A stretch of 64,000 nucleotides of DNA, taken from assembly GCA_965238005.1 (NCBI GenBank), contig OZ250165.1:4544001-4608000 (forward strand), given 5' to 3'. Positions 1 to 64,000 of this stretch are shown here, in pieces (positions within the stretch are counted from its first letter, which is position 1; each line of letters begins with the position of its first letter). Both the position numbers and the translations under genes were made by a program. The stretch is from Longimicrobiales bacterium. GTDB taxonomy: Bacteria > Gemmatimonadota > Gemmatimonadetes > Longimicrobiales > Gaopeijiaceae. Under the pieces are notes generated by a model. It did no database searches and had not been told where the DNA came from. It saw only the letters and a list, made by a program, of their open reading frames with translations.

Positions 1-545
1 CGGACGGGACCAGAGAGGTCATGCTCATCACGAGGGCGGGGAGGGCTATCCGCTTTCCCGAGTCCGACCTGTCCGTGCTGGGACGTACGGCTCAGGGCGT
101 GAAGGGCATCGACCTGAAGAACCGTGACTCGGTGGTGGGGCTGCTCCTCATCCGCCGCGACGCCTGGGTGATGAGCGTTACGGACGGGGGACTCGGCAAG
201 AAGACCGCGGTGGGCGATTTCCCCCTACAGAAGCGAGGAGGGTTGGGCACCATGGCCGTGCCATCCGGGGATGAGAGCACCCTCGTGTCGGCTCTGGAGG
301 TGTTGGAGGGCGACGAGGTCATGGTCGTGACGGCCGGGGGGCGGGTCACGCGACTGACTGCCGACGAAGTCCCCGCGCAGGGCAGAAGGACACAGGGGCG
401 CCGGCTGGTGCAGCTGGAGGGTGGGGACCGAGTCGTGGAGGTAACACGGGCCTACGGGGCCGCCGGGGCCCGCAGGGGGCCCGAGGGAGAGGAGGCTCCC
501 GGGCAACTGGATCTGCTCGGTGCAGGGGCGACCGACGCCGGCTGA
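1..545 (+). CDS. gyrA: DNA gyrase/topoisomerase IV subunit A, C-terminal beta-pinwheel (partial, starts before window)
   Basis: Blade repeats GRAIRFPESDLSVLGRTAQGVKGI, GKKT..FPLQKRGGLG, VPAQGRRTQGRRL. A ParC-like paralog cannot be excluded. Confidence 0.8.
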   Translation, partial: DGTREVMLITRAGRAIRFPESDLSVLGRTAQGVKGIDLKNRDSVVGLLLIRRDAWVMSVTDGGLGKKTAVGDFPLQKRGGLGTMAVPSGDESTLVSALEVLEGDEVMVVTAGGRVTRLTADEVPAQGRRTQGRRLVQLEGGDRVVEVTRAYGAAGARRGPEGEEAPGQLDLLGAGATDAG

Positions 546-553
546 GGGAACTA

Positions 554-573
554 CGCCCCGGGGCCCCGGGGCG
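554..573. terminator. Perfect 20-bp GC palindrome between convergent genes, possible bidirectional terminator
   Basis: cgccccggggccccggggcg is its own reverse complement; no U-tract. Confidence 0.3.
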
Positions 574-607
574 AGCCCGTCCGTGCCATGGCTCGCCGCG
601 GTGTGCG

Positions 608-2386
608 CTACTCTCGCCGATCCCCCAAAGTCGCCGTAACGGTCACCCGCTCACCGTTCCGCAGCACCACGATGTCTACCTTGTCGCCCGGGGCGTGATC
701 CCTGAGGGCATACGTGTAAGCGTAGATGTCACCGACCTCTTTCCCTCCGAATTCGACGACTACGTCACCCTTTTGGAGACCGGCCTTCTGAGCCGGGCTC
801 CCCTCACGGACCCCTGAGAGACGCAGACCGAAGTCGGTGGGGACCATGTCCGGGATCGTTCCGAGGTAGGGGCCGTACCCGCGACTCGTGCTCGAAGACG
901 ACTGGCCGCGCACCGGTGTCGCAACCCCCTCGATGGGGGTGAGGGCGACGCGCTCCTCCGATCCCTCCTCGCCGGCGACCCCGAGGGCCACCTCCGTCAC
1001 GAGCTCGATGATGTGCTCCAGGCCCTCTCCATCGATCTTGTCGACGTCGTCCGAGGGCCGGTGGTAGTCCTCGTGGGTGTTGGAGAAGAAGTGCAGGACC
1101 GGGATGCCCTCTCCATAGAAAGAGGAGTGATCCGAGGGGCCGAACCCGTCAGGAGAAGTAGCGATGCGCAAGGGGAGCTCCAGCGCTCGGTTGGCGTCGC
1201 CGAGGATCTCTCCCCACTCCTCCGCGGTGCCCACGCCCATGACGGTGAGTGTGCGGCCCTCCATGCGACCCACCATGTCCATGTTCAGCATTGCGACCGA
1301 TCGCTCGATGGGGACGAGGGGATTCCTCACATAGTGCGCTGAGCCCCAGAGACCCTTCTCTTCACCCGTGAAGGCGATGAAGAGGACCGATCGGGCGGGA
1401 CGTCGTGAGCCCTGCGCCAGCCGCTGAGCGACCTCGATCAGCGCTGCCGATCCGCTGGCGTTGTCGTCGGCTCCGTTGTGGACCGTGCCCGCCGCGTCGG
1501 GAGCCAGGGAGCCGTCGCCTCCGAGACCAAGGTGGTCGTAATGTGCTCCGACGATCAGGATCTCGTCGGCCAGGGACCGGTCGGAGCCAGGGAGCAGGGC
1601 CGCGACGTTCCTGGCCTCGGACATACGCGGCTGTACGGAGGTTCGGAGCGTGGCGGTCGCGCCGGCCTGGGCCGCCCGTCGAATCCGGTCGGCAGCTTCA
1701 CCTTGGACGGCGGCGACCGGAATGCGAAGGGCCGCTCGCGTCTCCTTGAACAAGCTGGGAAGCTCCTGCCTTTCGCGCATGAGCACCAGGAGGCCGAAGG
1801 CCCCGCGCCCCGCCGCCACCGAGGCCTTGAAGTGGGGATCGGCCTGCAAGGCCCGGCTGGAGCGGGCTTCGAGGTCCCCATCTTCGACGACGACGATGCG
1901 GTGCTCCAGTGGGAGCATGGGATAAGTGTTGTCCGGGTCGCCCGGCCGGTTGATGCCGTCCCCCCCGTAGATCAGGGGTACGGTGACGGCATCGGTTGCC
2001 GAGTATCCAAACGGGATCCAGTCGAATTCGACGGGGTAGCTGGCCTGGTCGACCAGGAGCTCGTTGCCGGCTACCAGGGCCGAGCCCGCACGAATGGCGA
2101 AGCTCTGGAAGTAGCTGCCGCCCGGTCCGGCACCCTCGAGTCCGAGGTTCTCGAGCCGGCTGGCGATGTAATCTGCGGCACAACGAGCTCCCCGGGAGCC
2201 GACCTCGCGGCCCTCCAGGGTGTCGTCCGCCAGATAACGAACATGTGCCAGGGCACCGGCGGACGCCCGTGTGCGACGCTCCGCCTCGGGGCAGTTCTGG
2301 GTCACCTGGCCCGCTACGAGGCCGGTGGGGCCCGCCAGGGCGAATCCACCCGCGAGCGCTGCGAGGAAGGTGAACAATCTAAGCAT
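608..2386 (-). CDS. Secreted M28 family metallopeptidase with PA-like and C-terminal PDZ domains
   Basis: Signal peptide; VGAHYDHLG, NGADDNASG, FTGEEKG, LNMDMVGR, SDHSSF, DYHRPSD; PDZ YLGTIPD..GSPAQKAGL. Confidence 0.92.
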   Translation of the reverse strand: MLRLFTFLAALAGGFALAGPTGLVAGQVTQNCPEAERRTRASAGALAHVRYLADDTLEGREVGSRGARCAADYIASRLENLGLEGAGPGGSYFQSFAIRAGSALVAGNELLVDQASYPVEFDWIPFGYSATDAVTVPLIYGGDGINRPGDPDNTYPMLPLEHRIVVVEDGDLEARSSRALQADPHFKASVAAGRGAFGLLVLMRERQELPSLFKETRAALRIPVAAVQGEAADRIRRAAQAGATATLRTSVQPRMSEARNVAALLPGSDRSLADEILIVGAHYDHLGLGGDGSLAPDAAGTVHNGADDNASGSAALIEVAQRLAQGSRRPARSVLFIAFTGEEKGLWGSAHYVRNPLVPIERSVAMLNMDMVGRMEGRTLTVMGVGTAEEWGEILGDANRALELPLRIATSPDGFGPSDHSSFYGEGIPVLHFFSNTHEDYHRPSDDVDKIDGEGLEHIIELVTEVALGVAGEEGSEERVALTPIEGVATPVRGQSSSSTSRGYGPYLGTIPDMVPTDFGLRLSGVREGSPAQKAGLQKGDVVVEFGGKEVGDIYAYTYALRDHAPGDKVDIVVLRNGERVTVTATLGDRRE

Positions 2387-2411
2387 CGATCATCCTCTTG
2401 GAGGACATTGA

Positions 2412-3503
2412 ATGTTTTCCCTAGTAGAGCCGCCGCCTGCTGCCGGCATGGTCGCGGCCTTCCTGCTCTCCGCAGCCGGTCCGACCCCACCCGCTTCCGA
2501 CCGCACACCGGATCCGTGGGGCTATTCGCCTCCCCAGTCGCAGGAGGTACACCTGCGAAACGTCCGTCAGCTCACCTTCGAGGGCGAGAACGCCGAGGCC
2601 TACTTCTCGTTCGACGGCACCCGGCTGATCTTCCAATCCACACCGCGCAGCGGGGGGTGTGATCAAATCTACACGATGTCGCTGGACGGGACCGATGTGC
2701 AGATGCTCAGCACGGGACAGGGTCGCACGACGTGCTCGTACTACTACCCCGCCGGCGACAAGATTCTCTACTCGTCTACCCATCACTTCGCCAGCGCCTG
2801 CCCGGCCGTCCCGGACTTCTCCCGGGGCTACGTCTGGGCGGTCTATCCCAGCTTCGACATCTTCGTGGCCGACGCGGACGGGTCGAACCTCACGCAGTTG
2901 ACGACCAGCTTCGGTTACGACGCCGAAGCGACGTTCTCGCCGGTAGGGGATCGGGTGGTGTTCACGTCCATGCGCGACGGTGATCTCGACATCTACTCCA
3001 TGGCGCCCGACGGCTCCGACGTTCAACGGCTCACGGACGCGGTCGGGTACGACGGCGGACCGTTCTACTCGCCCGACGGGTCGAAGATCGTCTATCGCGC
3101 TCATCGTCCCACGGATGCCCGGGAGGTCGAGGACTACACTACGCTTCTCGCCGACGGACTGATCCGGCCGAGCGTTCTGGAGATCTTCGTCATGAATGCC
3201 GACGGATCGGATCAGACGGAGATCACGCACAACGGAGCGGCGAACTTCGGTCCGTATTGGCACCCTTCGGGGACCAAGATCATCTTCGCGTCGAACATGG
3301 ATGATCGCACCGGCCGTGATTTCGAGCTCTACATGGTCAAGGAGGACGGCTCTGGTCTGGAGCGGATTACGTACTCGGACGGGTTCGACGGCTTCCCCGT
3401 CTTCAGCCCGGACGGCCGCTACCTGGTCTGGGGCTCGAACCGGGACCAGGCCGAGGAGGGCGAGACCAACATCTTCATCGCCGAGTGGGTGGAGAGCCCC
3501 TGA
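2412..3503 (+). CDS. TolB-like PD40 beta-propeller protein (start may be ATG 2448)
   Basis: Repeats GENAEAYFSFDG, GYDAEATFSP, GYDGGPFYSPDG, GFDGFPVFSPDG. Confidence 0.88.
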   Translation: MFSLVEPPPAAGMVAAFLLSAAGPTPPASDRTPDPWGYSPPQSQEVHLRNVRQLTFEGENAEAYFSFDGTRLIFQSTPRSGGCDQIYTMSLDGTDVQMLSTGQGRTTCSYYYPAGDKILYSSTHHFASACPAVPDFSRGYVWAVYPSFDIFVADADGSNLTQLTTSFGYDAEATFSPVGDRVVFTSMRDGDLDIYSMAPDGSDVQRLTDAVGYDGGPFYSPDGSKIVYRAHRPTDAREVEDYTTLLADGLIRPSVLEIFVMNADGSDQTEITHNGAANFGPYWHPSGTKIIFASNMDDRTGRDFELYMVKEDGSGLERITYSDGFDGFPVFSPDGRYLVWGSNRDQAEEGETNIFIAEWVESP

Positions 3504-3508
3504 CCCCG

Positions 3509-3684
3509 GTTCCGTTGCCGAAGTTCGCGAGCCACCAAGAGGGTCGGGGCGCCGTGCGATCAAGGCGGGACGACGCGGCGTAGCCTAGGCGGGCACCGCG
3601 CGAAGCGTGGTCGCAAGGAGTCCCAACGCCGTGCCCACGGATGCACCGTGCCCTCGACCGGCCGAGACACTTTGGCAACGGGAC
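3509..3684. mobile_element. MITE-like non-coding element with imperfect terminal inverted repeats
   Basis: gttccgttgccgaagt (3509-3524) vs actttggcaacgggac (3669-3684), 14/16 complementary; CTAG at 3686; lies between convergent stops. Confidence 0.5.
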
Positions 3685-3685
3685 A

Positions 3686-4297
3686 CTAGGCTCCGTCGAA
3701 GAGATCGAGGAACCCCGTGAGGATCCCGTACGTCAGCCCCCACACCGCGTGCTCACCCACCTGGAGGCCTGGGAAGGCCCTGGGGCCCTCGGGAAGGTGG
3801 ATCGTGGTCGTGTGGCGGATTTCGGGATCGCGGAGCTTGGAGAGCTCAATCCACATCACCGACTCGACCTCTGATGAGTTCACCGAAGCGGTGACGTCGG
3901 GAGGGACCCCGAAGACGTATGGCACGATGGTGAGGCGGGGAAGACGCTCGCCGGTCGGCGACACCTCCGCCAGACGGCCCAGGCGCCATCCCCGGGCCTC
4001 CAGCTCGACGCCCGTCTCCTCGGCAGTCTCCCGGATGGCCGTACCGGCGAGGTCGGGGTCGCCCGGCTCTCTCCGGCCACCGGGCAGCGCCATGTGTCCC
4101 GACCAGGGATCCCGCTCCGACTCCGCACGCTTGATCAGGAGAACCTCCAGCTCGGCGGCGGTTCGCAGGACCAGGGACACCGCGGCCTGGGCGTGCCCTT
4201 CCAATGGCTGGGGATCGCTGGCGGCCCCGCCGTCGCTGGAGAGGAGGTCCATCAGCCTCTGAAGACGGGCGTCCGGAGGTGAGTGGGAATGGGTCAC
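3686..4297 (-). CDS. Nudix hydrolase, CoA pyrophosphatase (NudL/PCD1-like)
   Basis: LLIKRA..DPWSGHMALPGGRREPGD..TAIRETAEETG; C-terminal VWGLT. Confidence 0.9.
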   Translation of the reverse strand: MTHSHSPPDARLQRLMDLLSSDGGAASDPQPLEGHAQAAVSLVLRTAAELEVLLIKRAESERDPWSGHMALPGGRREPGDPDLAGTAIRETAEETGVELEARGWRLGRLAEVSPTGERLPRLTIVPYVFGVPPDVTASVNSSEVESVMWIELSKLRDPEIRHTTTIHLPEGPRAFPGLQVGEHAVWGLTYGILTGFLDLFDGA

Positions 4298-4319
4298 GCT
4301 CCCGCATACCCCCGGGGCA

Positions 4320-4507
4320 GGCGGCGAGGTTCAGGCTGCCCGGGCGGCGACCGAGTCCGAGGGGACTTAAGGGACAGCGTTCACGGCACCGAAAGGGCCC
4401 ATTTGGCGAGGAATCACTCGCCTCACGGATCGCCGAGGTGAATCTGGTGCCAGGGGATCTTCTCGGCCTGAGGCTACGGGCTCAAGGGATCAGTGGCGGC
4501 CTCCTGG
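4320..4507 (+). ncRNA. ssrS: Probable 6S RNA
   Basis: About 185 nt rod-like self-complementarity: gaggtt/ggcctc closing stem, gagtccg(4353-4359)/cgggctc(4477-4483), ggcacc(4385-4390)/ggtgcc(4446-4451), apical ggcgag/ctcgcc. 5' GTTC and 3' gggctcaagg resemble 6S consensus elements. Confidence 0.55.
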
Positions 4508-4748
4508 ACGGCATTCCTACGGCTCATTGGGGTGCGAGAGAGGTATAGCCTCGATCGCTGCCACAATCGATCAGCGCGGATACCCGACTTTCCGGTATCG
4601 AACGCTCCTCCAGGCACCCGACTACGTCGTGTTGGTGCAGCAGGCCGCTCGGCCGCTCGGGGGGTCATCCTGAACTTCTTCAGACTCTGCCGCGACCAGC
4701 TACTTGTCAGCGTCAGGCGATGGGCCGCCCTTTTGAGGCTCCACCGGG

Positions 4749-4781
4749 CGTACGTATCTTTTCGTTCAGATCATACGTATG
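4749..4781. promoter_or_regulatory. Dyad operator-like motif, copy 1 (TACGTAT-containing 10-mers, 13-nt spacer)
   Basis: cgtacgtatc-N13-catacgtatg; same architecture at 14694-14726. Confidence 0.35.
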
Positions 4782-4807
4782 CGTCAGCGGGCTCCGTGAC
4801 GGGACCG

Positions 4808-4942
4808 CTCAAGGTTCTGGAGCCTGAGTCGGCTGCGGTGGTGGATGCCGCGCGGTGCCCTGCCGAGCGGTGCCTTGCCGCGCTGTGCCTTGCCGAGATC
4901 AAGACCACCGCAAGTCTCCAGCGCCCCCACGTCCTCCCGCTC
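4808..4942 (+). pseudogene. Ser/Thr protein kinase N-lobe fragment
   Basis: LKVLEPESAAVV..AERCL..AEIKTTASLQRPHVLPL resembles kinase subdomain II-IV pattern KVLxPELAAVxGAERFLAEIKTTANLQHPHILPL; no start or remainder. Confidence 0.7.
4847..4897 (+). repeat. 15-bp tandem repeat x3
   Basis: gccgcgcggtgccct / gccgagcggtgcctt / gccgcgctgtgcctt / gccgag. Confidence 0.8.
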
Positions 4943-5137
4943 GGAACCTCCATCACCGTGCGTCCCATCGAGCCATGGACGGTTTTCAGAGGCCGGGGGA
5001 AGGAAGGTCCGGCACCAGCCAAGGATTCCAGCGCCAGTGGGATCCATCGTCCCTACGAGGCCCCTCAACGGACCGGACTTCTATGACCTCGTGACCCCTC
5101 CTCGGGCCCTCCAGGGGCTCCTGAGAGGCCCTCAAAC

Positions 5138-5187
5138 AACCCCTTATATTCATCGTAACGTGTTGTCACTTCTTTAGATAAGGGGTT
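5138..5187 (+). promoter_or_regulatory. Inverted repeat able to sequester the RBS of the HNH gene
   Basis: aaccccttat (5138-5147) and ataaggggtt (5178-5187) form a perfect 10-bp IR; the right arm holds the AAGGGG SD before ATG 5192. Confidence 0.5.
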
Positions 5188-5191
5188 TTCT

Positions 5192-6790
5192 ATGGGTCCC
5201 GCCACGCTCACCGTCACCGAGGTCTCGCATGTCTCTCCAGGAGTTGAAAACCGGGAGCCCGCACAGTCCAACGCCGATGATGCAGCGGCCGACGACGAAC
5301 TGGATGCTCTCCAGGATCTCGGCGACAAGATCGCCACTCTCGCGGCGCACATCCATGCCGTCGAGTACCGCTTCCTCACACTGATCGCCGAGTTCGACCG
5401 GCGCCGAGGTTGGGAGTCGGGCGGGCACCGCACGTGCGCCCACTGGCTCGCCTTCCGCACCGGGATCGAACTGGGCGCCGCCCGCGAGAGGGTGCGAGCC
5501 GCCCGGGCGCTCACCGAGCTCCCCCAGATCAGCGCGTCCATGGAGCAGGGCGAGCCTTCCTTTGCGCAGGTGCGGGCGCTCACGCGCGTAGCCACTCCCG
5601 AGTGCGAAGGCGAGCTGCTCGAGCTCGCACACTGTAGCACGGCGGCCCAACTGGAGAGGATTGTGATGGCGTGGCGTCGGCTGAGCCGATTCGACGAAAA
5701 CGAGCTCGAGAGGATGCGGCATCGCTCGCGGTGTTTCTCTGTCTTCCCGGACGAGGACGGCATGTACGTGGTGCGCGGAAGGTTGGACGCCGAGGTGGGG
5801 GCAATGCTCATGCGGGCGATCGATGCGGCGAGCGATGCTCTGTTCCGTAAGGATACCTCGAAGGACACCTCGGAGGAAACCTCGGGGGAGATCGAGCCGA
5901 AGCAGCGGCGTGCGGACGCGGTGGGGCTCATGGCCGAGCGTGCCCTGGCGGTGGGGTTCGGCCGAACGGGCGTGGAAGCCACGCACGGAGAGGACCGTGC
6001 GGTGGGCGAGGACGGCGTGGACCGGGCCGACGACGAGGACACCGCACCCCTGAGTGGCAGCCGGGCCGAGCGCTATCAGGTGGTCCTCCACGTAGAGGCG
6101 GCCACGCTGGAGAGCGAGCGAGAGCCGGGGCGCTCGGAGCTGGAGGACGGGACACGCGTTTCCGCGGAAACGTCCCGGAGGCTCTCGTGTGATGCGAGCG
6201 TGGTCCAACTCAGCGAGGCCCCGGACGGCTCCGTGCTCGACGTGGGACGAAAGACGCGGACGATTCCGCTGGCGCTCAGGCGTGCGCTGGAGTCCCGGGA
6301 CCGGGAGTGCCGCTTCCCGGGCTGTGGGCTCCGCTTCACCGACGCCCATCACGTGAGGCACTGGGCCGACGGTGGTGAGACGAACCTGGAGAATCTGGTC
6401 CTGCTATGCCGTTTCCATCACCGATTGGTGCACGAGGAGGGGTACACGGTGCACTTCCCCCGGGGCGGATGGCCGAATTCCCCGGACCGGCGGCCGAACT
6501 TCCTAGAGGGGCAGCCGAACTTCCTAGGCCAGAAGCTCTACTTCCTCGACCCGAGGATGAGGCTGATCCCGGACGCTCCGCCTCCTTCACCGCCACTTCC
6601 GAGCGAGCCCGTCGAGGCGCTCGTAGAGCTGAACCGGCTCCGGGGTGTCGAGCCCGACTTCCTCACGAGCGCGGCCCGGTACAAGCGCGAGCACGACATT
6701 CCCTTAGCGGTCTTCGTGCGGGCGTTGGAAGCTCTGGAGAGTTCGTCCGGAGCTCCCGAACCCGACGTGAGGGGCCCGGCGACCCCCTGA
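5192..6790 (+). CDS. DUF222 (13E12-repeat-like) domain protein with C-terminal HNH endonuclease
   Basis: LIAEFDRRRGW..CAHWL..ARERVRAARAL; RRLSCDA..LDVGRKTR; RDRECRFPGC..DAHHVRHWADGGETNLENLVLLCRFHH. Confidence 0.9.
   Translation: MGPATLTVTEVSHVSPGVENREPAQSNADDAAADDELDALQDLGDKIATLAAHIHAVEYRFLTLIAEFDRRRGWESGGHRTCAHWLAFRTGIELGAARERVRAARALTELPQISASMEQGEPSFAQVRALTRVATPECEGELLELAHCSTAAQLERIVMAWRRLSRFDENELERMRHRSRCFSVFPDEDGMYVVRGRLDAEVGAMLMRAIDAASDALFRKDTSKDTSEETSGEIEPKQRRADAVGLMAERALAVGFGRTGVEATHGEDRAVGEDGVDRADDEDTAPLSGSRAERYQVVLHVEAATLESEREPGRSELEDGTRVSAETSRRLSCDASVVQLSEAPDGSVLDVGRKTRTIPLALRRALESRDRECRFPGCGLRFTDAHHVRHWADGGETNLENLVLLCRFHHRLVHEEGYTVHFPRGGWPNSPDRRPNFLEGQPNFLGQKLYFLDPRMRLIPDAPPPSPPLPSEPVEALVELNRLRGVEPDFLTSAARYKREHDIPLAVFVRALEALESSSGAPEPDVRGPATP
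5849..5884 (+). repeat. 12-bp in-frame tandem repeat x3 (KDTS KDTS EETS)
   Basis: aaggatacctcg aaggacacctcg gaggaaacctcg. Confidence 0.8.
6473..6556 (+). repeat. 21-bp in-frame tandem repeat x4, degenerate (PNSPDRR PNFLEGQ PNFLGQK LYFLDPR)
   Basis: ccgaattcc.. / ccgaacttcctag.. / ccgaacttcctag.. / ctctacttcctcg.. at 21-nt period. Confidence 0.75.
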
Positions 6791-6882
6791 ACCCCAATCA
6801 GGTGCAGAACCTAGGCAGACGCATATCGGGCATCGGCTGCTCATCGAAGGCCTCACCGTAGCGCCGCAATTTGTCAACTCCA

Positions 6883-7078
6883 AACGCTCCTCCAGATCGA
6901 GCGGTGCTTGCACTCCGCGCACGTGACGGGTCCGATCCTCGACACCGACGAGCAGGATGCCTCCCGCCGTGTTGGCAAACGCCACAAGAGTCTTGAGCAA
7001 CCCCTGTCGAGCGGAGAGGTCACGCTTGAACTTGAGCGTCTGACCCCCGTCGCGTTTTAGTAGATCGATGAGGTCGAT
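6883..7078 (-). pseudogene. Schlafen/AlbA_2 domain protein, N-terminal fragment
   Basis: IDLIDLLKRDGGQTLKFKRDL..LKTLVAFANTAGGILLVGVED..LEERL; apparent start is ATC; similarity stops after LEERL. Confidence 0.75.
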
Positions 7079-7142
7079 ACTCGGAAGTCCACTCAGAAGC
7101 TACTCAGATGCGCGATTCTTCCGAGCTAGTAGCACTCATGTC

Positions 7143-7820
7143 TCAGACGCCCCTGGCGTCGGGCTCCCAGATGTGCTTGTGGAGCTGCGTCTGGAGGCGG
7201 ACGGGGAGCCGGTCCTCGAGAACCCAGCGGGCCAGATCAGCGAGGTCGAGCCCGTCCCACACGGGTGAGACCAGGAGGGCGGCCAGCCTACCATCCTCCA
7301 GTCGACGGTCGAGCTCGCGCTCGCGGATGACGTCTCTCGTCCACTCGTAGTCCGTGCGGTCGGCTACGACGAACTTCACCTCGTCGCGCACCGTCAGCTG
7401 GTCGAGATTGTCCCAGAGGTTCTTGTCGACCTCGCCGGAGCCGGGGCACTTGAGGTCCATGATCTTGTGCGCTCGCGGGTCCAGCGGGGCTACGTCGACC
7501 GAGCCCGAAGTCTCCACGAGAACCGTGAACCCGTTGTTCAGGAGCATTTCGACGAGGCGGAAGGCATTGGGATGCACCAAAGGCTCGCCTCCGGTGATCT
7601 CGACCAAGCGTGTGCCGATGGAGCGCGCCTTGGCTACGATCGCATCGAGGGCCACGCGCTCGCCTCCATGGAAGGCGTACTCCGTATCGCACCACACACA
7701 CCGCAGCGGGCACCCCGTGAGGCGCACGAAGGTGCACGGCAAGCCCGACCAGGTGGACTCACCCTGGATGGAATGGAAGATCTCCGTCACCCGGAGGAAG
7801 GGCGCACCGGCTTCGCTCAT
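7143..7820 (-). CDS. queE: 7-carboxy-7-deazaguanine synthase (radical SAM)
   Basis: EIFHSIQGES, FVRLTGCPLRCVWCDT, ITGGEP, ETSG, QLHKHIW. Confidence 0.93.
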   Translation of the reverse strand: MSEAGAPFLRVTEIFHSIQGESTWSGLPCTFVRLTGCPLRCVWCDTEYAFHGGERVALDAIVAKARSIGTRLVEITGGEPLVHPNAFRLVEMLLNNGFTVLVETSGSVDVAPLDPRAHKIMDLKCPGSGEVDKNLWDNLDQLTVRDEVKFVVADRTDYEWTRDVIRERELDRRLEDGRLAALLVSPVWDGLDLADLARWVLEDRLPVRLQTQLHKHIWEPDARGV

Positions 7821-8134
7821 GCGTCGTTTCTCCTGCTCTTGTTCGGCCAGAGGAACCCCAGGGGCGACTCCCGCACCACGCTGCCTGCCATGAAGAGAAC
7901 GTTGGCCGGCCGCTCCGCCAGGCGCCGCATCAGGTAGGGGTACCAGGCCTCTCCGAAGGGGATGTAGACACGCACGTCCAGCCTTTGGACGTTCGCTTCA
8001 CGGATAGCCGAGACCAGCTCGTCCACGGTGTCCCCGGGTACGAAGCGCCGACTCTTTGCCCTGAGCGGCGTTCCTGTGACGAGCCTTTTGGCGGCCCGTG
8101 ATTCCGAGAGAAAGATCAATCCGTTACGCAGCAT
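7817..8134 (-). pseudogene. Proline dehydrogenase (monofunctional PutB type) with large in-frame internal deletion
   Basis: N-term RRFVPGDT joined near 7980 to C-term VRVYIPFGEAWYPYLMRRLAERPAN; 105 aa vs roughly 300 typical. Confidence 0.85.
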
Positions 8135-8145
8135 CTATGCTTGGC

Positions 8146-8553
8146 TCAGTCTCGTCCGTTCTTGCGGAGAATGGCCTCGTCGAGCAGCCGCTTCACCTCT
8201 CCGAGAGGGAGCTCCTCCGCTTGGCTCCGCACCTCGTCACGCCCCTTGCCCTCCCACAACATCGGTGTCTCTACGTGTCCCACAATGCCCAGGCCGGTTT
8301 CGGCCCAGCGGGGGAACACGAGGTAGACGACGTAGGGCGCAAGAAGACTGCTCACCGATTCGACTTCTATGGATACCGTGTAGGGTTGGCCGTCCGAGCC
8401 CTCGAACGCGGGCGGCCGGTCATGCACCTTCAGGTAGCCGCCCAGAGTGGCGTCGGGGGCGTCGGTCTCAAGGCCATCGGTCTCCTCGGGGCTGGTCTCA
8501 GGGTTGGCGTCGGGGGCGTCGCCCGCCGGCGGTGGGCTCGGTGATTCCTCCAT
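8146..8553 (-). CDS. Hypothetical protein
   Basis: GGAG SD before ATG, normal codon bias, co-oriented with downstream genes. Confidence 0.7.
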   Translation of the reverse strand: MEESPSPPPAGDAPDANPETSPEETDGLETDAPDATLGGYLKVHDRPPAFEGSDGQPYTVSIEVESVSSLLAPYVVYLVFPRWAETGLGIVGHVETPMLWEGKGRDEVRSQAEELPLGEVKRLLDEAILRKNGRD

Positions 8554-8816
8554 GCTCCTGGCTCCTCGGGTCGTGTCGCCGTGAAAGTCCTGAAAGGTAA
8601 GAGAACGGTGTTAGACCTGCCCACTCCGTGAGCCTAGATTACCGTCATGATGACGCTACGCCCTCTCGACGCACGCCCAGGCATCTTCGCCCCTCCCGAC
8701 CTCCCGGGGGACTGAGCCTGGGAGCCTACCTCCTTCGAGGCTGGTGGGAGGTTTCGATCGGCTCCATGGGTTCTCGATCTCGTCGCGCTTCGAACCCGAT
8801 TCCCCTGGAGAGCACA

Positions 8817-10130
8817 ATGCCTGAAGTCAGAATCCCTGCGGACCAGGTATTCCCGGTCCTGGAAGAGAATATCCTCGTCGATGGCTTCCACGTCGTCATC
8901 GACCTGGTGAAGTCCCACGGTGCGGTCATCGTCGACGCCCTGGAGGGGAAGGAGTACCTGGACTGTTACGGATACTTCGCCACCCTTCCTGTGGGCCACA
9001 ACCACCCCAAGATGGAGGACGAGGGATTCCGGATATCCCTCATGACGGTGGCCCTGGCCAACCCGGCCAACAGCGACATCTACTCCCAGGAGTTTGCCGC
9101 CTTCGTGAAGACCTTCCGGGAGCTGGCCGTCCCCGAGGACTTCCGGTACCTGTTCTTCATCGCCGGGGGAGCCCTGGCTGTGGAGAACGCCATGAAGGCC
9201 GCCTTCGACTGGAAGGCCCAGAAGAACCGTGCCCGAGGCGTCGACGGAGGGGCGGACAAGATCCTCCACTTCAGGGACGCGTTCCATGGCCGAAGCGGCT
9301 ATACCCTTTCGGTCACCAACACCGATCCCACCAAGACGAGGGACTTGCCCCAGTTCGACTGGCCTCGTGTCTCCAGCCCCTACATCGACTTCCCCATGGA
9401 CGAGGAGGCGGTCGCGGCCAAGGAGGAGGAGGCGTGTGCCGAGATCGAGGCGGCCTTCGAGAGCGACCCCGACGGGATCGCCCCCATTCTCTTCGAGCCG
9501 CTCCAGGCAGAGGGTGGCGACCACCACTTCCGTCCCGAGTTTTTCCGCAAGCTCAGGGAGTACGCGGACCGATGCGAGGCGCTCCTGATCTTCGACGAGG
9601 TCCAGACGGGCTTGGGATCCACTGGCACGATGTGGGCCTACGAGCAGTGCGGGGTGACCCCCGACATCATCTGTTTCGGGAAGAAGGCGCAGGTCTGCGG
9701 GATCATGAGCACGCGGCGCATCGACGAGGTGGAGACGAACGTCTTCCATGTCTCCAGCCGCATCAACTCGACCTGGGGCGGGAACCTGGTCGACATGGTA
9801 CGCTGCGCACGGTACCTGGAGATCATCCACGAAGACGGGCTGGTGGCGAACGCCGCCCGTGTGGGTGCCCTTCTCAAGGAGGGACTCGAGGGCTTGGCGG
9901 CGGACTTCGAGATTGTCACCAACGTGCGCGGCAAGGGGCTCCTCGTGGCCATGGACTTGCCCAATGAAGACCTTCGGGGACAGCTTTGGCAGGGCTGCTG
10001 GGACCTGGGACTCGCCGTACTCTCGTGCGGTCCGCGCTCGATTCGTCTCCGGCCGTCTCTGGTCTTCTCGGAGGAGCAGTGTGGCGAGGTCCTTGGAACG
10101 CTCAGGGAGGTCCTGGAGGAGATCGGCTAG
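8817..10130 (+). CDS. lat: L-lysine 6-transaminase (class III PLP)
   Basis: NPANSDIYS, GGALAVENAMKAAFDWK, FHGRSGYTLS, IFDEVQTG, FGKK, SSRINSTWGG; GGAG SD before ATG 8817. Confidence 0.9.
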   Translation: MPEVRIPADQVFPVLEENILVDGFHVVIDLVKSHGAVIVDALEGKEYLDCYGYFATLPVGHNHPKMEDEGFRISLMTVALANPANSDIYSQEFAAFVKTFRELAVPEDFRYLFFIAGGALAVENAMKAAFDWKAQKNRARGVDGGADKILHFRDAFHGRSGYTLSVTNTDPTKTRDLPQFDWPRVSSPYIDFPMDEEAVAAKEEEACAEIEAAFESDPDGIAPILFEPLQAEGGDHHFRPEFFRKLREYADRCEALLIFDEVQTGLGSTGTMWAYEQCGVTPDIICFGKKAQVCGIMSTRRIDEVETNVFHVSSRINSTWGGNLVDMVRCARYLEIIHEDGLVANAARVGALLKEGLEGLAADFEIVTNVRGKGLLVAMDLPNEDLRGQLWQGCWDLGLAVLSCGPRSIRLRPSLVFSEEQCGEVLGTLREVLEEIG

Positions 10131-10231
10131 GGCATCGCCCTGCCTGTGATCCGCATGAGAGCGGCCATCCTCTCGGAGCACGGTGCACCGGAGGTGGTTC
10201 ATGTATCCGAGATCGAACTAGTCCCGATCCC

Positions 10232-10555
10232 ATGAAGGAGGCCCAGCGTCAGGTCGACGAGTGGATCTCGCAGTTCGAGGAGGGCTACTGGCCGCCCCTG
10301 GCCAACCTCGCGCGCCTCATGGAGGAGGTGGGGGAGCTGTCCCGTCTGGTGAACCACCGCTTCGGCACCAAGCTCAAGAAGCCCGAGGAGGACGATCAAG
10401 ATTTGGCTGAGGAGCTGGCCGACGTGCTTTTCGTCATTCTGTGTATGGCCAACGAGCAGGGGATCGACCTGGAGGAGGCGTTCGAGCGCGTGCAGGAGAA
10501 GTACCGCGCCAGAGACGGCTACCGTTGGGCCCGCAAGAAGGTAGAGGAGGACTGA
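10232..10555 (+). CDS. MazG-like nucleotide pyrophosphohydrolase (YpjD-like)
   Basis: RLMEEVGEL, LAEELADVLFV, ANEQGIDL. Confidence 0.9.
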   Translation: MKEAQRQVDEWISQFEEGYWPPLANLARLMEEVGELSRLVNHRFGTKLKKPEEDDQDLAEELADVLFVILCMANEQGIDLEEAFERVQEKYRARDGYRWARKKVEED

Positions 10556-10562
10556 GGCGCTC

Positions 10563-10751
10563 CTAAGGCACCAGCGTGTAGTGACCGTGGATGCAGAGCC
10601 AGCAGCCGTCTTCTACGTATGGCGTCACGAGGGCCAGGGAGATGGCCGCCATCACTACCAGGACGTATGCGGGCAGGAAGGGCCACACGGCTTCGTCGGA
10701 GAGGCGAGGACCGGCGGCCAGAGTGGATATCAGGATGGACATGGCGGTCAC
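10563..10751 (-). CDS. Small hypothetical membrane protein (62 aa)
   Basis: GTG overlaps the upstream stop (GTGA); one hydrophobic helix; ends GCWLCIHGHY. Confidence 0.4.
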   Translation of the reverse strand: MTAMSILISTLAAGPRLSDEAVWPFLPAYVLVVMAAISLALVTPYVEDGCWLCIHGHYTLVP

Positions 10752-11875
10752 CTCGTGAAGTCAGTCAGGGTCTCGACGCACTGATCGATCTCGTCGATCG
10801 TGTTGTAGAAGTGGGGACTCACGCGGACGTGGCCCGGACGGTGGTCCACGATGATCCTTCTCTCTGCAAGATATTCTACGGCCCCCGGCGGATCTTCATG
10901 CTGGATCATGACGATGGCGGAGCGGTGAGCCGGATCGGGAGCGATGGTCAGCTGGAAGCCCGACTCCTGGGCTCGCTCCACAAGATGCTCGGTCAGGGCG
11001 CGGTTCTGATCCCGGATGGTTTCGATCCCCAGCTCGTCGATGATCTCCTGCCCGCCCAAGGCGGTGTGAACCGTCGGCAGTGCGGGGGTGCCGAGCTCGA
11101 AGCGGCGGGCGTCCTCGTGGGGCTCGAAGTTCTCGAGGTCGAAGTTGAACTGGTCTCTCGCCGCGAACCAGCTGGTGATGCGAGGCTGGAGCTCCCGTAC
11201 GAGCTCGTTACGGACGTAGAGGTAGGAGAGGCCGGGGCCCCCGCAGAGCCATTTGAGGGGGCCTGTCGTGTAGAAGTCGGCCTCGCCGGCACCCAGATCC
11301 ACCGGGATCTGGCCGGGGCCCTGATAGCCGTCAACGAGGAAGAACGCTCCCGCTCGGTGCGCTATGTCGGCCAGCGCATCCAGGTCCTGGATGTAGCCTG
11401 TGGTGTAGAGCACGTGGCTAGTCGCCAGGAAGGCGGTGCGATCATCGACGGCTTCGGCGAACTGCTCCGGATCGACCCGCACCCCGTCGTGGCTGGGGAG
11501 GACCACCAGTTCCACGTCGGGCTTCACGGCCCACTGGTAGGCCAGGGTGGGGAAGTCGAGCTCTGTGCAGACCACGCGGTTCCGCTGCCCGTAGTCGACG
11601 CTCTCGGCGATGACGGATAGGGCTGCGGACGTGGAGGGGAGTAGGGCGAGCTGCCCCGGCGCGGCTCCCAGGAAGCGGGCCACGTGGCTCCGCAGATCCT
11701 CGAGCTTCTCACACCAGGGGCCGTCCCAGGCCGAGGCCCCGAGCTCGTGCCACAGCTCCTGGAAGCTCTCCAGATACGCCATGGCACGGAGCGACAGAGC
11801 GCCCAAGGAGCATGAGTTGAGATAGATCTTGCGCTGGAGGATCGGGAACTCTGCTCGCACACTGGCGACGTCCAT
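10748..11875 (-). CDS. Class V PLP aminotransferase (kynureninase/cysteine desulfurase-like)
   Basis: YLNSCSLG, LDFPT, VDGYQ, LKWLCGGPG, RFELGTP, RVSPHFYNT. Confidence 0.88.
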   Translation of the reverse strand: MDVASVRAEFPILQRKIYLNSCSLGALSLRAMAYLESFQELWHELGASAWDGPWCEKLEDLRSHVARFLGAAPGQLALLPSTSAALSVIAESVDYGQRNRVVCTELDFPTLAYQWAVKPDVELVVLPSHDGVRVDPEQFAEAVDDRTAFLATSHVLYTTGYIQDLDALADIAHRAGAFFLVDGYQGPGQIPVDLGAGEADFYTTGPLKWLCGGPGLSYLYVRNELVRELQPRITSWFAARDQFNFDLENFEPHEDARRFELGTPALPTVHTALGGQEIIDELGIETIRDQNRALTEHLVERAQESGFQLTIAPDPAHRSAIVMIQHEDPPGAVEYLAERRIIVDHRPGHVRVSPHFYNTIDEIDQCVETLTDFTR

Positions 11876-11965
11876 GGGCTGTCCTCGGGGTTCTGCCGCT
11901 CTTGCTATGAGACTCGGGGCACGAAAGGATAGGTCTACCACTTCCGGCATCCTGGATCAACGCCC

Positions 11966-13108
11966 GTGCCCTTCCTGTATGCTTCCGCACCCTGGATCGC
12001 CCTGATCGTATATCTGGCCATCAGGGTGCGCTTGCCACGTCCTCTTTCCGCGGCAGGCGCTGTCACGAGCGATGTTCCCGTGGTGAGCGTGGTGGTCCCG
12101 GCACGGAACGAAGAGCGCAGCCTGCGCGACTGCGTGCAGTCCATCTGCGCCTCGGACTACCCCGCCTTCGAGGTGATCGTGGTGGATGATCGGAGTGACG
12201 ATGACACCGCCGAGGTGGCGCGGAGCATCGCTCCCAACCGGGCCCGGAGGGTCTTCGTCGTCGAAGGGGCCGAGCTTCCCGACGGGTGGTTCGGAAAGCC
12301 GTGGGCGTGCGCCCAGGGCGCGGGAGAGGCCCAGGGCGATCTGCTGCTCTTCACCGACGCCGACACGGTTCACGGCCCGTCGCTGATGGCGATGGCCGTA
12401 GCGGGATTGGAAGAAGACCATGCAGATGCGCTCACGGTCATAGGACGCCAGCTCATGGAGACGCTCTGGGAGCGACTGGTGCAGCCCCAGATCATGCTGC
12501 CGATGCTCCTGCGTTTCTCGAACATGCGACTGCCCTGTGAACCCAGGCGCTGGCGGGGGGCGATCGCCAACGGCCAGTACATCCTCTTCCGCAGGCCGGT
12601 GTACGAGGAGCTGGGTGGTCACACTGCGGTGAAGAACGACGTGACTGAGGATCAACGGCTGGCGCAGCTACTGTGCCGCTCTGGCAAGAAGCTCACGGTT
12701 CGGCGGGGCTCGACCGTGTTCGCCACCCGGATGTACCGATCGCTGGGCGAGCTGATCGAAGGTTGGTCGAAGAACCTGGCCACCGGGGCGCGTCGCTCGT
12801 TGCCGCCGTTGTCGAGGACCCCGTTGATGTGGCTATCGCTGATCTCAGGTGTGATCCTGTGGATGGTGCCGCCGGTGCTGGCCGTTCTCGGTGCCGGTGG
12901 GATCGCCCCGGCCGGATGGGCCGTTTGGGCTGCCTGGGTCACGGGAGCCAGCGCGGTCTTTTGGGCTGCCGCCAAGTGGTGGCTGGGCGCCCCGCCCTGG
13001 TACGGACTCCTCTATCCGCTGGGAGCCGTCGTGGCGGCCTACATCTTCGTACGGAGCTGGACCAGAGGAAGTCGTATTGAGTGGAAGGGCCGGGAGTACG
13101 GCACGTGA
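11966..13108 (+). CDS. GT2 glycosyltransferase, CrtQ/HpnB-like membrane type
   Basis: VPARNEE, VDDRSDD, GWFGKPWAC, FTDAD, ANGQ, ED, GWSKN, EWKGR. Confidence 0.85.
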   Translation: MPFLYASAPWIALIVYLAIRVRLPRPLSAAGAVTSDVPVVSVVVPARNEERSLRDCVQSICASDYPAFEVIVVDDRSDDDTAEVARSIAPNRARRVFVVEGAELPDGWFGKPWACAQGAGEAQGDLLLFTDADTVHGPSLMAMAVAGLEEDHADALTVIGRQLMETLWERLVQPQIMLPMLLRFSNMRLPCEPRRWRGAIANGQYILFRRPVYEELGGHTAVKNDVTEDQRLAQLLCRSGKKLTVRRGSTVFATRMYRSLGELIEGWSKNLATGARRSLPPLSRTPLMWLSLISGVILWMVPPVLAVLGAGGIAPAGWAVWAAWVTGASAVFWAAAKWWLGAPPWYGLLYPLGAVVAAYIFVRSWTRGSRIEWKGREYGT

Positions 13109-13172
13109 CGTCGGCCGGTGTGCGCGGATATGAGTACGGCGTTAGAGGTCTCGAAGCGCGGGAGCGCCGCCC

Positions 13173-14327
13173 ATGACGCTCGCCGCCGAGATCAAGGAGC
13201 GGGCCCGCGACTTGGGCTTCGACCTCGTGGGGGTCGCCTCGGTGGAGCCGAGCGTGCACATGGACCTGTACCGGGCTTGGATCGAAGACGGAGTCCACGG
13301 CGACATGGGCTACCTGTCCCGGGAGGATGCCCTAGCTCGCCGCGCCGATCTCGAGCGGACGTTGCCGTCCCTCAAGGCAGCGGTGGTGGTAGGCCACGAC
13401 TACTACCAGGAGGATCCGTCGGGTGTGCCGGACGATCCCGCCAGGGCCGTGGTGGCCCGCTACGCCCGGGGACGGGACTATCACAACGTCATCAAGAAGC
13501 GGCTGCTGAAGCTCCACCGCTGGATCGAGTCGCGGGCGGGGGGCCCGGTCGTGGGTCGCGCGTACGTGGACACGGGGCCGATCCTCGAAAGGGAGCTCGC
13601 GACGCGGGCTGGGCTAGGCTGGTTCGGGAAGAACACCATGCTCATCGATCCCAAGCGGGGATCGTATTTCTTCCTGGGAATCCTGCTCCTCGATCTGGAG
13701 CTCGAGACGGACGAGCCCTTTACGGAGGACCACTGCGGGACGTGCCGGAGCTGTCTGGACGCCTGCCCCACCGGAGCGCTCCTTGGGCGCGACGCGGACG
13801 GTGCCCCCGTCATGGACGCCCGGCGCTGCATCTCCTACCTGACCATCGAGCACCGTGGACCCATACCGATGGAGCTCCGGCCTCTCATGGGGAACCGCGT
13901 GTACGGGTGTGACATCTGCCAGGAGGTGTGCCCGTGGAACGAGAAGTTCGCGGAGGTCGGGCCGGAGCCGGCCTACCGGGCGAGGGAAGGGCTGGATGGG
14001 CCCGAGCTGGTCGAGCTGGCGGAGCGGTTGCTAGCGGTCGACGATGAGGGCTTCCGTGAGCTGTTCCGGGGATCTCCGATCAAGCGGGCGAGGCGGGCGG
14101 GTTTGCTCCGCAACGTGTGCGTGGCGTTGGGGAACTGGGGGGCGGAGGAGGCGGTGCCGGTGCTTGTTGCCGGGCTCTCGGATCCGGCACCCTTGGTTCG
14201 TGGACATGCGGCGTGGGCGTTGGGGCGTGTGGGCACTCCGGCCGCTCTCGCTGCTCTCTCATCCGCGCGTGCTGAACAATCGGATCCGGTGGTACTCGAG
14301 GAGATCGGCTTGGCTGTGGAGGACTGA
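13173..14327 (+). CDS. queG: Epoxyqueuosine reductase
   Basis: ARYARGRDYH, YVDTGPILER, GLGWFGKN, CGTCRSCLDACPT, CISYLTIE, GCDICQEVCPWN, HEAT tail. Confidence 0.95.
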   Translation: MTLAAEIKERARDLGFDLVGVASVEPSVHMDLYRAWIEDGVHGDMGYLSREDALARRADLERTLPSLKAAVVVGHDYYQEDPSGVPDDPARAVVARYARGRDYHNVIKKRLLKLHRWIESRAGGPVVGRAYVDTGPILERELATRAGLGWFGKNTMLIDPKRGSYFFLGILLLDLELETDEPFTEDHCGTCRSCLDACPTGALLGRDADGAPVMDARRCISYLTIEHRGPIPMELRPLMGNRVYGCDICQEVCPWNEKFAEVGPEPAYRAREGLDGPELVELAERLLAVDDEGFRELFRGSPIKRARRAGLLRNVCVALGNWGAEEAVPVLVAGLSDPAPLVRGHAAWALGRVGTPAALAALSSARAEQSDPVVLEEIGLAVED

Positions 14328-14451
14328 CCGTCCATGGGACGGGCGGACCTTCTTGCCGGTTGCACTACCCCACCACGCTGAACGGCAGTGGATTCGTGCA
14401 GTTGGGCGACGAACCGTCCCCCCCGCCTTCCGAAGTCGACTGGAGCGCCGG

Positions 14452-14685
14452 TCAGAACTCCCAGCGGAATGCGATCGTCGGAAGGATCGGGAGCAGCTCC
14501 TTGCCGTTCGACTGGATGACGGTCACCGCCCCGTCGTTCACCCGAGGGAAGAAGAAATATCCCCGAAGATTCGCCCGGTTGTACACGTTGAAGACGTCGA
14601 AGTAGGCCTGAAGCACGCCGCTCCCGACGTTGAAGTTTCTGGAGACGCGGAAGTCGAGCCGGTGGTATGTCGGAAGGCGGAGCCA
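14452..14685 (-). pseudogene. TonB-dependent receptor C-terminal fragment
   Basis: RLPTYHRLDFRV..DVFNVYNRAN..LLPILPTIAFRWEF with terminal Phe; no upstream gene body. Confidence 0.75.
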
Positions 14686-14693
14686 GATCCCAT

Positions 14694-14726
14694 CATACGT
14701 ATACTCACGACACCGATATACGTATG
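14694..14726. promoter_or_regulatory. Dyad operator-like motif, copy 2
   Basis: catacgtata-N13-tatacgtatg, perfect 10-bp IR. Confidence 0.4.
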
Positions 14727-14790
14727 CCTCTTCGAAGAGCAACTCTTCTGCCAGCGCTCGAGCACATCCACATACAGCGCTCCGCCCTCT

Positions 14791-16194
14791 TCAACGGCCC
14801 GGTGGCACCCCCAGCCGCTCCCGAGCCGTTCCCAGCACGGTCTCTGCCGCGAGCGCCGCGCCCAACAACGCCTCGTCCTGCCCGCCCGGGGCCACGAGCT
14901 GAAGCCCGACCGGCATCCCGGCCCGGTCGAGTCCCACCGGGATCGTCACCGCGCACAGTCCGAGCATGCTGACGGGGCAGGTGGGCCTGAGGGCTGCCCC
15001 ATTCGTCTCGACGTAGCGGCCGAGGTCGTCGAGATCCGACACGAGCGGTGGCGTGATGATCGCCGTGGGTAGGGCCAGGACGTCGGCTCTCGCAAACAGT
15101 GTGCTTGCCCGGGCCATCATCCTGTCACGCTCCGCCATCGACTCGGAGTACTTCTCGGACTCCAGGGACGGCGACCCTTCGAGTCTGCGGCCCACGGTCG
15201 GGTGGAGGATCTCCAACCAACCGGGCAGATCCCGCTCGAGGAACGCCAGGCACTCCGCTGGGGCGATGCCTCCGGTCATGTATAGATCTCGTGCCGCGTC
15301 GAGGAGGCTCCCATCCAATTCGGACCGTTCCCAACCGGCCGAGCCGAGCTCGGCCAGGGCCGCGTGAAGGACGTCGGCGACGTCGGCCTGGCAGTCAGAC
15401 CAGATCCCGCAACGAGGCACCGCGATCCGGATGCCGGCCGGGCCTGCTGGCGAGATCTCCCGGAGGAGCTCCTGGGGGTCTCCCCACGCGGGATCGACGG
15501 CGCCGAAGAAGAACACACCGTCCTCGACGGAGCGCGTGAGGCCGCCGACGCTGTCCAGCGTGGTGCTCAGGGGCACGACGCCCGCCACGGACCACCGACC
15601 GAACGTGATCTTGTGGCCGACGGTCCCCGTCATCGTCGCGGGAATGCGGATCGAGCCCCCGGTGTCCGACCCCAGGGCCAGAAGCGCGGACCCGGCCCAC
15701 AGGCTCACGCCGGCGCCACACGACGAGCCGCCGGGGATGCGATGGGCGTCGGCGTCCCAGGGATTCCGGGGGGTACCCCAGTGCGGGTTGATGCCCACGG
15801 CGCCGTAGGCGATCTCGACCATGTGGGTCTTCCCCATGAAGACGGCGCCCTGATCCCGCAATCGGCTCACCAGCCAGGCGTTCTTCTCCCACTGGTCCGG
15901 GAGGCGGCGAGCCGTCCCGGCGAACGTGGGTAGCCCCTGGACCCCGTACAGATCCTTCACCGAGACCGGGATCCCGCAGAAGGGAGGGGGGGCGGGGTCG
16001 GTGGCGAGCTGCTCGTCCGCACTGCGGGCTGCCTCCAGTGTGCCCTCGGGGTCCCAGTGTTTGTAGGCGTGATGGCTCGATCCGGTCGTCTCGTGCCGCC
16101 TTATGGCCTCTTCGGCTAGCTCGAGGGCCGAGAGCTCTCTCTCCCGTAGCGCTTCGGCAACCTTCGCGAGCGGTCGATCCAGAATCTCTATCAT
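14791..16194 (-). CDS. Amidase signature family protein
   Basis: GIPVSVKD, GKTHMVE, PGGSSCGA, LGSDTGGSIRIPA, MPVGLQL. Confidence 0.92.
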   Translation of the reverse strand: MIEILDRPLAKVAEALRERELSALELAEEAIRRHETTGSSHHAYKHWDPEGTLEAARSADEQLATDPAPPPFCGIPVSVKDLYGVQGLPTFAGTARRLPDQWEKNAWLVSRLRDQGAVFMGKTHMVEIAYGAVGINPHWGTPRNPWDADAHRIPGGSSCGAGVSLWAGSALLALGSDTGGSIRIPATMTGTVGHKITFGRWSVAGVVPLSTTLDSVGGLTRSVEDGVFFFGAVDPAWGDPQELLREISPAGPAGIRIAVPRCGIWSDCQADVADVLHAALAELGSAGWERSELDGSLLDAARDLYMTGGIAPAECLAFLERDLPGWLEILHPTVGRRLEGSPSLESEKYSESMAERDRMMARASTLFARADVLALPTAIITPPLVSDLDDLGRYVETNGAALRPTCPVSMLGLCAVTIPVGLDRAGMPVGLQLVAPGGQDEALLGAALAAETVLGTARERLGVPPGR

Positions 16195-16339
16195 GCGGAG
16201 ACGATACGCCGGCGGAGATCGGACGGCGAGTAAGCGGATGAGTATGCTTGCCCGAGAGCTGCTTCTTGCTACCCGCGGATGCCTGTTCTACCGTGCTCCG
16301 CACCCGCTCCTAGCGGTGCCATCGCCCAGGAGGCCGTCC

Positions 16340-17023
16340 ATGACCAAGCGGTACGACCGTCGCACGTTCCTCCGCCGAGCAGCGGCCGCCGGTCTCGTGG
16401 CACCGACCTTCCCGATCCTCGCGTGCGGCCCCGAAGGGACGACACGGGCCGAGGAGGAGGCGATCGCGGACGGGCCCTCCATCACCCGGCCCGTACTGCT
16501 CCCGTGGTCTGCTGACGCGGTGCGCATCTCGGCGCCGATGCACGAGCTGCCGATGGCATATGTGTCCAGAGGACTGCAGCGAGTCTTCGTCGATCACGAG
16601 TTCCGGGGTCGAGTCAACGTGATGTTGGCGGCCCACATATCCGTCAGCTCCGGCCTTTGGCGCATTCCGCTCGTGGGAGATGACCTGGGGGTCCCGATTC
16701 CTACCGACGACGCGCTCCGTGAGTTCGAGGAGGTCGACATCGGCGCATGGGACCCCGATATGGATCCCGTGGAAGGCGACTTCCGGATCGGGCGGGGCCG
16801 GCGCACGCGCGTGAGAGTCGACTTCGACTGTGCACCCATGTCGGGCGGGAACGGGTGGCTCAGTGCCGGGCCCGTTGAGATCGTCCAATGCCAGGCGCCT
16901 GGCGAGGAGCTGTGCCTGGAGGCGTTCATGAGCATCGGAACGGGGACCCACTATTCCCGCAGATACTGCACGGAGCCGGAGGGGGTGGTGCGGCTCGTGA
17001 CCTGGGCGTCTCCGGATCCTTGA
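16340..17023 (+). CDS. Tat-exported putative lipoprotein, unknown function
   Basis: AGGAGG SD; DRRTFL twin-arginine motif; ILAC lipobox-like. Confidence 0.7.
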   Translation: MTKRYDRRTFLRRAAAAGLVAPTFPILACGPEGTTRAEEEAIADGPSITRPVLLPWSADAVRISAPMHELPMAYVSRGLQRVFVDHEFRGRVNVMLAAHISVSSGLWRIPLVGDDLGVPIPTDDALREFEEVDIGAWDPDMDPVEGDFRIGRGRRTRVRVDFDCAPMSGGNGWLSAGPVEIVQCQAPGEELCLEAFMSIGTGTHYSRRYCTEPEGVVRLVTWASPDP

Positions 17024-17131
17024 TAGGCTATGTGCTCTCCTGGCGGGTGGGGAGTCGCAAGTGAAGTGACTTCGGGTTAGGGCGGCGAAGGCTCGAGCAC
17101 GCTGCGACCACCGTACTTCTTCAACAGGCCT

Positions 17132-18430
17132 CTAGAGCACGAGAAGGTGGTACCCAAGCCCCAGCCCGGCCGCCGTAGCCAGCGTCGTTATCATCCCTGC
17201 CCTGTAGCGTAGCATGGCGAGAGCAGCACCGAGTGCGAGTGCCAGGGCCGGCAAGTCGATGGTCTGGAGCGCAGGGACCAGGAGCCGCAGAGGTCCGGGC
17301 TCCACGGTGGCTACCTCCGCGAACAGGGTGTGGAGGGAGAATCATACGGCGAGGTTCAGGATCACTCCCACGATGGCTGCGGTTATGGCTTCGAGGGCAG
17401 TCTGCAAACCGGGCCGTCCTCGCAGGTGCTCCGCGAATGGAGCTCCTACGAAGATGAACAGGAAGCACGGGGCGAAGGTGACCCAAGCCGTGACCAGGGA
17501 CCCCAGGGCGCCGGCCGCCAACGGAGACAGCATTCCGGCGTGCCGATAGGCGCCCATGAACCCCACGAACTGAACCACCTGAATGAGTGGCCCCGGCGTC
17601 GTCTCCGCCATCCCCAACCCGTCGAGCATCTCATCGGGGGCCAGCCACTGATACACGTCGACGGCCTGCTGGGCGATGTAGGCCAGCACCGCGTACGCAC
17701 CGCCGAACGTCACGACGGCTGCCTTGCTGAAGAAGACCGCCTCGGCCACGAAGACGCTCGCCGTGCCGAACAGCAGCGCCAACAAGACGACGGGCGCGAA
17801 CCAGACGGCGAGCCACAAGGTCGCAGTTCGGGCGGCGGCCATCAGGGATGGGGCCCGCTGGCCCCTCGCCTCGGTAGGAATCGTGGAGCGGCCCCCCAGG
17901 TAGCCCACCAGGGCCGCCACAAGGACGATGAGCGGAAAGGGAACGTCGAAGAAGAAGATCGCGACGAACGCGGCCGCCGCGATGGCCCAGTGCCCCGGCG
18001 CCTTCAGGGTGCGGCGCCCGATGCGGACCAGGGCTGACACCACGACCGCCATCACCGCCGGCTTGAGGCCGTAGAAGACGCCAGCGACCAAGGGAGCGTC
18101 CCGGAGCTCGGCGTAGAGCACGCTGAGCGCGAAGATCGAGACGAAGCCGGGCAGGATGAACAGCGACCCGGCCACGAGCCCGCCGCGGGCACCGTGGAGG
18201 AGCCAGCCCAGATACGTGGCGAGCTGCTGGGCCTCCGGTCCCGGGAGTAGCATGCAGTAGCTCATGGCGTGCAGAAACCGCTCCTCGCCCACCCACTGCC
18301 GCTCTTCCACCACCAGGCGGTGCATCACCGCGATCTGGCCGGCCGGCCCACCGAAGCTCAGGAGCGCTACCCGAATCCAGGTGGGAAGGGCGGCGCGCAA
18401 GGGAACGGACTGCACATCGGTTGTGGGCAT
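17132..18430 (-). pseudogene. chrA: Chromate efflux transporter with in-frame TGA at 17342-17344
   Basis: SFGGPAGQ, LPGPEAQQ, TFGGAYAV, AETTPGP; frame continues past the stop (LNLAV*FSLHTLF..) to TAG at 17132-17134. Confidence 0.85.
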
Positions 18431-18435
18431 ATCCG

Positions 18436-19175
18436 TCAGCAAGCTGCCGTCCGAAAGTGCTCGTACAGGTCGTCGAGCATGGCGACGCCTCGATCGAGAT
18501 GTGCTTCGTCGTCGTCGTGGGCTCTGGTGATGCCGTGGATCAGCGATGCGACGCCCATGACCTCCGCCCGCCCGGACTTGTCGTCCTTGCAATCGATGTC
18601 GTGGACGATCTGCCCCAGCGCCACCAGGGCCGGGCCGTCCAGACCGAACTCAGCCAAGAGCGCCTCGAATGTGCAGGCTCCTCCGACGTGTGTGTACTCG
18701 CCCTCGAACATGTCGAACCGGAGCTCTCGCCCTCCTCCGGTTCGTAGCCCCGCGCGGGCACGAACTTGAACCGCGCCGCGGCGTCGAGGAAGCGTCGGAT
18801 GAGCGAGGCGCTGGCGATCCGGTCGACCGTGATACCGTTACGGGTCACCCATGTCCTCCCGGTCGGAAGCTCTTGCCCCGATGTGGTCCCTTCTCCGACG
18901 GGTTGCTCCGCCGTAGATCGCACGGAGTCCTGTAGGCGCAGGAGTGCACCCTGCGTCGCCGCCCGGCCCGGTGCACCGAAAAAGTCCATGGACATCACCT
19001 CCTCGAGCCGACGCTCGATCTTGCTCGTCTTCGTGCGAAGCGAGCCGAGGGATCGATCATCGCCCGTGTCCGAGCCCAGTTGCTCCGTCAGGGCGCGTGC
19101 GGAGTCCACCACGTCGCGGTAGTCGGCCTCCCCCGCCTCGCCGAATTGCTTGACGAGACGAGCGTCTGTCGTGCG
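18436..19175 (-). pseudogene. chrB: Chromate resistance protein, 5'-truncated and frameshifted near 18725
   Basis: MDFFGAPG, TWVTR..VDRIASASLIRRFLD; after shift RFDMFEGEYTH..CTFE..IVHDIDCKD. Confidence 0.8.
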
Positions 19176-19198
19176 GGAGTCGGGTGTGGGCGTGTCCG

Positions 19199-19606
19199 TC
19201 AACTTCGCCGACTGAGTGCGTGAGGTGCCCGCCCGGAAAGCCACTCGTCGATGTGATCGGCGTTGATGCGTCGGCATAGGATGCCGTGATACCCGGGGCT
19301 CCGCATCTCCACGCCGATGAGTCCCAGCGTCAGAGGGGTCAAAATGGCCATGATCCGCCACCAATCGATGTCTCCCGTGAAGATCCAGCCGACCAACAGC
19401 ACCAGGAAGGCCCCCGTCCAAGTCAACTCGAAGGCCCGTCTAATGCGGAAGACGTTGCAGAAGAGGAAGAAGTGGACGGGGACGACGATGAAGACTCCCA
19501 CCATGGGGCCGAGGAGATCTTTGAGGAGCCAGCCGGCGATGGCTAGCCCCACGATGAAGACGCCATCGGTCGCAGAGAAGTAGAACCCGCATGTGCGCGC
19601 CTTCAT
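19199..19606 (-). CDS. Hypothetical membrane protein
   Basis: About four hydrophobic helices; HFFLFCNVFR and PGYHG motifs. Confidence 0.7.
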   Translation of the reverse strand: MKARTCGFYFSATDGVFIVGLAIAGWLLKDLLGPMVGVFIVVPVHFFLFCNVFRIRRAFELTWTGAFLVLLVGWIFTGDIDWWRIMAILTPLTLGLIGVEMRSPGYHGILCRRINADHIDEWLSGRAPHALSRRS

Positions 19607-19617
19607 GAGTGTTGTCG

Positions 19618-20520
19618 CTAGACGTTGAAGTCGGCTCGAAGGACAGCCCCGTCCGGTGCCACCAACACCCGAAGTTCGCCGAACCGTCCGCCGAAGTTCC
19701 GCGTGCGCAGGTCCTTACAGAGAACCTCCGTCCCGTCCGGCCCTGCCGTCGCCTCGACGACATGATAGGCGGCTGACAGGCTCCGCATCAGTCGGTATTC
19801 GGGTAGCTCCTCCAAGACGAGGGACCAGGCGTCGTCGAGAACCTCATGCCTACGCTCCTCCGTGAGCTCGCCCGAGCGGGCATCCAGCTTGAAGAGTCGC
19901 ACCATGGCTCCCTCTTCGGCCGTGCCGAGGAATTTCCAAGGGAGGAGAGCGCTGGGAACCAGCGCGACAGTTCCGGCCGGGGCGAGCCGACCGGCGCGGC
20001 CGCGCATCAGGGCCTTTGCCAGCCAGTAGATGGCGAGGATGGTCGCGTAGGCCATGGGCAACGGCCAGGTCACGTCATGGCCTCGATACCACATCAAGCC
20101 GACGTATCCGGCTACGGGGATCGAGACGGCGAGTACGAACGCGTCGATGAAGAAGACCCAGTCCAAGGACGAGCGGCGGTGAGAGAATGGGGCCAGCACG
20201 GTGATCCCGTACGTATTCGTCACGTCCATGTAACTGTGAAGGAGCATGGCCAGCACGAGAGCGAGGGGCGCGTAGGGTGCTCGAACGTCGGTAGCGGCGA
20301 GGGCGGCTCCGGCTGCGATGCCAATGGCGACAATAACCGGCGTCGAGTGGGTGTACGTTTGATGTGCCTGGAGGAAGGCGCGTTTGCCAAAGAGTCGGCT
20401 CGTGGCGTCGAGGTCGGGCAGCACGGACCCCAGCATGAACGCGGCGGCGGCCTCCGGATGAGTGGGTGCTACCGGGCTCGCCAGCACCAATCCAATCATC
20501 GCGTGCGTTACTACGTCCAT
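19618..20520 (-). CDS. Membrane-bound metal-dependent hydrolase (YdjM family)
   Basis: MDVVTH, LPDLD, HQTYTHS, LHSYMD..NTYG. Confidence 0.85.
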   Translation of the reverse strand: MDVVTHAMIGLVLASPVAPTHPEAAAAFMLGSVLPDLDATSRLFGKRAFLQAHQTYTHSTPVIVAIGIAAGAALAATDVRAPYAPLALVLAMLLHSYMDVTNTYGITVLAPFSHRRSSLDWVFFIDAFVLAVSIPVAGYVGLMWYRGHDVTWPLPMAYATILAIYWLAKALMRGRAGRLAPAGTVALVPSALLPWKFLGTAEEGAMVRLFKLDARSGELTEERRHEVLDDAWSLVLEELPEYRLMRSLSAAYHVVEATAGPDGTEVLCKDLRTRNFGGRFGELRVLVAPDGAVLRADFNV

Positions 20521-20566
20521 GCCGCCTCAGCGTTCAGTGCCACAAACCTCTAGACCGCCGGCTTGC

Positions 20567-22015
20567 CTACCGGCTATCCGACACGGTCTGGATCGCCTTC
20601 AGCACTTCTCTCGTCAGATCCCAGCGGTTGAAACCCTGCCGCCCAAAGTCCAAACCGCGGCGTACGATGACGAGGTCGTGGGAGGGCACCACGACGACGT
20701 ACTGACCCCGGTTGCCGGATGTCGAGTAGGCGGTCTTCGGCACGTCGGTACGGTTGTCGGGCACGAGCCACCACTGGCCGCCGTACTGGTTGCCGCGCTC
20801 CGCGGTGGCGGGAGCCGGGGTGCGAGTGAAGTCGATCCACTCCTCCGAGAGAAGCCGCTCGCCGTTCCAGACGCCGTTCTGTAGGTAGAGCATGCCGAAG
20901 CGGGCGAGGTCGCGCGCGTTCGTGTAGACCTGGCTGCTCAGGATGAAATCTCCGAAGCGATCCACGCTCACGAGCGTATTGCGCATGCCGACGCGATCGA
21001 GCAGAGCGCGGCGCGGGTACTCCAGGTACGCCTGGTCGTTGCCGATGGCCAGCTTCATGGCATAGACGCCCAGCAGCGTGTCGTAGTTCTCGTAGTTCCA
21101 GTAAGTGCCCGGCTCCCGGAAGAGCGCACGGCTCCGCGCGCCCCGGATCGAGCTCGCGCCGGCCCAGTAGGCCAAGCCTGAGCCGGTAGCATACTCGAGG
21201 CCGAAGTCGTCCACCGGGTACAGACCGCTCGACATGTTCAAGACGTGCCGGAGCGTGATGGCCGTCCGGGGATCGGTCTCGGGAGATTGGGCCCTCGGGA
21301 GCCACTCGAATCCGAGAGGCTCGTCCAGCGCCATACGCCCCTCGTCGACCAGCATCCCCATCAGCGTGACGGCGATGCTCTTGGCCGTGGACCACGTTCG
21401 GGTCCTGGTCGCGACGTCGACGCCGGGGGCGTAGCGCTCATGGATGATCCGGCCGCGGTGGACCACGAGGAGGCTGAGAGTGACCTGCTCCGGGGACTCG
21501 CGGTCGAAGGCCCAGTCTGATGCCCTCTGCAGGGCGGGAGTATCCACGCCGGGCGGAAGAGAGTGGCCGTCGATCAGGTCACCGTCGGGCCACGCCATGG
21601 TTGCCGGGTCGCCCTTCGGCGGCGGCATATCGAGCGTCGGCAAGCTCTCGATATCCTCGAAGGTCTGATCCGGCGCCATGATGACGCAGCCGATCCCTTC
21701 GCGGAACGCCGCTCGCATGGGCGGAGTCCCTCCCGGCGCCCCGATGGCCACAGCCCGGCGCTCCCGATCGACGACGTAGTCCCCGCCGCGTGGCGTTCCG
21801 ACCGGCTGTCGCAGATAGGCCAGCTCCTGATCGAAAACCTGCTCGAGGGTCCGGTTGGACGTGAACAGGCCGTTGCAGATCAAGATGGCCTGTTGGCCAT
21901 GCCGGATCATGTCCCGGTTGAATCGCCAATAGTCGTACGATTCCTCCTGCAGGGCGCTGGCGTAGGTTGGGAGAAGGAGCGCGAGAGCGACGGTTGGGAT
22001 TAGACGACGACTCAT
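20567..22015 (-). CDS. Secreted serine hydrolase, beta-lactamase-related family
   Basis: Signal peptide after GAAGGGAG SD; STAK (SxxK), LRHVLNMSSG, PG..WNYEN, GNRGQ. Confidence 0.9.
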   Translation of the reverse strand: MSRRLIPTVALALLLPTYASALQEESYDYWRFNRDMIRHGQQAILICNGLFTSNRTLEQVFDQELAYLRQPVGTPRGGDYVVDRERRAVAIGAPGGTPPMRAAFREGIGCVIMAPDQTFEDIESLPTLDMPPPKGDPATMAWPDGDLIDGHSLPPGVDTPALQRASDWAFDRESPEQVTLSLLVVHRGRIIHERYAPGVDVATRTRTWSTAKSIAVTLMGMLVDEGRMALDEPLGFEWLPRAQSPETDPRTAITLRHVLNMSSGLYPVDDFGLEYATGSGLAYWAGASSIRGARSRALFREPGTYWNYENYDTLLGVYAMKLAIGNDQAYLEYPRRALLDRVGMRNTLVSVDRFGDFILSSQVYTNARDLARFGMLYLQNGVWNGERLLSEEWIDFTRTPAPATAERGNQYGGQWWLVPDNRTDVPKTAYSTSGNRGQYVVVVPSHDLVIVRRGLDFGRQGFNRWDLTREVLKAIQTVSDSR

Positions 22016-22200
22016 GGGTAACTCCCTTCGAACGGTCACGAAGCGTGACCACCGCTGTTGCATCCGGATCGGATTGATGATACGAACTTCCACTTGGGAC
22101 GCGCGAGTCGAAGGGCTCGCCTTTGAGCTGGTCTGTCGCAACCGGGCCGGGAGCACGCGGTGGCGAACTTCATGAGAGGGCTGCGTGGCGTGACGCGTGG

Positions 22201-22545
22201 ATGATCCTTGCACTTGCCATGGTCGTCCTCTGGTACACCGCCAGCAGTGGACGCGGCTACGTGCTACGGGTCGACTTCACCTTCCTGCCGGAGGCCATTG
22301 GAGCGGAGGTCGTGGTCGACGGTGAGGTCGTCGATACCCTGAAGATACTGCGGCGACAGCTCATCAACGGAATTCGAGTCTCGAACGGCGAGCACGTGGT
22401 GGTGATTCGGTCCGAGGACTGTGGCGGTCGTCCCCTGACCGTGGTCCCCGGCCCACGGGAGAAGGCCGTCTCGGTCTTCGTACACCTCAACGAGCAGACC
22501 GTGGAGAATCGGTTCGTCTGCAGGTTTGCGATGAGGAGGAGGTGA
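22201..22545 (+). CDS. Hypothetical membrane-anchored protein, PEGA-like beta domain (start uncertain)
   Basis: N-terminal hydrophobic helix; GAEVVVDG..GEHVVVIR. Confidence 0.5.
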   Translation: MILALAMVVLWYTASSGRGYVLRVDFTFLPEAIGAEVVVDGEVVDTLKILRRQLINGIRVSNGEHVVVIRSEDCGGRPLTVVPGPREKAVSVFVHLNEQTVENRFVCRFAMRRR

Positions 22546-22639
22546 AGGGCGAGCGGTGACCGTCGGCCCGTCGAGTCAGACGGCGGGGAAGGGCGGCCTG
22601 CGTGCGGTGGCGAGGCTCGACAGCGAGGGCCGCTGCGAG

Positions 22640-22900
22640 TCAGGCCTCCGCTTCGTTGCGGGACCGGTAGAAGCGCCTGACCAGGTAGACCCCTACGCCT
22701 AGGGCGAGCAGGGCCAGTGAGATCTTGAGGCCGAGGACGAGCATTCCGAGGAGCCACGCCACTACGGGCTCCATGATGATCTTGAGGATCTCCAACAAGA
22801 TCAGACCCAAGAGGCCGGTAAGCGCCACCGGCGCAAGCGCCCTCATCCGTTCATCCTCCAGCTGTACACGATCGGTCCACTCTGGACGGGAGTCGTCCAT
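22640..22900 (-). CDS. Small hypothetical membrane protein
   Basis: Two hydrophobic helices; alternative ATG preceded by GGAGG. Confidence 0.55.
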   Translation of the reverse strand: MDDSRPEWTDRVQLEDERMRALAPVALTGLLGLILLEILKIIMEPVVAWLLGMLVLGLKISLALLALGVGVYLVRRFYRSRNEAEA

Positions 22901-23071
22901 GACGTGTCGGGCCCTACGGATAATCTAAAGTACCGGTTTCAGATCGTGCGAGTCGGCGCAGCGTTCCGCTTGACGACGACGCCGGCGGCAGGCCTGCGCT
23001 CTGCTCGACTCCGGACACGCTCGTCTCGCCGGCCGGGTTCGACCCTTGGCAAGATGCTGGCCCCCATGCCC

Positions 23072-25393
23072 CTAGAGCCGATACGTGTAGTTCAGCTTCA
23101 CGCTCGCGCCCCGGGAGAGTGTCAGGAACTCCCGGTCCTCGTCGAACAGCCCGTCACCCAGGCTCTGCCAGTTCTGCGTGAACACGAGGAAGAGCTCATT
23201 CCCGGGCGCGAGGATCCACCGCGTCCGCATGAAGAGCCCCACGACTTCGGTGACGTCGTCGTATTGGATGTTGCCCGTTACGGACGCAAGGGGAGTGATG
23301 TTCCACTCGCCGGCTACCCGGAAGAGGTTCGCGTCGAATGATCCCTGGGGTAGATCCACGTTGTTGTTCTCGACGTCGACCGAGAGGAGGATCCCGGGCG
23401 ACGGTCGGAGGTCCAGGCCGATCTCCAACTGGGTCCGGTCTCCGCTCCAAAAGCCGCCTCGGCGGACCTCGACCCTCCCGGAGACGACTCGGTGGCTCGC
23501 CGCTCGAGCCATGAACGTCCACTCCCAGTTCGTGTAGTTGCCCTCTTCGACGAAGATTCCATCGCTGATCTCGAACTCGTTGTCGAGGTACTCGAACTGG
23601 CGCTGGAGGTCGATGTCGAAGTTGTCTTGGCTCTCGAGATCGACGCCGAAGATCTTGAAGCGCCACTGCCGCTCTTCGGCGATGCCGGTGTCGATGTCCT
23701 CCAGGTGCCGGAACTGCACCGAGAAGTCGAATCTGCGGATCCAGTCGATGTTGGGCCTCGGCCGCCAACCGATCCTGGGCTCGACGCGGCGGAAGCCGTT
23801 CCGGGTGACGAACCCCACGGCGGGGCTGTAGTCGTCTCCGAACTCACGGTAGGAGAGGTGTGCCGACCAGACGTCGTTCGGGTAACTCATCCGGATGCCG
23901 CGGGCGGAGAGATCCGACAGCGAGCGCTCGACGTCCCGATCCGGGTTGGAGTTCCAGACGGTAAACGCCTGAAGGGTCAAGTTCTTGTCGCCGAAGAGCC
24001 GAGACGTGGTGTAGTAGAGGTCGGTCCCTACCGTGTGCCGGTCCTCGGGGGCCAGCGCCGTTGGATCGGTGGGGTCGGCCCCGGTGGAGCGACGCGTGTA
24101 AATGGCCCCGATGGTGGATTGCTCGAAGATGCCCCGCTTGACCCGGGCCACCGTGAACTGCTCCCCGGCGAAGGTGCCGCCGTCCACATCCGCAGACTCG
24201 AGCTCCGCTGTGTTCACGTGGATGAATCCGAGCTCGTATCTGCCGGCCTGGCCCCCGAGCCTGGCCGCGTAGTTGAGCGGGATCTGCTCGCCCTCGAGCA
24301 GTCCGATACGCCGGCTGAAGTAGGGCTCGGCCCCGTTGCTCGGCGCGAAGGTGAAGGCGCCCGATCCCTCGAGGAAGAAGTCGCGCCGCTCCGGGAAGCG
24401 GAGTGGAAAGCGAGTGAGGTTTAGGCGCCGCTGGTCCACCTCCGCTTCGGCGAAGTCCGTATTCACGCTCACGCCGGCCCTCAGGCTCGGCGTGATGTTG
24501 TAGTTGATGTCGAGACCGACGTCGCTCCGGTACGTGGTCGGGTCGGCCTCTTCCGGCACGTTCCTCCAGTTCGTCACCGCGTAGGGAACCGCCTCGAGTC
24601 CGATTCCCTGCGACATTCCCCGGAGGCTGGTGAGCCGGCCGGCGTGTACGGGTTGGCGGAGGCTTTGGTTGCGCCGATACCCTCGCCAGAGGATCTCCTC
24701 GTTCTTGCGGCGGATCGTGCGCTGGAAGTTGATTCCCCAGGTGTCCGAGGCCGGGTCGAAGTTCAGCGTGCGGAAGGGGATCTGGATCTCCAACGACCAG
24801 CCGTCGGGTCGAATGAACGTCTTGACCTGCCAGATTCCGTCCCACGCCCGGCTGGATCCGCCGCCCCCCCCACCGGAGCCCCCGCCCCCGCCCCCGCGAC
24901 CGCCGCTCCCCCCGGCGATCAGGGCATCGCCCATCACCCCTGTGGCATTGGTCTCGAAGAAGTAGCCGGTGCGACCGTCCCGGAAGGTGTCCAGAATCCA
25001 CATGAAACGGTCGTCGGTGCTCAGAAAACCATCCCGTCGCTTCTGGAACGCCAGGATCCCCTCGGGATCGTCGTAGAGGATGGCTCCGATGTAGATCGCA
25101 TCCTCGTCGTAGACGACCCGGATTTCCGTCCGCTCCGACGGCGTCCCGCCCTCCACGGGCTCTTGCTGGGTGAAGTCGGTGATGGGGATGGCCCGCTCCC
25201 ACGCCTCCTCGTCGAGGCGCCCGTCCACGTCGATGTCGGCGCCGCTCTCGAGTCGAAGCGCGATGAGATCGACAGGCTCGACGTCGCTCACCCCGTGGAC
25301 GGGGTTTTGGGCCGAGAGGGGAACGCGGCCGCCGAGAAGCGCAACGGTGAGGAGTGTTCCTTGGGTCAGGGTTCGAACCAGGTTCGCGGCCAT
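23072..25393 (-). CDS. CBM9-like + DUF5916 putative outer-membrane protein
   Basis: VDGRLDEEAW, WSLEIQIPFRTL, VNTDFAEAEVD, FPERRDFFLEG, YFSRRIG, C-term LNYTYRL. Confidence 0.88.
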   Translation of the reverse strand: MAANLVRTLTQGTLLTVALLGGRVPLSAQNPVHGVSDVEPVDLIALRLESGADIDVDGRLDEEAWERAIPITDFTQQEPVEGGTPSERTEIRVVYDEDAIYIGAILYDDPEGILAFQKRRDGFLSTDDRFMWILDTFRDGRTGYFFETNATGVMGDALIAGGSGGRGGGGGGSGGGGGGSSRAWDGIWQVKTFIRPDGWSLEIQIPFRTLNFDPASDTWGINFQRTIRRKNEEILWRGYRRNQSLRQPVHAGRLTSLRGMSQGIGLEAVPYAVTNWRNVPEEADPTTYRSDVGLDINYNITPSLRAGVSVNTDFAEAEVDQRRLNLTRFPLRFPERRDFFLEGSGAFTFAPSNGAEPYFSRRIGLLEGEQIPLNYAARLGGQAGRYELGFIHVNTAELESADVDGGTFAGEQFTVARVKRGIFEQSTIGAIYTRRSTGADPTDPTALAPEDRHTVGTDLYYTTSRLFGDKNLTLQAFTVWNSNPDRDVERSLSDLSARGIRMSYPNDVWSAHLSYREFGDDYSPAVGFVTRNGFRRVEPRIGWRPRPNIDWIRRFDFSVQFRHLEDIDTGIAEERQWRFKIFGVDLESQDNFDIDLQRQFEYLDNEFEISDGIFVEEGNYTNWEWTFMARAASHRVVSGRVEVRRGGFWSGDRTQLEIGLDLRPSPGILLSVDVENNNVDLPQGSFDANLFRVAGEWNITPLASVTGNIQYDDVTEVVGLFMRTRWILAPGNELFLVFTQNWQSLGDGLFDEDREFLTLSRGASVKLNYTYRL

Positions 25394-25403
25394 GCAGATC
25401 AAC

Positions 25404-25449
25404 TCATGTCGGGAAACGGGGGCCTGTCATGTTGGGAAACAGGGGCCTG
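25404..25449 (+). repeat. 23-bp tandem duplication
   Basis: tcatgtcgggaaacgggggcctg / tcatgttgggaaacaggggcctg, 21/23 identical. Confidence 0.85.
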
Positions 25450-25663
25450 CTCGACGGACAGCGACGGGGACGTGCATACAGTCGCTTGAAGGACACGTTC
25501 CGCTCGCTGGGTGTTGAGAGGGATGTGGGGCCCGACCCGCGGAGAGGCGATGGGGTGCCAGCAGTAGGGCTGTCGCGGACGACCGTGGGTCCCTTGTGCC
25601 CGATATGCCCGTCGCCGCACCTTGCGAGCACCACCGCTCTTCCTCCAGTAGCAGGACCTCGCC

Positions 25664-25900
25664 ATGGTCACCTTCACGCTCAACGGGCGGCCCCGGGAGG
25701 TCGACGTCCCTGAAGATACCCCACTCCTGTGGGTTCTCCGGGACACCATCAAGCTCACCGGCACCAAGTTCGGATTTGGGATGGGCCTGTGTGGGGCCTG
25801 CACGGTCCATGTGAACGACACCCCGGCCCGCTCGTGCATGACGGCCATCGGCACGGTCGCAGGAGCCGAGGTGACGACCATCGAGGGACTCTCTCCCAGC
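25664..25900 (+). pseudogene. [2Fe-2S] small subunit (IorA-like), 3'-truncated
   Basis: TPLLWVLRD..TGTKFGFGMGLCGACTVH..TTIEGL; first Cys replaced by Phe; second cluster domain absent. Confidence 0.85.
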
Positions 25901-25907
25901 GACAACG

Positions 25908-26039
25908 CCTCCCGAGGGACGAGCTCGGGGAATCTCTGTGGTGGAGTCCTTCGGCTCATATGTGGCCGAGGTGGCCGAGGTTTCCGTGGACGGGGACAAG
26001 CCCCGCGTCCACAAGCTCTGGTGTGCGATCGACTGCGGC
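25908..26039 (+). pseudogene. Molybdopterin subunit (IorB-like) internal fragment
   Basis: Different frame: [44 protein letters not shown]. Confidence 0.8.
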
Positions 26040-26203
26040 GCCCTCACCGGTCAGCGGATCAGGGAGCTGCCGATTCAGGTGGACTGAGGCGAGAAGGCGG
26101 GGGCTCCAGTCCACCTCGGCGAATACTCTGGCCTGTGGTGCACCGGCCTCCCCCTGATACCTTTGGCATCACCATCTCAAGCCCTGTACACGGTAGGACC
26201 CGA

Positions 26204-28462
26204 GTGAAGACCACCCGACTGAAGCTGGCCGCCCTCCTCGCCTTTTGCCCGTCTTCGCTTCTCGCTCAGCAAGAAGCCCCCGCCCCCGGGTCCATCGGGA
26301 GCATTCCGTCGCTTGAGCCAGGGATCGCGACGGCGTCACGGGTGACCGATCCCCCAACCATCGACGGCCGTCTCGATGATGCGGCGTGGCAGCAGGCCGC
26401 TCCCATGACGGATTTCACACAGCGCGAGCCAAGGGACGGACAGCCGGCGTCCGAGAGGACCGAAGTCCGGGTGGTATTCGACGACGAAGCCCTGTACGTC
26501 GGCGTTTGGGCGTTGGACCGACAGCCCGACGACATCGTCCCCGGGGAGCGGATTCGGGACTATCGAGTGGACGAGAGCGACAACGTCGTGCTGATCCTGG
26601 ACACATACAACGACGAGCAGAACGGATTCGTGTTCGGCACGACCCCTGCCGGCATCGAGTACGACGGCCAGGTCGCCAACGAGGGCCAGGGCGGGGGGCG
26701 CTTCCTAGGGGGTGGGTTCAACAACCGACGACGCTTCCAGTCGGGAGCGGGAGCCGGCTTCAACAAGAACTGGGACGGGAGCTGGACCGTGGCCACCTCC
26801 ATCGACGGGCGGGGGTGGTACGCCGAGTTCCGGATCCCCTTCAACACGCTGCGCTACGGAGCGCAGAACGACTCCTGGGGCTTCAACGTGTCCCGGCGGG
26901 TCCGACGGCTGAACGAGGAATCGTTCTGGTCGCCCGTGCCACGGGAGTTCAACCTCTACAGGCTCAACTACGCCGGCGATCTCGAGGGTCTCTCGCCCCC
27001 GTTCCGGCGCCTGGCCACCGTCACGCCGTACCTGTTGACCTCGACGGAGCGGAACTACGAGGCCGGCGAGACGTCCTTCGGAGAGGACGCCGAGTTCGGC
27101 GGCGAGGCGAAGCTGCAGATCACGCAGGGACTGACCTTCGACATGACGGTGAACACCGACTTCGCCCAGGTCGAGGTGGACGATCAGCAGGTCAACCTCA
27201 CCCGCTTCTCACTCCTCTTCCCCGAGAAGCGGCCGTTCTTCCTGGAGAACGCGGGCTTCTTCACCGTAGGCGCGGGCGGCGCCGACCTCTTCTTCAGCCG
27301 GCAGATCGGCATCGCCGACGGCGAGCGGGTGCCCATCGAGGGCGGGGGCCGGCTCTCTGGGAAAGCCGGGGGCTTCAACATCGGCCTCCTCCACATCCAG
27401 ACGGACGGGAAGGCGGGGGGGCCGGCGGGCAATGCCTACTCCGTCGCCCGGGTCGCCCGGGAGCTGCCCAACCGATCACGGGTGGGAGCATTGTTCGTAA
27501 ACAGGAGCGGCGAGGCATCCGGTGACTACAACCGGACCTTCTCGGCGGACGCACGGGTGGGCATCGGACAGGCCTTGACGCTCACATCCTTCGTGGCGGG
27601 GACCGAGACTCCCGGGCTCGCAGGCGACGAGCACGCGTTCGACGCCAGCGCCGGATGGAGCAGCCGGAGTTGGAGGGGCACCCTCACGGTCCGCGAGATC
27701 GGCGAGTCCTTCAACCCCGAGGTGGGCTTCCTGCCCCGGAGCGGCTACCGCTACTACCAGGGATACATCCAGCGCTTCGTCCGTCCTGATCGGGTCCTCC
27801 GGGAGATCCGCCCCCACGTTTCGTACTTCACGTACCGGAGCCGGAAGAGCGAGGTCGAGCACAACTTCGAGGAGTCCGGTCGCCTGCACATCGACACCCA
27901 CTGGGAGTGGCCGAGCGGAATGGAGTTCCACACGGGCGCCAACTGGGTGCGGGAGGGGCTCTACGAGCCATTCGAGATCGCCGGCACCGACGTGGTCGTC
28001 CCGACGGGTACCTACGACGGATGGGAGGCGGCCTTCGTGTTCAACACGAACCGTTCGGCCGACCTGTCGTTCGACGGCCGGCTCAACGTGGGGAGCTTCC
28101 TCTCCGGGGACCGCCTGAATAGCTCAGCTACGATCACGTTGCGGAGTGGAGCGGCCTTCAGCACCTCGCTCAGGCTGGTGTACAACGACGTCAATCTCCC
28201 CGAGGGCAACTTCGAGACCACCCTGGTGGGCGTGAACTTCGGGTACTTCTTCACCCCGCGGATCTATCTACAGTCCCTGATCCAGTACAGTGATCAGATT
28301 GATCGCCTGGTGGCGAACGTGCGCTTTGGATGGCTGAACACGGCGGGGACCGGCCTGTTCATCGTCTACAACGATATCCAGGGCGTCGACGCCCTCGACG
28401 GGCCCCTGGGTCGCTCGCTGATCGTGAAGTTCACGCGCCAGCTCAGCGTGCTCGGGGGGTAG
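26204..28462 (+). CDS. CBM9-like + DUF5916 putative outer-membrane protein (paralog)
   Basis: GTG start with signal peptide; IDGRLDDAAW, WYAEFRIPFNTL, VNTDFAQVEVD, FPEKRPFFLE. Confidence 0.88.
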   Translation: MKTTRLKLAALLAFCPSSLLAQQEAPAPGSIGSIPSLEPGIATASRVTDPPTIDGRLDDAAWQQAAPMTDFTQREPRDGQPASERTEVRVVFDDEALYVGVWALDRQPDDIVPGERIRDYRVDESDNVVLILDTYNDEQNGFVFGTTPAGIEYDGQVANEGQGGGRFLGGGFNNRRRFQSGAGAGFNKNWDGSWTVATSIDGRGWYAEFRIPFNTLRYGAQNDSWGFNVSRRVRRLNEESFWSPVPREFNLYRLNYAGDLEGLSPPFRRLATVTPYLLTSTERNYEAGETSFGEDAEFGGEAKLQITQGLTFDMTVNTDFAQVEVDDQQVNLTRFSLLFPEKRPFFLENAGFFTVGAGGADLFFSRQIGIADGERVPIEGGGRLSGKAGGFNIGLLHIQTDGKAGGPAGNAYSVARVARELPNRSRVGALFVNRSGEASGDYNRTFSADARVGIGQALTLTSFVAGTETPGLAGDEHAFDASAGWSSRSWRGTLTVREIGESFNPEVGFLPRSGYRYYQGYIQRFVRPDRVLREIRPHVSYFTYRSRKSEVEHNFEESGRLHIDTHWEWPSGMEFHTGANWVREGLYEPFEIAGTDVVVPTGTYDGWEAAFVFNTNRSADLSFDGRLNVGSFLSGDRLNSSATITLRSGAAFSTSLRLVYNDVNLPEGNFETTLVGVNFGYFFTPRIYLQSLIQYSDQIDRLVANVRFGWLNTAGTGLFIVYNDIQGVDALDGPLGRSLIVKFTRQLSVLGG

Positions 28463-28533
28463 GGGGCACCGGGTACCCGCTCGTCCGCCGACGGACCGAC
28501 TGGCCCCCACGCCAGGGCCGTGCAAAAGCCCAG

Positions 28534-29523
28534 CTAGGCGTCGCGCACGGCCCTCTTCACCAGATTCTCCATGAGCGGGATCTTGAAGTGGTTGTGGTTC
28601 AAGGGCTCCGCTCCGCGGACCGCCAAGGCACCGGCGAGCTCGGCCGTCTCCTCGTTCTTGACGCGTCCCGTGATGAGCGCCTCAACGTCCGTGAGCCGCC
28701 GCGGCGTGCACTGCACCCCGCCGCACGCGATGCGGGCGCCCTCGATACGGTCGCCCTCCACTCTCAGCGCTGCAGCGACGTTAACCAGGGCGAAGTCCCA
28801 GCTGCCACGATCGGCGACCTTCTCGAAGTAGAAGCTGGCGCCGGCCCACGTGTTGGGGATCCGGATCTGGGTCAAGAGATCATCCGGCTTGAGTGCGGTC
28901 ATCCGCGTGATGTCCACTGAGGGCTTCATGAAGAAGTCCTCGGCGGCCACGACTCGCTCGCCGCCCGAGTTCTGGATGACCATGGAGGCGTCCAGCGCCA
29001 CGAGCGCAGGTGCGGGGTCGGAGGGAGTCACCGCGACGCACCGGCTGGCGTCGAAGAGACAGTGTTCCCGGTTCACCCCCACCGGCGTGTTGGCGTAGCA
29101 GGTGTTGCCCCCGGCCCTGTAGCAGGAGAGCCCGTAGCGGTAGTACCAGCAGCGCGTGTCCTGGCAGAGGTTGCCGCCCAGCGTGCCGGAGTTCCGAATC
29201 TGCGGGCTCGCCACCACCCCCGCCGCCTCCGCGAGCAATCCATATTGCTCCTGGATGACGGGATGACGCTCGACGGCCGTGAGCGTCGTCATGGCTCCGA
29301 TCTCGATGCCGTCGGTGGCCTCCCGGATGCCCTCGAGCCCAGCGATTCCCGCCAAGTCGATGACGGCGGAAGGTTGCTTGCCCCGGTCCTTGAACCAGTC
29401 GAGGCTGTCTTGTCCGCCGGCGATCGTCCAGCAGTCTTCGCCGAAGCGATCGAGGAGGGCGAATGCGTTGTCCAGGTCCGCCGGCTGAAACAGCTCGAAG
29501 TGCGACATCATGTCCTTCAACAT
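28534..29523 (-). CDS. Xanthine dehydrogenase family FAD-binding subunit (PaoB/YagS-like)
   Basis: AGGQD, ASPQIRNSGTLGGN, CQDTRCWYYR..C..C, PSD.APAL, WDFALV. Confidence 0.9.
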   Translation of the reverse strand: MLKDMMSHFELFQPADLDNAFALLDRFGEDCWTIAGGQDSLDWFKDRGKQPSAVIDLAGIAGLEGIREATDGIEIGAMTTLTAVERHPVIQEQYGLLAEAAGVVASPQIRNSGTLGGNLCQDTRCWYYRYGLSCYRAGGNTCYANTPVGVNREHCLFDASRCVAVTPSDPAPALVALDASMVIQNSGGERVVAAEDFFMKPSVDITRMTALKPDDLLTQIRIPNTWAGASFYFEKVADRGSWDFALVNVAAALRVEGDRIEGARIACGGVQCTPRRLTDVEALITGRVKNEETAELAGALAVRGAEPLNHNHFKIPLMENLVKRAVRDA

Positions 29524-29533
29524 GGGCGGCTCC

Positions 29534-31930
29534 TCACGGCGTGTTGACTTGCAGCGGTGTATGCGACTGCGGCTGCCCCGACGCGGCGTTCACGATCATG
29601 TCCGGCACCACGGGCGTCCGGTTGAAGTAGTGACCGCCCAGCGCGTCGGAAATAGCGCACAACAGCGCGGCGCCGGCACACCCCATTGTGGGCTCTCCCA
29701 CCCCCTTGGACCCTACGGGGTTCTGGGGGTCGGGCTTGTTCACGGCCGCCCACCCCATCTCCAGGGGCCCGTCCAGAAAGGACGGCGGCTTGGTCTGATG
29801 CAGACCGATGGTGCCCGGCAAACCGTATTGGGGGTCGTAGATGTGGCGCTCCAGAGTCGCCATGCCGAAGCCCTGCACGGCCCCGCCCTTTATCTGGGTG
29901 GCAAGCCCCTGGGGATGGATCACGGTTCCGCAATCTGCTACTCCCAGGTAGTCGAGAATCTCGAACTGACCCGTCTCCACGTCGAGCTCGATCCGGATGA
30001 ATCCGGCCGCCAACGCGGGAACGGTCCCGTTGCGCTCCAGGTTGTCCTTGGCCACGCCGACCAGGCCGCTGCCGGCGAGGCCCGCCACGGCGGACTTGGT
30101 CATTTGGTTGAGGTCGTCGGGGACCTCATGGCCGCTGTATTTGCCGCCCAGCTCGACGGCCCGGCGGGCCGCGGCCGCGTAGCTGAGGCGCCGCGACGGA
30201 TTGGCACTCGCGAATACGGTCTCGTTGCCGATGTCGTAGTCGCTCGGCGAGCCGCCCAGCTCCATGGCCGCGATCTCGGTGAGCTTCTGGACGGCGTCCA
30301 TGGCGGGGACGTAGTTGGTCCGGGTCATGGTGAACGACGTGTTGCTGCCGAACTGACCCAGGTTCCAGGGCAGACCCCTGCTCGAGTCGCCGCGGTGGAT
30401 CTCACAGTTCTCCCACTGCATCTCGAGGACCTCGGCGGCGACCCGCGACGTCCCCGCGTAGGAGAACGTGCCCAGGTTGCCCGCGCCCGTGTGAATGTGG
30501 AGCTTGCCGTCTGGCGTGATCCGGACCAGGCCGTCGTACCCGCTCGATCCCGCCGCGTGGAAAGCCTGCCCGACGCCGACCCCGATGACCTTGGAGCCGC
30601 GACGCTGGCCGCTCTGGGCCTTCTTGCCCTCCCAGTCGAACTGCGCGGCGCCGATGTCCAAGGCCTCGCGCATGTAGGCGCTGGTGACGGGCCCCTGATT
30701 GGGACCGTACCGCGAGTCGTTGTCCGGGGCATTGATCCGGCGGATCTCCACCTGATCGATTCCCAGCTGGTGGGCGGCTTTGTCGAGGAGCGGCTCGACG
30801 GCCGTCGCGATCTGGTTCTGGCCGGGACCCCGCTGTGCGCCGGTGGCCGGCGTATTGGTCAGGACGGGAATCCCCCGGAACCGCATGGCCAGCGGCGTAT
30901 AGACGATCGATACGGCGCTGCTGGCCGAATTCCAGTCTCCCCCGCCCGAGTTGGGACCGTTCTCCTGAACGATGTACAGGTCCACCGCCGTCACCCGTCC
31001 GTCATCGCGAAACCCCATCTTGATGCGGCCCTGGAAGCCGGGGCGTGCGGAGCCGATGAAGTTCTCTTCGGCGCGGCTGATGCGCATCAGCACGGGCCGC
31101 CCCGTCTTCTTGGCCATGTAGGCCGGGACGGCCATGACGGGGTAGGCGCTCCCCTTCGAGCCGAAGCCTCCACCGCAGAACTCCGCGATGTAGACCAGGT
31201 CGTCGGGCTCGATCCCGAGATAGCTCGCGAGACCCGGCACCACGTAGCTCTGGCTCTGGGTCGATCCGTAGAGGTAGCACTTCCCGTTCTGCCAGTACGC
31301 CATGGCGCTCCGGGGCTCCATGGAGTGGTGGGATATGTTCGCGGTCACGAAGGTCTCGTCGAGCACCAGCGACGCCTCGGCGAACCCGGCCTCCACGTCA
31401 CCGTACGACCACTCGGCCAACGGCTCCCCCATGGGCAGCCTACCCTCGCCAGCCTTCGCGAAGTCCTCGGCGGTCCACTTGCGCTCTTGAACGCCTTCTC
31501 CCCGCACCACCGTGTTGCCGTCCGTCCTGGCGTTGGGTCCGCCCGGGCGGAGGCTGTCCAGCGGGTCGACGCAGAACGGCAGCGGCTCCAGATCCAACTT
31601 GATGGCCGCGATGGCGTTCTGGGCCGTGGTCTCGTCGACGGCCGCAACCGCCAGAATCGGCTCGCCCACGTAGTGGGGCTCGTTGGTCAGGATGGGATTT
31701 CCTGGTGCGGGGATCTCGGGGACCTCGTCTGCGGTCAGGATGGCGAGGACGCCCTCCATGCTCAGCGCCTCCGACGCGTCGATGCTCCGCACACGGCCGT
31801 GGGGCATGGGGCTCGTCAGGAGCCGGCAGTGGAGCATGCCATCCGCCCGGAAATCCTCTGCGTACTTTGCCCTTCCCGTCACTTTGGCTCGGAGATCAGG
31901 AGGGGCGAAATTCTCACCGATAAGTGCCAT
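29534..31930 (-). CDS. Xanthine dehydrogenase family molybdopterin-binding subunit
   Basis: KVTGRAKYAED, MEPR, CGGGFGSK, ADCGTVIHP, SKGVGEP. Confidence 0.93.
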   Translation of the reverse strand: MALIGENFAPPDLRAKVTGRAKYAEDFRADGMLHCRLLTSPMPHGRVRSIDASEALSMEGVLAILTADEVPEIPAPGNPILTNEPHYVGEPILAVAAVDETTAQNAIAAIKLDLEPLPFCVDPLDSLRPGGPNARTDGNTVVRGEGVQERKWTAEDFAKAGEGRLPMGEPLAEWSYGDVEAGFAEASLVLDETFVTANISHHSMEPRSAMAYWQNGKCYLYGSTQSQSYVVPGLASYLGIEPDDLVYIAEFCGGGFGSKGSAYPVMAVPAYMAKKTGRPVLMRISRAEENFIGSARPGFQGRIKMGFRDDGRVTAVDLYIVQENGPNSGGGDWNSASSAVSIVYTPLAMRFRGIPVLTNTPATGAQRGPGQNQIATAVEPLLDKAAHQLGIDQVEIRRINAPDNDSRYGPNQGPVTSAYMREALDIGAAQFDWEGKKAQSGQRRGSKVIGVGVGQAFHAAGSSGYDGLVRITPDGKLHIHTGAGNLGTFSYAGTSRVAAEVLEMQWENCEIHRGDSSRGLPWNLGQFGSNTSFTMTRTNYVPAMDAVQKLTEIAAMELGGSPSDYDIGNETVFASANPSRRLSYAAAARRAVELGGKYSGHEVPDDLNQMTKSAVAGLAGSGLVGVAKDNLERNGTVPALAAGFIRIELDVETGQFEILDYLGVADCGTVIHPQGLATQIKGGAVQGFGMATLERHIYDPQYGLPGTIGLHQTKPPSFLDGPLEMGWAAVNKPDPQNPVGSKGVGEPTMGCAGAALLCAISDALGGHYFNRTPVVPDMIVNAASGQPQSHTPLQVNTP

Positions 31931-31931
31931 C

Positions 31932-32621
31932 TCAGACCTCCTGCGCCGCGCGCATGACCCCGTTCAGGTAATGATCGTAGGCACCGCATCGGCAGATGTT
32001 GCCCGACATCGCCCGGCGTGCCTCCTGACGGGTCGGATTCGGGTTCGCCCTCAGGAGTCCCACTGCGGCCATCACCTGTCCCGGCGTGCAGAAGCCGCAC
32101 TGGGGAGCCAGCTCGTCGATGAAGGCCTGCTGCACGGGGTGGAGCTCGCCCGAAGGGCTCTCAAGCCCCTCCACCGTGGTGATCTCTCGTCCTCGCACGC
32201 GGTGCGTGAGTGTGGAGCAGGAGTAGTGCGTGAGGTCGTCGATGAGCACTGTGCAGGCGCCGCATTCCGCACGATCACACCCGAGCTTGGTGCCGGTGAG
32301 CCCGAGCTTGTAGCGTAGCGTCATGGCGAGCGTCTCGTTGGGAAGGACGTCCACCCGACGAACCTGCCCGTTCACATTCAACGAGATGAGGCGTTCCGCC
32401 GCGCCGCTCTGAAGGGCGGGTCTGGGACTCGCGTTGGCCAGATACGGCACGCCCGACACGGCCACTCCGGAAGCGATGACTCCCTTGATGAAGCTCCGCC
32501 GCGACATGCCCGAGCGGCCTGCGAGCCAGTCGAAGACCTCGCCGAACTCAGCTTGGGGGGGTGGGGGGGGCACGCTCGACCCTGAGGGACCGACGTCGTG
32601 GGAGAGGTTCCTCTCGGTCAT
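31932..32621 (-). CDS. [2Fe-2S] subunit with Tat motif
   Basis: SRRSFIK; GCDRAECGACT, QCGFCTPG, GNICRCG. Confidence 0.9.
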   Translation of the reverse strand: MTERNLSHDVGPSGSSVPPPPPQAEFGEVFDWLAGRSGMSRRSFIKGVIASGVAVSGVPYLANASPRPALQSGAAERLISLNVNGQVRRVDVLPNETLAMTLRYKLGLTGTKLGCDRAECGACTVLIDDLTHYSCSTLTHRVRGREITTVEGLESPSGELHPVQQAFIDELAPQCGFCTPGQVMAAVGLLRANPNPTRQEARRAMSGNICRCGAYDHYLNGVMRAAQEV

Positions 32622-32789
32622 GTGTCCTGCTCCGTCTAAGGCTACCCGACCAATCGTATGTCGGAGGACACGGGTAAACAATGATTCATCGTCAGACCCG
32701 GGGAAGCGTGGGCGCCACGCTCCACGAGGGAGGACGGGATGGACGCAGCGGCAGGCGCTCGAGCCGGATGCAGGGCCGAGAACGTGCTG

Positions 32790-32917
32790 ACCCGCGCACT
32801 GGACCCGTCCATGCCCATCTCGGACATCCAGACCGTCCACGATGTGCTGGGGGCGCCGTAGTCCAGCCCCGATTCGCCATGGTCCTTCTGGGAGCGTTCG
32901 CGACCCTGGCTGTGGTT
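32790..32917 (+). pseudogene. MacB-like ABC permease internal fragment, frameshifted
   Basis: RALDPSMPISDIQTVHDVL / VVQPRFAMVLLGAFATLAVV. Confidence 0.7.
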
Positions 32918-34020
32918 CATGACGGACTTGATGCCGGGACTCCGCCGCGGCGCATCCGGTCCCGGACCTCGGCGATGTGACGACGGGCGTTGCGCAGCGC
33001 CTGCTGGAGCTGAGCGGGCACCGGGTTGAGCGCCTCGCCTTGCTCGATGAACGCCTCGTACGCCTGGATCGTGGCGGCTCCGCTCTGCACGCGTTGCAGG
33101 GCGCTCTCTGCCCGCTCGAAGTCCCGCTGGCTGCAGACCGCCCGCCGATACGCCACAAAGGCCAGCACGACTGGGCGCTCCGCGGCCGGGAGCGTGGAGG
33201 CCATGCCGTCGCTCTGGTCGAGGGACCGGCGGCCGTCCTCTGTGCGCCCCACAGCGCACTGGGCCTGGCCCAGCGTCAGGTAAGCGTTGAATCCGGGTGA
33301 GTCGAAGGACACGGCCTCCTCCAACGCATTGAGAGCGCCGGCCCACTCACCCAGGTTGATGTGGCTGACTCCCAGTCGAACCAGCGCCTGCTGGTACGCA
33401 GGGGCGTAGGTGCCGGTCCGCCGCGGGGGTTCCACCATGTTCAGGTAGGCCCTCGTGGCCGCCACCCAATCTCCGGCCTGGAACGCCTCGTTCCCCACGC
33501 GCAACGCCGTTCGGTCGATCCCAGCGTCGGGGTCGGTGGGCTGGGACGGTTGAGCGTCCGCGGGGGGACGCGTGTCGGCCCGGACTCCGCCGGCTGCTGG
33601 CCTGGCCCCGCCGGTGCCGGCTACCCGGTCCAACCGCCGTGTCATCCGCACGGTGAAGGGTCCGGCCGATGCCCCGCGTGCCACCGTGAGGACAGTATCC
33701 AGGCGGTGATAGGACCGGGCCTCCAGACGGAGCTCCACCACGAGGCTGTCTTCCGCGACGGCGTGGGTGATGTGGTAGGGCTGGGAGGCCGACACCTGGT
33801 CCACCGCGGAGGCGTCCAAAGTGATGGGCGTCCGCACCAGATACCTCACGGTCAGTTGACCGTCAGCGAGCGCTGCCCCCGTTCCGGCGTCCACCGCTTG
33901 GAGGACGACTTCGCTCGGCTGGGGATCCGTCGCTTGTGCGTCGGTGGACGGGTCCGCCTCACCGGAGCACCCTCCCAGAAGAGTCAAGGAGAACAGGATC
34001 GGGACTTCACGGTGTCGCAT
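32917..34020 (-). CDS. Putative lipoprotein with C-terminal TPR-like repeats
   Basis: LLGGC lipobox; beta-rich N-domain; ALVRLGVSHINLGEW, AYLTLGQAQC. Confidence 0.7.
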   Translation of the reverse strand: MRHREVPILFSLTLLGGCSGEADPSTDAQATDPQPSEVVLQAVDAGTGAALADGQLTVRYLVRTPITLDASAVDQVSASQPYHITHAVAEDSLVVELRLEARSYHRLDTVLTVARGASAGPFTVRMTRRLDRVAGTGGARPAAGGVRADTRPPADAQPSQPTDPDAGIDRTALRVGNEAFQAGDWVAATRAYLNMVEPPRRTGTYAPAYQQALVRLGVSHINLGEWAGALNALEEAVSFDSPGFNAYLTLGQAQCAVGRTEDGRRSLDQSDGMASTLPAAERPVVLAFVAYRRAVCSQRDFERAESALQRVQSGAATIQAYEAFIEQGEALNPVPAQLQQALRNARRHIAEVRDRMRRGGVPASSPS

Positions 34021-34133
34021 GGATGTAAAGGAAGACCGAGGCCCTGGGGTGGCAAGTCCCGATTCTTGTTGACCCGACTTCGCGCCACCCGGTAAGTTCG
34101 TGCCACCACCTTTGGCCACGAGGTACTCGGTCC

Positions 34134-36011
34134 GTGTCCAACCCCGACGAGCCCGACAAGAAGCGACCGCAACCCACCGTCGCCTGGAACCCAAAGGACC
34201 TTCCGGACTTCGAGGAGGGATCTCCGGCGGAGAGCGGCACGCCGCCCGGCGATGAGAGCGCCGGCGCTGGAGGGGCTGGGGACGACCCGGAGGAAGATCT
34301 GCTCGTAGGCACGCTCCTCAGGGACAAGTGGCGCGTTCTGAAGCGCCTCGGAGCCGGCAGTTTCGGGACCGTCTACAAGGTCGAGGACGTGAAGGGCGGC
34401 TGGATCGAGGCGCTGAAGATCCTCGGTGTAGACCGGTTGGTCGGGGCCGAGGCGGAGACCATGAGAAAACGCTTCCTCAGGGAGGCACAGATCATGAAAC
34501 GCCTGGGTACGGAGTCGGCCCACATCGTGGGACTCGCCACTTACGAGGAGGACCTCGAGGCGGGGCTCATCTATTTCCTCATGGAGTATGTCGAGGGCAA
34601 GAGCCTCGCGGATGCGGTCCTCGAGCAAGGCCCCTTCAGCGCCGAGCGGACCATCCGACTGGGCCTCCAGGTCTGTGACGCTCTCATCGCCGCTCACGAG
34701 GGCCCCGAACCAGTCGTGCACCGCGACATGAAGCTCGAGAACGTCATGCTCACCACGGACCGTGCGGGTGAGGAGATCGTGAAGGTGCTCGACTTCGGGA
34801 TCGCGAAGATCGCGGAGCGGGAAACGGACAGTCGCCTGACGACCGTAGGGACGTTGGGCACCCCGGGGTACGCGGCCCCGGAGCAGCTGCGTGCCGAGGA
34901 GGTGGACGGGAGGACCGACCTCTTCGCCTTCGGGGTGATCCTCTACGCCTTGCTCACCGGCCGGGACCCCTGGCTCGGCAATCCGGCCGGTGAGGCGACG
35001 CATCAGATCTACGAGCTCATGGTCGCCACGGAGCGTGGCGACGTGAAGCCCTTCTCCGAGACCGGGGTGGAGGTTTCGCCGGCCATGGAGAACGTGGTCC
35101 TGCGCCTCCTGCGCCGAGACCCTGACGACCGCTTTCCGTCGGCCCGTGAGCTCCGGGACGCCCTCCAGCGGGTGGCGGCCGGGGGAGAGGCGGCGGACGC
35201 GGGCTCACTTCGGGTCCTGACGGATGAGCCGGGTGTGGAGGTCCAGGTCCGCATGGGGCGCCGTACGGTGGCCGAGGGGCCCACTCCGTGCGTGGCCAAC
35301 GGCCTCGGACCCGGTACGTACAAGGTTTCGCTGAAGGACGCTCGCTACGAGCCGGTGGAGACCACGGTGACCCTGGCGGCCGGGGCCATGGAGGACCTCA
35401 CGCTGGTTACCACACCCAGGAGCCGGGGCGTCGCTGCGAGCGTACTGCGGCGTCCGGGACTCGTTGCGGCCGGCGTAGTGGTCGTTCTGCTGGCGGCAGG
35501 GGCGGCCGTCCTCCAACCCTGGGGACGGGCACTGGAATTGGCCGACCTCCAGGCCCGTGCCGCCGAGGCGGGTGTGAGAGGCGTGCGAGTCAGCGCCGAC
35601 GGCATCGAAGGACGGCTTCCGATGGGGCCGGTCGGTGTACCGTTTCGGGTTCGGGTCAGCGAAGAGGATGTGCCGGGGGCCGTGGCGGGGCTCCGCTCGG
35701 CTGGCCTCGACGTGGATACGTCATGGGAGGTGGCGCGTCTGATCGGAATGGCTGCGTCGGCGCAGTCCGAGACACGCTACTTCGGGCGGGACGGAGACGA
35801 CGTGCGCTCCTATGCCCAGAGGGCGGCCACCCTCGAGCCCGAGAGCGCCGAGGCCAGGTCGCTGCTCCTCAAGGTTGCGGAGCCCTTGGCCTGGGACGCA
35901 GAAGCGGCCCGGCAGGACGGCTCTCCCGAAGTGGCGGACCAGCTGGTGCGCGAGTGCCTCTCGCTCGTGCCCGATCATCCCGGCTGCATGGCGGCGGACG
36001 GGGGGAGCTGA
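34134..36011 (+). CDS. Hanks-type Ser/Thr protein kinase with PEGA-like domain and TM helix
   Basis: LGAGSFGTVY, ALKIL, HRDMKLEN, DFG, GTPGYAAPE, DLFAFG. Confidence 0.93.
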   Translation: MSNPDEPDKKRPQPTVAWNPKDLPDFEEGSPAESGTPPGDESAGAGGAGDDPEEDLLVGTLLRDKWRVLKRLGAGSFGTVYKVEDVKGGWIEALKILGVDRLVGAEAETMRKRFLREAQIMKRLGTESAHIVGLATYEEDLEAGLIYFLMEYVEGKSLADAVLEQGPFSAERTIRLGLQVCDALIAAHEGPEPVVHRDMKLENVMLTTDRAGEEIVKVLDFGIAKIAERETDSRLTTVGTLGTPGYAAPEQLRAEEVDGRTDLFAFGVILYALLTGRDPWLGNPAGEATHQIYELMVATERGDVKPFSETGVEVSPAMENVVLRLLRRDPDDRFPSARELRDALQRVAAGGEAADAGSLRVLTDEPGVEVQVRMGRRTVAEGPTPCVANGLGPGTYKVSLKDARYEPVETTVTLAAGAMEDLTLVTTPRSRGVAASVLRRPGLVAAGVVVVLLAAGAAVLQPWGRALELADLQARAAEAGVRGVRVSADGIEGRLPMGPVGVPFRVRVSEEDVPGAVAGLRSAGLDVDTSWEVARLIGMAASAQSETRYFGRDGDDVRSYAQRAATLEPESAEARSLLLKVAEPLAWDAEAARQDGSPEVADQLVRECLSLVPDHPGCMAADGGS

Positions 36012-36138
36012 ACAGGCGTCGCTGGACAGCGGCGCATACGATACGGCATTATCGATCACTCGCCGGCTCGTATGCGCTCCGAGTGTCGTCCCCCCAGGCG
36101 GCCCTACCTGGGAACCGAACGAAGGGAGGAGACGAAGG

Positions 36139-36840
36139 ATGCCGAAGATCACACTGCTCCTGGGCCGGAAGATGATGCAGGTCTACGACCTGGATCAGGC
36201 GGCCATCCGCGTCGGGCGCGAAGAGGATATGGACATCCTCATCGACAACCCGTCGGTGTCGCGGAGGCAGGCGGAGATCCGCCGGGAGGGTGAAGGTTGG
36301 GTCGTCGAGGATCTCGGCTCTTCCAACGGGACCTTCGTTCACGGCCAGAAGATCGAAGGCCCCCAGGCCATCGTGGCCGGTGACGAAATCGGCTTCGGCA
36401 AGTTCTCCATTGTCTTCGACAAGGTGGTGGGGGAAGAGACGGCTTCCGCGAGCCACTCCCGGCCCCAGCCGGCCATGACCGGCTTCGAGGGCACGATGCA
36501 CATCAAGCCGCACGAGGTGAAGGAGCTCTTGAAGGACTCGGAGCGGAAGCGTCGCGCTCACGTCGTCTGGGAGTCGGGCGGTCAGCGGGGCACGCGCTAT
36601 CTGTCGGAGGTGCCCGCGGTCCTCATCGGAACGGGCACTCTCTGCGACGTGATGGTACCGAAGGGGCCCAAACACCATGTCCTGATCATGAGCAGGGAGG
36701 ATGGGTGCGAGGTCAAGAACCTCCACAACTGGACCAAGATGAAGGTAAACGGGGCCGTCAGGAATCCGGCCGACCTGAAAGATGGAGACGTGGTGCAAGT
36801 GGGGGGACTGAAGCTCACCTTCGTGGCGGACATCGCCTGA
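36139..36840 (+). CDS. FHA domain protein (one canonical and one degenerate FHA)
   Basis: VGR, VSRRQA, DLGSSNGTFV; second domain ends VNG..LKDGDVVQVG; GGAGG SD. Confidence 0.88.
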   Translation: MPKITLLLGRKMMQVYDLDQAAIRVGREEDMDILIDNPSVSRRQAEIRREGEGWVVEDLGSSNGTFVHGQKIEGPQAIVAGDEIGFGKFSIVFDKVVGEETASASHSRPQPAMTGFEGTMHIKPHEVKELLKDSERKRRAHVVWESGGQRGTRYLSEVPAVLIGTGTLCDVMVPKGPKHHVLIMSREDGCEVKNLHNWTKMKVNGAVRNPADLKDGDVVQVGGLKLTFVADIA

Positions 36841-36896
36841 GGGACCTGCGAGCTCTCCCTCCCTCCCTGCCCGGGGCACCCTGACCGGCCTAGTCC

Positions 36897-37859
36897 CTAT
36901 CCCCCCAGCACCAGGAACGCGATTACCACCACCACGATGACGACGCCGACGCCGACGCCGACGATCATGCCTACCGGCGGCCCTGTCTGCGGCGGTGTGC
37001 CCGTAACCGAGGTCACAGGCGCCGGACCCGGCTCGTCCGGTGGCGCCGAGGTCTCGATTTCGCTTTCCGCCTGAGCCGGCTCCGGCTCCACCACCTCGTC
37101 CGGTGGATCGAACTCCAGCGGCATGGTGCCTGCTGGGCGCATCCTCGGAACCTCACCGAACTCGGCGATGGCCACCGTGATGTTGTCATCGCTTCCACGC
37201 TCGTAGGCGGCTGACACCAGCGACTGGGCGGCGCCACGGGGGCCTCCCGACTGAGCGAACAGGTCACCGAGGTCGGAATCGCTGAGGGTCTTGTACAGGC
37301 CATCGGAGCAGAGGAGGACGGCCGAGTCACCCTCTACCGGGAAGGGTCCGAAGACGTCGACCTCGACCTCGGGGTCTGTGCCGATGGAGCGAGTGAGGGC
37401 GTCCTTCCACTGTGACGCCAGGGCTTCCTCCTCAGTCTGCCCCCGCTTCTGGGCCTCGGCCACGAAGGAGTGGTCCTCGGTGATTTGGCGTCCGCCCGAC
37501 TCCGAGATTACGTAGCACCGGCTGTCTCCTACGTTGGCGACCGCGTAGCCGTCCCCGTCCAGAAGCATGGCGACCAGCGTCGTTCCCATGCCCCGCTTTC
37601 CGGGCTCCTCCGCCTTGGAGTGGACGCGATCGTTGGCAAGACGGAATGCCTCGTCCAGTGATTGGCCTCCCTCGACGGCCTCCACGAGCGTCTCCAGCGC
37701 GAGGGCGCTGGCGACCTCACCAGCCGCGTGTCCGCCCATTCCGTCGGCGACAGCCAGGAGGATTCGGCCGTCCGACAGGGTGCGTGACAGGACGGAGTCC
37801 TCCTGATACGGCCGCTGGCCCGCAATGGACTCGGTGGCAAGCCGGGGTTGCTGCATCAC
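36897..37859 (-). CDS. PP2C-family Ser/Thr phosphatase with C-terminal TM anchor
   Basis: QED, VADGMGGH, MGTT, NVGDSR, CSDGL, DDNIT. Confidence 0.93.
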   Translation of the reverse strand: MMQQPRLATESIAGQRPYQEDSVLSRTLSDGRILLAVADGMGGHAAGEVASALALETLVEAVEGGQSLDEAFRLANDRVHSKAEEPGKRGMGTTLVAMLLDGDGYAVANVGDSRCYVISESGGRQITEDHSFVAEAQKRGQTEEEALASQWKDALTRSIGTDPEVEVDVFGPFPVEGDSAVLLCSDGLYKTLSDSDLGDLFAQSGGPRGAAQSLVSAAYERGSDDNITVAIAEFGEVPRMRPAGTMPLEFDPPDEVVEPEPAQAESEIETSAPPDEPGPAPVTSVTGTPPQTGPPVGMIVGVGVGVVIVVVVIAFLVLGG

Positions 37860-38096
37860 TCCACTCGTCGGGCGTGGGATCGAAGTGGTCGGGAAGACTT
37901 ACTTACAGATAGGCCGTGGGATGCCGGGTAGCAAGGAATCAGTGGGTGTCACCACCCGCTTCCTAGTCAGAATCGCTTCCCTTTGGTATCCTTGTAACCC
38001 TATGCATGCCGCTGATTCCGGGGGTGATCCCGACGTTGGGGCGCCTCATTGCCATATTGCCCAAGACCTCTCCCTGATGTTCAAGAACAGAACCGC

Positions 38097-39053
38097 GTGA
38101 GTACGTCACCCGCACCCTTCGGCGGCGATGAGTGGGCGCTGATTCTGGGTGGCTCGAGCGGCTTCGGGCTCGCCACCGCACATAAGCTGGCCGAACACGG
38201 GCTCAACTTGTGCATCGTCCACCGCGACCGCCGCGGGGCAATGCGTCGCATCGAGCCGGAGTTCGACCAGGTCCGGAAGCGAGGCGTCTCGCTCCTGACG
38301 TTCAACAAGGATGCCCTGGACTCGGACGTGCGGGCGGAGATTCTCGAAGCCTTGGCCGAGACACTAGGGGCCGAGGGCCGGGTCCGTGTCGTCCTCCACT
38401 CCATCGCCTTCGGCAATCTCAAGTTGATCGGTCCCGAAGCGGCCGCTTCCCATGTGGCCCGGCAGCGGTTGGCGGAAGCCCTCGGGGTCGATGAATCGGC
38501 GTTGGAGGAGGCTGCCGACCGCCTGTTCGAGGAGGGTATCGACGGTGTGCAGGGTCTCACGACGCCACCGGAGTACTCCGGCGACTCCTTCCTGGAGGAG
38601 GAGGACCTGACGCGCACGATCCACGCCATGGGCACCAGCCTCCTGGGTTGGACCCAGGAGCTCCTAGGCCGGGGCATGTTCGCGTCCGACGCCCGCATCC
38701 TGGGTCTCACCAGCGAGGGCAATGAGGTGGCATGGAAGGGCTATGCGGCGGTGGCAGCGGCGAAGGTGGCGCTGCAGTCGGTCTCGCGCTCCATCGCAGT
38801 GGAAATGGCTCCCTTCGGAATTCGGTCGAACATCGTCCAGGCCGGGGTTACGGACACGCCTGCTCTACGCATGATTCCCGGAAGCGCGCATCTGAAAGCC
38901 CAAGCGCGGACCCGGAATCCCTTCGGGCGTCTGACCTCTCCGGAGGACGTCGCCAACGTCATCTATCTCCTGTCTCTGCCCGAGGCCGCTTGGATCAATG
39001 GCGCAGTCATCCGAGTGGACGGAGGAGAGCGTATTTCGGGGGCTTCGCGATGA
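38097..39053 (+). CDS. Enoyl-ACP reductase-like SDR (FabI/FabL type)
   Basis: ILGGSSGFG, Y-x6-K (YAAVAAAK), GVTDTPAL, NPFGR, VDGG. Confidence 0.8.
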   Translation: MSTSPAPFGGDEWALILGGSSGFGLATAHKLAEHGLNLCIVHRDRRGAMRRIEPEFDQVRKRGVSLLTFNKDALDSDVRAEILEALAETLGAEGRVRVVLHSIAFGNLKLIGPEAAASHVARQRLAEALGVDESALEEAADRLFEEGIDGVQGLTTPPEYSGDSFLEEEDLTRTIHAMGTSLLGWTQELLGRGMFASDARILGLTSEGNEVAWKGYAAVAAAKVALQSVSRSIAVEMAPFGIRSNIVQAGVTDTPALRMIPGSAHLKAQARTRNPFGRLTSPEDVANVIYLLSLPEAAWINGAVIRVDGGERISGASR

Positions 39054-40045
39054 GCCTGTACCTTCACGGGCTGGGGCATTTCCATCCCGAGAGTGAGATC
39101 ACCAACGAGTTCCTTACCGATCTCGACATCGGGACGAACGACCAGTGGATCATGGAGCGAGTGGGGATCCGCGCCCGCCGCACGGTGCTTTCTCTCGACT
39201 ACATCCGTGAGACCCGGAATGTGGATCCCGGGGGGGCCGTGGAAGCCGCCATGTACACCCACGCAGAAACCGGTAGAAGAGCCGCGGAGATGGCGCTGGA
39301 GCGGGCAGGCGTGTCCAAGAACGACATCGGCATGGTCATCGCGGGCTCGAGCAAGCCGGAGTGGTCCTCCCCCGCCGATGCGTGTATGATCGCCCAGGCT
39401 TTGGAGCTGGAGGTACCCGCCTTCGACATGAACTCGGCGTGCACGAGCATGTGGGTGGCGCTCTATGCTCTGTCCATTATGCGCCCCGAAGCACTTCCGG
39501 AATACATCCTTCTGGTGACGCCCGAGAGCCTCACGACCGCGGTGGACTACTCCGACCGGTCGGCGTCAGTGCTCTGGGGAGATTGCACGACGGCTGCCGT
39601 GGTCTCTACGAAGGTCCCGTCCCGAATCCAGATCCTGCGTAACACCCTGGAGTCGAGCCCGGCGGGCAGCGACAAGGTGGTGGTTCCCCTTTTCGGTCAC
39701 TTCAGCCAGGAGGGTCGCACCGTCCAGATGTTCGCCATCAAGAAGACCGTGCGCTGCTTGCGGCGAATCCAGAAGGAGTTTCCGCCCCCGGGCCGCTCCC
39801 TCCACTTCATCGGCCACCAGGCCAACCTCAGGATGCTCGAAACAGTGTGCCAGCACTGTAACATCGACGGCGACCATCACCACTGCAACGTCGTGGACTA
39901 CGGCAACACGGGAGCCGCCGGAGCACCGTCCGTGATGTCCATGAATTGGGATCGATGGACCGACGGTGACGACGTGGCGATCATCGGGGTGGGCTCGGGC
40001 CTGTCCTGGTCCAGCTATGTGCTCCGCTTTGGAGAGACGCCGTGA
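39050..40045 (+). CDS. fabH: 3-oxoacyl-ACP synthase III
   Basis: Cys-His-Asn triad: NSACTS, GHQAN, YGNT; WIMERVGIRARR. Confidence 0.88.
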   Translation: MSLYLHGLGHFHPESEITNEFLTDLDIGTNDQWIMERVGIRARRTVLSLDYIRETRNVDPGGAVEAAMYTHAETGRRAAEMALERAGVSKNDIGMVIAGSSKPEWSSPADACMIAQALELEVPAFDMNSACTSMWVALYALSIMRPEALPEYILLVTPESLTTAVDYSDRSASVLWGDCTTAAVVSTKVPSRIQILRNTLESSPAGSDKVVVPLFGHFSQEGRTVQMFAIKKTVRCLRRIQKEFPPPGRSLHFIGHQANLRMLETVCQHCNIDGDHHHCNVVDYGNTGAAGAPSVMSMNWDRWTDGDDVAIIGVGSGLSWSSYVLRFGETP

Positions 40046-40632
40046 AGTACGATGAGTTCCGCGCGCGATCGCACCTTTCCGAGGAGGAGGTCCTGGCTTT
40101 CGCGTATGGGCGCTTGCTCGAGGACGAGCCTCCGGAGTTCAAGGCTCGCCTGCCGTTGCCCCCCATGCTGATGGTCGATCGCATCGAGCACCTCTCGCGA
40201 AAGGGTGCCCGGGGTCGGATCGTGGCGGAGCGGGATGTTCGCCTCGACGACTGGTTCTTCCACTGTCACTTCCTCGGCGATCCGGTCCAGCCGGGATGCC
40301 TTGGCGTGGACGGCGTCTGGCAGCTCATCGGCTTCTACTGCGCCTGGAACGGCGCCCTGGGCACCGGGCGGGCGCTGGGCTGCGGCGAGGTGGAGTTCTC
40401 CGGGCAGATCAGACCCCACGACAGAGTCGTCCGATACGAGATCGACATCGTTCGATATCAGGATCTGCCGCAGTCCGGGTCCGCCGTGGCCATCGGAGAC
40501 GCGACGGTGCTGGTGGACGGTGAGGCCATCTACGAGATCAGGCGCGCCAAGGTGGGTGTCTTTCGCGACATCGACTATGCCGACTACCCCTGGCCCTCGC
40601 AGCGGTCCCGTGGTGGGAAGATGGGCGAATGA
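40042..40632 (+). CDS. fabA: 3-hydroxydecanoyl-ACP dehydratase/isomerase
   Basis: LPLPPMLMVDRI, WFFHCHFLGDPVQPGCLGVDG (FabA-type Asp), GRALG. Confidence 0.88.
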   Translation: MKYDEFRARSHLSEEEVLAFAYGRLLEDEPPEFKARLPLPPMLMVDRIEHLSRKGARGRIVAERDVRLDDWFFHCHFLGDPVQPGCLGVDGVWQLIGFYCAWNGALGTGRALGCGEVEFSGQIRPHDRVVRYEIDIVRYQDLPQSGSAVAIGDATVLVDGEAIYEIRRAKVGVFRDIDYADYPWPSQRSRGGKMGE

Positions 40633-41105
40633 GCACGTCGGAGTCCGTGGGAACGAAGCTCACGCCGGCCCAGGTGTTGGAGCTGCTCCCCCAGCAGGAG
40701 CCGTTCAGGTTCGTGGACGAGATCCTCGAGGTGTCCGAGGACCACATCGTGGCCCACTACCGGTTTCGGCCAGACGCAGACTTCTATCGGGGTCACTTCC
40801 CGGGAAATCCGGTGACTCCGGGGGTTCTCCTCCTGGAATCCTTCGCCCAGATCGGCGTCGTCGCGCTCGGCATCTACATCATCGCCCTGGAGCACGGGAT
40901 CGAAGGCGCAAAGAAGCGAGTGGCTCTCTTCTGCGACGCCAACGTCGATTTCACCGGTGTCGTGAAGCCGGGGGACCGGGTGACGACGTCGGCGAGGAGG
41001 GTGTTCTTCCGGCGAAACAAGTTACGCTCCGAGGCGACCATGACCCTGGACGACGGGACCGTCGTCCTGTCCGGGACGATCTCGGGCGTGGGGGTGGAGC
41101 GATGA
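40629..41105 (+). CDS. fabZ: FabZ-like 3-hydroxyacyl-ACP dehydratase
   Basis: LPQQEPFRFVD, GHFPGNPVTPGVLLLE (FabZ-type Glu). Confidence 0.8.
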   Translation: MSTSESVGTKLTPAQVLELLPQQEPFRFVDEILEVSEDHIVAHYRFRPDADFYRGHFPGNPVTPGVLLLESFAQIGVVALGIYIIALEHGIEGAKKRVALFCDANVDFTGVVKPGDRVTTSARRVFFRRNKLRSEATMTLDDGTVVLSGTISGVGVER

Positions 41106-42379
41106 GCCACCGGGTAGTCGTCACGGGCATGGGCGTCGTGGCTCCCAACGGGAACGGCCTCGAGGAGTACGCTCGGGCCATCCGCGACGGCATTTCCGGA
41201 ATCCGGCATTACCCGCAGCTGGAGGAGCTCAAGTTCGGATGCACCGTGGGCGGGATCCCACAGGGCGTCGACGAGATCGCCGCCGAATACTTCGACGAGG
41301 ACGAGCTCCTGGCGATGAACAGCAGCCACCGGTACGGCTGCATCGCCGCCGTCGACGCGTGGACTGACGCCGGGTTCGAGCGACCTGAGCCGGGTGACGA
41401 TCGGGTCTATTGGGAGGCCGGGGCGGTTCTCGGAACGGGGATCGGCGGGCTGGATACCACCGGCGAGAAGCTCGTGCCATTTGTCGATGCCGGCCGGGTG
41501 CGCAGGCTCGGCAGCACTATCGTGGAGCAGGTCATGGGCAGCGGGGTCTCCGCGCGGGTGGCCGGACTTCTGTCCCTGGGTAACCAGGTGACGGCCAACT
41601 CCAGCGCGTGCAGCACCGGGTTGGAGGCGATCATCGCAGGGTACTGTCGGATCGCTGCGGGCCGCGCCGAGCGAATGCTGTGCGGAGGCACCGAGGGGTC
41701 GAGTCACTATGGCTGGGCCGCCTTCGACTCCATGCGTGTCCTCTGCCGGAGGCACAACGACGAGCCCGAGAGGGCCTCACGCCCGCTCAGCGCATCTGCG
41801 GGCGGGTTCGTTCCCGGCAGCGGTGCAGGACTCCTCCACTTGGAGAGCCTGGAGAGCGCCGAGGCGCGAGGTGCGCGGATCCATGCCGAAGTTCTGGGTG
41901 GCGGCATCAATTGCGGAGGGCATAGCGGTGGAGGTAGCATGACCGCGCCCAACCCGGAGGGAGTGCAACGCTGCATCCGGCAAGCCGTGGCGGATGCGTC
42001 CATCGATGCGGACGAGGTGGACGCCATCAATGGTCATCTGACGGCGACCGGCGCCGATCCGCGAGAAGTGGCCTCTTGGGCGAAGGCCCTCGAACGCACG
42101 CCGGAAACGTTCCCGGTGATCTCGTCGACCAAGTCGATGATCGGACACGCGCTGGGTGCCGCAGGGGCCTTGGAGGCGGTCGCATGTATCTTGATGCTCG
42201 AGGGAGGGTTTGTTCATCCCTCCATAAACTGTGAGGATGTGCACCCGGAGATCGAGGCATATGCGGCCTCGATCCCGCATGTGGTGCGCGAAATGCCGGC
42301 GCTGAATACGATTATCAAGGCGGGCTTCGGCTTTGGCGATGTAAATTCTTGTGCGATCTTCCGCAGGTGGGTCGACTAG
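41102..42379 (+). CDS. Elongating beta-ketoacyl-ACP synthase (FabF/FabB family)
   Basis: VVVTGMG, SACSTG, INGHLTAT, KSMIGH, GFGFGDVN. Confidence 0.9.
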   Translation: MSHRVVVTGMGVVAPNGNGLEEYARAIRDGISGIRHYPQLEELKFGCTVGGIPQGVDEIAAEYFDEDELLAMNSSHRYGCIAAVDAWTDAGFERPEPGDDRVYWEAGAVLGTGIGGLDTTGEKLVPFVDAGRVRRLGSTIVEQVMGSGVSARVAGLLSLGNQVTANSSACSTGLEAIIAGYCRIAAGRAERMLCGGTEGSSHYGWAAFDSMRVLCRRHNDEPERASRPLSASAGGFVPGSGAGLLHLESLESAEARGARIHAEVLGGGINCGGHSGGGSMTAPNPEGVQRCIRQAVADASIDADEVDAINGHLTATGADPREVASWAKALERTPETFPVISSTKSMIGHALGAAGALEAVACILMLEGGFVHPSINCEDVHPEIEAYAASIPHVVREMPALNTIIKAGFGFGDVNSCAIFRRWVD

Positions 42380-42404
42380 CACTGGATCGAAACGGGAAGC
42401 GCTA

Positions 42405-42653
42405 ATGACCAGAGAAGAGATCTTCGCGAAGGTGATAGAGATCATGAAGCCGTACGTGAAGAACCAAGAGGCACTGGATGCGGTGAACGAGGACACGAAC
42501 ATCCTCCAGGACCTCAAGGTGAATTCCGCACGGTTGGTGGACATCATCCTGAACTTCGAAGATGAGTTCGACATCGAAGTGGAGGATGAAGACGCCGATG
42601 CCGTGAACACCGTCGGCGACGCGGTGGGGCTCATCCAGCAAAAGATCTCGTAA
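42405..42653 (+). CDS. Acyl carrier protein (atypical NSA motif)
   Basis: Acidic 82 aa; DLKVNSARLVD, FEDEFDIEV, TVGDAV. Confidence 0.88.
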   Translation: MTREEIFAKVIEIMKPYVKNQEALDAVNEDTNILQDLKVNSARLVDIILNFEDEFDIEVEDEDADAVNTVGDAVGLIQQKIS

Positions 42654-42663
42654 GTCTCGAGTC

Positions 42664-43410
42664 GTGACGAAACTTCCCTTGAGAACACGGGCGGCGCTGG
42701 CCATTCAGCGGGAGGTGGGCCGGCTGTCTTCCGTCTTCTGGATCACCTCTATCGTCTTCGCGATGCGGTTCCTGATGAGGTATCACGTCAAGAACGCCGG
42801 CGCGCTGCGCAAGCGCTTTCGCGCCATGATGCGTGAGAACGATCAACCCCTGCTGATCTGCGCGAACCATCTGACCATGGTCGACTCGGCTGTGGTCGCG
42901 TGGGCCCTCGGGGGAAGCTGGTGGTACGTCTTCAACTACTCCCGCATGCCGTGGAATGTGCCGGAGTACACCAACTACGCGTTTGTTTGGCCCAGCCGGT
43001 TCGGTGCCTGGCTCACCAAGTGCATTCCGGTGAGACGGGGCGGGAGGCGGCAGGACGTGTCCGGGGTTATCAAGCGCGTGCAACATCTCCTCACCCGGGG
43101 CGAGACCGCTTTGATCTTCCCCGAGGCGGGGCGTAGCCGCACGGGGCGTGTGCAGTCCGACGCCATCGCCCACGGGGTGGGGAGGATCCTGAACTCCGTG
43201 CGGGACTGTCGAACACTGTGTGTATACATACGCGGTGACCGACAGAAGACATGGTCTACCGTTCCGGCCCGCGGCGACTCGTTCTACGTCGACTTGGAGC
43301 TCTTCAAGCCCGAGTCTGAGCATTCGGGCCTGCGGCGGTCCAGGGACCTGGCCGAGCAGATCGTAGCTCGACTGGCGCGTATGGAGCAAAAGTACTTTGC
43401 TTGTAGGTAA
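42664..43410 (+). CDS. PlsC-like lysophospholipid acyltransferase
   Basis: ANHLTMVD (HX4D), IPVRR, IFPEAGRS. Confidence 0.85.
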   Translation: MTKLPLRTRAALAIQREVGRLSSVFWITSIVFAMRFLMRYHVKNAGALRKRFRAMMRENDQPLLICANHLTMVDSAVVAWALGGSWWYVFNYSRMPWNVPEYTNYAFVWPSRFGAWLTKCIPVRRGGRRQDVSGVIKRVQHLLTRGETALIFPEAGRSRTGRVQSDAIAHGVGRILNSVRDCRTLCVYIRGDRQKTWSTVPARGDSFYVDLELFKPESEHSGLRRSRDLAEQIVARLARMEQKYFACR

Positions 43411-44104
43411 CGATATCGTCGATCTCCACGATCCGTGGAGCCAAGCCGGCAGGATCCACGGCCGCTTCGACAGCCGGGCGTTTACTCCCGCCGAACAAGC
43501 CCGCATCCGCGGGAGCCGCTCCGCGCATCAACTCCGATGGTCTCTCTGGGCGGCGAAGGAAAGCGCCTTCAAGGTCGCCCGGAAGCTCGACGGCGAGGTA
43601 CGGTTCTTCCCGAGGAGATTCGCCGTCCGGATGCTCGACGACGCCAGGGCCGAGGTGAGCCATGGAGTGGGGCGCTTCAGCGTCTGGTTCGAGCGAGCGG
43701 ACGGATGGCTGCACGCTCTCGCCGTGCCCGTGGCAGATCAGGCGACCGGTTCCCGTGCCGAAGTCCACGACGGAGCCGCCGGCGAGCCCCCCATCGGCGC
43801 CCGTGCCCGCGTCGGCCGAGTCGAGATCGACGGCTCGGGAGCTCGGGGCGACCGCCCCAGCGTTCGTGTTAGAGAGCTGGCGCGAACCGCCGTGGGGTCC
43901 CTGATGAACATCTCCCCGGCAGAGATCGACATCGTGACCCAGGGGGGGATACCGACCTTGCGCCGGCGAGACGAGCGTTTGCGCGTGGACCTGTCGCTGT
44001 CCCATCACGGCCGCTTCGTCGCCTGCGCGTGGGCCGTCTACCCTTGGGGGCACCGCCTAGGTCTGGCCGGTAACAGGCGCGCTAGCGCTTGTCGGCGCTC
44101 CTAA
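43397..44104 (+). CDS. 4'-phosphopantetheinyl transferase
   Basis: VGNDIVD, WAAKESAFK, LSLSHHG. Confidence 0.88.
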   Translation: MLVGNDIVDLHDPWSQAGRIHGRFDSRAFTPAEQARIRGSRSAHQLRWSLWAAKESAFKVARKLDGEVRFFPRRFAVRMLDDARAEVSHGVGRFSVWFERADGWLHALAVPVADQATGSRAEVHDGAAGEPPIGARARVGRVEIDGSGARGDRPSVRVRELARTAVGSLMNISPAEIDIVTQGGIPTLRRRDERLRVDLSLSHHGRFVACAWAVYPWGHRLGLAGNRRASACRRS

Positions 44105-46249
44105 CGCGGCTCGCCCCACTTCTGGGACACCACCCTGGGCGGATCCGGACTCGGACTGTCTTCGCTTGAAGCGCTGCCCGAGGATCTTCAGACCGGCGGG
44201 CTCTCCGATGACCGTGAGCCGGTCGCCCTCCTCGAGCACCGTGGCGCCCCGCGGGACGATGACCTCCGACTCGCGGCTCACCAGTGCGATGAGCGTGCCT
44301 TCGGGCATGTTCAGGTCCTTCAGGGCGAGACCGATGAGTGACGCGGCGGGGGTGTCGGGCTCCAGTGTGAGGGCCAACACCCTCTCGTCCCGAAGCACGG
44401 CCTCTTTGAGCTCCTGGTGATTGGACGCCGACAGCCACGCATCCATGAAGTCCTCTTTGTCCACGCGTCCGGCGATCTGAGCGAGGATGCGGAGGTGCTG
44501 GCCTGGGTTCTTCTCGGGACTGACCAGGAAAAAGACCGCCCGTACGGGTTCAAGCTGCTCCTGTGCCGTCCCGGCGGAGTCCACGTCCACGTCCATCTCG
44601 ATCCCGTCGATGCATCGAACGAGAACCATCCGCGAGGATCCGATGGTCGTGAGGCGGAGGTGGGGGAGCGCCACTCCGTGGGAGACCGGCGTCATGCCCA
44701 CCACCGTCCCCTTCAGGAAGCCATCACCCAGCCTCTTGGCCGACGTATCGCACGTATCGGCCAGATAGGCGGAGGCTTCCCATATGATGTCACGAAAGCT
44801 CGTGCCGCCTGGTGTGTCGATGATCGCCGCCGCCGCCACCACCTGCTCGAAGGGATCGGCGTCCCGGAGGCCCTTTTCCTTCATGATCTGCCGGAGCTCG
44901 CGGTCCAGGCCGACGTCGCGCTGGCGCCCGAGCCTCTCGAACACGTGGTAGATGGCCCCCTCGCGGTCCACTCGGTCGCGGGCGTAGTAGGTATACCAGA
45001 TCGCGCCAAACGTGATAAGACCTCCCGTGAACAGGCTGGGGAGAAGTCCCATCTCCACAACCACCCAGAAGGAGGCCAAGACGCCCAGTATGTGAAGCCA
45101 GGGGTAGAAGGGGGAGCGGTAGCCCGGGTCGTACGACTCGATGCGACTCTCCCTCATGACGATCACCGCCAGGCAGCTCAGCCCGAACATCATGAGCTGG
45201 AATGCTCCAGCGAGCTTGGCGATCTTGGTCGGGTCGAACAGCACGACGAAGGCGAGGATCAGCGCGACCGAGGTGAAGATGGCGTACATCGGGGTTCCCC
45301 GGGCCTGGATCTTCGAGAAGAACCGGGGAAGCACTTTGTCACGGCTCATGGCCAGGGGATACCGAGATGCACTCAGGACGGCCGCGTTCGACACGGATGA
45401 GAAGGCGAGGACCGCCGCCGCCGTCACCAGGATCATCCCCCATGGCCCCACCAGTACATCAGCCACCGTCGCAACCGGCGTCAGGTCGCCCCCGTCCCGT
45501 GCCAGGACATCCGCCGAGACGACCCCCACCATGACCGCTGTGCCCACGGTGTACACGAGGATGGCGGTGCCGAAGGCCAGGAACATTCCTAAGGGAAGAT
45601 TTCTCTCAGGGTTGCGGACTTCCTCCGCTATGCTGGCTACCTTGGTGAGCCCCATGTAGCTGACGATGACGAGGCCCGCAGTGGTAACGACCGACACCGG
45701 TGCCTGACTGAACATGCCGGCGAGATTCCCGGGCTCCACATGCATCAGCCCCGTGCCCATGAACCACGCCAGGATCAACAGCAGGGCCACGACCATGAAC
45801 CCCTGAAACCGGGTGGCCCTCTTCGCTCCCAGGACGTTGACGATCCCGAACAAAACGGCGAAGGCCACCGCGATAGGCACGACGTTGAGCTCGGGGAGGA
45901 ACAGCCGCAGATACGCCCCGATACCGATGAGGGCGAAGGCGGCCTTAAGGGAAAGTGCGATCCATGTCCCGAAGCCCCCCACCGTTCCCATGAGGGGTCC
46001 CATGCTGCGATCCACGAAGTAGTAAACGCCTCCGGCTCGCGGCATGGCCGTAGCTAGCTCCGCCATGCTGACCAGGCCGGGGACCAGCAGGAGACCGGCC
46101 AGAAGGTAGGACAAGGGCATTCCCGGCCCGGCTCCGGCGGCCGCGAGCCCCGGAAGCAGGAAGAAGCCCGAGCTCAGCGTGGCGCCCGTGGCGATGACGT
46201 AGACGTCCCAGAGGCCCAGCTCCTTCTTGAGGAGCTCCGGTTTGCTCAT
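44057..46249 (-). CDS. APC amino-acid permease fused to PTS EIIA-like and TrkA-C (RCK_C) domains
   Basis: SSGFFLLPG, AELATAMP.AGG, EEVRNP; GVALPH..HLRILAQIA; IVPRGATVLEEGD. Confidence 0.88.
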   Translation of the reverse strand: MSKPELLKKELGLWDVYVIATGATLSSGFFLLPGLAAAGAGPGMPLSYLLAGLLLVPGLVSMAELATAMPRAGGVYYFVDRSMGPLMGTVGGFGTWIALSLKAAFALIGIGAYLRLFLPELNVVPIAVAFAVLFGIVNVLGAKRATRFQGFMVVALLLILAWFMGTGLMHVEPGNLAGMFSQAPVSVVTTAGLVIVSYMGLTKVASIAEEVRNPERNLPLGMFLAFGTAILVYTVGTAVMVGVVSADVLARDGGDLTPVATVADVLVGPWGMILVTAAAVLAFSSVSNAAVLSASRYPLAMSRDKVLPRFFSKIQARGTPMYAIFTSVALILAFVVLFDPTKIAKLAGAFQLMMFGLSCLAVIVMRESRIESYDPGYRSPFYPWLHILGVLASFWVVVEMGLLPSLFTGGLITFGAIWYTYYARDRVDREGAIYHVFERLGRQRDVGLDRELRQIMKEKGLRDADPFEQVVAAAAIIDTPGGTSFRDIIWEASAYLADTCDTSAKRLGDGFLKGTVVGMTPVSHGVALPHLRLTTIGSSRMVLVRCIDGIEMDVDVDSAGTAQEQLEPVRAVFFLVSPEKNPGQHLRILAQIAGRVDKEDFMDAWLSASNHQELKEAVLRDERVLALTLEPDTPAASLIGLALKDLNMPEGTLIALVSRESEVIVPRGATVLEEGDRLTVIGEPAGLKILGQRFKRRQSESGSAQGGVPEVGRAALGAPTSASAPVTGQT

Positions 46250-47538
46250 GGCTTCAGGTAGACCTCTCCGTCCTTCATGACGAACCGGACGTTCCGGAGG
46301 GCGGAGATCTCCTGCGTGGGGTCGCCCTCCACTGCGATGAGGTCCGCCAGGAGGCCCGCCTCGATGCGGCCCACCCGATCGTCGATCCCGAAGATTCGGG
46401 CGTTGCCCGACGTGGCTGCGGCGAGCACGGCCTGAGTCGGCATTCCGTACTCCTCCATCAGCTCCAGCTCGAACACGTTGTCGCCGTGTAAATACACACC
46501 AACGTCCCCGCCGAAGCAGATGGTCACACCGGTGGCCAGGGCTCGCCCGAAGCTCTCACGCTTCCTGGTGATGCTCGCAGGCTCGGGATCGATGCCCTTT
46601 CGCCAGCCTGCGTACGTCCGGATGGAGTAGCCGGCAGCCAGGGTCGGGCAGAGCGCCACCCCGTGATCCGCCATGAGCCGGAAGGTCTCGTCCGTGGCGT
46701 TGTTGCCGTGCTCGATGGTGGCGACCCCCGCCAACGTCGCCCGGCGTATGGCCTCGGGGCTCGAGGCGTGGGCGACGACAGGCCGTCCCGAGCTGTTGGC
46801 TACCTTCACGATCGTCTCGAGCTCCTCCAGCGTGAAGGCGGGCTGCGTGGACCCGTTCGGACCCCAGCGGTAGTCGGCGTAGACCTTTATGAAGTCGGCT
46901 CCACGGCCGATCTGGTCTCGCGTGACCCTGATGAGATCGTCGTAGCCGTCGGCCTCTTCGGCGCCTTTGGGAAACTGGATCTCGGGCGCACCCTTCGGGC
47001 TGTAGCTGCCCGTCGCGACGATGGCTCTGGTGGCGACGAGGAGCCGCGGGCCCGGGATCACTCCGCGGTCGATGGCCTGCTTGATGCCCACATCGGCGTA
47101 CCCGGCCCCCTCGGATCCAAGGTCGCGCATCGTGGTGACCCCGGCCATGAGGCTGTTCTTCACGTGAACGGTGGCGCGGGCGGTGCGCAGGCCCAGCGAC
47201 TCGTTCAGGACCTGGTCGGTCCACGCCGTCTCGTTGTAGGGGTGGAGGAGGATGTGGGAGTGCCCTTCGATGAGGCCTGGGAGGAGCGTGGTTCCCGGGA
47301 GATCGATCTCCACCGTTCCCCGGGGCGCGTCGACTACCGACTCAGGATCCGCGGCTTCGATGCGATTCCCCCGCACCAGGACCACCCAGCCCTGGTGAAG
47401 AGCTTCCCCGTCAAACACACGGGAGGGTCGGAGAAGGGTGGTCTCCTGAGCCGTCAGGCCGGTGGCGGACGTCGGCACCGTGCACAGGACGATCAGGCAG
47501 GAGAGGAGGACGAACCGGGCGCCGACGGTGATACGCAT
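46246..47538 (-). CDS. Secreted amidohydrolase family protein (alternative GTG start 47565)
   Basis: LPGLIEGHSH, GVTTMRD, FIK, VAHA, IEHG, GLLADLIAVEGDP. Confidence 0.9.
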   Translation of the reverse strand: MRITVGARFVLLSCLIVLCTVPTSATGLTAQETTLLRPSRVFDGEALHQGWVVLVRGNRIEAADPESVVDAPRGTVEIDLPGTTLLPGLIEGHSHILLHPYNETAWTDQVLNESLGLRTARATVHVKNSLMAGVTTMRDLGSEGAGYADVGIKQAIDRGVIPGPRLLVATRAIVATGSYSPKGAPEIQFPKGAEEADGYDDLIRVTRDQIGRGADFIKVYADYRWGPNGSTQPAFTLEELETIVKVANSSGRPVVAHASSPEAIRRATLAGVATIEHGNNATDETFRLMADHGVALCPTLAAGYSIRTYAGWRKGIDPEPASITRKRESFGRALATGVTICFGGDVGVYLHGDNVFELELMEEYGMPTQAVLAAATSGNARIFGIDDRVGRIEAGLLADLIAVEGDPTQEISALRNVRFVMKDGEVYLKP

Positions 47539-47561
47539 CACACTGTCCAAGGTAAGGGGGC

Positions 47562-48023
47562 TCACTCCCATTCGATGGTTCCGGGGGGCTTGGAGGCGAT
47601 GTCCAAGGCCAGGCTGGAAACACCGGGGAGATCCAGGATCTCCTCCCGCAGGTCGTCCAGAACCTCCGTGGGGAGCTCTACCGGCGTGGCCGTCATGAGG
47701 CGGTTGTCCACGTGGAGGAGGTGGAGGTGATCCGGGCCCCAGCGATTGTCCGAGGACCGTCGCCGCCGCCGTGGAATCCACGCCGCCCGAGGCAAGCAGG
47801 AAGAAGCCGTAGCGCCGAAGCGAGTCGGAGCCGCGGAGTCCTCTCCCTGCGAGGCCAGGCTGGGGCTGCCCGAGATGATGATCCCCCGATAACCGAGGAA
47901 GGCGTCGATGGGGTCCTCGGGCTGCCGGATCTCAGCCAGCACAGCGCGGCGGCGCACTTTGGCGGCGATGAGGTGGGCGTACTGCCCTCCGAAGTCTATG
48001 ACGGCAATGCTGTCGTGTGCCAT
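47562..48023 (-). pseudogene. guaA: GMP synthase remnant in three pieces
   Basis: N-term IDFGGQYAHLI..IISGSP; off-frame FLLASGGVDST; HVDNRLM joined to TA.. and C-term SKPPGTIEWE; 153 codons vs over 500 typical. Confidence 0.88.
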
Positions 48024-48104
48024 TGCACCTGAAGGGTCATCGAAGGCATGGGGTAGGCCGCCGCGTCAAGCGGCCCTTGACGACCCAGGTTACCAAGACC
48101 GGCC

Positions 48105-48992
48105 CTAGGTGGGAAGGGAGGGGGTCGAAGGGCCCGCCTGATTAGCCGCAGCCTCACGAAAGAAGTCACTCAGATGGCGGCTTCCATAGGCGGGCGCCAC
48201 CACGTCCGTCACGCTCACGTCCACGCCAAACGCCAGCAGCGTGGCAAGACGTGGATTCAGGGGTCGGGCTGCTGTGGCCGCCGCCCGTGCCACCCACTCC
48301 GGCACCGAGCGGATCCGCTCCGGTCGTCCGGCGACGCGAAGAGCGAGCTCGACGATGCCGCGTCGGCTGAAGACCTCTGGTCCGCCGACCGACAGCTCCT
48401 CCCGCTCCGACTCCAGGTGATCGACCGAGAAATCCCCCAGGTCCGCCTCGTGAATGGGGTTGGCCCGTGCCGTACCGTCGCCTATCACCACTCCGTGGCC
48501 CTTTCTAGCCATGCGGAGGAAATCGAGGAAGATCGAGAAGAACCCGGTGGGCCGGATGACCAGGCTAGAGACGGGGGAGGCGCCCAGCGCGTCGACGAAC
48601 TGCTCATGAGCATCGGCGTAGCCGTTGTGGCGGAGCTTCTTGCCTTCGTGGAGCGAGACGTAGACGAACCGGGGGGTGCCCTCACGCTCCGCCTCGCTCA
48701 GCAAGTTGCGGTTGCCGGTGAAGTCCACGTCGAGATAGCGACGCCGATCCCGAAAATCGTCCAGGCGCATGGAGGAGCCTGCGCACGAGAACACCAGGTC
48801 GACGCCCTGAGAGGTTCCCGTGAGGGAGTCGGGGCGGGTGAGGTCGGCCCGGACATGCTCACCGGTGAAGAGCATTGCAGCGCTGCGAGGTCCGCGGGAC
48901 AGCGTTCGGACCCGATGGCCGCGCTCGGCGAGCGACCGCAAGACCTCCTGCCCGAGGCTTCCCGAGGCCCCGGCTAACAAAACCCGCGCCAT
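48105..48992 (-). CDS. Atypical SDR / NAD(P)H-binding oxidoreductase
   Basis: LAGASGSLG, VDFTGNRNL, IRPTGFF, NPIHEADL. Confidence 0.85.
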   Translation of the reverse strand: MARVLLAGASGSLGQEVLRSLAERGHRVRTLSRGPRSAAMLFTGEHVRADLTRPDSLTGTSQGVDLVFSCAGSSMRLDDFRDRRRYLDVDFTGNRNLLSEAEREGTPRFVYVSLHEGKKLRHNGYADAHEQFVDALGASPVSSLVIRPTGFFSIFLDFLRMARKGHGVVIGDGTARANPIHEADLGDFSVDHLESEREELSVGGPEVFSRRGIVELALRVAGRPERIRSVPEWVARAAATAARPLNPRLATLLAFGVDVSVTDVVAPAYGSRHLSDFFREAAANQAGPSTPSLPT

Positions 48993-49242
48993 CGATTCTT
49001 CCTCGAAAGGACATGTCGAGCGGCCCGCTCACACAGGGCGGGCGGGGGCAAGAGAGGCCCCTTTTGGCGGACCGGAGGCGTCCTTCGCTCGCGCCTGCGG
49101 CAAGCTAGAAGAGGGCAGACAGGCCCACAAGCCCGACAGGACGGCTGGGGGTTGGGTGTAAGGCCTATTCACCTTAAAACTCCTGTCTTGCTCGATCCCC
49201 CTGAGAGGGGTCCCACACACATATTGAGGAGAATGACGGCGC

Positions 49243-49648
49243 ATGGTTAGGGCTTCTGCCAAGAAAGCCGCGCTGGCCTGCTTGGTGGCCGCCTTCGGGG
49301 TCCAGACCACGCTCGTCTACACCGATGAGCGTCAGGATCCGTTGTCCGAGGCCGCGCTCCGCGGTCGCACCCTCTGGCACGAGAACGCTTGCCAGGTCTG
49401 TCACCAGCTCGATGGGCAAGGTATTTCTAGGTCCGGACCTCACCAACGCCGCCAGCCGCATGGACGCGTCCAGGCTGGCGTCGCTCCTGACAGTGAGCAG
49501 TGACCAGATGCCTCCGTTCCACTTCACGGACGAGCAGATCACCGACCTCTCCGCCTACCTCGAGGCGTTGGAGCGGCCCGATCTGGGCCGGGGGCAGCTG
49601 CGACTCGGAGCCGCACGGGAGGGGAGCGGGCCGGGGGGAGCCTTCGAT
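49243..49648 (+). pseudogene. NorC-like membrane-anchored cytochrome c, frameshift near 49423
   Basis: CQVCH heme motif; after shift FLGPDLTN..QMP. Confidence 0.8.
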
Positions 49649-50607
49649 CGAGGATGCCCATCCGATACGGCAGTTCGCCACGCTCACCTTCGTGCGCGGG
49701 GGACTCATCGCCATCGCCCTCTTGGGCGGCTTGCTGGGGGCTTTGTACTCGGTTCCGTCCCTGGCGCCAACCTTTCAGTCCCTCGGCCTCGACCTGAGGC
49801 AGCTCCGTCCGATCCACACGACCTTCGCCTCTGCGTGGATCTTCCTCGGAGGCCTGGCCGTGGTCCATTGTTAACTCATGGACCACGGCGGTCCGGCCAC
49901 GGACGGCGACCGCTGGAGGCTGAGGGTAAAGGTGCTCTGCTGGACCGCAGCGGGCGTCGGCATCCTCGCCACGCTCCTGGCCGGCGTCGGGCCGGGCCGA
50001 GAGTATGTGGGCTTCCACCCGGCGTTCTCGGTCCTGATCCTAATCGGCTGGCTCTGCTATGCCTGGAACTTCTTCCGGGTCGTGGGGCCCGGCTTCTGGA
50101 ACCGTCCGCTCTACGTTACCATGTGGGGCGTGGGGACGGTGTTCTTCGTCTACACATTCCTCGAACAGCACGCTTACCTCCTGCCGGGGATCTGGAGCGA
50201 TCCGGTACACGACTGAGAGTCCAGTGGAAGGCGACAGGCACGCTGGTAGGGGCCTTCAACCTCTTCGTCTACGGCTCCGTCATCTACATCGGCGAGCGAA
50301 TCTCCGGCGACGGCGAGTACGGACATTCGAGGACCGCCTACACCCTCTTCGCGGTGGGCCCCCTGAACTCCTTCACCAACTTCGCGCACCACTCCTACCA
50401 CCTCCCCCAGCGCGAGATCGTGAAGTGGATCGCCTTCGTCGTGAGCATGATTCGGCGGAAGCCTACCTCCCGCCGGCCTGGCTCGGGGCTTCGTCGGGGC
50501 TTGTGTTCGCGCTCACCGGGGCGATCGTATTCCTGTTCTTCAGTTCGGTCCTCACAACGCTGTTTCCTCTCGCGTTCCGGTCCTTCCGGGCAGTAGGCTC
50601 GGCTTGA
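49649..50607 (+). pseudogene. Heme-copper oxidase superfamily (NorB-like) subunit, disrupted
   Basis: LRPIHT, GREY, NFAHHSYH; TAA at 49872-49874, frameshift near 50213, deletion junction near 50450. Confidence 0.7.
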
Positions 50608-50645
50608 CCGCACTCACCTGTAGCAGCTGAAAAGAGATACCGACC

Positions 50646-51902
50646 GTGGCCAAGAAGAAGGCGACCATCCGAAAAGTTCCGTGCAGGGGGGTCTTATACG
50701 TCGTGGCCGAGGCCATGAAGCTCGGCTTCAGGAACGGCCACCCCGACTGGTCCAATCTGGGCCAGGGACAGCCGGAAGTCGGTCCCATCGAGGGAGCGCC
50801 AACTCGCCTCTCGTGGATAACCCTGGAGCCTCACGACCACGCCTACGGGCCCGTCGGGGGCATCGACGAGCTCCGGGAGGCCGTGGCTGAACACTACAAC
50901 CGCCTTTACCGAGAAGGGTCGGACTCCAGGTACAAGAAGCAGAACGTCAGCATCGCGTCCGGGGGGCGCCTTATCCTGTCGCGGATCTTTGCGGCCCTGG
51001 GCGAGGTCCCGCTGGGGTACCAGGTGCCCGACTACCCCGCGTACGAAGACATGCTGGACTATCACAGCTACCGCGTGAAGCCGGTAGCGGTGCCCACGGC
51101 CCCCAAAGACGACTTCGTCATTTCGTCGGAGCGCCTCGGCAAGGTGATGACCAGCGAAAAGCTCCAGGCCTTCCTCTTCAGCAACCCGTGCAACCCGACG
51201 GGGCAGTTGATCAGGGATGCCGAGCTGAAGGCGTACTTGAAGGTGGCTCGCAAGCACAAGTGCACCCTCATCCTCGACGAGTTCTACTCGCACTTCATCT
51301 ACGGCGACTCCGGGGAGCCGGGGGACGGGCCCGTCTCGGCAGCCCAGTACGTTCGCAACGTCGAGAAAGATTCTGTCCTGTTGGTGGACGGGCTCACCAA
51401 GAGCTTCCGGTATCCCGGTTGGCGGGTCGGCTGGGCGGTGGGACCGTCGGACGTCATCGAGAACATCACCCGGGCTGGCAGCGCCATCGACGGTGGACCG
51501 AGCCTCCCGGCCCAGCGGCTCGCTATCAAGGCTCTCGAGTCGGCGAGAGCCGACCAGGAGACTGAGGCGGTACGGAGCGTGTTCGCCCGGAAGCGGAACG
51601 TCATGCTCGAGGGGCTCCGCTCCATGGGTATCAAGTGCGAGCACGAGCCCTCGGGTACGTTCTATGTGTGGGCCGATATCGGGGGTCTACCCAAGCCTCT
51701 CAATGACGCCGAAGAGTTCTTCCGCGCGGCCCTGAAGAGGAAGGTCATGACGGTCCCGGGTCGATGGTTCGACGTGAACCCGGGAGGGGTCAAACCCCCG
51801 ATGAAGGATCTCAAGAAGTGGGTCCGATTCTCCTTCGGTCCACCGGAGGCCAAAGTTCGCATGGGGCTGGAGCGCGTCGAGGAGATGATCCGGGGCGACT
51901 GA
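50646..51902 (+). CDS. Class I/II PLP-dependent aminotransferase
   Basis: NLGQGQPE, SNPCNPTG, LDEFY, GLTK..PGWRVGW. Confidence 0.92.
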   Translation: MAKKKATIRKVPCRGVLYVVAEAMKLGFRNGHPDWSNLGQGQPEVGPIEGAPTRLSWITLEPHDHAYGPVGGIDELREAVAEHYNRLYREGSDSRYKKQNVSIASGGRLILSRIFAALGEVPLGYQVPDYPAYEDMLDYHSYRVKPVAVPTAPKDDFVISSERLGKVMTSEKLQAFLFSNPCNPTGQLIRDAELKAYLKVARKHKCTLILDEFYSHFIYGDSGEPGDGPVSAAQYVRNVEKDSVLLVDGLTKSFRYPGWRVGWAVGPSDVIENITRAGSAIDGGPSLPAQRLAIKALESARADQETEAVRSVFARKRNVMLEGLRSMGIKCEHEPSGTFYVWADIGGLPKPLNDAEEFFRAALKRKVMTVPGRWFDVNPGGVKPPMKDLKKWVRFSFGPPEAKVRMGLERVEEMIRGD

Positions 51903-51940
51903 GGGCGGGACAGCCCCGACACATCACACTCGGAGGATCC

Positions 51941-52960
51941 ATGGCGCACAAGCGCGGCGCCAGCTGGCGAGACGAGGCTGCTGCAGGTCTCATGGCAAAG
52001 ACGCTCTCCGGTCTCGACGTGGAGGGGGATCTCCTCGTCATGCTCGAGGGGCGGGAAGAGGTCACCGGCGCCGTTGTCGCTTCGGGCGGCAGGCCCCATT
52101 CATGGCACCGGCTGGCCCTGCGTGGCCGTGTTGCCTCGCCATGGCCTTCTGGAGGCCCTTACGCGGCAGCGACCCTCAGGCTCCCCAGGGCAAAGGAGGA
52201 GCTTGAGATGTCCGTCCACGCGGCCGCGGCCTCCCTTCACGTGGGTGCCCGGGTCTGGGTGTACGGGGCCAACGACGAGGGGGCCGGCTCCGCCGAAGGG
52301 CGGGTCCGGCAGGTGCTGGGCGCGGCCACGACTATCGCCACGGGAGGCCGCTGCAGGGTATTGGAGGCCACGCGTCCCGAGGAGGTCCCCGGGCTGCTGG
52401 GCACCCTCGAGGCGTGGCAGCGCTCCACTCCCCTGGACGTCGCCCATCTTCCGACCACCTGGATCTCCTATCCGGGCGTGTTCGCCCATGGCCGAGTGGA
52501 CGAGGGCACCCGGGCTCTCATGGATACGATTCCGTCGCTTGCCGCGAGAGCGAGAGTTCTCGATTTCGCCTGTGGATCGGGGCTCCTGGGTGCATGGGTC
52601 ACGGCACGGGAGCCCACCGTCTCCGTGGACTTTCTGGACGTCGACGCCGTAGCCCTGGAGGCGGTCGAGGCGAACGTACCCGGATCCCATAGAATCCTGT
52701 CTGATGGGCTCAGGGAGCTGGGGGATCAGCGCTACGACCTGATCGTCAGTAATCCGCCGTACCATGAAGGGAAGGGTGAGACGGAGCGGGTCCTGAAGGA
52801 GCTGGCGAGCGGCGCCCCGGCACATCTGACGGAGGGGGGCATGCTGCTGCTGGTGACCCAGCGCCGCCTTCCGGTTCAACGCCACCTGGAGGCGGTATTC
52901 GGCACCGTCCGGGCGATCCTCAATGAGGGGCCACATCGGGTCTGGCGCGCGGATCTGTAG
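51941..52960 (+). CDS. RsmC-like class I SAM-dependent methyltransferase
   Basis: PGVFAHGRVDEGT, LDFACGSG, VSNPPYH; GGAGG SD. Confidence 0.82.
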   Translation: MAHKRGASWRDEAAAGLMAKTLSGLDVEGDLLVMLEGREEVTGAVVASGGRPHSWHRLALRGRVASPWPSGGPYAAATLRLPRAKEELEMSVHAAAASLHVGARVWVYGANDEGAGSAEGRVRQVLGAATTIATGGRCRVLEATRPEEVPGLLGTLEAWQRSTPLDVAHLPTTWISYPGVFAHGRVDEGTRALMDTIPSLAARARVLDFACGSGLLGAWVTAREPTVSVDFLDVDAVALEAVEANVPGSHRILSDGLRELGDQRYDLIVSNPPYHEGKGETERVLKELASGAPAHLTEGGMLLLVTQRRLPVQRHLEAVFGTVRAILNEGPHRVWRADL

Positions 52961-53122
52961 CCCCCTCGGCGTGTGGCCGGAGGACGACGGTGCTCCGCCT
53001 GGGAAGAGCATCGTCATCCGGGGAGCGGGCCGTTCTGCCGGTTGCTCGGCGGGGCGTAACTTTCACAGGCACGGTGGGTAGCTCCCAGCGTTCCCTACCG
53101 CCTGACAGACCTGCCACGCTCG

Positions 53123-53152
53123 CGTGGCCGTCTTCTACGTGGCCGTCTTCTA
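53123..53152 (+). repeat. 15-bp perfect tandem duplication
   Basis: cgtggccgtcttcta x2. Confidence 0.85.
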
Positions 53153-53167
53153 CAGGGAGGAGTCCGC

Positions 53168-53935
53168 TTGCCTTCGGGCGTCCGAGGCCGGCCGGCCCGC
53201 ATCACTCGATATCGCCGCCGACTGGTTCCCCGCCCTGTTCGTGCAGCGTGGTATCATGCGGCGGCCCTACTGCGGGAATTCCGCCTACCGATCTCCGGGT
53301 TCCTCTTCCTCACGGTGGTTGGCGGTTTCGCGTACGGGGAGCTGTACGAGGTGCTCAGGGGCGATGAGATGCCGCTCATCGACCGCCCCTACGTGATCGT
53401 CCAGCTCATGATCCTCGAGGCTCCAGAGGCGGTCCCCCCCGAGGCGGCTCTCGTGGCGTTCTGGTACGCCATGCCGGTGGCCTTCGTGCTGTTGGTCGCG
53501 TTGGGTGCCGCCGACTTCGTAAATCTTGTTTTCAATCGTGACGAGCAGAGAAACCCTTGGGCGGAGGCCTTGGCGTTGACGTATCGGAATCATGTGATCG
53601 TGTTTGGTGCGGGACACGTGGGTGAGCGCGTGATCCGCGACCTGGTGGACATGGGCCTCGATGTGGTGGCCATCGATCAGTCACCGATCGAGGGCGTGGA
53701 GTACTCCACCATCCGCCTCCCCGTGGCGGAAACCTCGTTTCTGGTGGGGCGGACGGTTGGAGACCTCCAGACGGACCAAGAGCTCGACATCGTCCTGGTG
53801 GAGCGGACCGGCGAGGTAAGTGTTCAGCCGTCTCGAGATCCCACGGTCCAAGCGGGGGACGATCTCGTGTTCTTCGCCCGGCACGACCGGGTGCTGGACG
53901 TGGTCTCGCGTAACGTCGCCGGGGCCGCGGGCTGA
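53168..53935 (+). pseudogene. TrkA-domain potassium channel protein with in-frame internal deletion (start uncertain)
   Basis: TM region, then NHVIVFGAGHVG..VVAID joined near 53685 directly to an RCK_C tail; most of RCK_N missing. Confidence 0.7.
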
Positions 53936-54023
53936 GGGCCTCCGCCACCTTGCGGAATCCCCGGGGTACCCCCATTCATGGTCGCTTGATTTTCCTCGTC
54001 CACCGTCCGAAGAGGGCCTGAGA

Positions 54024-55826
54024 GTGGAACCCACGGACGTCACCGAACCTCAGTATTACCACAAAGTCGTCGACTGCCAGTGGGCGTGTCCTGCCCATAC
54101 GCCCGTTCCAGAGTACATCCGGCTCATCGCCCAGGGGCGGTTCACTGAGTCGTATATGCTCAATCGCGAGTCGAACGTCTTCCCGGGGATCCTGGGGAGG
54201 ACGTGTGACCGCCCCTGCGAGCCCGCCTGCCGGCGGGTTCGGGTCGAGGACGAGCCTGTGGCCATCTGCCGGCTCAAGCGGGTGGCTGCCGACCTCAGGG
54301 GCGACGTGTCGGATCTTCTCCCCAAGGCCCCGACGGAGAAAAACGGGAAGCGGGTGGCGTTGATCGGTGCAGGCCCCGCCTCCCTGACCGTGGCCAACGA
54401 CCTCATGCAGCTGGGCTACGAGTGCGTCCTCTATGAGAGGATGGATCGTCCCGGCGGGCTCATGCGGACCAACATCCCGGCCTTCAGGCTCCCGGCACAG
54501 GTCCTCGACGAGGAGATTGACGCCATTCTGGACATGGGCGTCGAGGTCCACTACAGCCATCCGGTCGAGAGCCTGAAGCGCTTCCTGGACGAAGAGGACT
54601 TCGACGCCGTGTTCATCGGGACGGGAGCGCCCAAGGGCAAGGAGCTCCGCATCCCGGGGCGGGACGAGGCCGACGCCAAGATCCACATCGGCATCGAATG
54701 GCTCGAGTCGGTCCACTTTGGGCACGTGGAGTCCATCGGCGAACGCGTCCTGGTCATCGGCGTCGGCAATACAGCCATGGACTGTTGCCGCACCTCCAAG
54801 CGGATCGGCGGCAAGGACGTGAAGGTCATCGCCCGGAAGACCCGCCCCTACTTCAAGGCGTCTGCGTGGGAGCTCGAGGACGCCGAGGAAGAGGTGGTGG
54901 AGATCGTGGAGAACCACTCGCCGGGTCGCTTTCTCCTCGAGGACGGGCGCCTGGTGGGCATGGAGTTCGATGTCGTCGAGTGGCATCCGGACGAGACGGG
55001 TCGGCTGGTGGCTACGAAGCTCGATACCGCGGTCATTCCGTGTGACGACGTCATCCTCGCCATCGGCCAGGACAACGCCTTCCCCTGGATCGAGCGGGAC
55101 ATCGGCATCGAGTTCGGAGAGTGGGACATGCCAGTGGTGGACCGGACCACCTTCCAGACGACCCGTGACGGCGTCTTCGTCGGTGGGGACGCTGCGTGGG
55201 GCCCGGAGAACATCATCTGGGCTGTGGAGCACGGGCATCAAGCCGCCATTTCGATCCACAACCACTGCCGGGGTGTGCCCCCCACAGATCGACTCTCCTA
55301 TGGCATGAACCTCGTGTCCCAGAAAATGGGACTCCACTCCTGGAGCTACGGGAGCGACTACGACCCGGCCTTCCGCTCCAAGATGAACCACGTCGAGCTG
55401 GTGGAGCGCTTCAAGGCGCTGGAGGTCGAGGTCGAGCTGGGGTTCGATCCGGAGCAGACCGCCGTCGAGGTCGAGCGCTGTCTGAACTGTGACATTCAGA
55501 CCGACTTCACGCCGATCCTGTGCATCGAGTGTGACGCGTGCATCGACGTGTGCCCTGTCTATTGCCTCACCATCACCCACAATGGGACGGAGGATGATCT
55601 CAGGGCGCGCCTCACCGCCCCGGCCGACAACCTGGATCAGGATCTCTACGTTTCGGAGGCCCTCCCACAGACCGCTCGGGTCATGGTCAAGGACGAAGAC
55701 CTCTGTGTCCACTGCGGACTCTGCGCCGAGCGCTGCCCCACGGCCGCCTGGGACATGCGCAAGTTCGACCTACTCATCCCCTACGCCGGACGGCCGATTT
55801 GGACCGAGACTCTCGAGCCCGTATAA
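54024..55826 (+). CDS. GltD-like FAD/NAD(P) oxidoreductase with C-terminal 4Fe-4S dicluster
   Basis: CQWACPAH, CDRPCEPAC, IGAGPA, IGVGNTAMD, CIECDACIDVCP, CVHCGLCAERCP. Confidence 0.92.
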   Translation: MEPTDVTEPQYYHKVVDCQWACPAHTPVPEYIRLIAQGRFTESYMLNRESNVFPGILGRTCDRPCEPACRRVRVEDEPVAICRLKRVAADLRGDVSDLLPKAPTEKNGKRVALIGAGPASLTVANDLMQLGYECVLYERMDRPGGLMRTNIPAFRLPAQVLDEEIDAILDMGVEVHYSHPVESLKRFLDEEDFDAVFIGTGAPKGKELRIPGRDEADAKIHIGIEWLESVHFGHVESIGERVLVIGVGNTAMDCCRTSKRIGGKDVKVIARKTRPYFKASAWELEDAEEEVVEIVENHSPGRFLLEDGRLVGMEFDVVEWHPDETGRLVATKLDTAVIPCDDVILAIGQDNAFPWIERDIGIEFGEWDMPVVDRTTFQTTRDGVFVGGDAAWGPENIIWAVEHGHQAAISIHNHCRGVPPTDRLSYGMNLVSQKMGLHSWSYGSDYDPAFRSKMNHVELVERFKALEVEVELGFDPEQTAVEVERCLNCDIQTDFTPILCIECDACIDVCPVYCLTITHNGTEDDLRARLTAPADNLDQDLYVSEALPQTARVMVKDEDLCVHCGLCAERCPTAAWDMRKFDLLIPYAGRPIWTETLEPV

Positions 55827-57622
55827 ACGACTTCGCTCTGAAGATCGCCACAGTCAACGGGACGGGCTCCGCCAGCGCCAACGGCCTGCTCATGCAGGCG
55901 GTGTTCCGCATGGGGGTCCCGGTTTCCGGGAAGAACGCGTTCCCGTCGAACATCCAGGGGCTTCCCACGTGGTACGAGATCCGGGTCAACAAGGACGGAT
56001 ACGGCGCCCGGGCGTCGCATTTTGACGTCATGGTCGCCATGAACCCCAAGACCCACGAGCAGGACATCGCCGAGGTGCGCTCGGGGGGATTCCTCCTCTA
56101 CGACTCGACGTGGCCCATGGACGAGGACTTGATGCGGGACGACGTCACCTGCCTGGGGGCGCCGCTGGCACGCATGTGCGTCGAGGCCTTCGAGGGTGCC
56201 AGAGAGCGCATCCTGATGACGAACATCGCGTACGTGGGTACGCTGGTTGCTCTCCTCGACATCGATCTGGACGCGGTCCACGGACTGCTCAGGGAGACGT
56301 TCGAGACGAAGCCCAAGCTCATGGCGTCGAACGAGGTCGCGATCCGCCTCGGCTACGAGTATGCGAAGGAGCACTTCGAGTGCCCGCTGCCCGTCCACGT
56401 GGAGTCCCTCGATCGCACCGGTGACTGTGTCCTCATGACGGGCAACGCGGCGGCGGCTCTGGGCTGCGTCTACGCCGGAGCGACGGTGGGGGCGTGGTAT
56501 CCCATCACGCCGGCCACGTCGGTCATGGACTCGTTCCAAGCCTTCTGCAGCCGCTTCCGCAAGGATCCCGAGACCGGGAAGAACCTCTATTGCATCATCC
56601 AGGCCGAGGACGAGCTGGCGGCCATCGGCATGGTGCTCGGGGCCTCGTGGATGGGGGCCAGGGCCTTCACGCCCACCAGTGGCGCGGGCCTCTCCCTCAT
56701 GAACGAGTTCATCGGCCTGGCCTATTACGCCGAGGTGCCTGCGGTGCTGTTCGACATCCAGCGCACGGGGCCCTCCACCGGCATGCCGACCCGGACCCAG
56801 CAGGGTGACTTCTTCACGGTCGTGTACGCGTCGCACGGCGATACCAAGCATATCGCTCTTTTCCCGGCCGAGCCTCGGGAGTGCTTCTACATGTCCGTCG
56901 AGGCGTTCGACCTCGCCGAGCGCTTCCAGACCCCCGTCTTCGTCGTCTCGGACCTCGACATCGGCATGAACGACTGGATGTGCGAGCGCCTGGAGTGGGA
57001 TGACGACTACGTGCCCGACAGGGGTAAGGTCCTGTCCGCTGAGGAGATCGAGGGCCTCGAGAAGTTCTACCGGTACATGGATGTGGACGGCGACGGCATC
57101 CCGTATCGCACCCTCCCGGGCGTGCACCCGGACGGGGCCTACTTCACCCGGGGATCGGGGCACGACCGATTCGGGCGCTATACGGAGGACGGCGACCTCT
57201 ACAAGGACGTGGTGGATCGCATCGCTATGAAGATCGATAGTGCGGCGGAGCGTGTCCCGGGCCCCGAGATCCGGCGGTCCGAAGGCGCGAGCGTCGGCAT
57301 CGTCACCGTCGGCAGCTGCTGGGGGCCGGTTCTGGAGGCCATCGATCGGTTGGACGAGGAGGGGGTGACCGTGGACTACATGCGGGTGCGGGCGTTCCCG
57401 TTCGCCGGGGCAATCCAGGAGTTCCTGGAGGCCCACGACACCAACGTGGTGGTCGAGCAGAATCGTGACGCGCAGCTTCTGCGCCTCCTCTCCCTGGAGA
57501 CGGGCGTCGCAAAGGACAGGCTCGTGTCCGTCCGAGACTACAGGGGCTTTCCCATGACCGCCCATTTCGTCCTGGACGGCGTCCGGAAGCAGCTGGGACT
57601 CGTACCGACGGAAGCGGGGTAA
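55799..57622 (+). CDS. korA: 2-oxoacid:acceptor oxidoreductase alpha subunit
   Basis: WYPITP, QAEDE, TSGAGLSLM, QRTGPSTGMPT; substrate not determinable. Confidence 0.88.
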   Translation: MDRDSRARINDFALKIATVNGTGSASANGLLMQAVFRMGVPVSGKNAFPSNIQGLPTWYEIRVNKDGYGARASHFDVMVAMNPKTHEQDIAEVRSGGFLLYDSTWPMDEDLMRDDVTCLGAPLARMCVEAFEGARERILMTNIAYVGTLVALLDIDLDAVHGLLRETFETKPKLMASNEVAIRLGYEYAKEHFECPLPVHVESLDRTGDCVLMTGNAAAALGCVYAGATVGAWYPITPATSVMDSFQAFCSRFRKDPETGKNLYCIIQAEDELAAIGMVLGASWMGARAFTPTSGAGLSLMNEFIGLAYYAEVPAVLFDIQRTGPSTGMPTRTQQGDFFTVVYASHGDTKHIALFPAEPRECFYMSVEAFDLAERFQTPVFVVSDLDIGMNDWMCERLEWDDDYVPDRGKVLSAEEIEGLEKFYRYMDVDGDGIPYRTLPGVHPDGAYFTRGSGHDRFGRYTEDGDLYKDVVDRIAMKIDSAAERVPGPEIRRSEGASVGIVTVGSCWGPVLEAIDRLDEEGVTVDYMRVRAFPFAGAIQEFLEAHDTNVVVEQNRDAQLLRLLSLETGVAKDRLVSVRDYRGFPMTAHFVLDGVRKQLGLVPTEAG

Positions 57623-57630
57623 GAGCCTTC

Positions 57631-58686
57631 ATGGCACAGACAGCGAAACCCGAAGTCCGCCATCCACGCTTCCGGAAGAATGCCCTGGGGCTCACGCAGC
57701 GGGACTACGAGGGCACCATGTCGACGCTCTGCGCCGGCTGCGGGCACGACTCGATCACCGCGGCCATCGTTCAGACGTTCTTCGAGCTGGAGATCCCGCC
57801 GTACAGGGTTGCCAAGCTCAGCGGCATCGGCTGCTCGTCCAAGACGCCGGCGTACTTCCTGAGCGAGGCGCACGGGTTCAACGCGGTGCATGGGCGCATG
57901 CCATCCATCGCCACGGGCGCGAACGCCGCCAACCGGGAGCTGGTCTACATTGGCATCTCCGGCGACGGAGACTCCCTCTCCATCGGGCTAGGTCAGCTCT
58001 GCCACGTGATCCGGCGCAACGTGGACATGCTGTACGTGCTGGAGAACAACGGTGTGTACGGCCTCACCAAGGGGCAGTTCTCCGCGTCGGCAGACGTGGG
58101 CACAAAGTCCAAGAGGGGAATGGAGAACCAGATGTCGCCAATCGATCCGGTGCCCTTTGCCCTCACCCTCGGCGCGACCTTCGTGGCGCGCAGCTTCTCG
58201 GGGGACAAGCCCCAGTTGGTCCCGCTTCTCAAGGCGGGTCTGAAGCACAAGGGCTTCGCCCTGGTGGACGTCATCTCGCCATGCGTGACGTTCAACGATC
58301 ACGAGGGCTCGACCAAGAGCTACGCCCACACCCGAGTCCACAACCACGAGGTGGTGGAGACGGACTTCGTTCCGCTCAGAAGCGAGATCAAGGCGGAGCA
58401 GTCCCAAGGTTCAGTCACGGCAGTCATGATGCACGACGGCAGCGTCGTCCAGTTCAGATCGGTGAGCGAGGGGTACGATCCCACCGACCGGGACGCGGCG
58501 TACCACCATGTACGGGAGCTTCAGAGCAGGGGTGAGGTTGCCACCGGACTCCTCTACATCGAGCCTTCGGGGCGGGACATGCACGCCTTCGAGGACACGG
58601 TGGACGAAGCGCTGGCTTCCGTGCCGTACGAGAAGCTGTGTCCCGGTAGTGAGGCGTTGGACGAACTCCAAAGACATTGGCGGTAA
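57631..58686 (+). CDS. korB: 2-oxoacid:ferredoxin oxidoreductase beta subunit
   Basis: CAGCG, SGIGCS, HGR, GDGD, NNGVYGLTKGQ, SPCVTFN. Confidence 0.9.
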   Translation: MAQTAKPEVRHPRFRKNALGLTQRDYEGTMSTLCAGCGHDSITAAIVQTFFELEIPPYRVAKLSGIGCSSKTPAYFLSEAHGFNAVHGRMPSIATGANAANRELVYIGISGDGDSLSIGLGQLCHVIRRNVDMLYVLENNGVYGLTKGQFSASADVGTKSKRGMENQMSPIDPVPFALTLGATFVARSFSGDKPQLVPLLKAGLKHKGFALVDVISPCVTFNDHEGSTKSYAHTRVHNHEVVETDFVPLRSEIKAEQSQGSVTAVMMHDGSVVQFRSVSEGYDPTDRDAAYHHVRELQSRGEVATGLLYIEPSGRDMHAFEDTVDEALASVPYEKLCPGSEALDELQRHWR

Positions 58687-59157
58687 GTGATGATTGAGGG
58701 GACGGGGAGACTGGAGGCCATCTGGCTCAAGGTGTCACGAGGCGGTCCAATGGACTCCGTGGATGAGGCAGTTGCCGTCGACGGTCGCGGCCTGGAAGAA
58801 AACGCCGACTTCGACAGCCGGCGCCACGTCACGCTCATAGAGGAGGAGGTCTTCGAGGGCCTCAAGAGCGAGCTGAGCGAAGACGTGGAGCCGAGCATGC
58901 GTCGCGCTAACTTCCTCCTGAGCGGGATTCGCCTGGAGGATACCGTCGACCGGGTCCTGGTTGTGGGCGATCTCCGTATCCGGATCAGGGGCGAGACCCG
59001 GCCCTGCATGATCATGGATCGGGCCTGCCCGGGCCTTAAGGACGCGCTTGCACCCGATTGGAGAGGCGGCGCCCACGGAAGCGTCTTGAACGATGCCACC
59101 GTGCGCATCGGTGATGAAGTCAGTTGGGAGAACGGTCTCGATCTTGTCGCCGGATGA
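58687..59157 (+). CDS. MOSC domain protein
   Basis: RHVTLI, RRAN, ETRPC, RGG, VRIGD. Confidence 0.85.
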   Translation: MMIEGTGRLEAIWLKVSRGGPMDSVDEAVAVDGRGLEENADFDSRRHVTLIEEEVFEGLKSELSEDVEPSMRRANFLLSGIRLEDTVDRVLVVGDLRIRIRGETRPCMIMDRACPGLKDALAPDWRGGAHGSVLNDATVRIGDEVSWENGLDLVAG

Positions 59158-59226
59158 CGCCCGAGAAGGAGGTGCCGAGGCAGGCTCGGGGGAGCGTTCC
59201 GTGAAGCCTCATCCTACGACACTCTC

Positions 59227-60009
59227 CTATCGGACCTCGACCCGACTTCGCGCCATTCCGCTGTTCGCCTTCCCGGTGTCCACCGCCAGAACCACCAGGT
59301 CGTATTGTCCCGCCTCGGATGCTGTGAGCGACCCTACATACGTGCTGCGCTCCCCGGCGTACCGGAGTGTCGCGTCGGCCACGATGGCGTCGCCGCGGAG
59401 GAGCCGTGCAGTGATGGACATCTGATCCGCGTCCCACATTCCGCCGGGCTCCGTCGGGCACCCGCAAAGCATCGTGACTTTGGCCCGCACCTCGAACGGC
59501 GATCCGGTGTTCGGGCGACCGTCGTCTCCGGGGCGCTCGATGACGACGGTGAAGCCGTAGAGGTTCAGGACTAAGCCCTCTCCCAGAAAGTCCTCTCCCG
59601 GAAGCATGAGGACCGTCTTGCTGGCCCGCCGTAGGGCCTGCTCGGTCCCGAGGGGACCCTCGGCCACCACCTCCACGAGCGTCGGCTCGTCGAGTGACAG
59701 GGTGGCGAGGAAGTGGGCCGCCCCATCGGTCCCGAAGACCTTGGATCCGCGCTTCCGGGGGGCGACCATGATCGAGTTCGTGTCCCCGGTGGAGCCCTTC
59801 TGCTCTCCTTCCGCGAGTACCTGTCCGGTCCGAGCGTCGCGGATAGTGATCCGTGCTCCACCAACTCCCGACCCGATCACCTTGGCGTCGTTTGCCACGG
59901 CCCTGACGAGCAGGCGGGTCGGAATTTGAGCAGCGAGGGGCCACGGCACTGCCATCGTCGCGGCTATCACGAGGAAGGCCCCCGCGAGGCCTAGGTGTTT
60001 CGTCCTCAT
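59227..60009 (-). CDS. Secreted hypothetical protein
   Basis: Signal peptide, AGGAG SD, beta-rich, MLCGCP motif. Confidence 0.75.
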   Translation of the reverse strand: MRTKHLGLAGAFLVIAATMAVPWPLAAQIPTRLLVRAVANDAKVIGSGVGGARITIRDARTGQVLAEGEQKGSTGDTNSIMVAPRKRGSKVFGTDGAAHFLATLSLDEPTLVEVVAEGPLGTEQALRRASKTVLMLPGEDFLGEGLVLNLYGFTVVIERPGDDGRPNTGSPFEVRAKVTMLCGCPTEPGGMWDADQMSITARLLRGDAIVADATLRYAGERSTYVGSLTASEAGQYDLVVLAVDTGKANSGMARSRVEVR

Positions 60010-60106
60010 TCCCGTACTCCTTTCATACCTTCTTCGGCCGGAATCGACCTACTCCAAGGACGCGAGCTCTCCATCGGCGACGGGCCGTGCGCCCGGTCGC
60101 CCGCCC

Positions 60107-62052
<1,946 letters not shown>

Positions 62053-62292
62053 TTTACGCCGAAAGATAATCGAGTTCAGCGCTCGCAGGCAATTCGACGC
62101 CCGCCGCGGCCGGCTCGCTCCGGCTCCGCTCGCTGTGTGGCGGCAAGTCCGGGGGCGCGGCGCTCCGGAAGGGAGTCAGCTCAGGGACGGGGGGGAGGGG
62201 ACGGTGGATCCCCTGTGGAGCCGCTCTCGGGGGGGGGTGGGAATCGGAGGGGCGTCGAGCAAGACGGTCCTCGTCCTCCGATTTCAAGGCGT

Positions 62293-62541
62293 TTGACCGG
62301 CGCCGCCCTGGAGGAGCTCGCCGAGGTGGAGCAGGCCCTGGTGACCAAGACGGAGGGCAGCTACCAGACACCCATGCTGGTCGATCAGCTGACGTACCTG
62401 TACGGGATGACGTCAGGGGCCGATCAGAGACCCGGCGGGGACGCCTACGAGCGACTGCACGTGCTGGAGCAGGAGCTGGAGAGCCATATCGAGACGCTAC
62501 AGCGCATCATGCAGACGATCATCGCTGAAGACCTCCAGTAG
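62293..62541 (+). pseudogene. Orphan C-terminal fragment resembling the tail of large BNR/VPS10 glycosyl-hydrolase-like proteins
   Basis: SYQTPMLVDQLTYLYGMTSGADQRPGGDAYERL; coding-like codon bias only from about 62300. Confidence 0.55.
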
Positions 62542-62562
62542 CTGAAGACCGGTGGCCGAAGA

Positions 62563-63027
62563 CTACTGGGTCGCGAAGATGAAAGTGTAGGTCTCGCCCA
62601 GCTCGAACTTGGCGTTGTTCGGAATCAGGTCCATGAGGGCCACCCCGAGAGCCAGATCCGAGGTGGTGATGGAGATGCCGATGAGGCCCCGCACCGAGGG
62701 ATAGCCGGGCATCCCGCTGGGGAGGATCCAGTTCTCCCAATCGAGCTGGTACCGCTCGCGATCGAAGGAGAAGCCGCCCGGCAGCATATCGACCAACTCC
62801 GGGGGTACGACGCCTGCGTCGGTGTCGTTCGGCCAAGGGTTGTTCTCGATGGACAGGCGCGTCGCGGCTTCCTCCACGACGCTGAACGACGCCCTCACCT
62901 CAGTGGCCCGGGCCCTCGTGAGGACCTCCTGCATCTGCGGCATCGCGATGCGAGTCAGGACGCTCACGATCATCATGATCGTGACTGCTTCGACGATCGT
63001 GAAACCGCGCCGCCGCTTCGGGTCCAT
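62563..63027 (-). CDS. Type IV pilin/pseudopilin-like protein
   Basis: Class III signal RRRG|FTIVE followed by hydrophobic helix and IAMP. Confidence 0.85.
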   Translation of the reverse strand: MDPKRRRGFTIVEAVTIMMIVSVLTRIAMPQMQEVLTRARATEVRASFSVVEEAATRLSIENNPWPNDTDAGVVPPELVDMLPGGFSFDRERYQLDWENWILPSGMPGYPSVRGLIGISITTSDLALGVALMDLIPNNAKFELGETYTFIFATQ

Positions 63028-63599
63028 CAGTCGAGCACCCCGAGCTCGAGGATGTTCGCGCCGTCGCCCACGAAGACATCGATGGGCTCTACGGACGAGT
63101 AGGAGAGGATCACCCGGGAAGTTCTCCCCAGGATCCTGTAATCTCGGTCGGTGAGTCGAATGTACTCCATGCCCCGGAACACCGGGCCGGCATCGTCAAG
63201 CTCCAGGGGCACACGCCCCGTATCGAGCCGATACTGCTCGATCTTTTGGGCCTGGAAGTACATGACGAGCCTCAGTGTCGCCTCCTCCTGCTCGGTAGGG
63301 GGCGGCCCCGGAGTCTGGATGCGCAGGACACTGGGCGGCCAGCGCCAGATCCATACGGAGATGGCCGTGACGACGACCAGGGCCACATGCCTGATGCCGT
63401 ACCCCTGCCTCCGTACGAGGGCATGGCGAGTCGCCTCCTCCCGCTCGGCCTTCTGGCTCTGCTCCCGCATGACGGCAGCCAGCACGGCGTCGCGCTCGCT
63501 GGCCTGGCTGATCTCCACCTCGGAGACGTCAGCTCCCTCGGGCGGTGCTTCCGCCTCTTCCGGCTGAGTCCTCGGGTCGTCGGGCCTGTCCGGCTCCAT
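63027..63599 (-). CDS. Hypothetical single-TM protein with pseudopilin-like C-terminal region
   Basis: Acidic N-term, TM helix, IEQYRLDTGRVP; stop overlaps the pilin ATG. Confidence 0.7.
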   Translation of the reverse strand: MEPDRPDDPRTQPEEAEAPPEGADVSEVEISQASERDAVLAAVMREQSQKAEREEATRHALVRRQGYGIRHVALVVVTAISVWIWRWPPSVLRIQTPGPPPTEQEEATLRLVMYFQAQKIEQYRLDTGRVPLELDDAGPVFRGMEYIRLTDRDYRILGRTSRVILSYSSVEPIDVFVGDGANILELGVLD

Positions 63600-63724
63600 C
63601 CGTCGCCTCGTCCACGGTGTCAGACTAAAACGCCACCCCCGAGCCCATGATCTCCATGGCCCAAGGGGCAGCATCCCCAATTAAAGATAAACACTGGAAA
63701 CCCCCTACGCACCAGAGTTTTTTC

Positions 63725-63908
63725 CTATGAGACCAACGGCTTGTACTGATGCGATGAGGCTGGTCCGCCTCGGCACCGGGGCCCCGCCGCCGGTCCTCTT
63801 CGTACTCCTGGTAGTTTCCTTCGAACCATATCGCCTTGCTGTCGCCCTCGAAGGCCAGAATATGCGTCGCGATTCCTTCATGACGTAGATGAACAGCTCG
63901 TTGCTCAT
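63725..63908 (-). pseudogene. ettA: ABC-F translation factor EttA remnant (both termini only)
   Basis: MSNELFIYVMK joined to IATHILAFEGDS..WFEGNYQEYE..QPHRI, then a 1-nt shift to YKPLVS*. Confidence 0.85.
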
Positions 63909-64000
63909 CCCAGGGAGCCTTCCCTAGCTCACACGGAGGTTGCGAACTCGCACCGGGGGGCACGAATCTAAGCCGCGACGGACTGGACCTCTACATGCTC

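Follow-up and report, generated by a model that had tools for sequence, protein, structure and literature searches.

The window analyzed here is a stretch of 64,000 nucleotides from a Longimicrobiales bacterium (contig OZ250165.1). It contains an operon of eight genes, which we named by scoring their products against Pfam and NCBIfam profiles and the cut-offs of these families. In gene order, they are:

38049..39053, plus strand: FabL-like enoyl-ACP reductase (SDR; NCBIfam FabL, PDB 3oic), starting at TTG 38049 or GTG 38097
39050..40045, plus strand: FabH-type KAS III, C131/H256/N286 intact, starter pocket remodeled
40042..40632, plus strand: FabA dehydratase/isomerase (His/Asp type), PRK05174 cut-off passed
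40629..41105, plus strand: FabZ-like dehydratase (His/Glu type), profile match below cut-off
41102..42379, plus strand: elongating ketosynthase (KAS) of a distinct clade, C170/H312/H349, motifs GHLTAT and FGFGDVN
42405..42653, plus strand: private ACP of 82 aa, PP-binding, motif VNSARLVD, starting at ATG 42405
42664..43410, plus strand: LPLAT-superfamily acyltransferase, PF01553, motifs NHLTxxD and FPExxR
43397..44104, plus strand: dedicated 4'-phosphopantetheinyl transferase (PPTase), PF01648, C-terminal tail overlapping the next gene

In an ORF check of the window, all eight reading frames are free of internal stops. They are tightly packed, with 4-nt overlaps at four junctions (39050/39053, 40042/40045, 40629/40632 and 41102/41105), a 14-nt overlap between the LPLAT and PPTase genes, and gaps of 25 and 10 nt on either side of the ACP gene. 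Together with the profile matches, this bears out an earlier note on this DNA, which had described eight intact, tightly linked and mostly overlapping genes with these functions; its statement that the operon holds neither FabD nor FabG agrees with our profile searches, which find neither. At its 3' end, the PPTase frame overlaps a convergent permease gene (ending at 44057) by 48 nt, and the same permease adjoins the cassette in 11 of 80 loci. When KAS, FabA and FabH are compared with three relatives from other lineages, synonymous codon differences exceed amino-acid-changing ones by about 2.5-6 to 1, and the GC3 of the operon is 0.78-0.87, against 0.79-0.83 in housekeeping genes. A scan of the operon for promoters and terminators returned one site each, which is the level of chance. 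In two RNA libraries from the same study, several operon genes are covered by short contigs that mostly match at 95-99% (share 0.07); as contigs, these are not proof of transcription and count neither for nor against expression. As a spot check of decay in the surroundings, we found a guaA-like fragment at 47562-48023, with better guaA matches elsewhere in the genome.

Gene order, which the earlier note had singled out for comparison across phyla, recurs in all 80 loci kept, in several phyla; given this and the synonymous bias in three genes, the arrangement stands above chance. Carriers include records labeled Spirochaetaceae and Geobacter. Within the host family, the cassette is present in 38 of 201 genomes and mostly fixed by genus (8/8, 5/5, 4/4), and in a sample of the phylum it occurs in 2 of 151. 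Carriage on plasmids was rejected, as the best of 933 records reached 38% identity and no close relative appeared. FabG is added in 22/80 loci and an 1,880-aa single-chain BC-BCCP-CT carboxylase in 33/80, additions that fit de novo chain building. FabD was found in 0/80 and 0/80 loci with two queries. The 80 cassette loci show no recurring methyltransferase, radical-SAM enzyme, hydroxylase or second KAS/chain-length factor, and their flanks no recurring head-group or N-acyltransferase gene. DinG-like and TPP-enzyme genes lie upstream in 14 and 9 loci, respectively, and look like host synteny.

The operon is accessory, as the earlier note had supposed in expecting a separate housekeeping fab locus. 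The host encodes plsX-fabH-fabD-fabG-acpP-fabF at 1840-1846 kb of its contig C1, and elsewhere a FabZ match (1604 kb), FabI (73 kb) and an Sfp-type PPTase (3629 kb). A canonical FabD was found in every one of 30 further carrier genomes, and a FabF above the cut-off in 24 of them. We therefore reject the notion that the operon replaces housekeeping FAS, as well as the notion that it is itself the housekeeping FAS II locus, since it has no FabD, FabG or DSL-motif AcpP. At the same time, the word 'self-contained' in the earlier note is too strong: with no FabD in any locus seen, the pathway would have to borrow this enzyme. Desaturase-family genes occur in 21/27 carriers and 18/24 non-carriers, counts that include non-independent kin and rest on PF00487, a broad family. 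This lack of complementarity speaks against a substitute for desaturases, and the cassette is thus not a simple replacement of the aerobic route.

At the level of individual enzymes, the profile matches vary in quality while the catalytic residues of KAS, FabH and the others are intact, and invariant across 65-79 relatives. The reductase matches FabL best among the NCBIfam profiles (116.7 bits, below the cut-off of 328) and Bacillus subtilis FabL among PDB entries (3oic, E 1e-19); it has the Y-x6-K motif and an internal insertion of about 60 aa. The FabH triad C131/H256/N286 is invariant in 65/65 relatives, of which 61 have Ser or Thr at the position of Escherichia coli F87 and all 65 have Val at that of F304. 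According to the accessible text of PMC3734052, a small residue at position 87 accompanies long starters, and the Ser/Thr found here suggests a starter other than acetyl. FabA passes its cut-off (203.5 versus 124 for PRK05174) and aligns with a solved FabA at E 5e-43, catalytic His and Asp included. It is retained in 73/80 cassette loci; in the host family, it occurs in 39/201 genomes, 38 of which are the LPLAT carriers. The FabZ-like protein scores 74.6, below the cut-off of 113.

The ketosynthase falls below the cut-offs of both FabF (295 versus 494) and FabB (246 versus 630), to which it is 31% and 33% identical, respectively. In two quick trees, built without bootstrap and with FabB represented by one row, it belongs to a clade separate from E. 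coli FabB, E. coli FabF and the host FabF (SH-aLRT 100), so that we reject its membership in the FabB clade. The clade has the motifs GHLTxT and FGFGD, with Gly changed to Asp in FGFGDVN in 79/79 sequences. At residue 275, this copy has Ser, a residue shared with locus L012, in place of the Arg found in 78/79 relatives. The cassette ACPs are equally distinctive: VNSARLVD surrounds the phosphopantetheine serine in 79/79, where the AcpP of the host and of E. coli have DSLDTVE, and every copy thus departs from AcpP in the recognition helix. By sequence, what is new here is a KAS clade apart from FabB and FabF that travels with this N-S-motif ACP and FabZ, and often with the reductase and PPTase.

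The acyltransferase is a member of the LPLAT superfamily, judging by its HxxxxD and FPExxR motifs and the GPAT fold of its predicted model (pLDDT 86.7); N68-H69-L70-T71, D74, F152 and R157 are invariant in 80 sequences. This upholds the PlsC-like assignment of the earlier note as to fold and motifs, while the score against the profile of PlsC proper is below the cut-off (TIGR00530, 25.9 versus 103). The subfamily is distant from solved members, its profile reaching E 0.38 at best against the PDB, and an ESM Atlas search returned its own family only. In a fold search, the model matched GPAT1 (Z 16.9), 7zkq_T (16.1), plant GPAT (14.5), PlsC (14.1), PatA (10.0) and LpxM (9.5). GPAT1, plant GPAT and PlsC all lie within 3 Z units; with GPAT1 and 7zkq_T tied and PlsC close, this search does not choose the acceptor. 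The PPTase is the least conserved gene, found in 66/80 loci and not found in 11 that extend at least 585 bases beyond LPLAT. In one of 12 PPTase-less loci inspected (L042), a DegT gene follows LPLAT.

Parts of the cassette also occur beside other lipid enzymes. Bacteroidota-like contigs carry a core without FabH, FabA and LPLAT, to whose FabZ the FabZ-like protein of the operon is 35-44% identical. In 47/80 of the loci with this core, a type III PKS (T3PKS) lies 0.3-2.1 kb upstream of it on the same strand, never alongside FabA or LPLAT; the reductase of the operon is 43-46% identical to that of this T3PKS-linked core. A serine-palmitoyltransferase (Spt)-like gene is found at the core in 3/80 loci and a GNAT-like gene in 4/80. 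The GNAT-like protein of locus L123 proved unrelated to LPLAT on comparison. Spt-like genes precede the sister core in L115, L118 and L124; other genes at such loci are presumably a ceramide synthase and a reductase, labels that we assign from gene context. Since the core adjoins two further kinds of lipid-building enzyme in other bacteria, reductase-FabZ-KAS-ACP-PPTase is likely a portable chain-building module, which here has FabH, FabA and LPLAT as its front and back ends.

With moderate confidence, we read the operon as a second type II FAS with a private ACP, which borrows FabD and FabG and loads a cis-unsaturated chain onto a glycerophospholipid. The predicted chain is likely cis-monounsaturated and formed without oxygen. 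The PPTase would activate the N-S-motif ACP, housekeeping FabD would be recruited, along with FabG where the cassette has none, and FabH, given its altered pocket residue, would prime with a starter likely longer than acetyl-CoA. FabA, with its catalytic residues in place, would likely convert the trans-2 intermediate into its cis-3 isomer. This cis-3 chain would then be extended by the KAS, and the FabZ-like and FabL-like enzymes, which have their catalytic residues as well, would complete each cycle; extension from cis-3 is an assumption, because neither profile nor tree identifies this KAS as FabB. Finally, LPLAT, given its fold, may take the chain off the private ACP and use it to acylate glycerol-3-phosphate, lyso-PA or a lysophospholipid. 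Also weighing against this reading are the loss of the conserved Arg in the KAS of this copy and the presence of a Pfa-like synthase in the host.

It appears rather unlikely that the core makes a chain distinguished by some other feature (great length, branching, hydroxylation or multiple double bonds), as with rhizobial AcpXL for lipid A, and that FabA is secondary. The KAS clade does have its own invariant motifs, the private ACP and remodeled FabH pocket point to a product kept separate from the bulk fatty acids, and the FabA-less core serves T3PKS- and Spt-linked loci, so that unsaturation may not be the point of the core. However, none of the tailoring genes searched for recurs, and FabA is kept in most loci. 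We consider it improbable that the chain is as we propose and the acceptor is an amino-lipid, lipid A, a glycolipid or an ether-lipid precursor. Such acceptors would accord with the distance of LPLAT from PlsC, with the shared fold of PatA and LpxM and with four other PF01553 proteins in the host, but the surroundings of the cassette hold no recurring head-group or N-acyltransferase gene, and PatA and LpxM lie 4-7 Z units under the glycerolipid enzymes. Least credible is a redundant or decaying import of ordinary FAS genes without a product of its own, for which the patchy distribution, the lost KAS residue and the nearby gene fragment would speak, but not the synonymous bias, the housekeeping-like GC3, the fixation within several genera, the recurring permease neighbor or the invariant ACP motif.

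Beyond the preferred reading of the operon as a second FAS, we tentatively raise a wider possibility: the N-S-motif ACP and FGFGD ketosynthase may constitute an unrecognized, widespread plug-in module that assembles one chemically unusual chain while its carrier is kept separate from bulk synthesis. Its end enzymes would be interchangeable, with LPLAT for glycerolipids in Gemmatimonadota, Myxococcota, Acidobacteriota and others, T3PKS for phenolic lipids, and Spt and ceramide synthase for sphingolipids in Bacteroidota, and the extender would perhaps be loaded without FabD.

Several known systems resemble the operon. Aryl polyene, ladderane and type II PKS clusters are recognized by a KS-chain-length-factor pair, an adenylation enzyme or radical-SAM or methyltransferase genes. 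Such signature genes are absent from the operon by profile and none recurs in the 80 loci, which excludes these clusters and confirms what the earlier note had said of aryl polyenes and ladderanes. The E. coli FabA/FabB branch likewise has a true His/Asp FabA and an elongating Cys-His-His KAS, but relies on housekeeping AcpP and scattered genes, whereas the operon brings its own ACP, PPTase, FabH and acyltransferase. The rhizobial AcpXL cluster, in which two KAS of the FabF type accompany an acyltransferase for lipid A, is also similar in having a private ACP, in encoding a KAS, FabZ and reductase of its own, in using an acyltransferase at the end and in borrowing FabD/FabG. Yet the operon has a single elongating KAS, FabH and FabA, an SDR reductase and a PF01553 acyltransferase outside the lipid A family, and is not an AcpXL system. 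AcpXL is a specialized ACP for lipid A, and the AcpR/AasR-Spt sphingolipid system of Rhodobacteria loads AcpR with free fatty acid by a synthetase (both from the accessible text of PMC9386255). The latter is similar in that a specialized ACP feeds a lipid-forming enzyme, with Spt-like genes at the sister core, but the ACP here comes with KAS and dehydratase, and the operon has no Spt. The carboxylase that ends 33/80 related loci, absent from the operon here, resembles in size and domains SACE_4237, a multidomain ACC of ~200 kDa (PMC6491548, in its accessible part).

The suggestion of an undescribed system in the earlier note is not supported, as the five-gene block FabH-FabA-FabZ-FabB-ACP has already been described from Coxiella burnetii (CBU_0034-0038) and Spirochaeta africana, as a second FAS gained by horizontal transfer (accessible text of PMC5423948). 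Compared by gene order and description, it has the same five genes in the same order, and it too coexists with a vertical fab locus, as a second system that was horizontally moved and is patchy across phyla. Our sequence searches brought up no record named for either organism. The best hits listed for the Coxiella block (Spirochaeta, Desulfatibacillum) come from groups that carry the cassette here as well. However, as far as this text describes it, the block lacks the reductase, LPLAT and PPTase, all present here, and its KAS is named FabB, which ours is not by tree. By homology, the Coxiella block has been read as a source of unsaturated fatty acids (accessible parts of PMC5423948 and PMC13252051); the latter, a preprint, describes the membranes as mainly branched-chain and the role of the unsaturated fatty acids as unclear. 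For the eight-gene form and the shared core, we found no paper in a search that covered mostly literature outside subscription.

FabA-type chemistry commonly counts as a housekeeping feature of Proteobacteria. In the present case, a mobile cassette carries FabA in genomes that number at least in the hundreds and are mostly uncultured, so that lipid biomarkers could be misassigned. If orthology holds, the product of the cassette would also bear on the unexplained second FAS of Coxiella. Lastly, the shared core links three lipid classes, a question that is testable in cultured Bacteroidota with the sister KAS, among them the named genera Aureicoccus, Ekhidna and Taibaiella.

The cassette, which comprises a FabL-like SDR, FabH, FabA, a FabZ-like protein, KAS, ACP, LPLAT and PPTase, is a real, selected and widely moved accessory FAS. 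As the earlier note had claimed, its eight genes are intact and tightly linked, overlapping by 4 nt at four junctions and by 14 nt at one, with the ACP start codon placed at 42405. The catalytic triads of FabH (C131/H256/N286) and KAS (C170/H312/H349) are present and invariant in all 65 and 79 relatives compared, respectively; likewise, the His/Asp (FabA), His/Glu (FabZ-like) and NHLTxxD (LPLAT) motifs are in place and do not vary among relatives. Synonymous changes predominate in codon comparisons of KAS, FabA and FabH with three relatives from other lineages, and the operon's GC content at codon position 3 is like that of housekeeping genes.

The operon is accessory to the housekeeping FAS of its host (genome G000, 4.84 Mb, 95.85% complete). 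The separate fab locus, whose existence the earlier note had left to be confirmed, is found at C1 1840-1846 kb, in the order plsX-fabH-fabD-fabG-acpP-fabF. Further components lie elsewhere:

C1 73 kb: FabI
C1 1604 kb: FabZ match
C1 3629 kb: Sfp-type PPTase

Besides the cassette LPLAT, the host encodes four further PF01553 proteins, and no match to TIGR00516 (AcpS) was found in its genome. Cassette-negative relatives mostly have one PF01648 match each (50 family genomes checked), and this single protein likely serves AcpP. Canonical FabD is present in all 30 carrier genomes picked out of the best 80 loci, and FabF exceeds the cut-off in 24 of them.

A scan of species genomes matched at least 599 stretches and confirmed at least 329, from which the best 80 were analyzed. 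Gene order, which the earlier note proposed to compare across phyla, is identical in all 80. ACP is present in 79 of these loci, LPLAT in 78, FabZ in 76, FabA in 73, FabH in 70 and PPTase in 66, with many absences reflecting contig ends. A reductase precedes FabH in 55 of the 70 FabH-bearing loci, is absent with room for it in 8, and 7 are cut. FabG is inserted ahead of FabZ in 22 of the 80, and FabD, sought with the host and E. coli proteins as queries, was found in none. In 33 of the 80, none labelled Gemmatimonadota, the cassette is followed by a 1,880-aa BC-BCCP-CT carboxylase, similar in layout to the multidomain ACC described in PMC6491548. All 33, L061:10432-16092 among them, are eukaryote-style single-chain biotin carboxylases of ~1,880 aa; the carriers are Myxococcota and others, and a TetR gene sometimes follows (5 loci at the threshold used).

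Record titles of the best 80 loci name Gemmatimonadota, Myxococcota, Acidobacteriota, Binatia and a few other groups; where an odd label stands alone, a binning error may be the cause. Phyla are intermixed in a quick KAS tree, which is consistent with horizontal transfer. Among the matches listed, the named records closest to the window's KAS belong to Longimicrobiales (Gemmatimonadota) and reach 96% identity. The cassette occurs in 2 of 151 genomes of the phylum sample. In the family sample, 38 of 201 genomes and 12 of 81 genera carry it, and a genus that has it often has it fixed; FabA is present in 39 of these 201 genomes, all 38 carriers included. The neighborhood in the window contains:

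34134-37859: Ser/Thr kinase, FHA protein and PP2C phosphatase trio, upstream of the operon
44057-46249, minus strand: APC permease fused to PTS EIIA and TrkA-C domains
47562-50596: guaA-like fragment (guaA is better matched at C1:1484-1486 kb) and frames that look broken, labelled by eye as cytochrome c / nitric-oxide-reductase-like

The trio was rejected as a cassette partner, since it adjoins the cassette in just 3 of the best 80 loci; the permease fusion does so in 11.

From the observed genes, residues, folds and distribution, we infer all catalytic steps. FabA would introduce a cis double bond, KAS would lengthen the resulting chain, which may be an ordinary monoene or an unusual one, and LPLAT would attach it to a glycerolipid. 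Z scores of the LPLAT model (80 sequences, pLDDT 86.7) are 14-17 against GPAT1, 7zkq_T, plant GPAT and PlsC, ~10 against PatA and LpxM, and at most 5 against unrelated folds. Several observations speak against this scheme: the KAS falls outside FabB, desaturase-family genes persist in carriers, FabA is absent from the sister core described below, and the window's KAS lacks an Arg conserved in 78 of 79 relatives. This loss recurs in a second cassette locus (L012), which makes a sequencing error improbable.

In all 79 ACP copies, NSARLVD replaces the acidic DSLDTVE of AcpP. The swap sits at the start of helix II, termed the recognition helix in PMC9386255; it would account for the dedicated PPTase and keep the product apart from bulk synthesis. 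Of the best 80 loci, 11 that reach at least 585 bases beyond the LPLAT lack the PPTase gene, so a host PPTase can probably substitute. In FabH, Val replaces Phe304 in 65 of 65 relatives, and 61 of these 65 have Ser/Thr in place of Phe87; a small residue at position 87 is associated with long starters in PMC3734052. The host's housekeeping FabH carries Leu there, which makes this rule a loose one.

The earlier note saw here the window's best candidate for an undescribed system, a view that is not supported: a FabH-FabA-FabZ-FabB-ACP block is already in print. PMC5423948 and PMC13252051 describe it as a second FAS that Coxiella burnetii and Spirochaeta africana acquired horizontally, assigned by homology to unsaturated fatty acids; transposon insertions in two genes of the block lowered intracellular growth. 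The cassette is alike in gene order and context. It is also similar in layout to the AcpXL system, to which it was found not to belong. Our literature search found no publication on the eight-gene form or on the core that it shares with other loci.

This shared core emerges from the KAS, which profile scores place in neither FabB nor FabF and which stands apart from both in quick trees (SH-aLRT 100; one FabB row). It carries GHLTAT in place of the HGTST of E. coli and FGFGDVN in place of FGFGGTN. Among 20 representatives looked up, proteins named from Aureicoccus, Ekhidna, Taibaiella and other Bacteroidota are found in its 50% cluster. A profile from ten of these relatives matched at least 599 metagenome stretches, at least 566 of them confirmed, and 80 loci were fetched; the profile is Flavobacteria-led, and ratios among these 80 are not natural frequencies. 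KAS is present in 80, ACP in 72, FabZ in 64, PPTase in 50 and the FabL-like SDR in 23. The ACP motif is of the INSANLVD type, and SDR, FabZ, KAS and ACP are 35-53% identical to the window's counterparts. The putative assignment of these contigs to Bacteroidota rests on their neighbors in the KAS tree.

Four of the 80 loci are of the window's cassette type. In 47, a same-strand T3PKS precedes the core by 0.3-2.1 kb; 36 also have a methyltransferase and 33 an FAD oxidoreductase, whereas FabA and LPLAT were found in none of these 47. With the four cassette-type loci set aside, 45 loci have >2 kb of upstream sequence, and 39 of these have a T3PKS; of the remaining six, three have an Spt-like gene, four a GNAT-like gene directly ahead of the core, and two neither. 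The best model for the Spt-like genes is SerpalmtaseCFB (567-611 bits, below the cut-off of 640). The sister core directly follows Spt-like and/or GNAT-like genes at:

L115:3014-9472
L118:3005-9472
L124:2475-8275
L123:5356-8281 (GT2 glycosyltransferase downstream of the core)

We take the GNAT-like and NAD-epimerase genes to be putative ceramide synthase and ceramide reductase. The new element is a core common to three lipid end-enzymes, which also provides cultured organisms for testing.

Other loci of note lie elsewhere in the host genome. At G000:C1:3260536-3272291 (L177:4537-16292, minus strand) lie a GNAT-like gene (25% to the GNAT-like protein of L124), a reducing type I PKS (KS-AT-DH-ER-KR-ACP, 2172-aa frame), a class I/II PLP enzyme (34% to Spt-like), an NAD epimerase, an ACP and a KAS; this looks like a PKS-fed sphingolipid pathway within a polysaccharide region. 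At G000:C1:3610465-3629252 (L178), a Pfa-like two-gene synthase comes first, and then alpha/beta hydrolase, AMP-binding and 3-beta-HSD-like genes, presumably Ole BCD-like. The same stretch holds the host's only Sfp-type PPTase, and large KS frames resembling its own occur in several related Longimicrobiales genomes. Finally, 17 tRNA genes are arrayed on one strand at G000:C1:1035994-1037821, as is typical of a mobile element, and a tRNA-Sec gene lies at 1907151.
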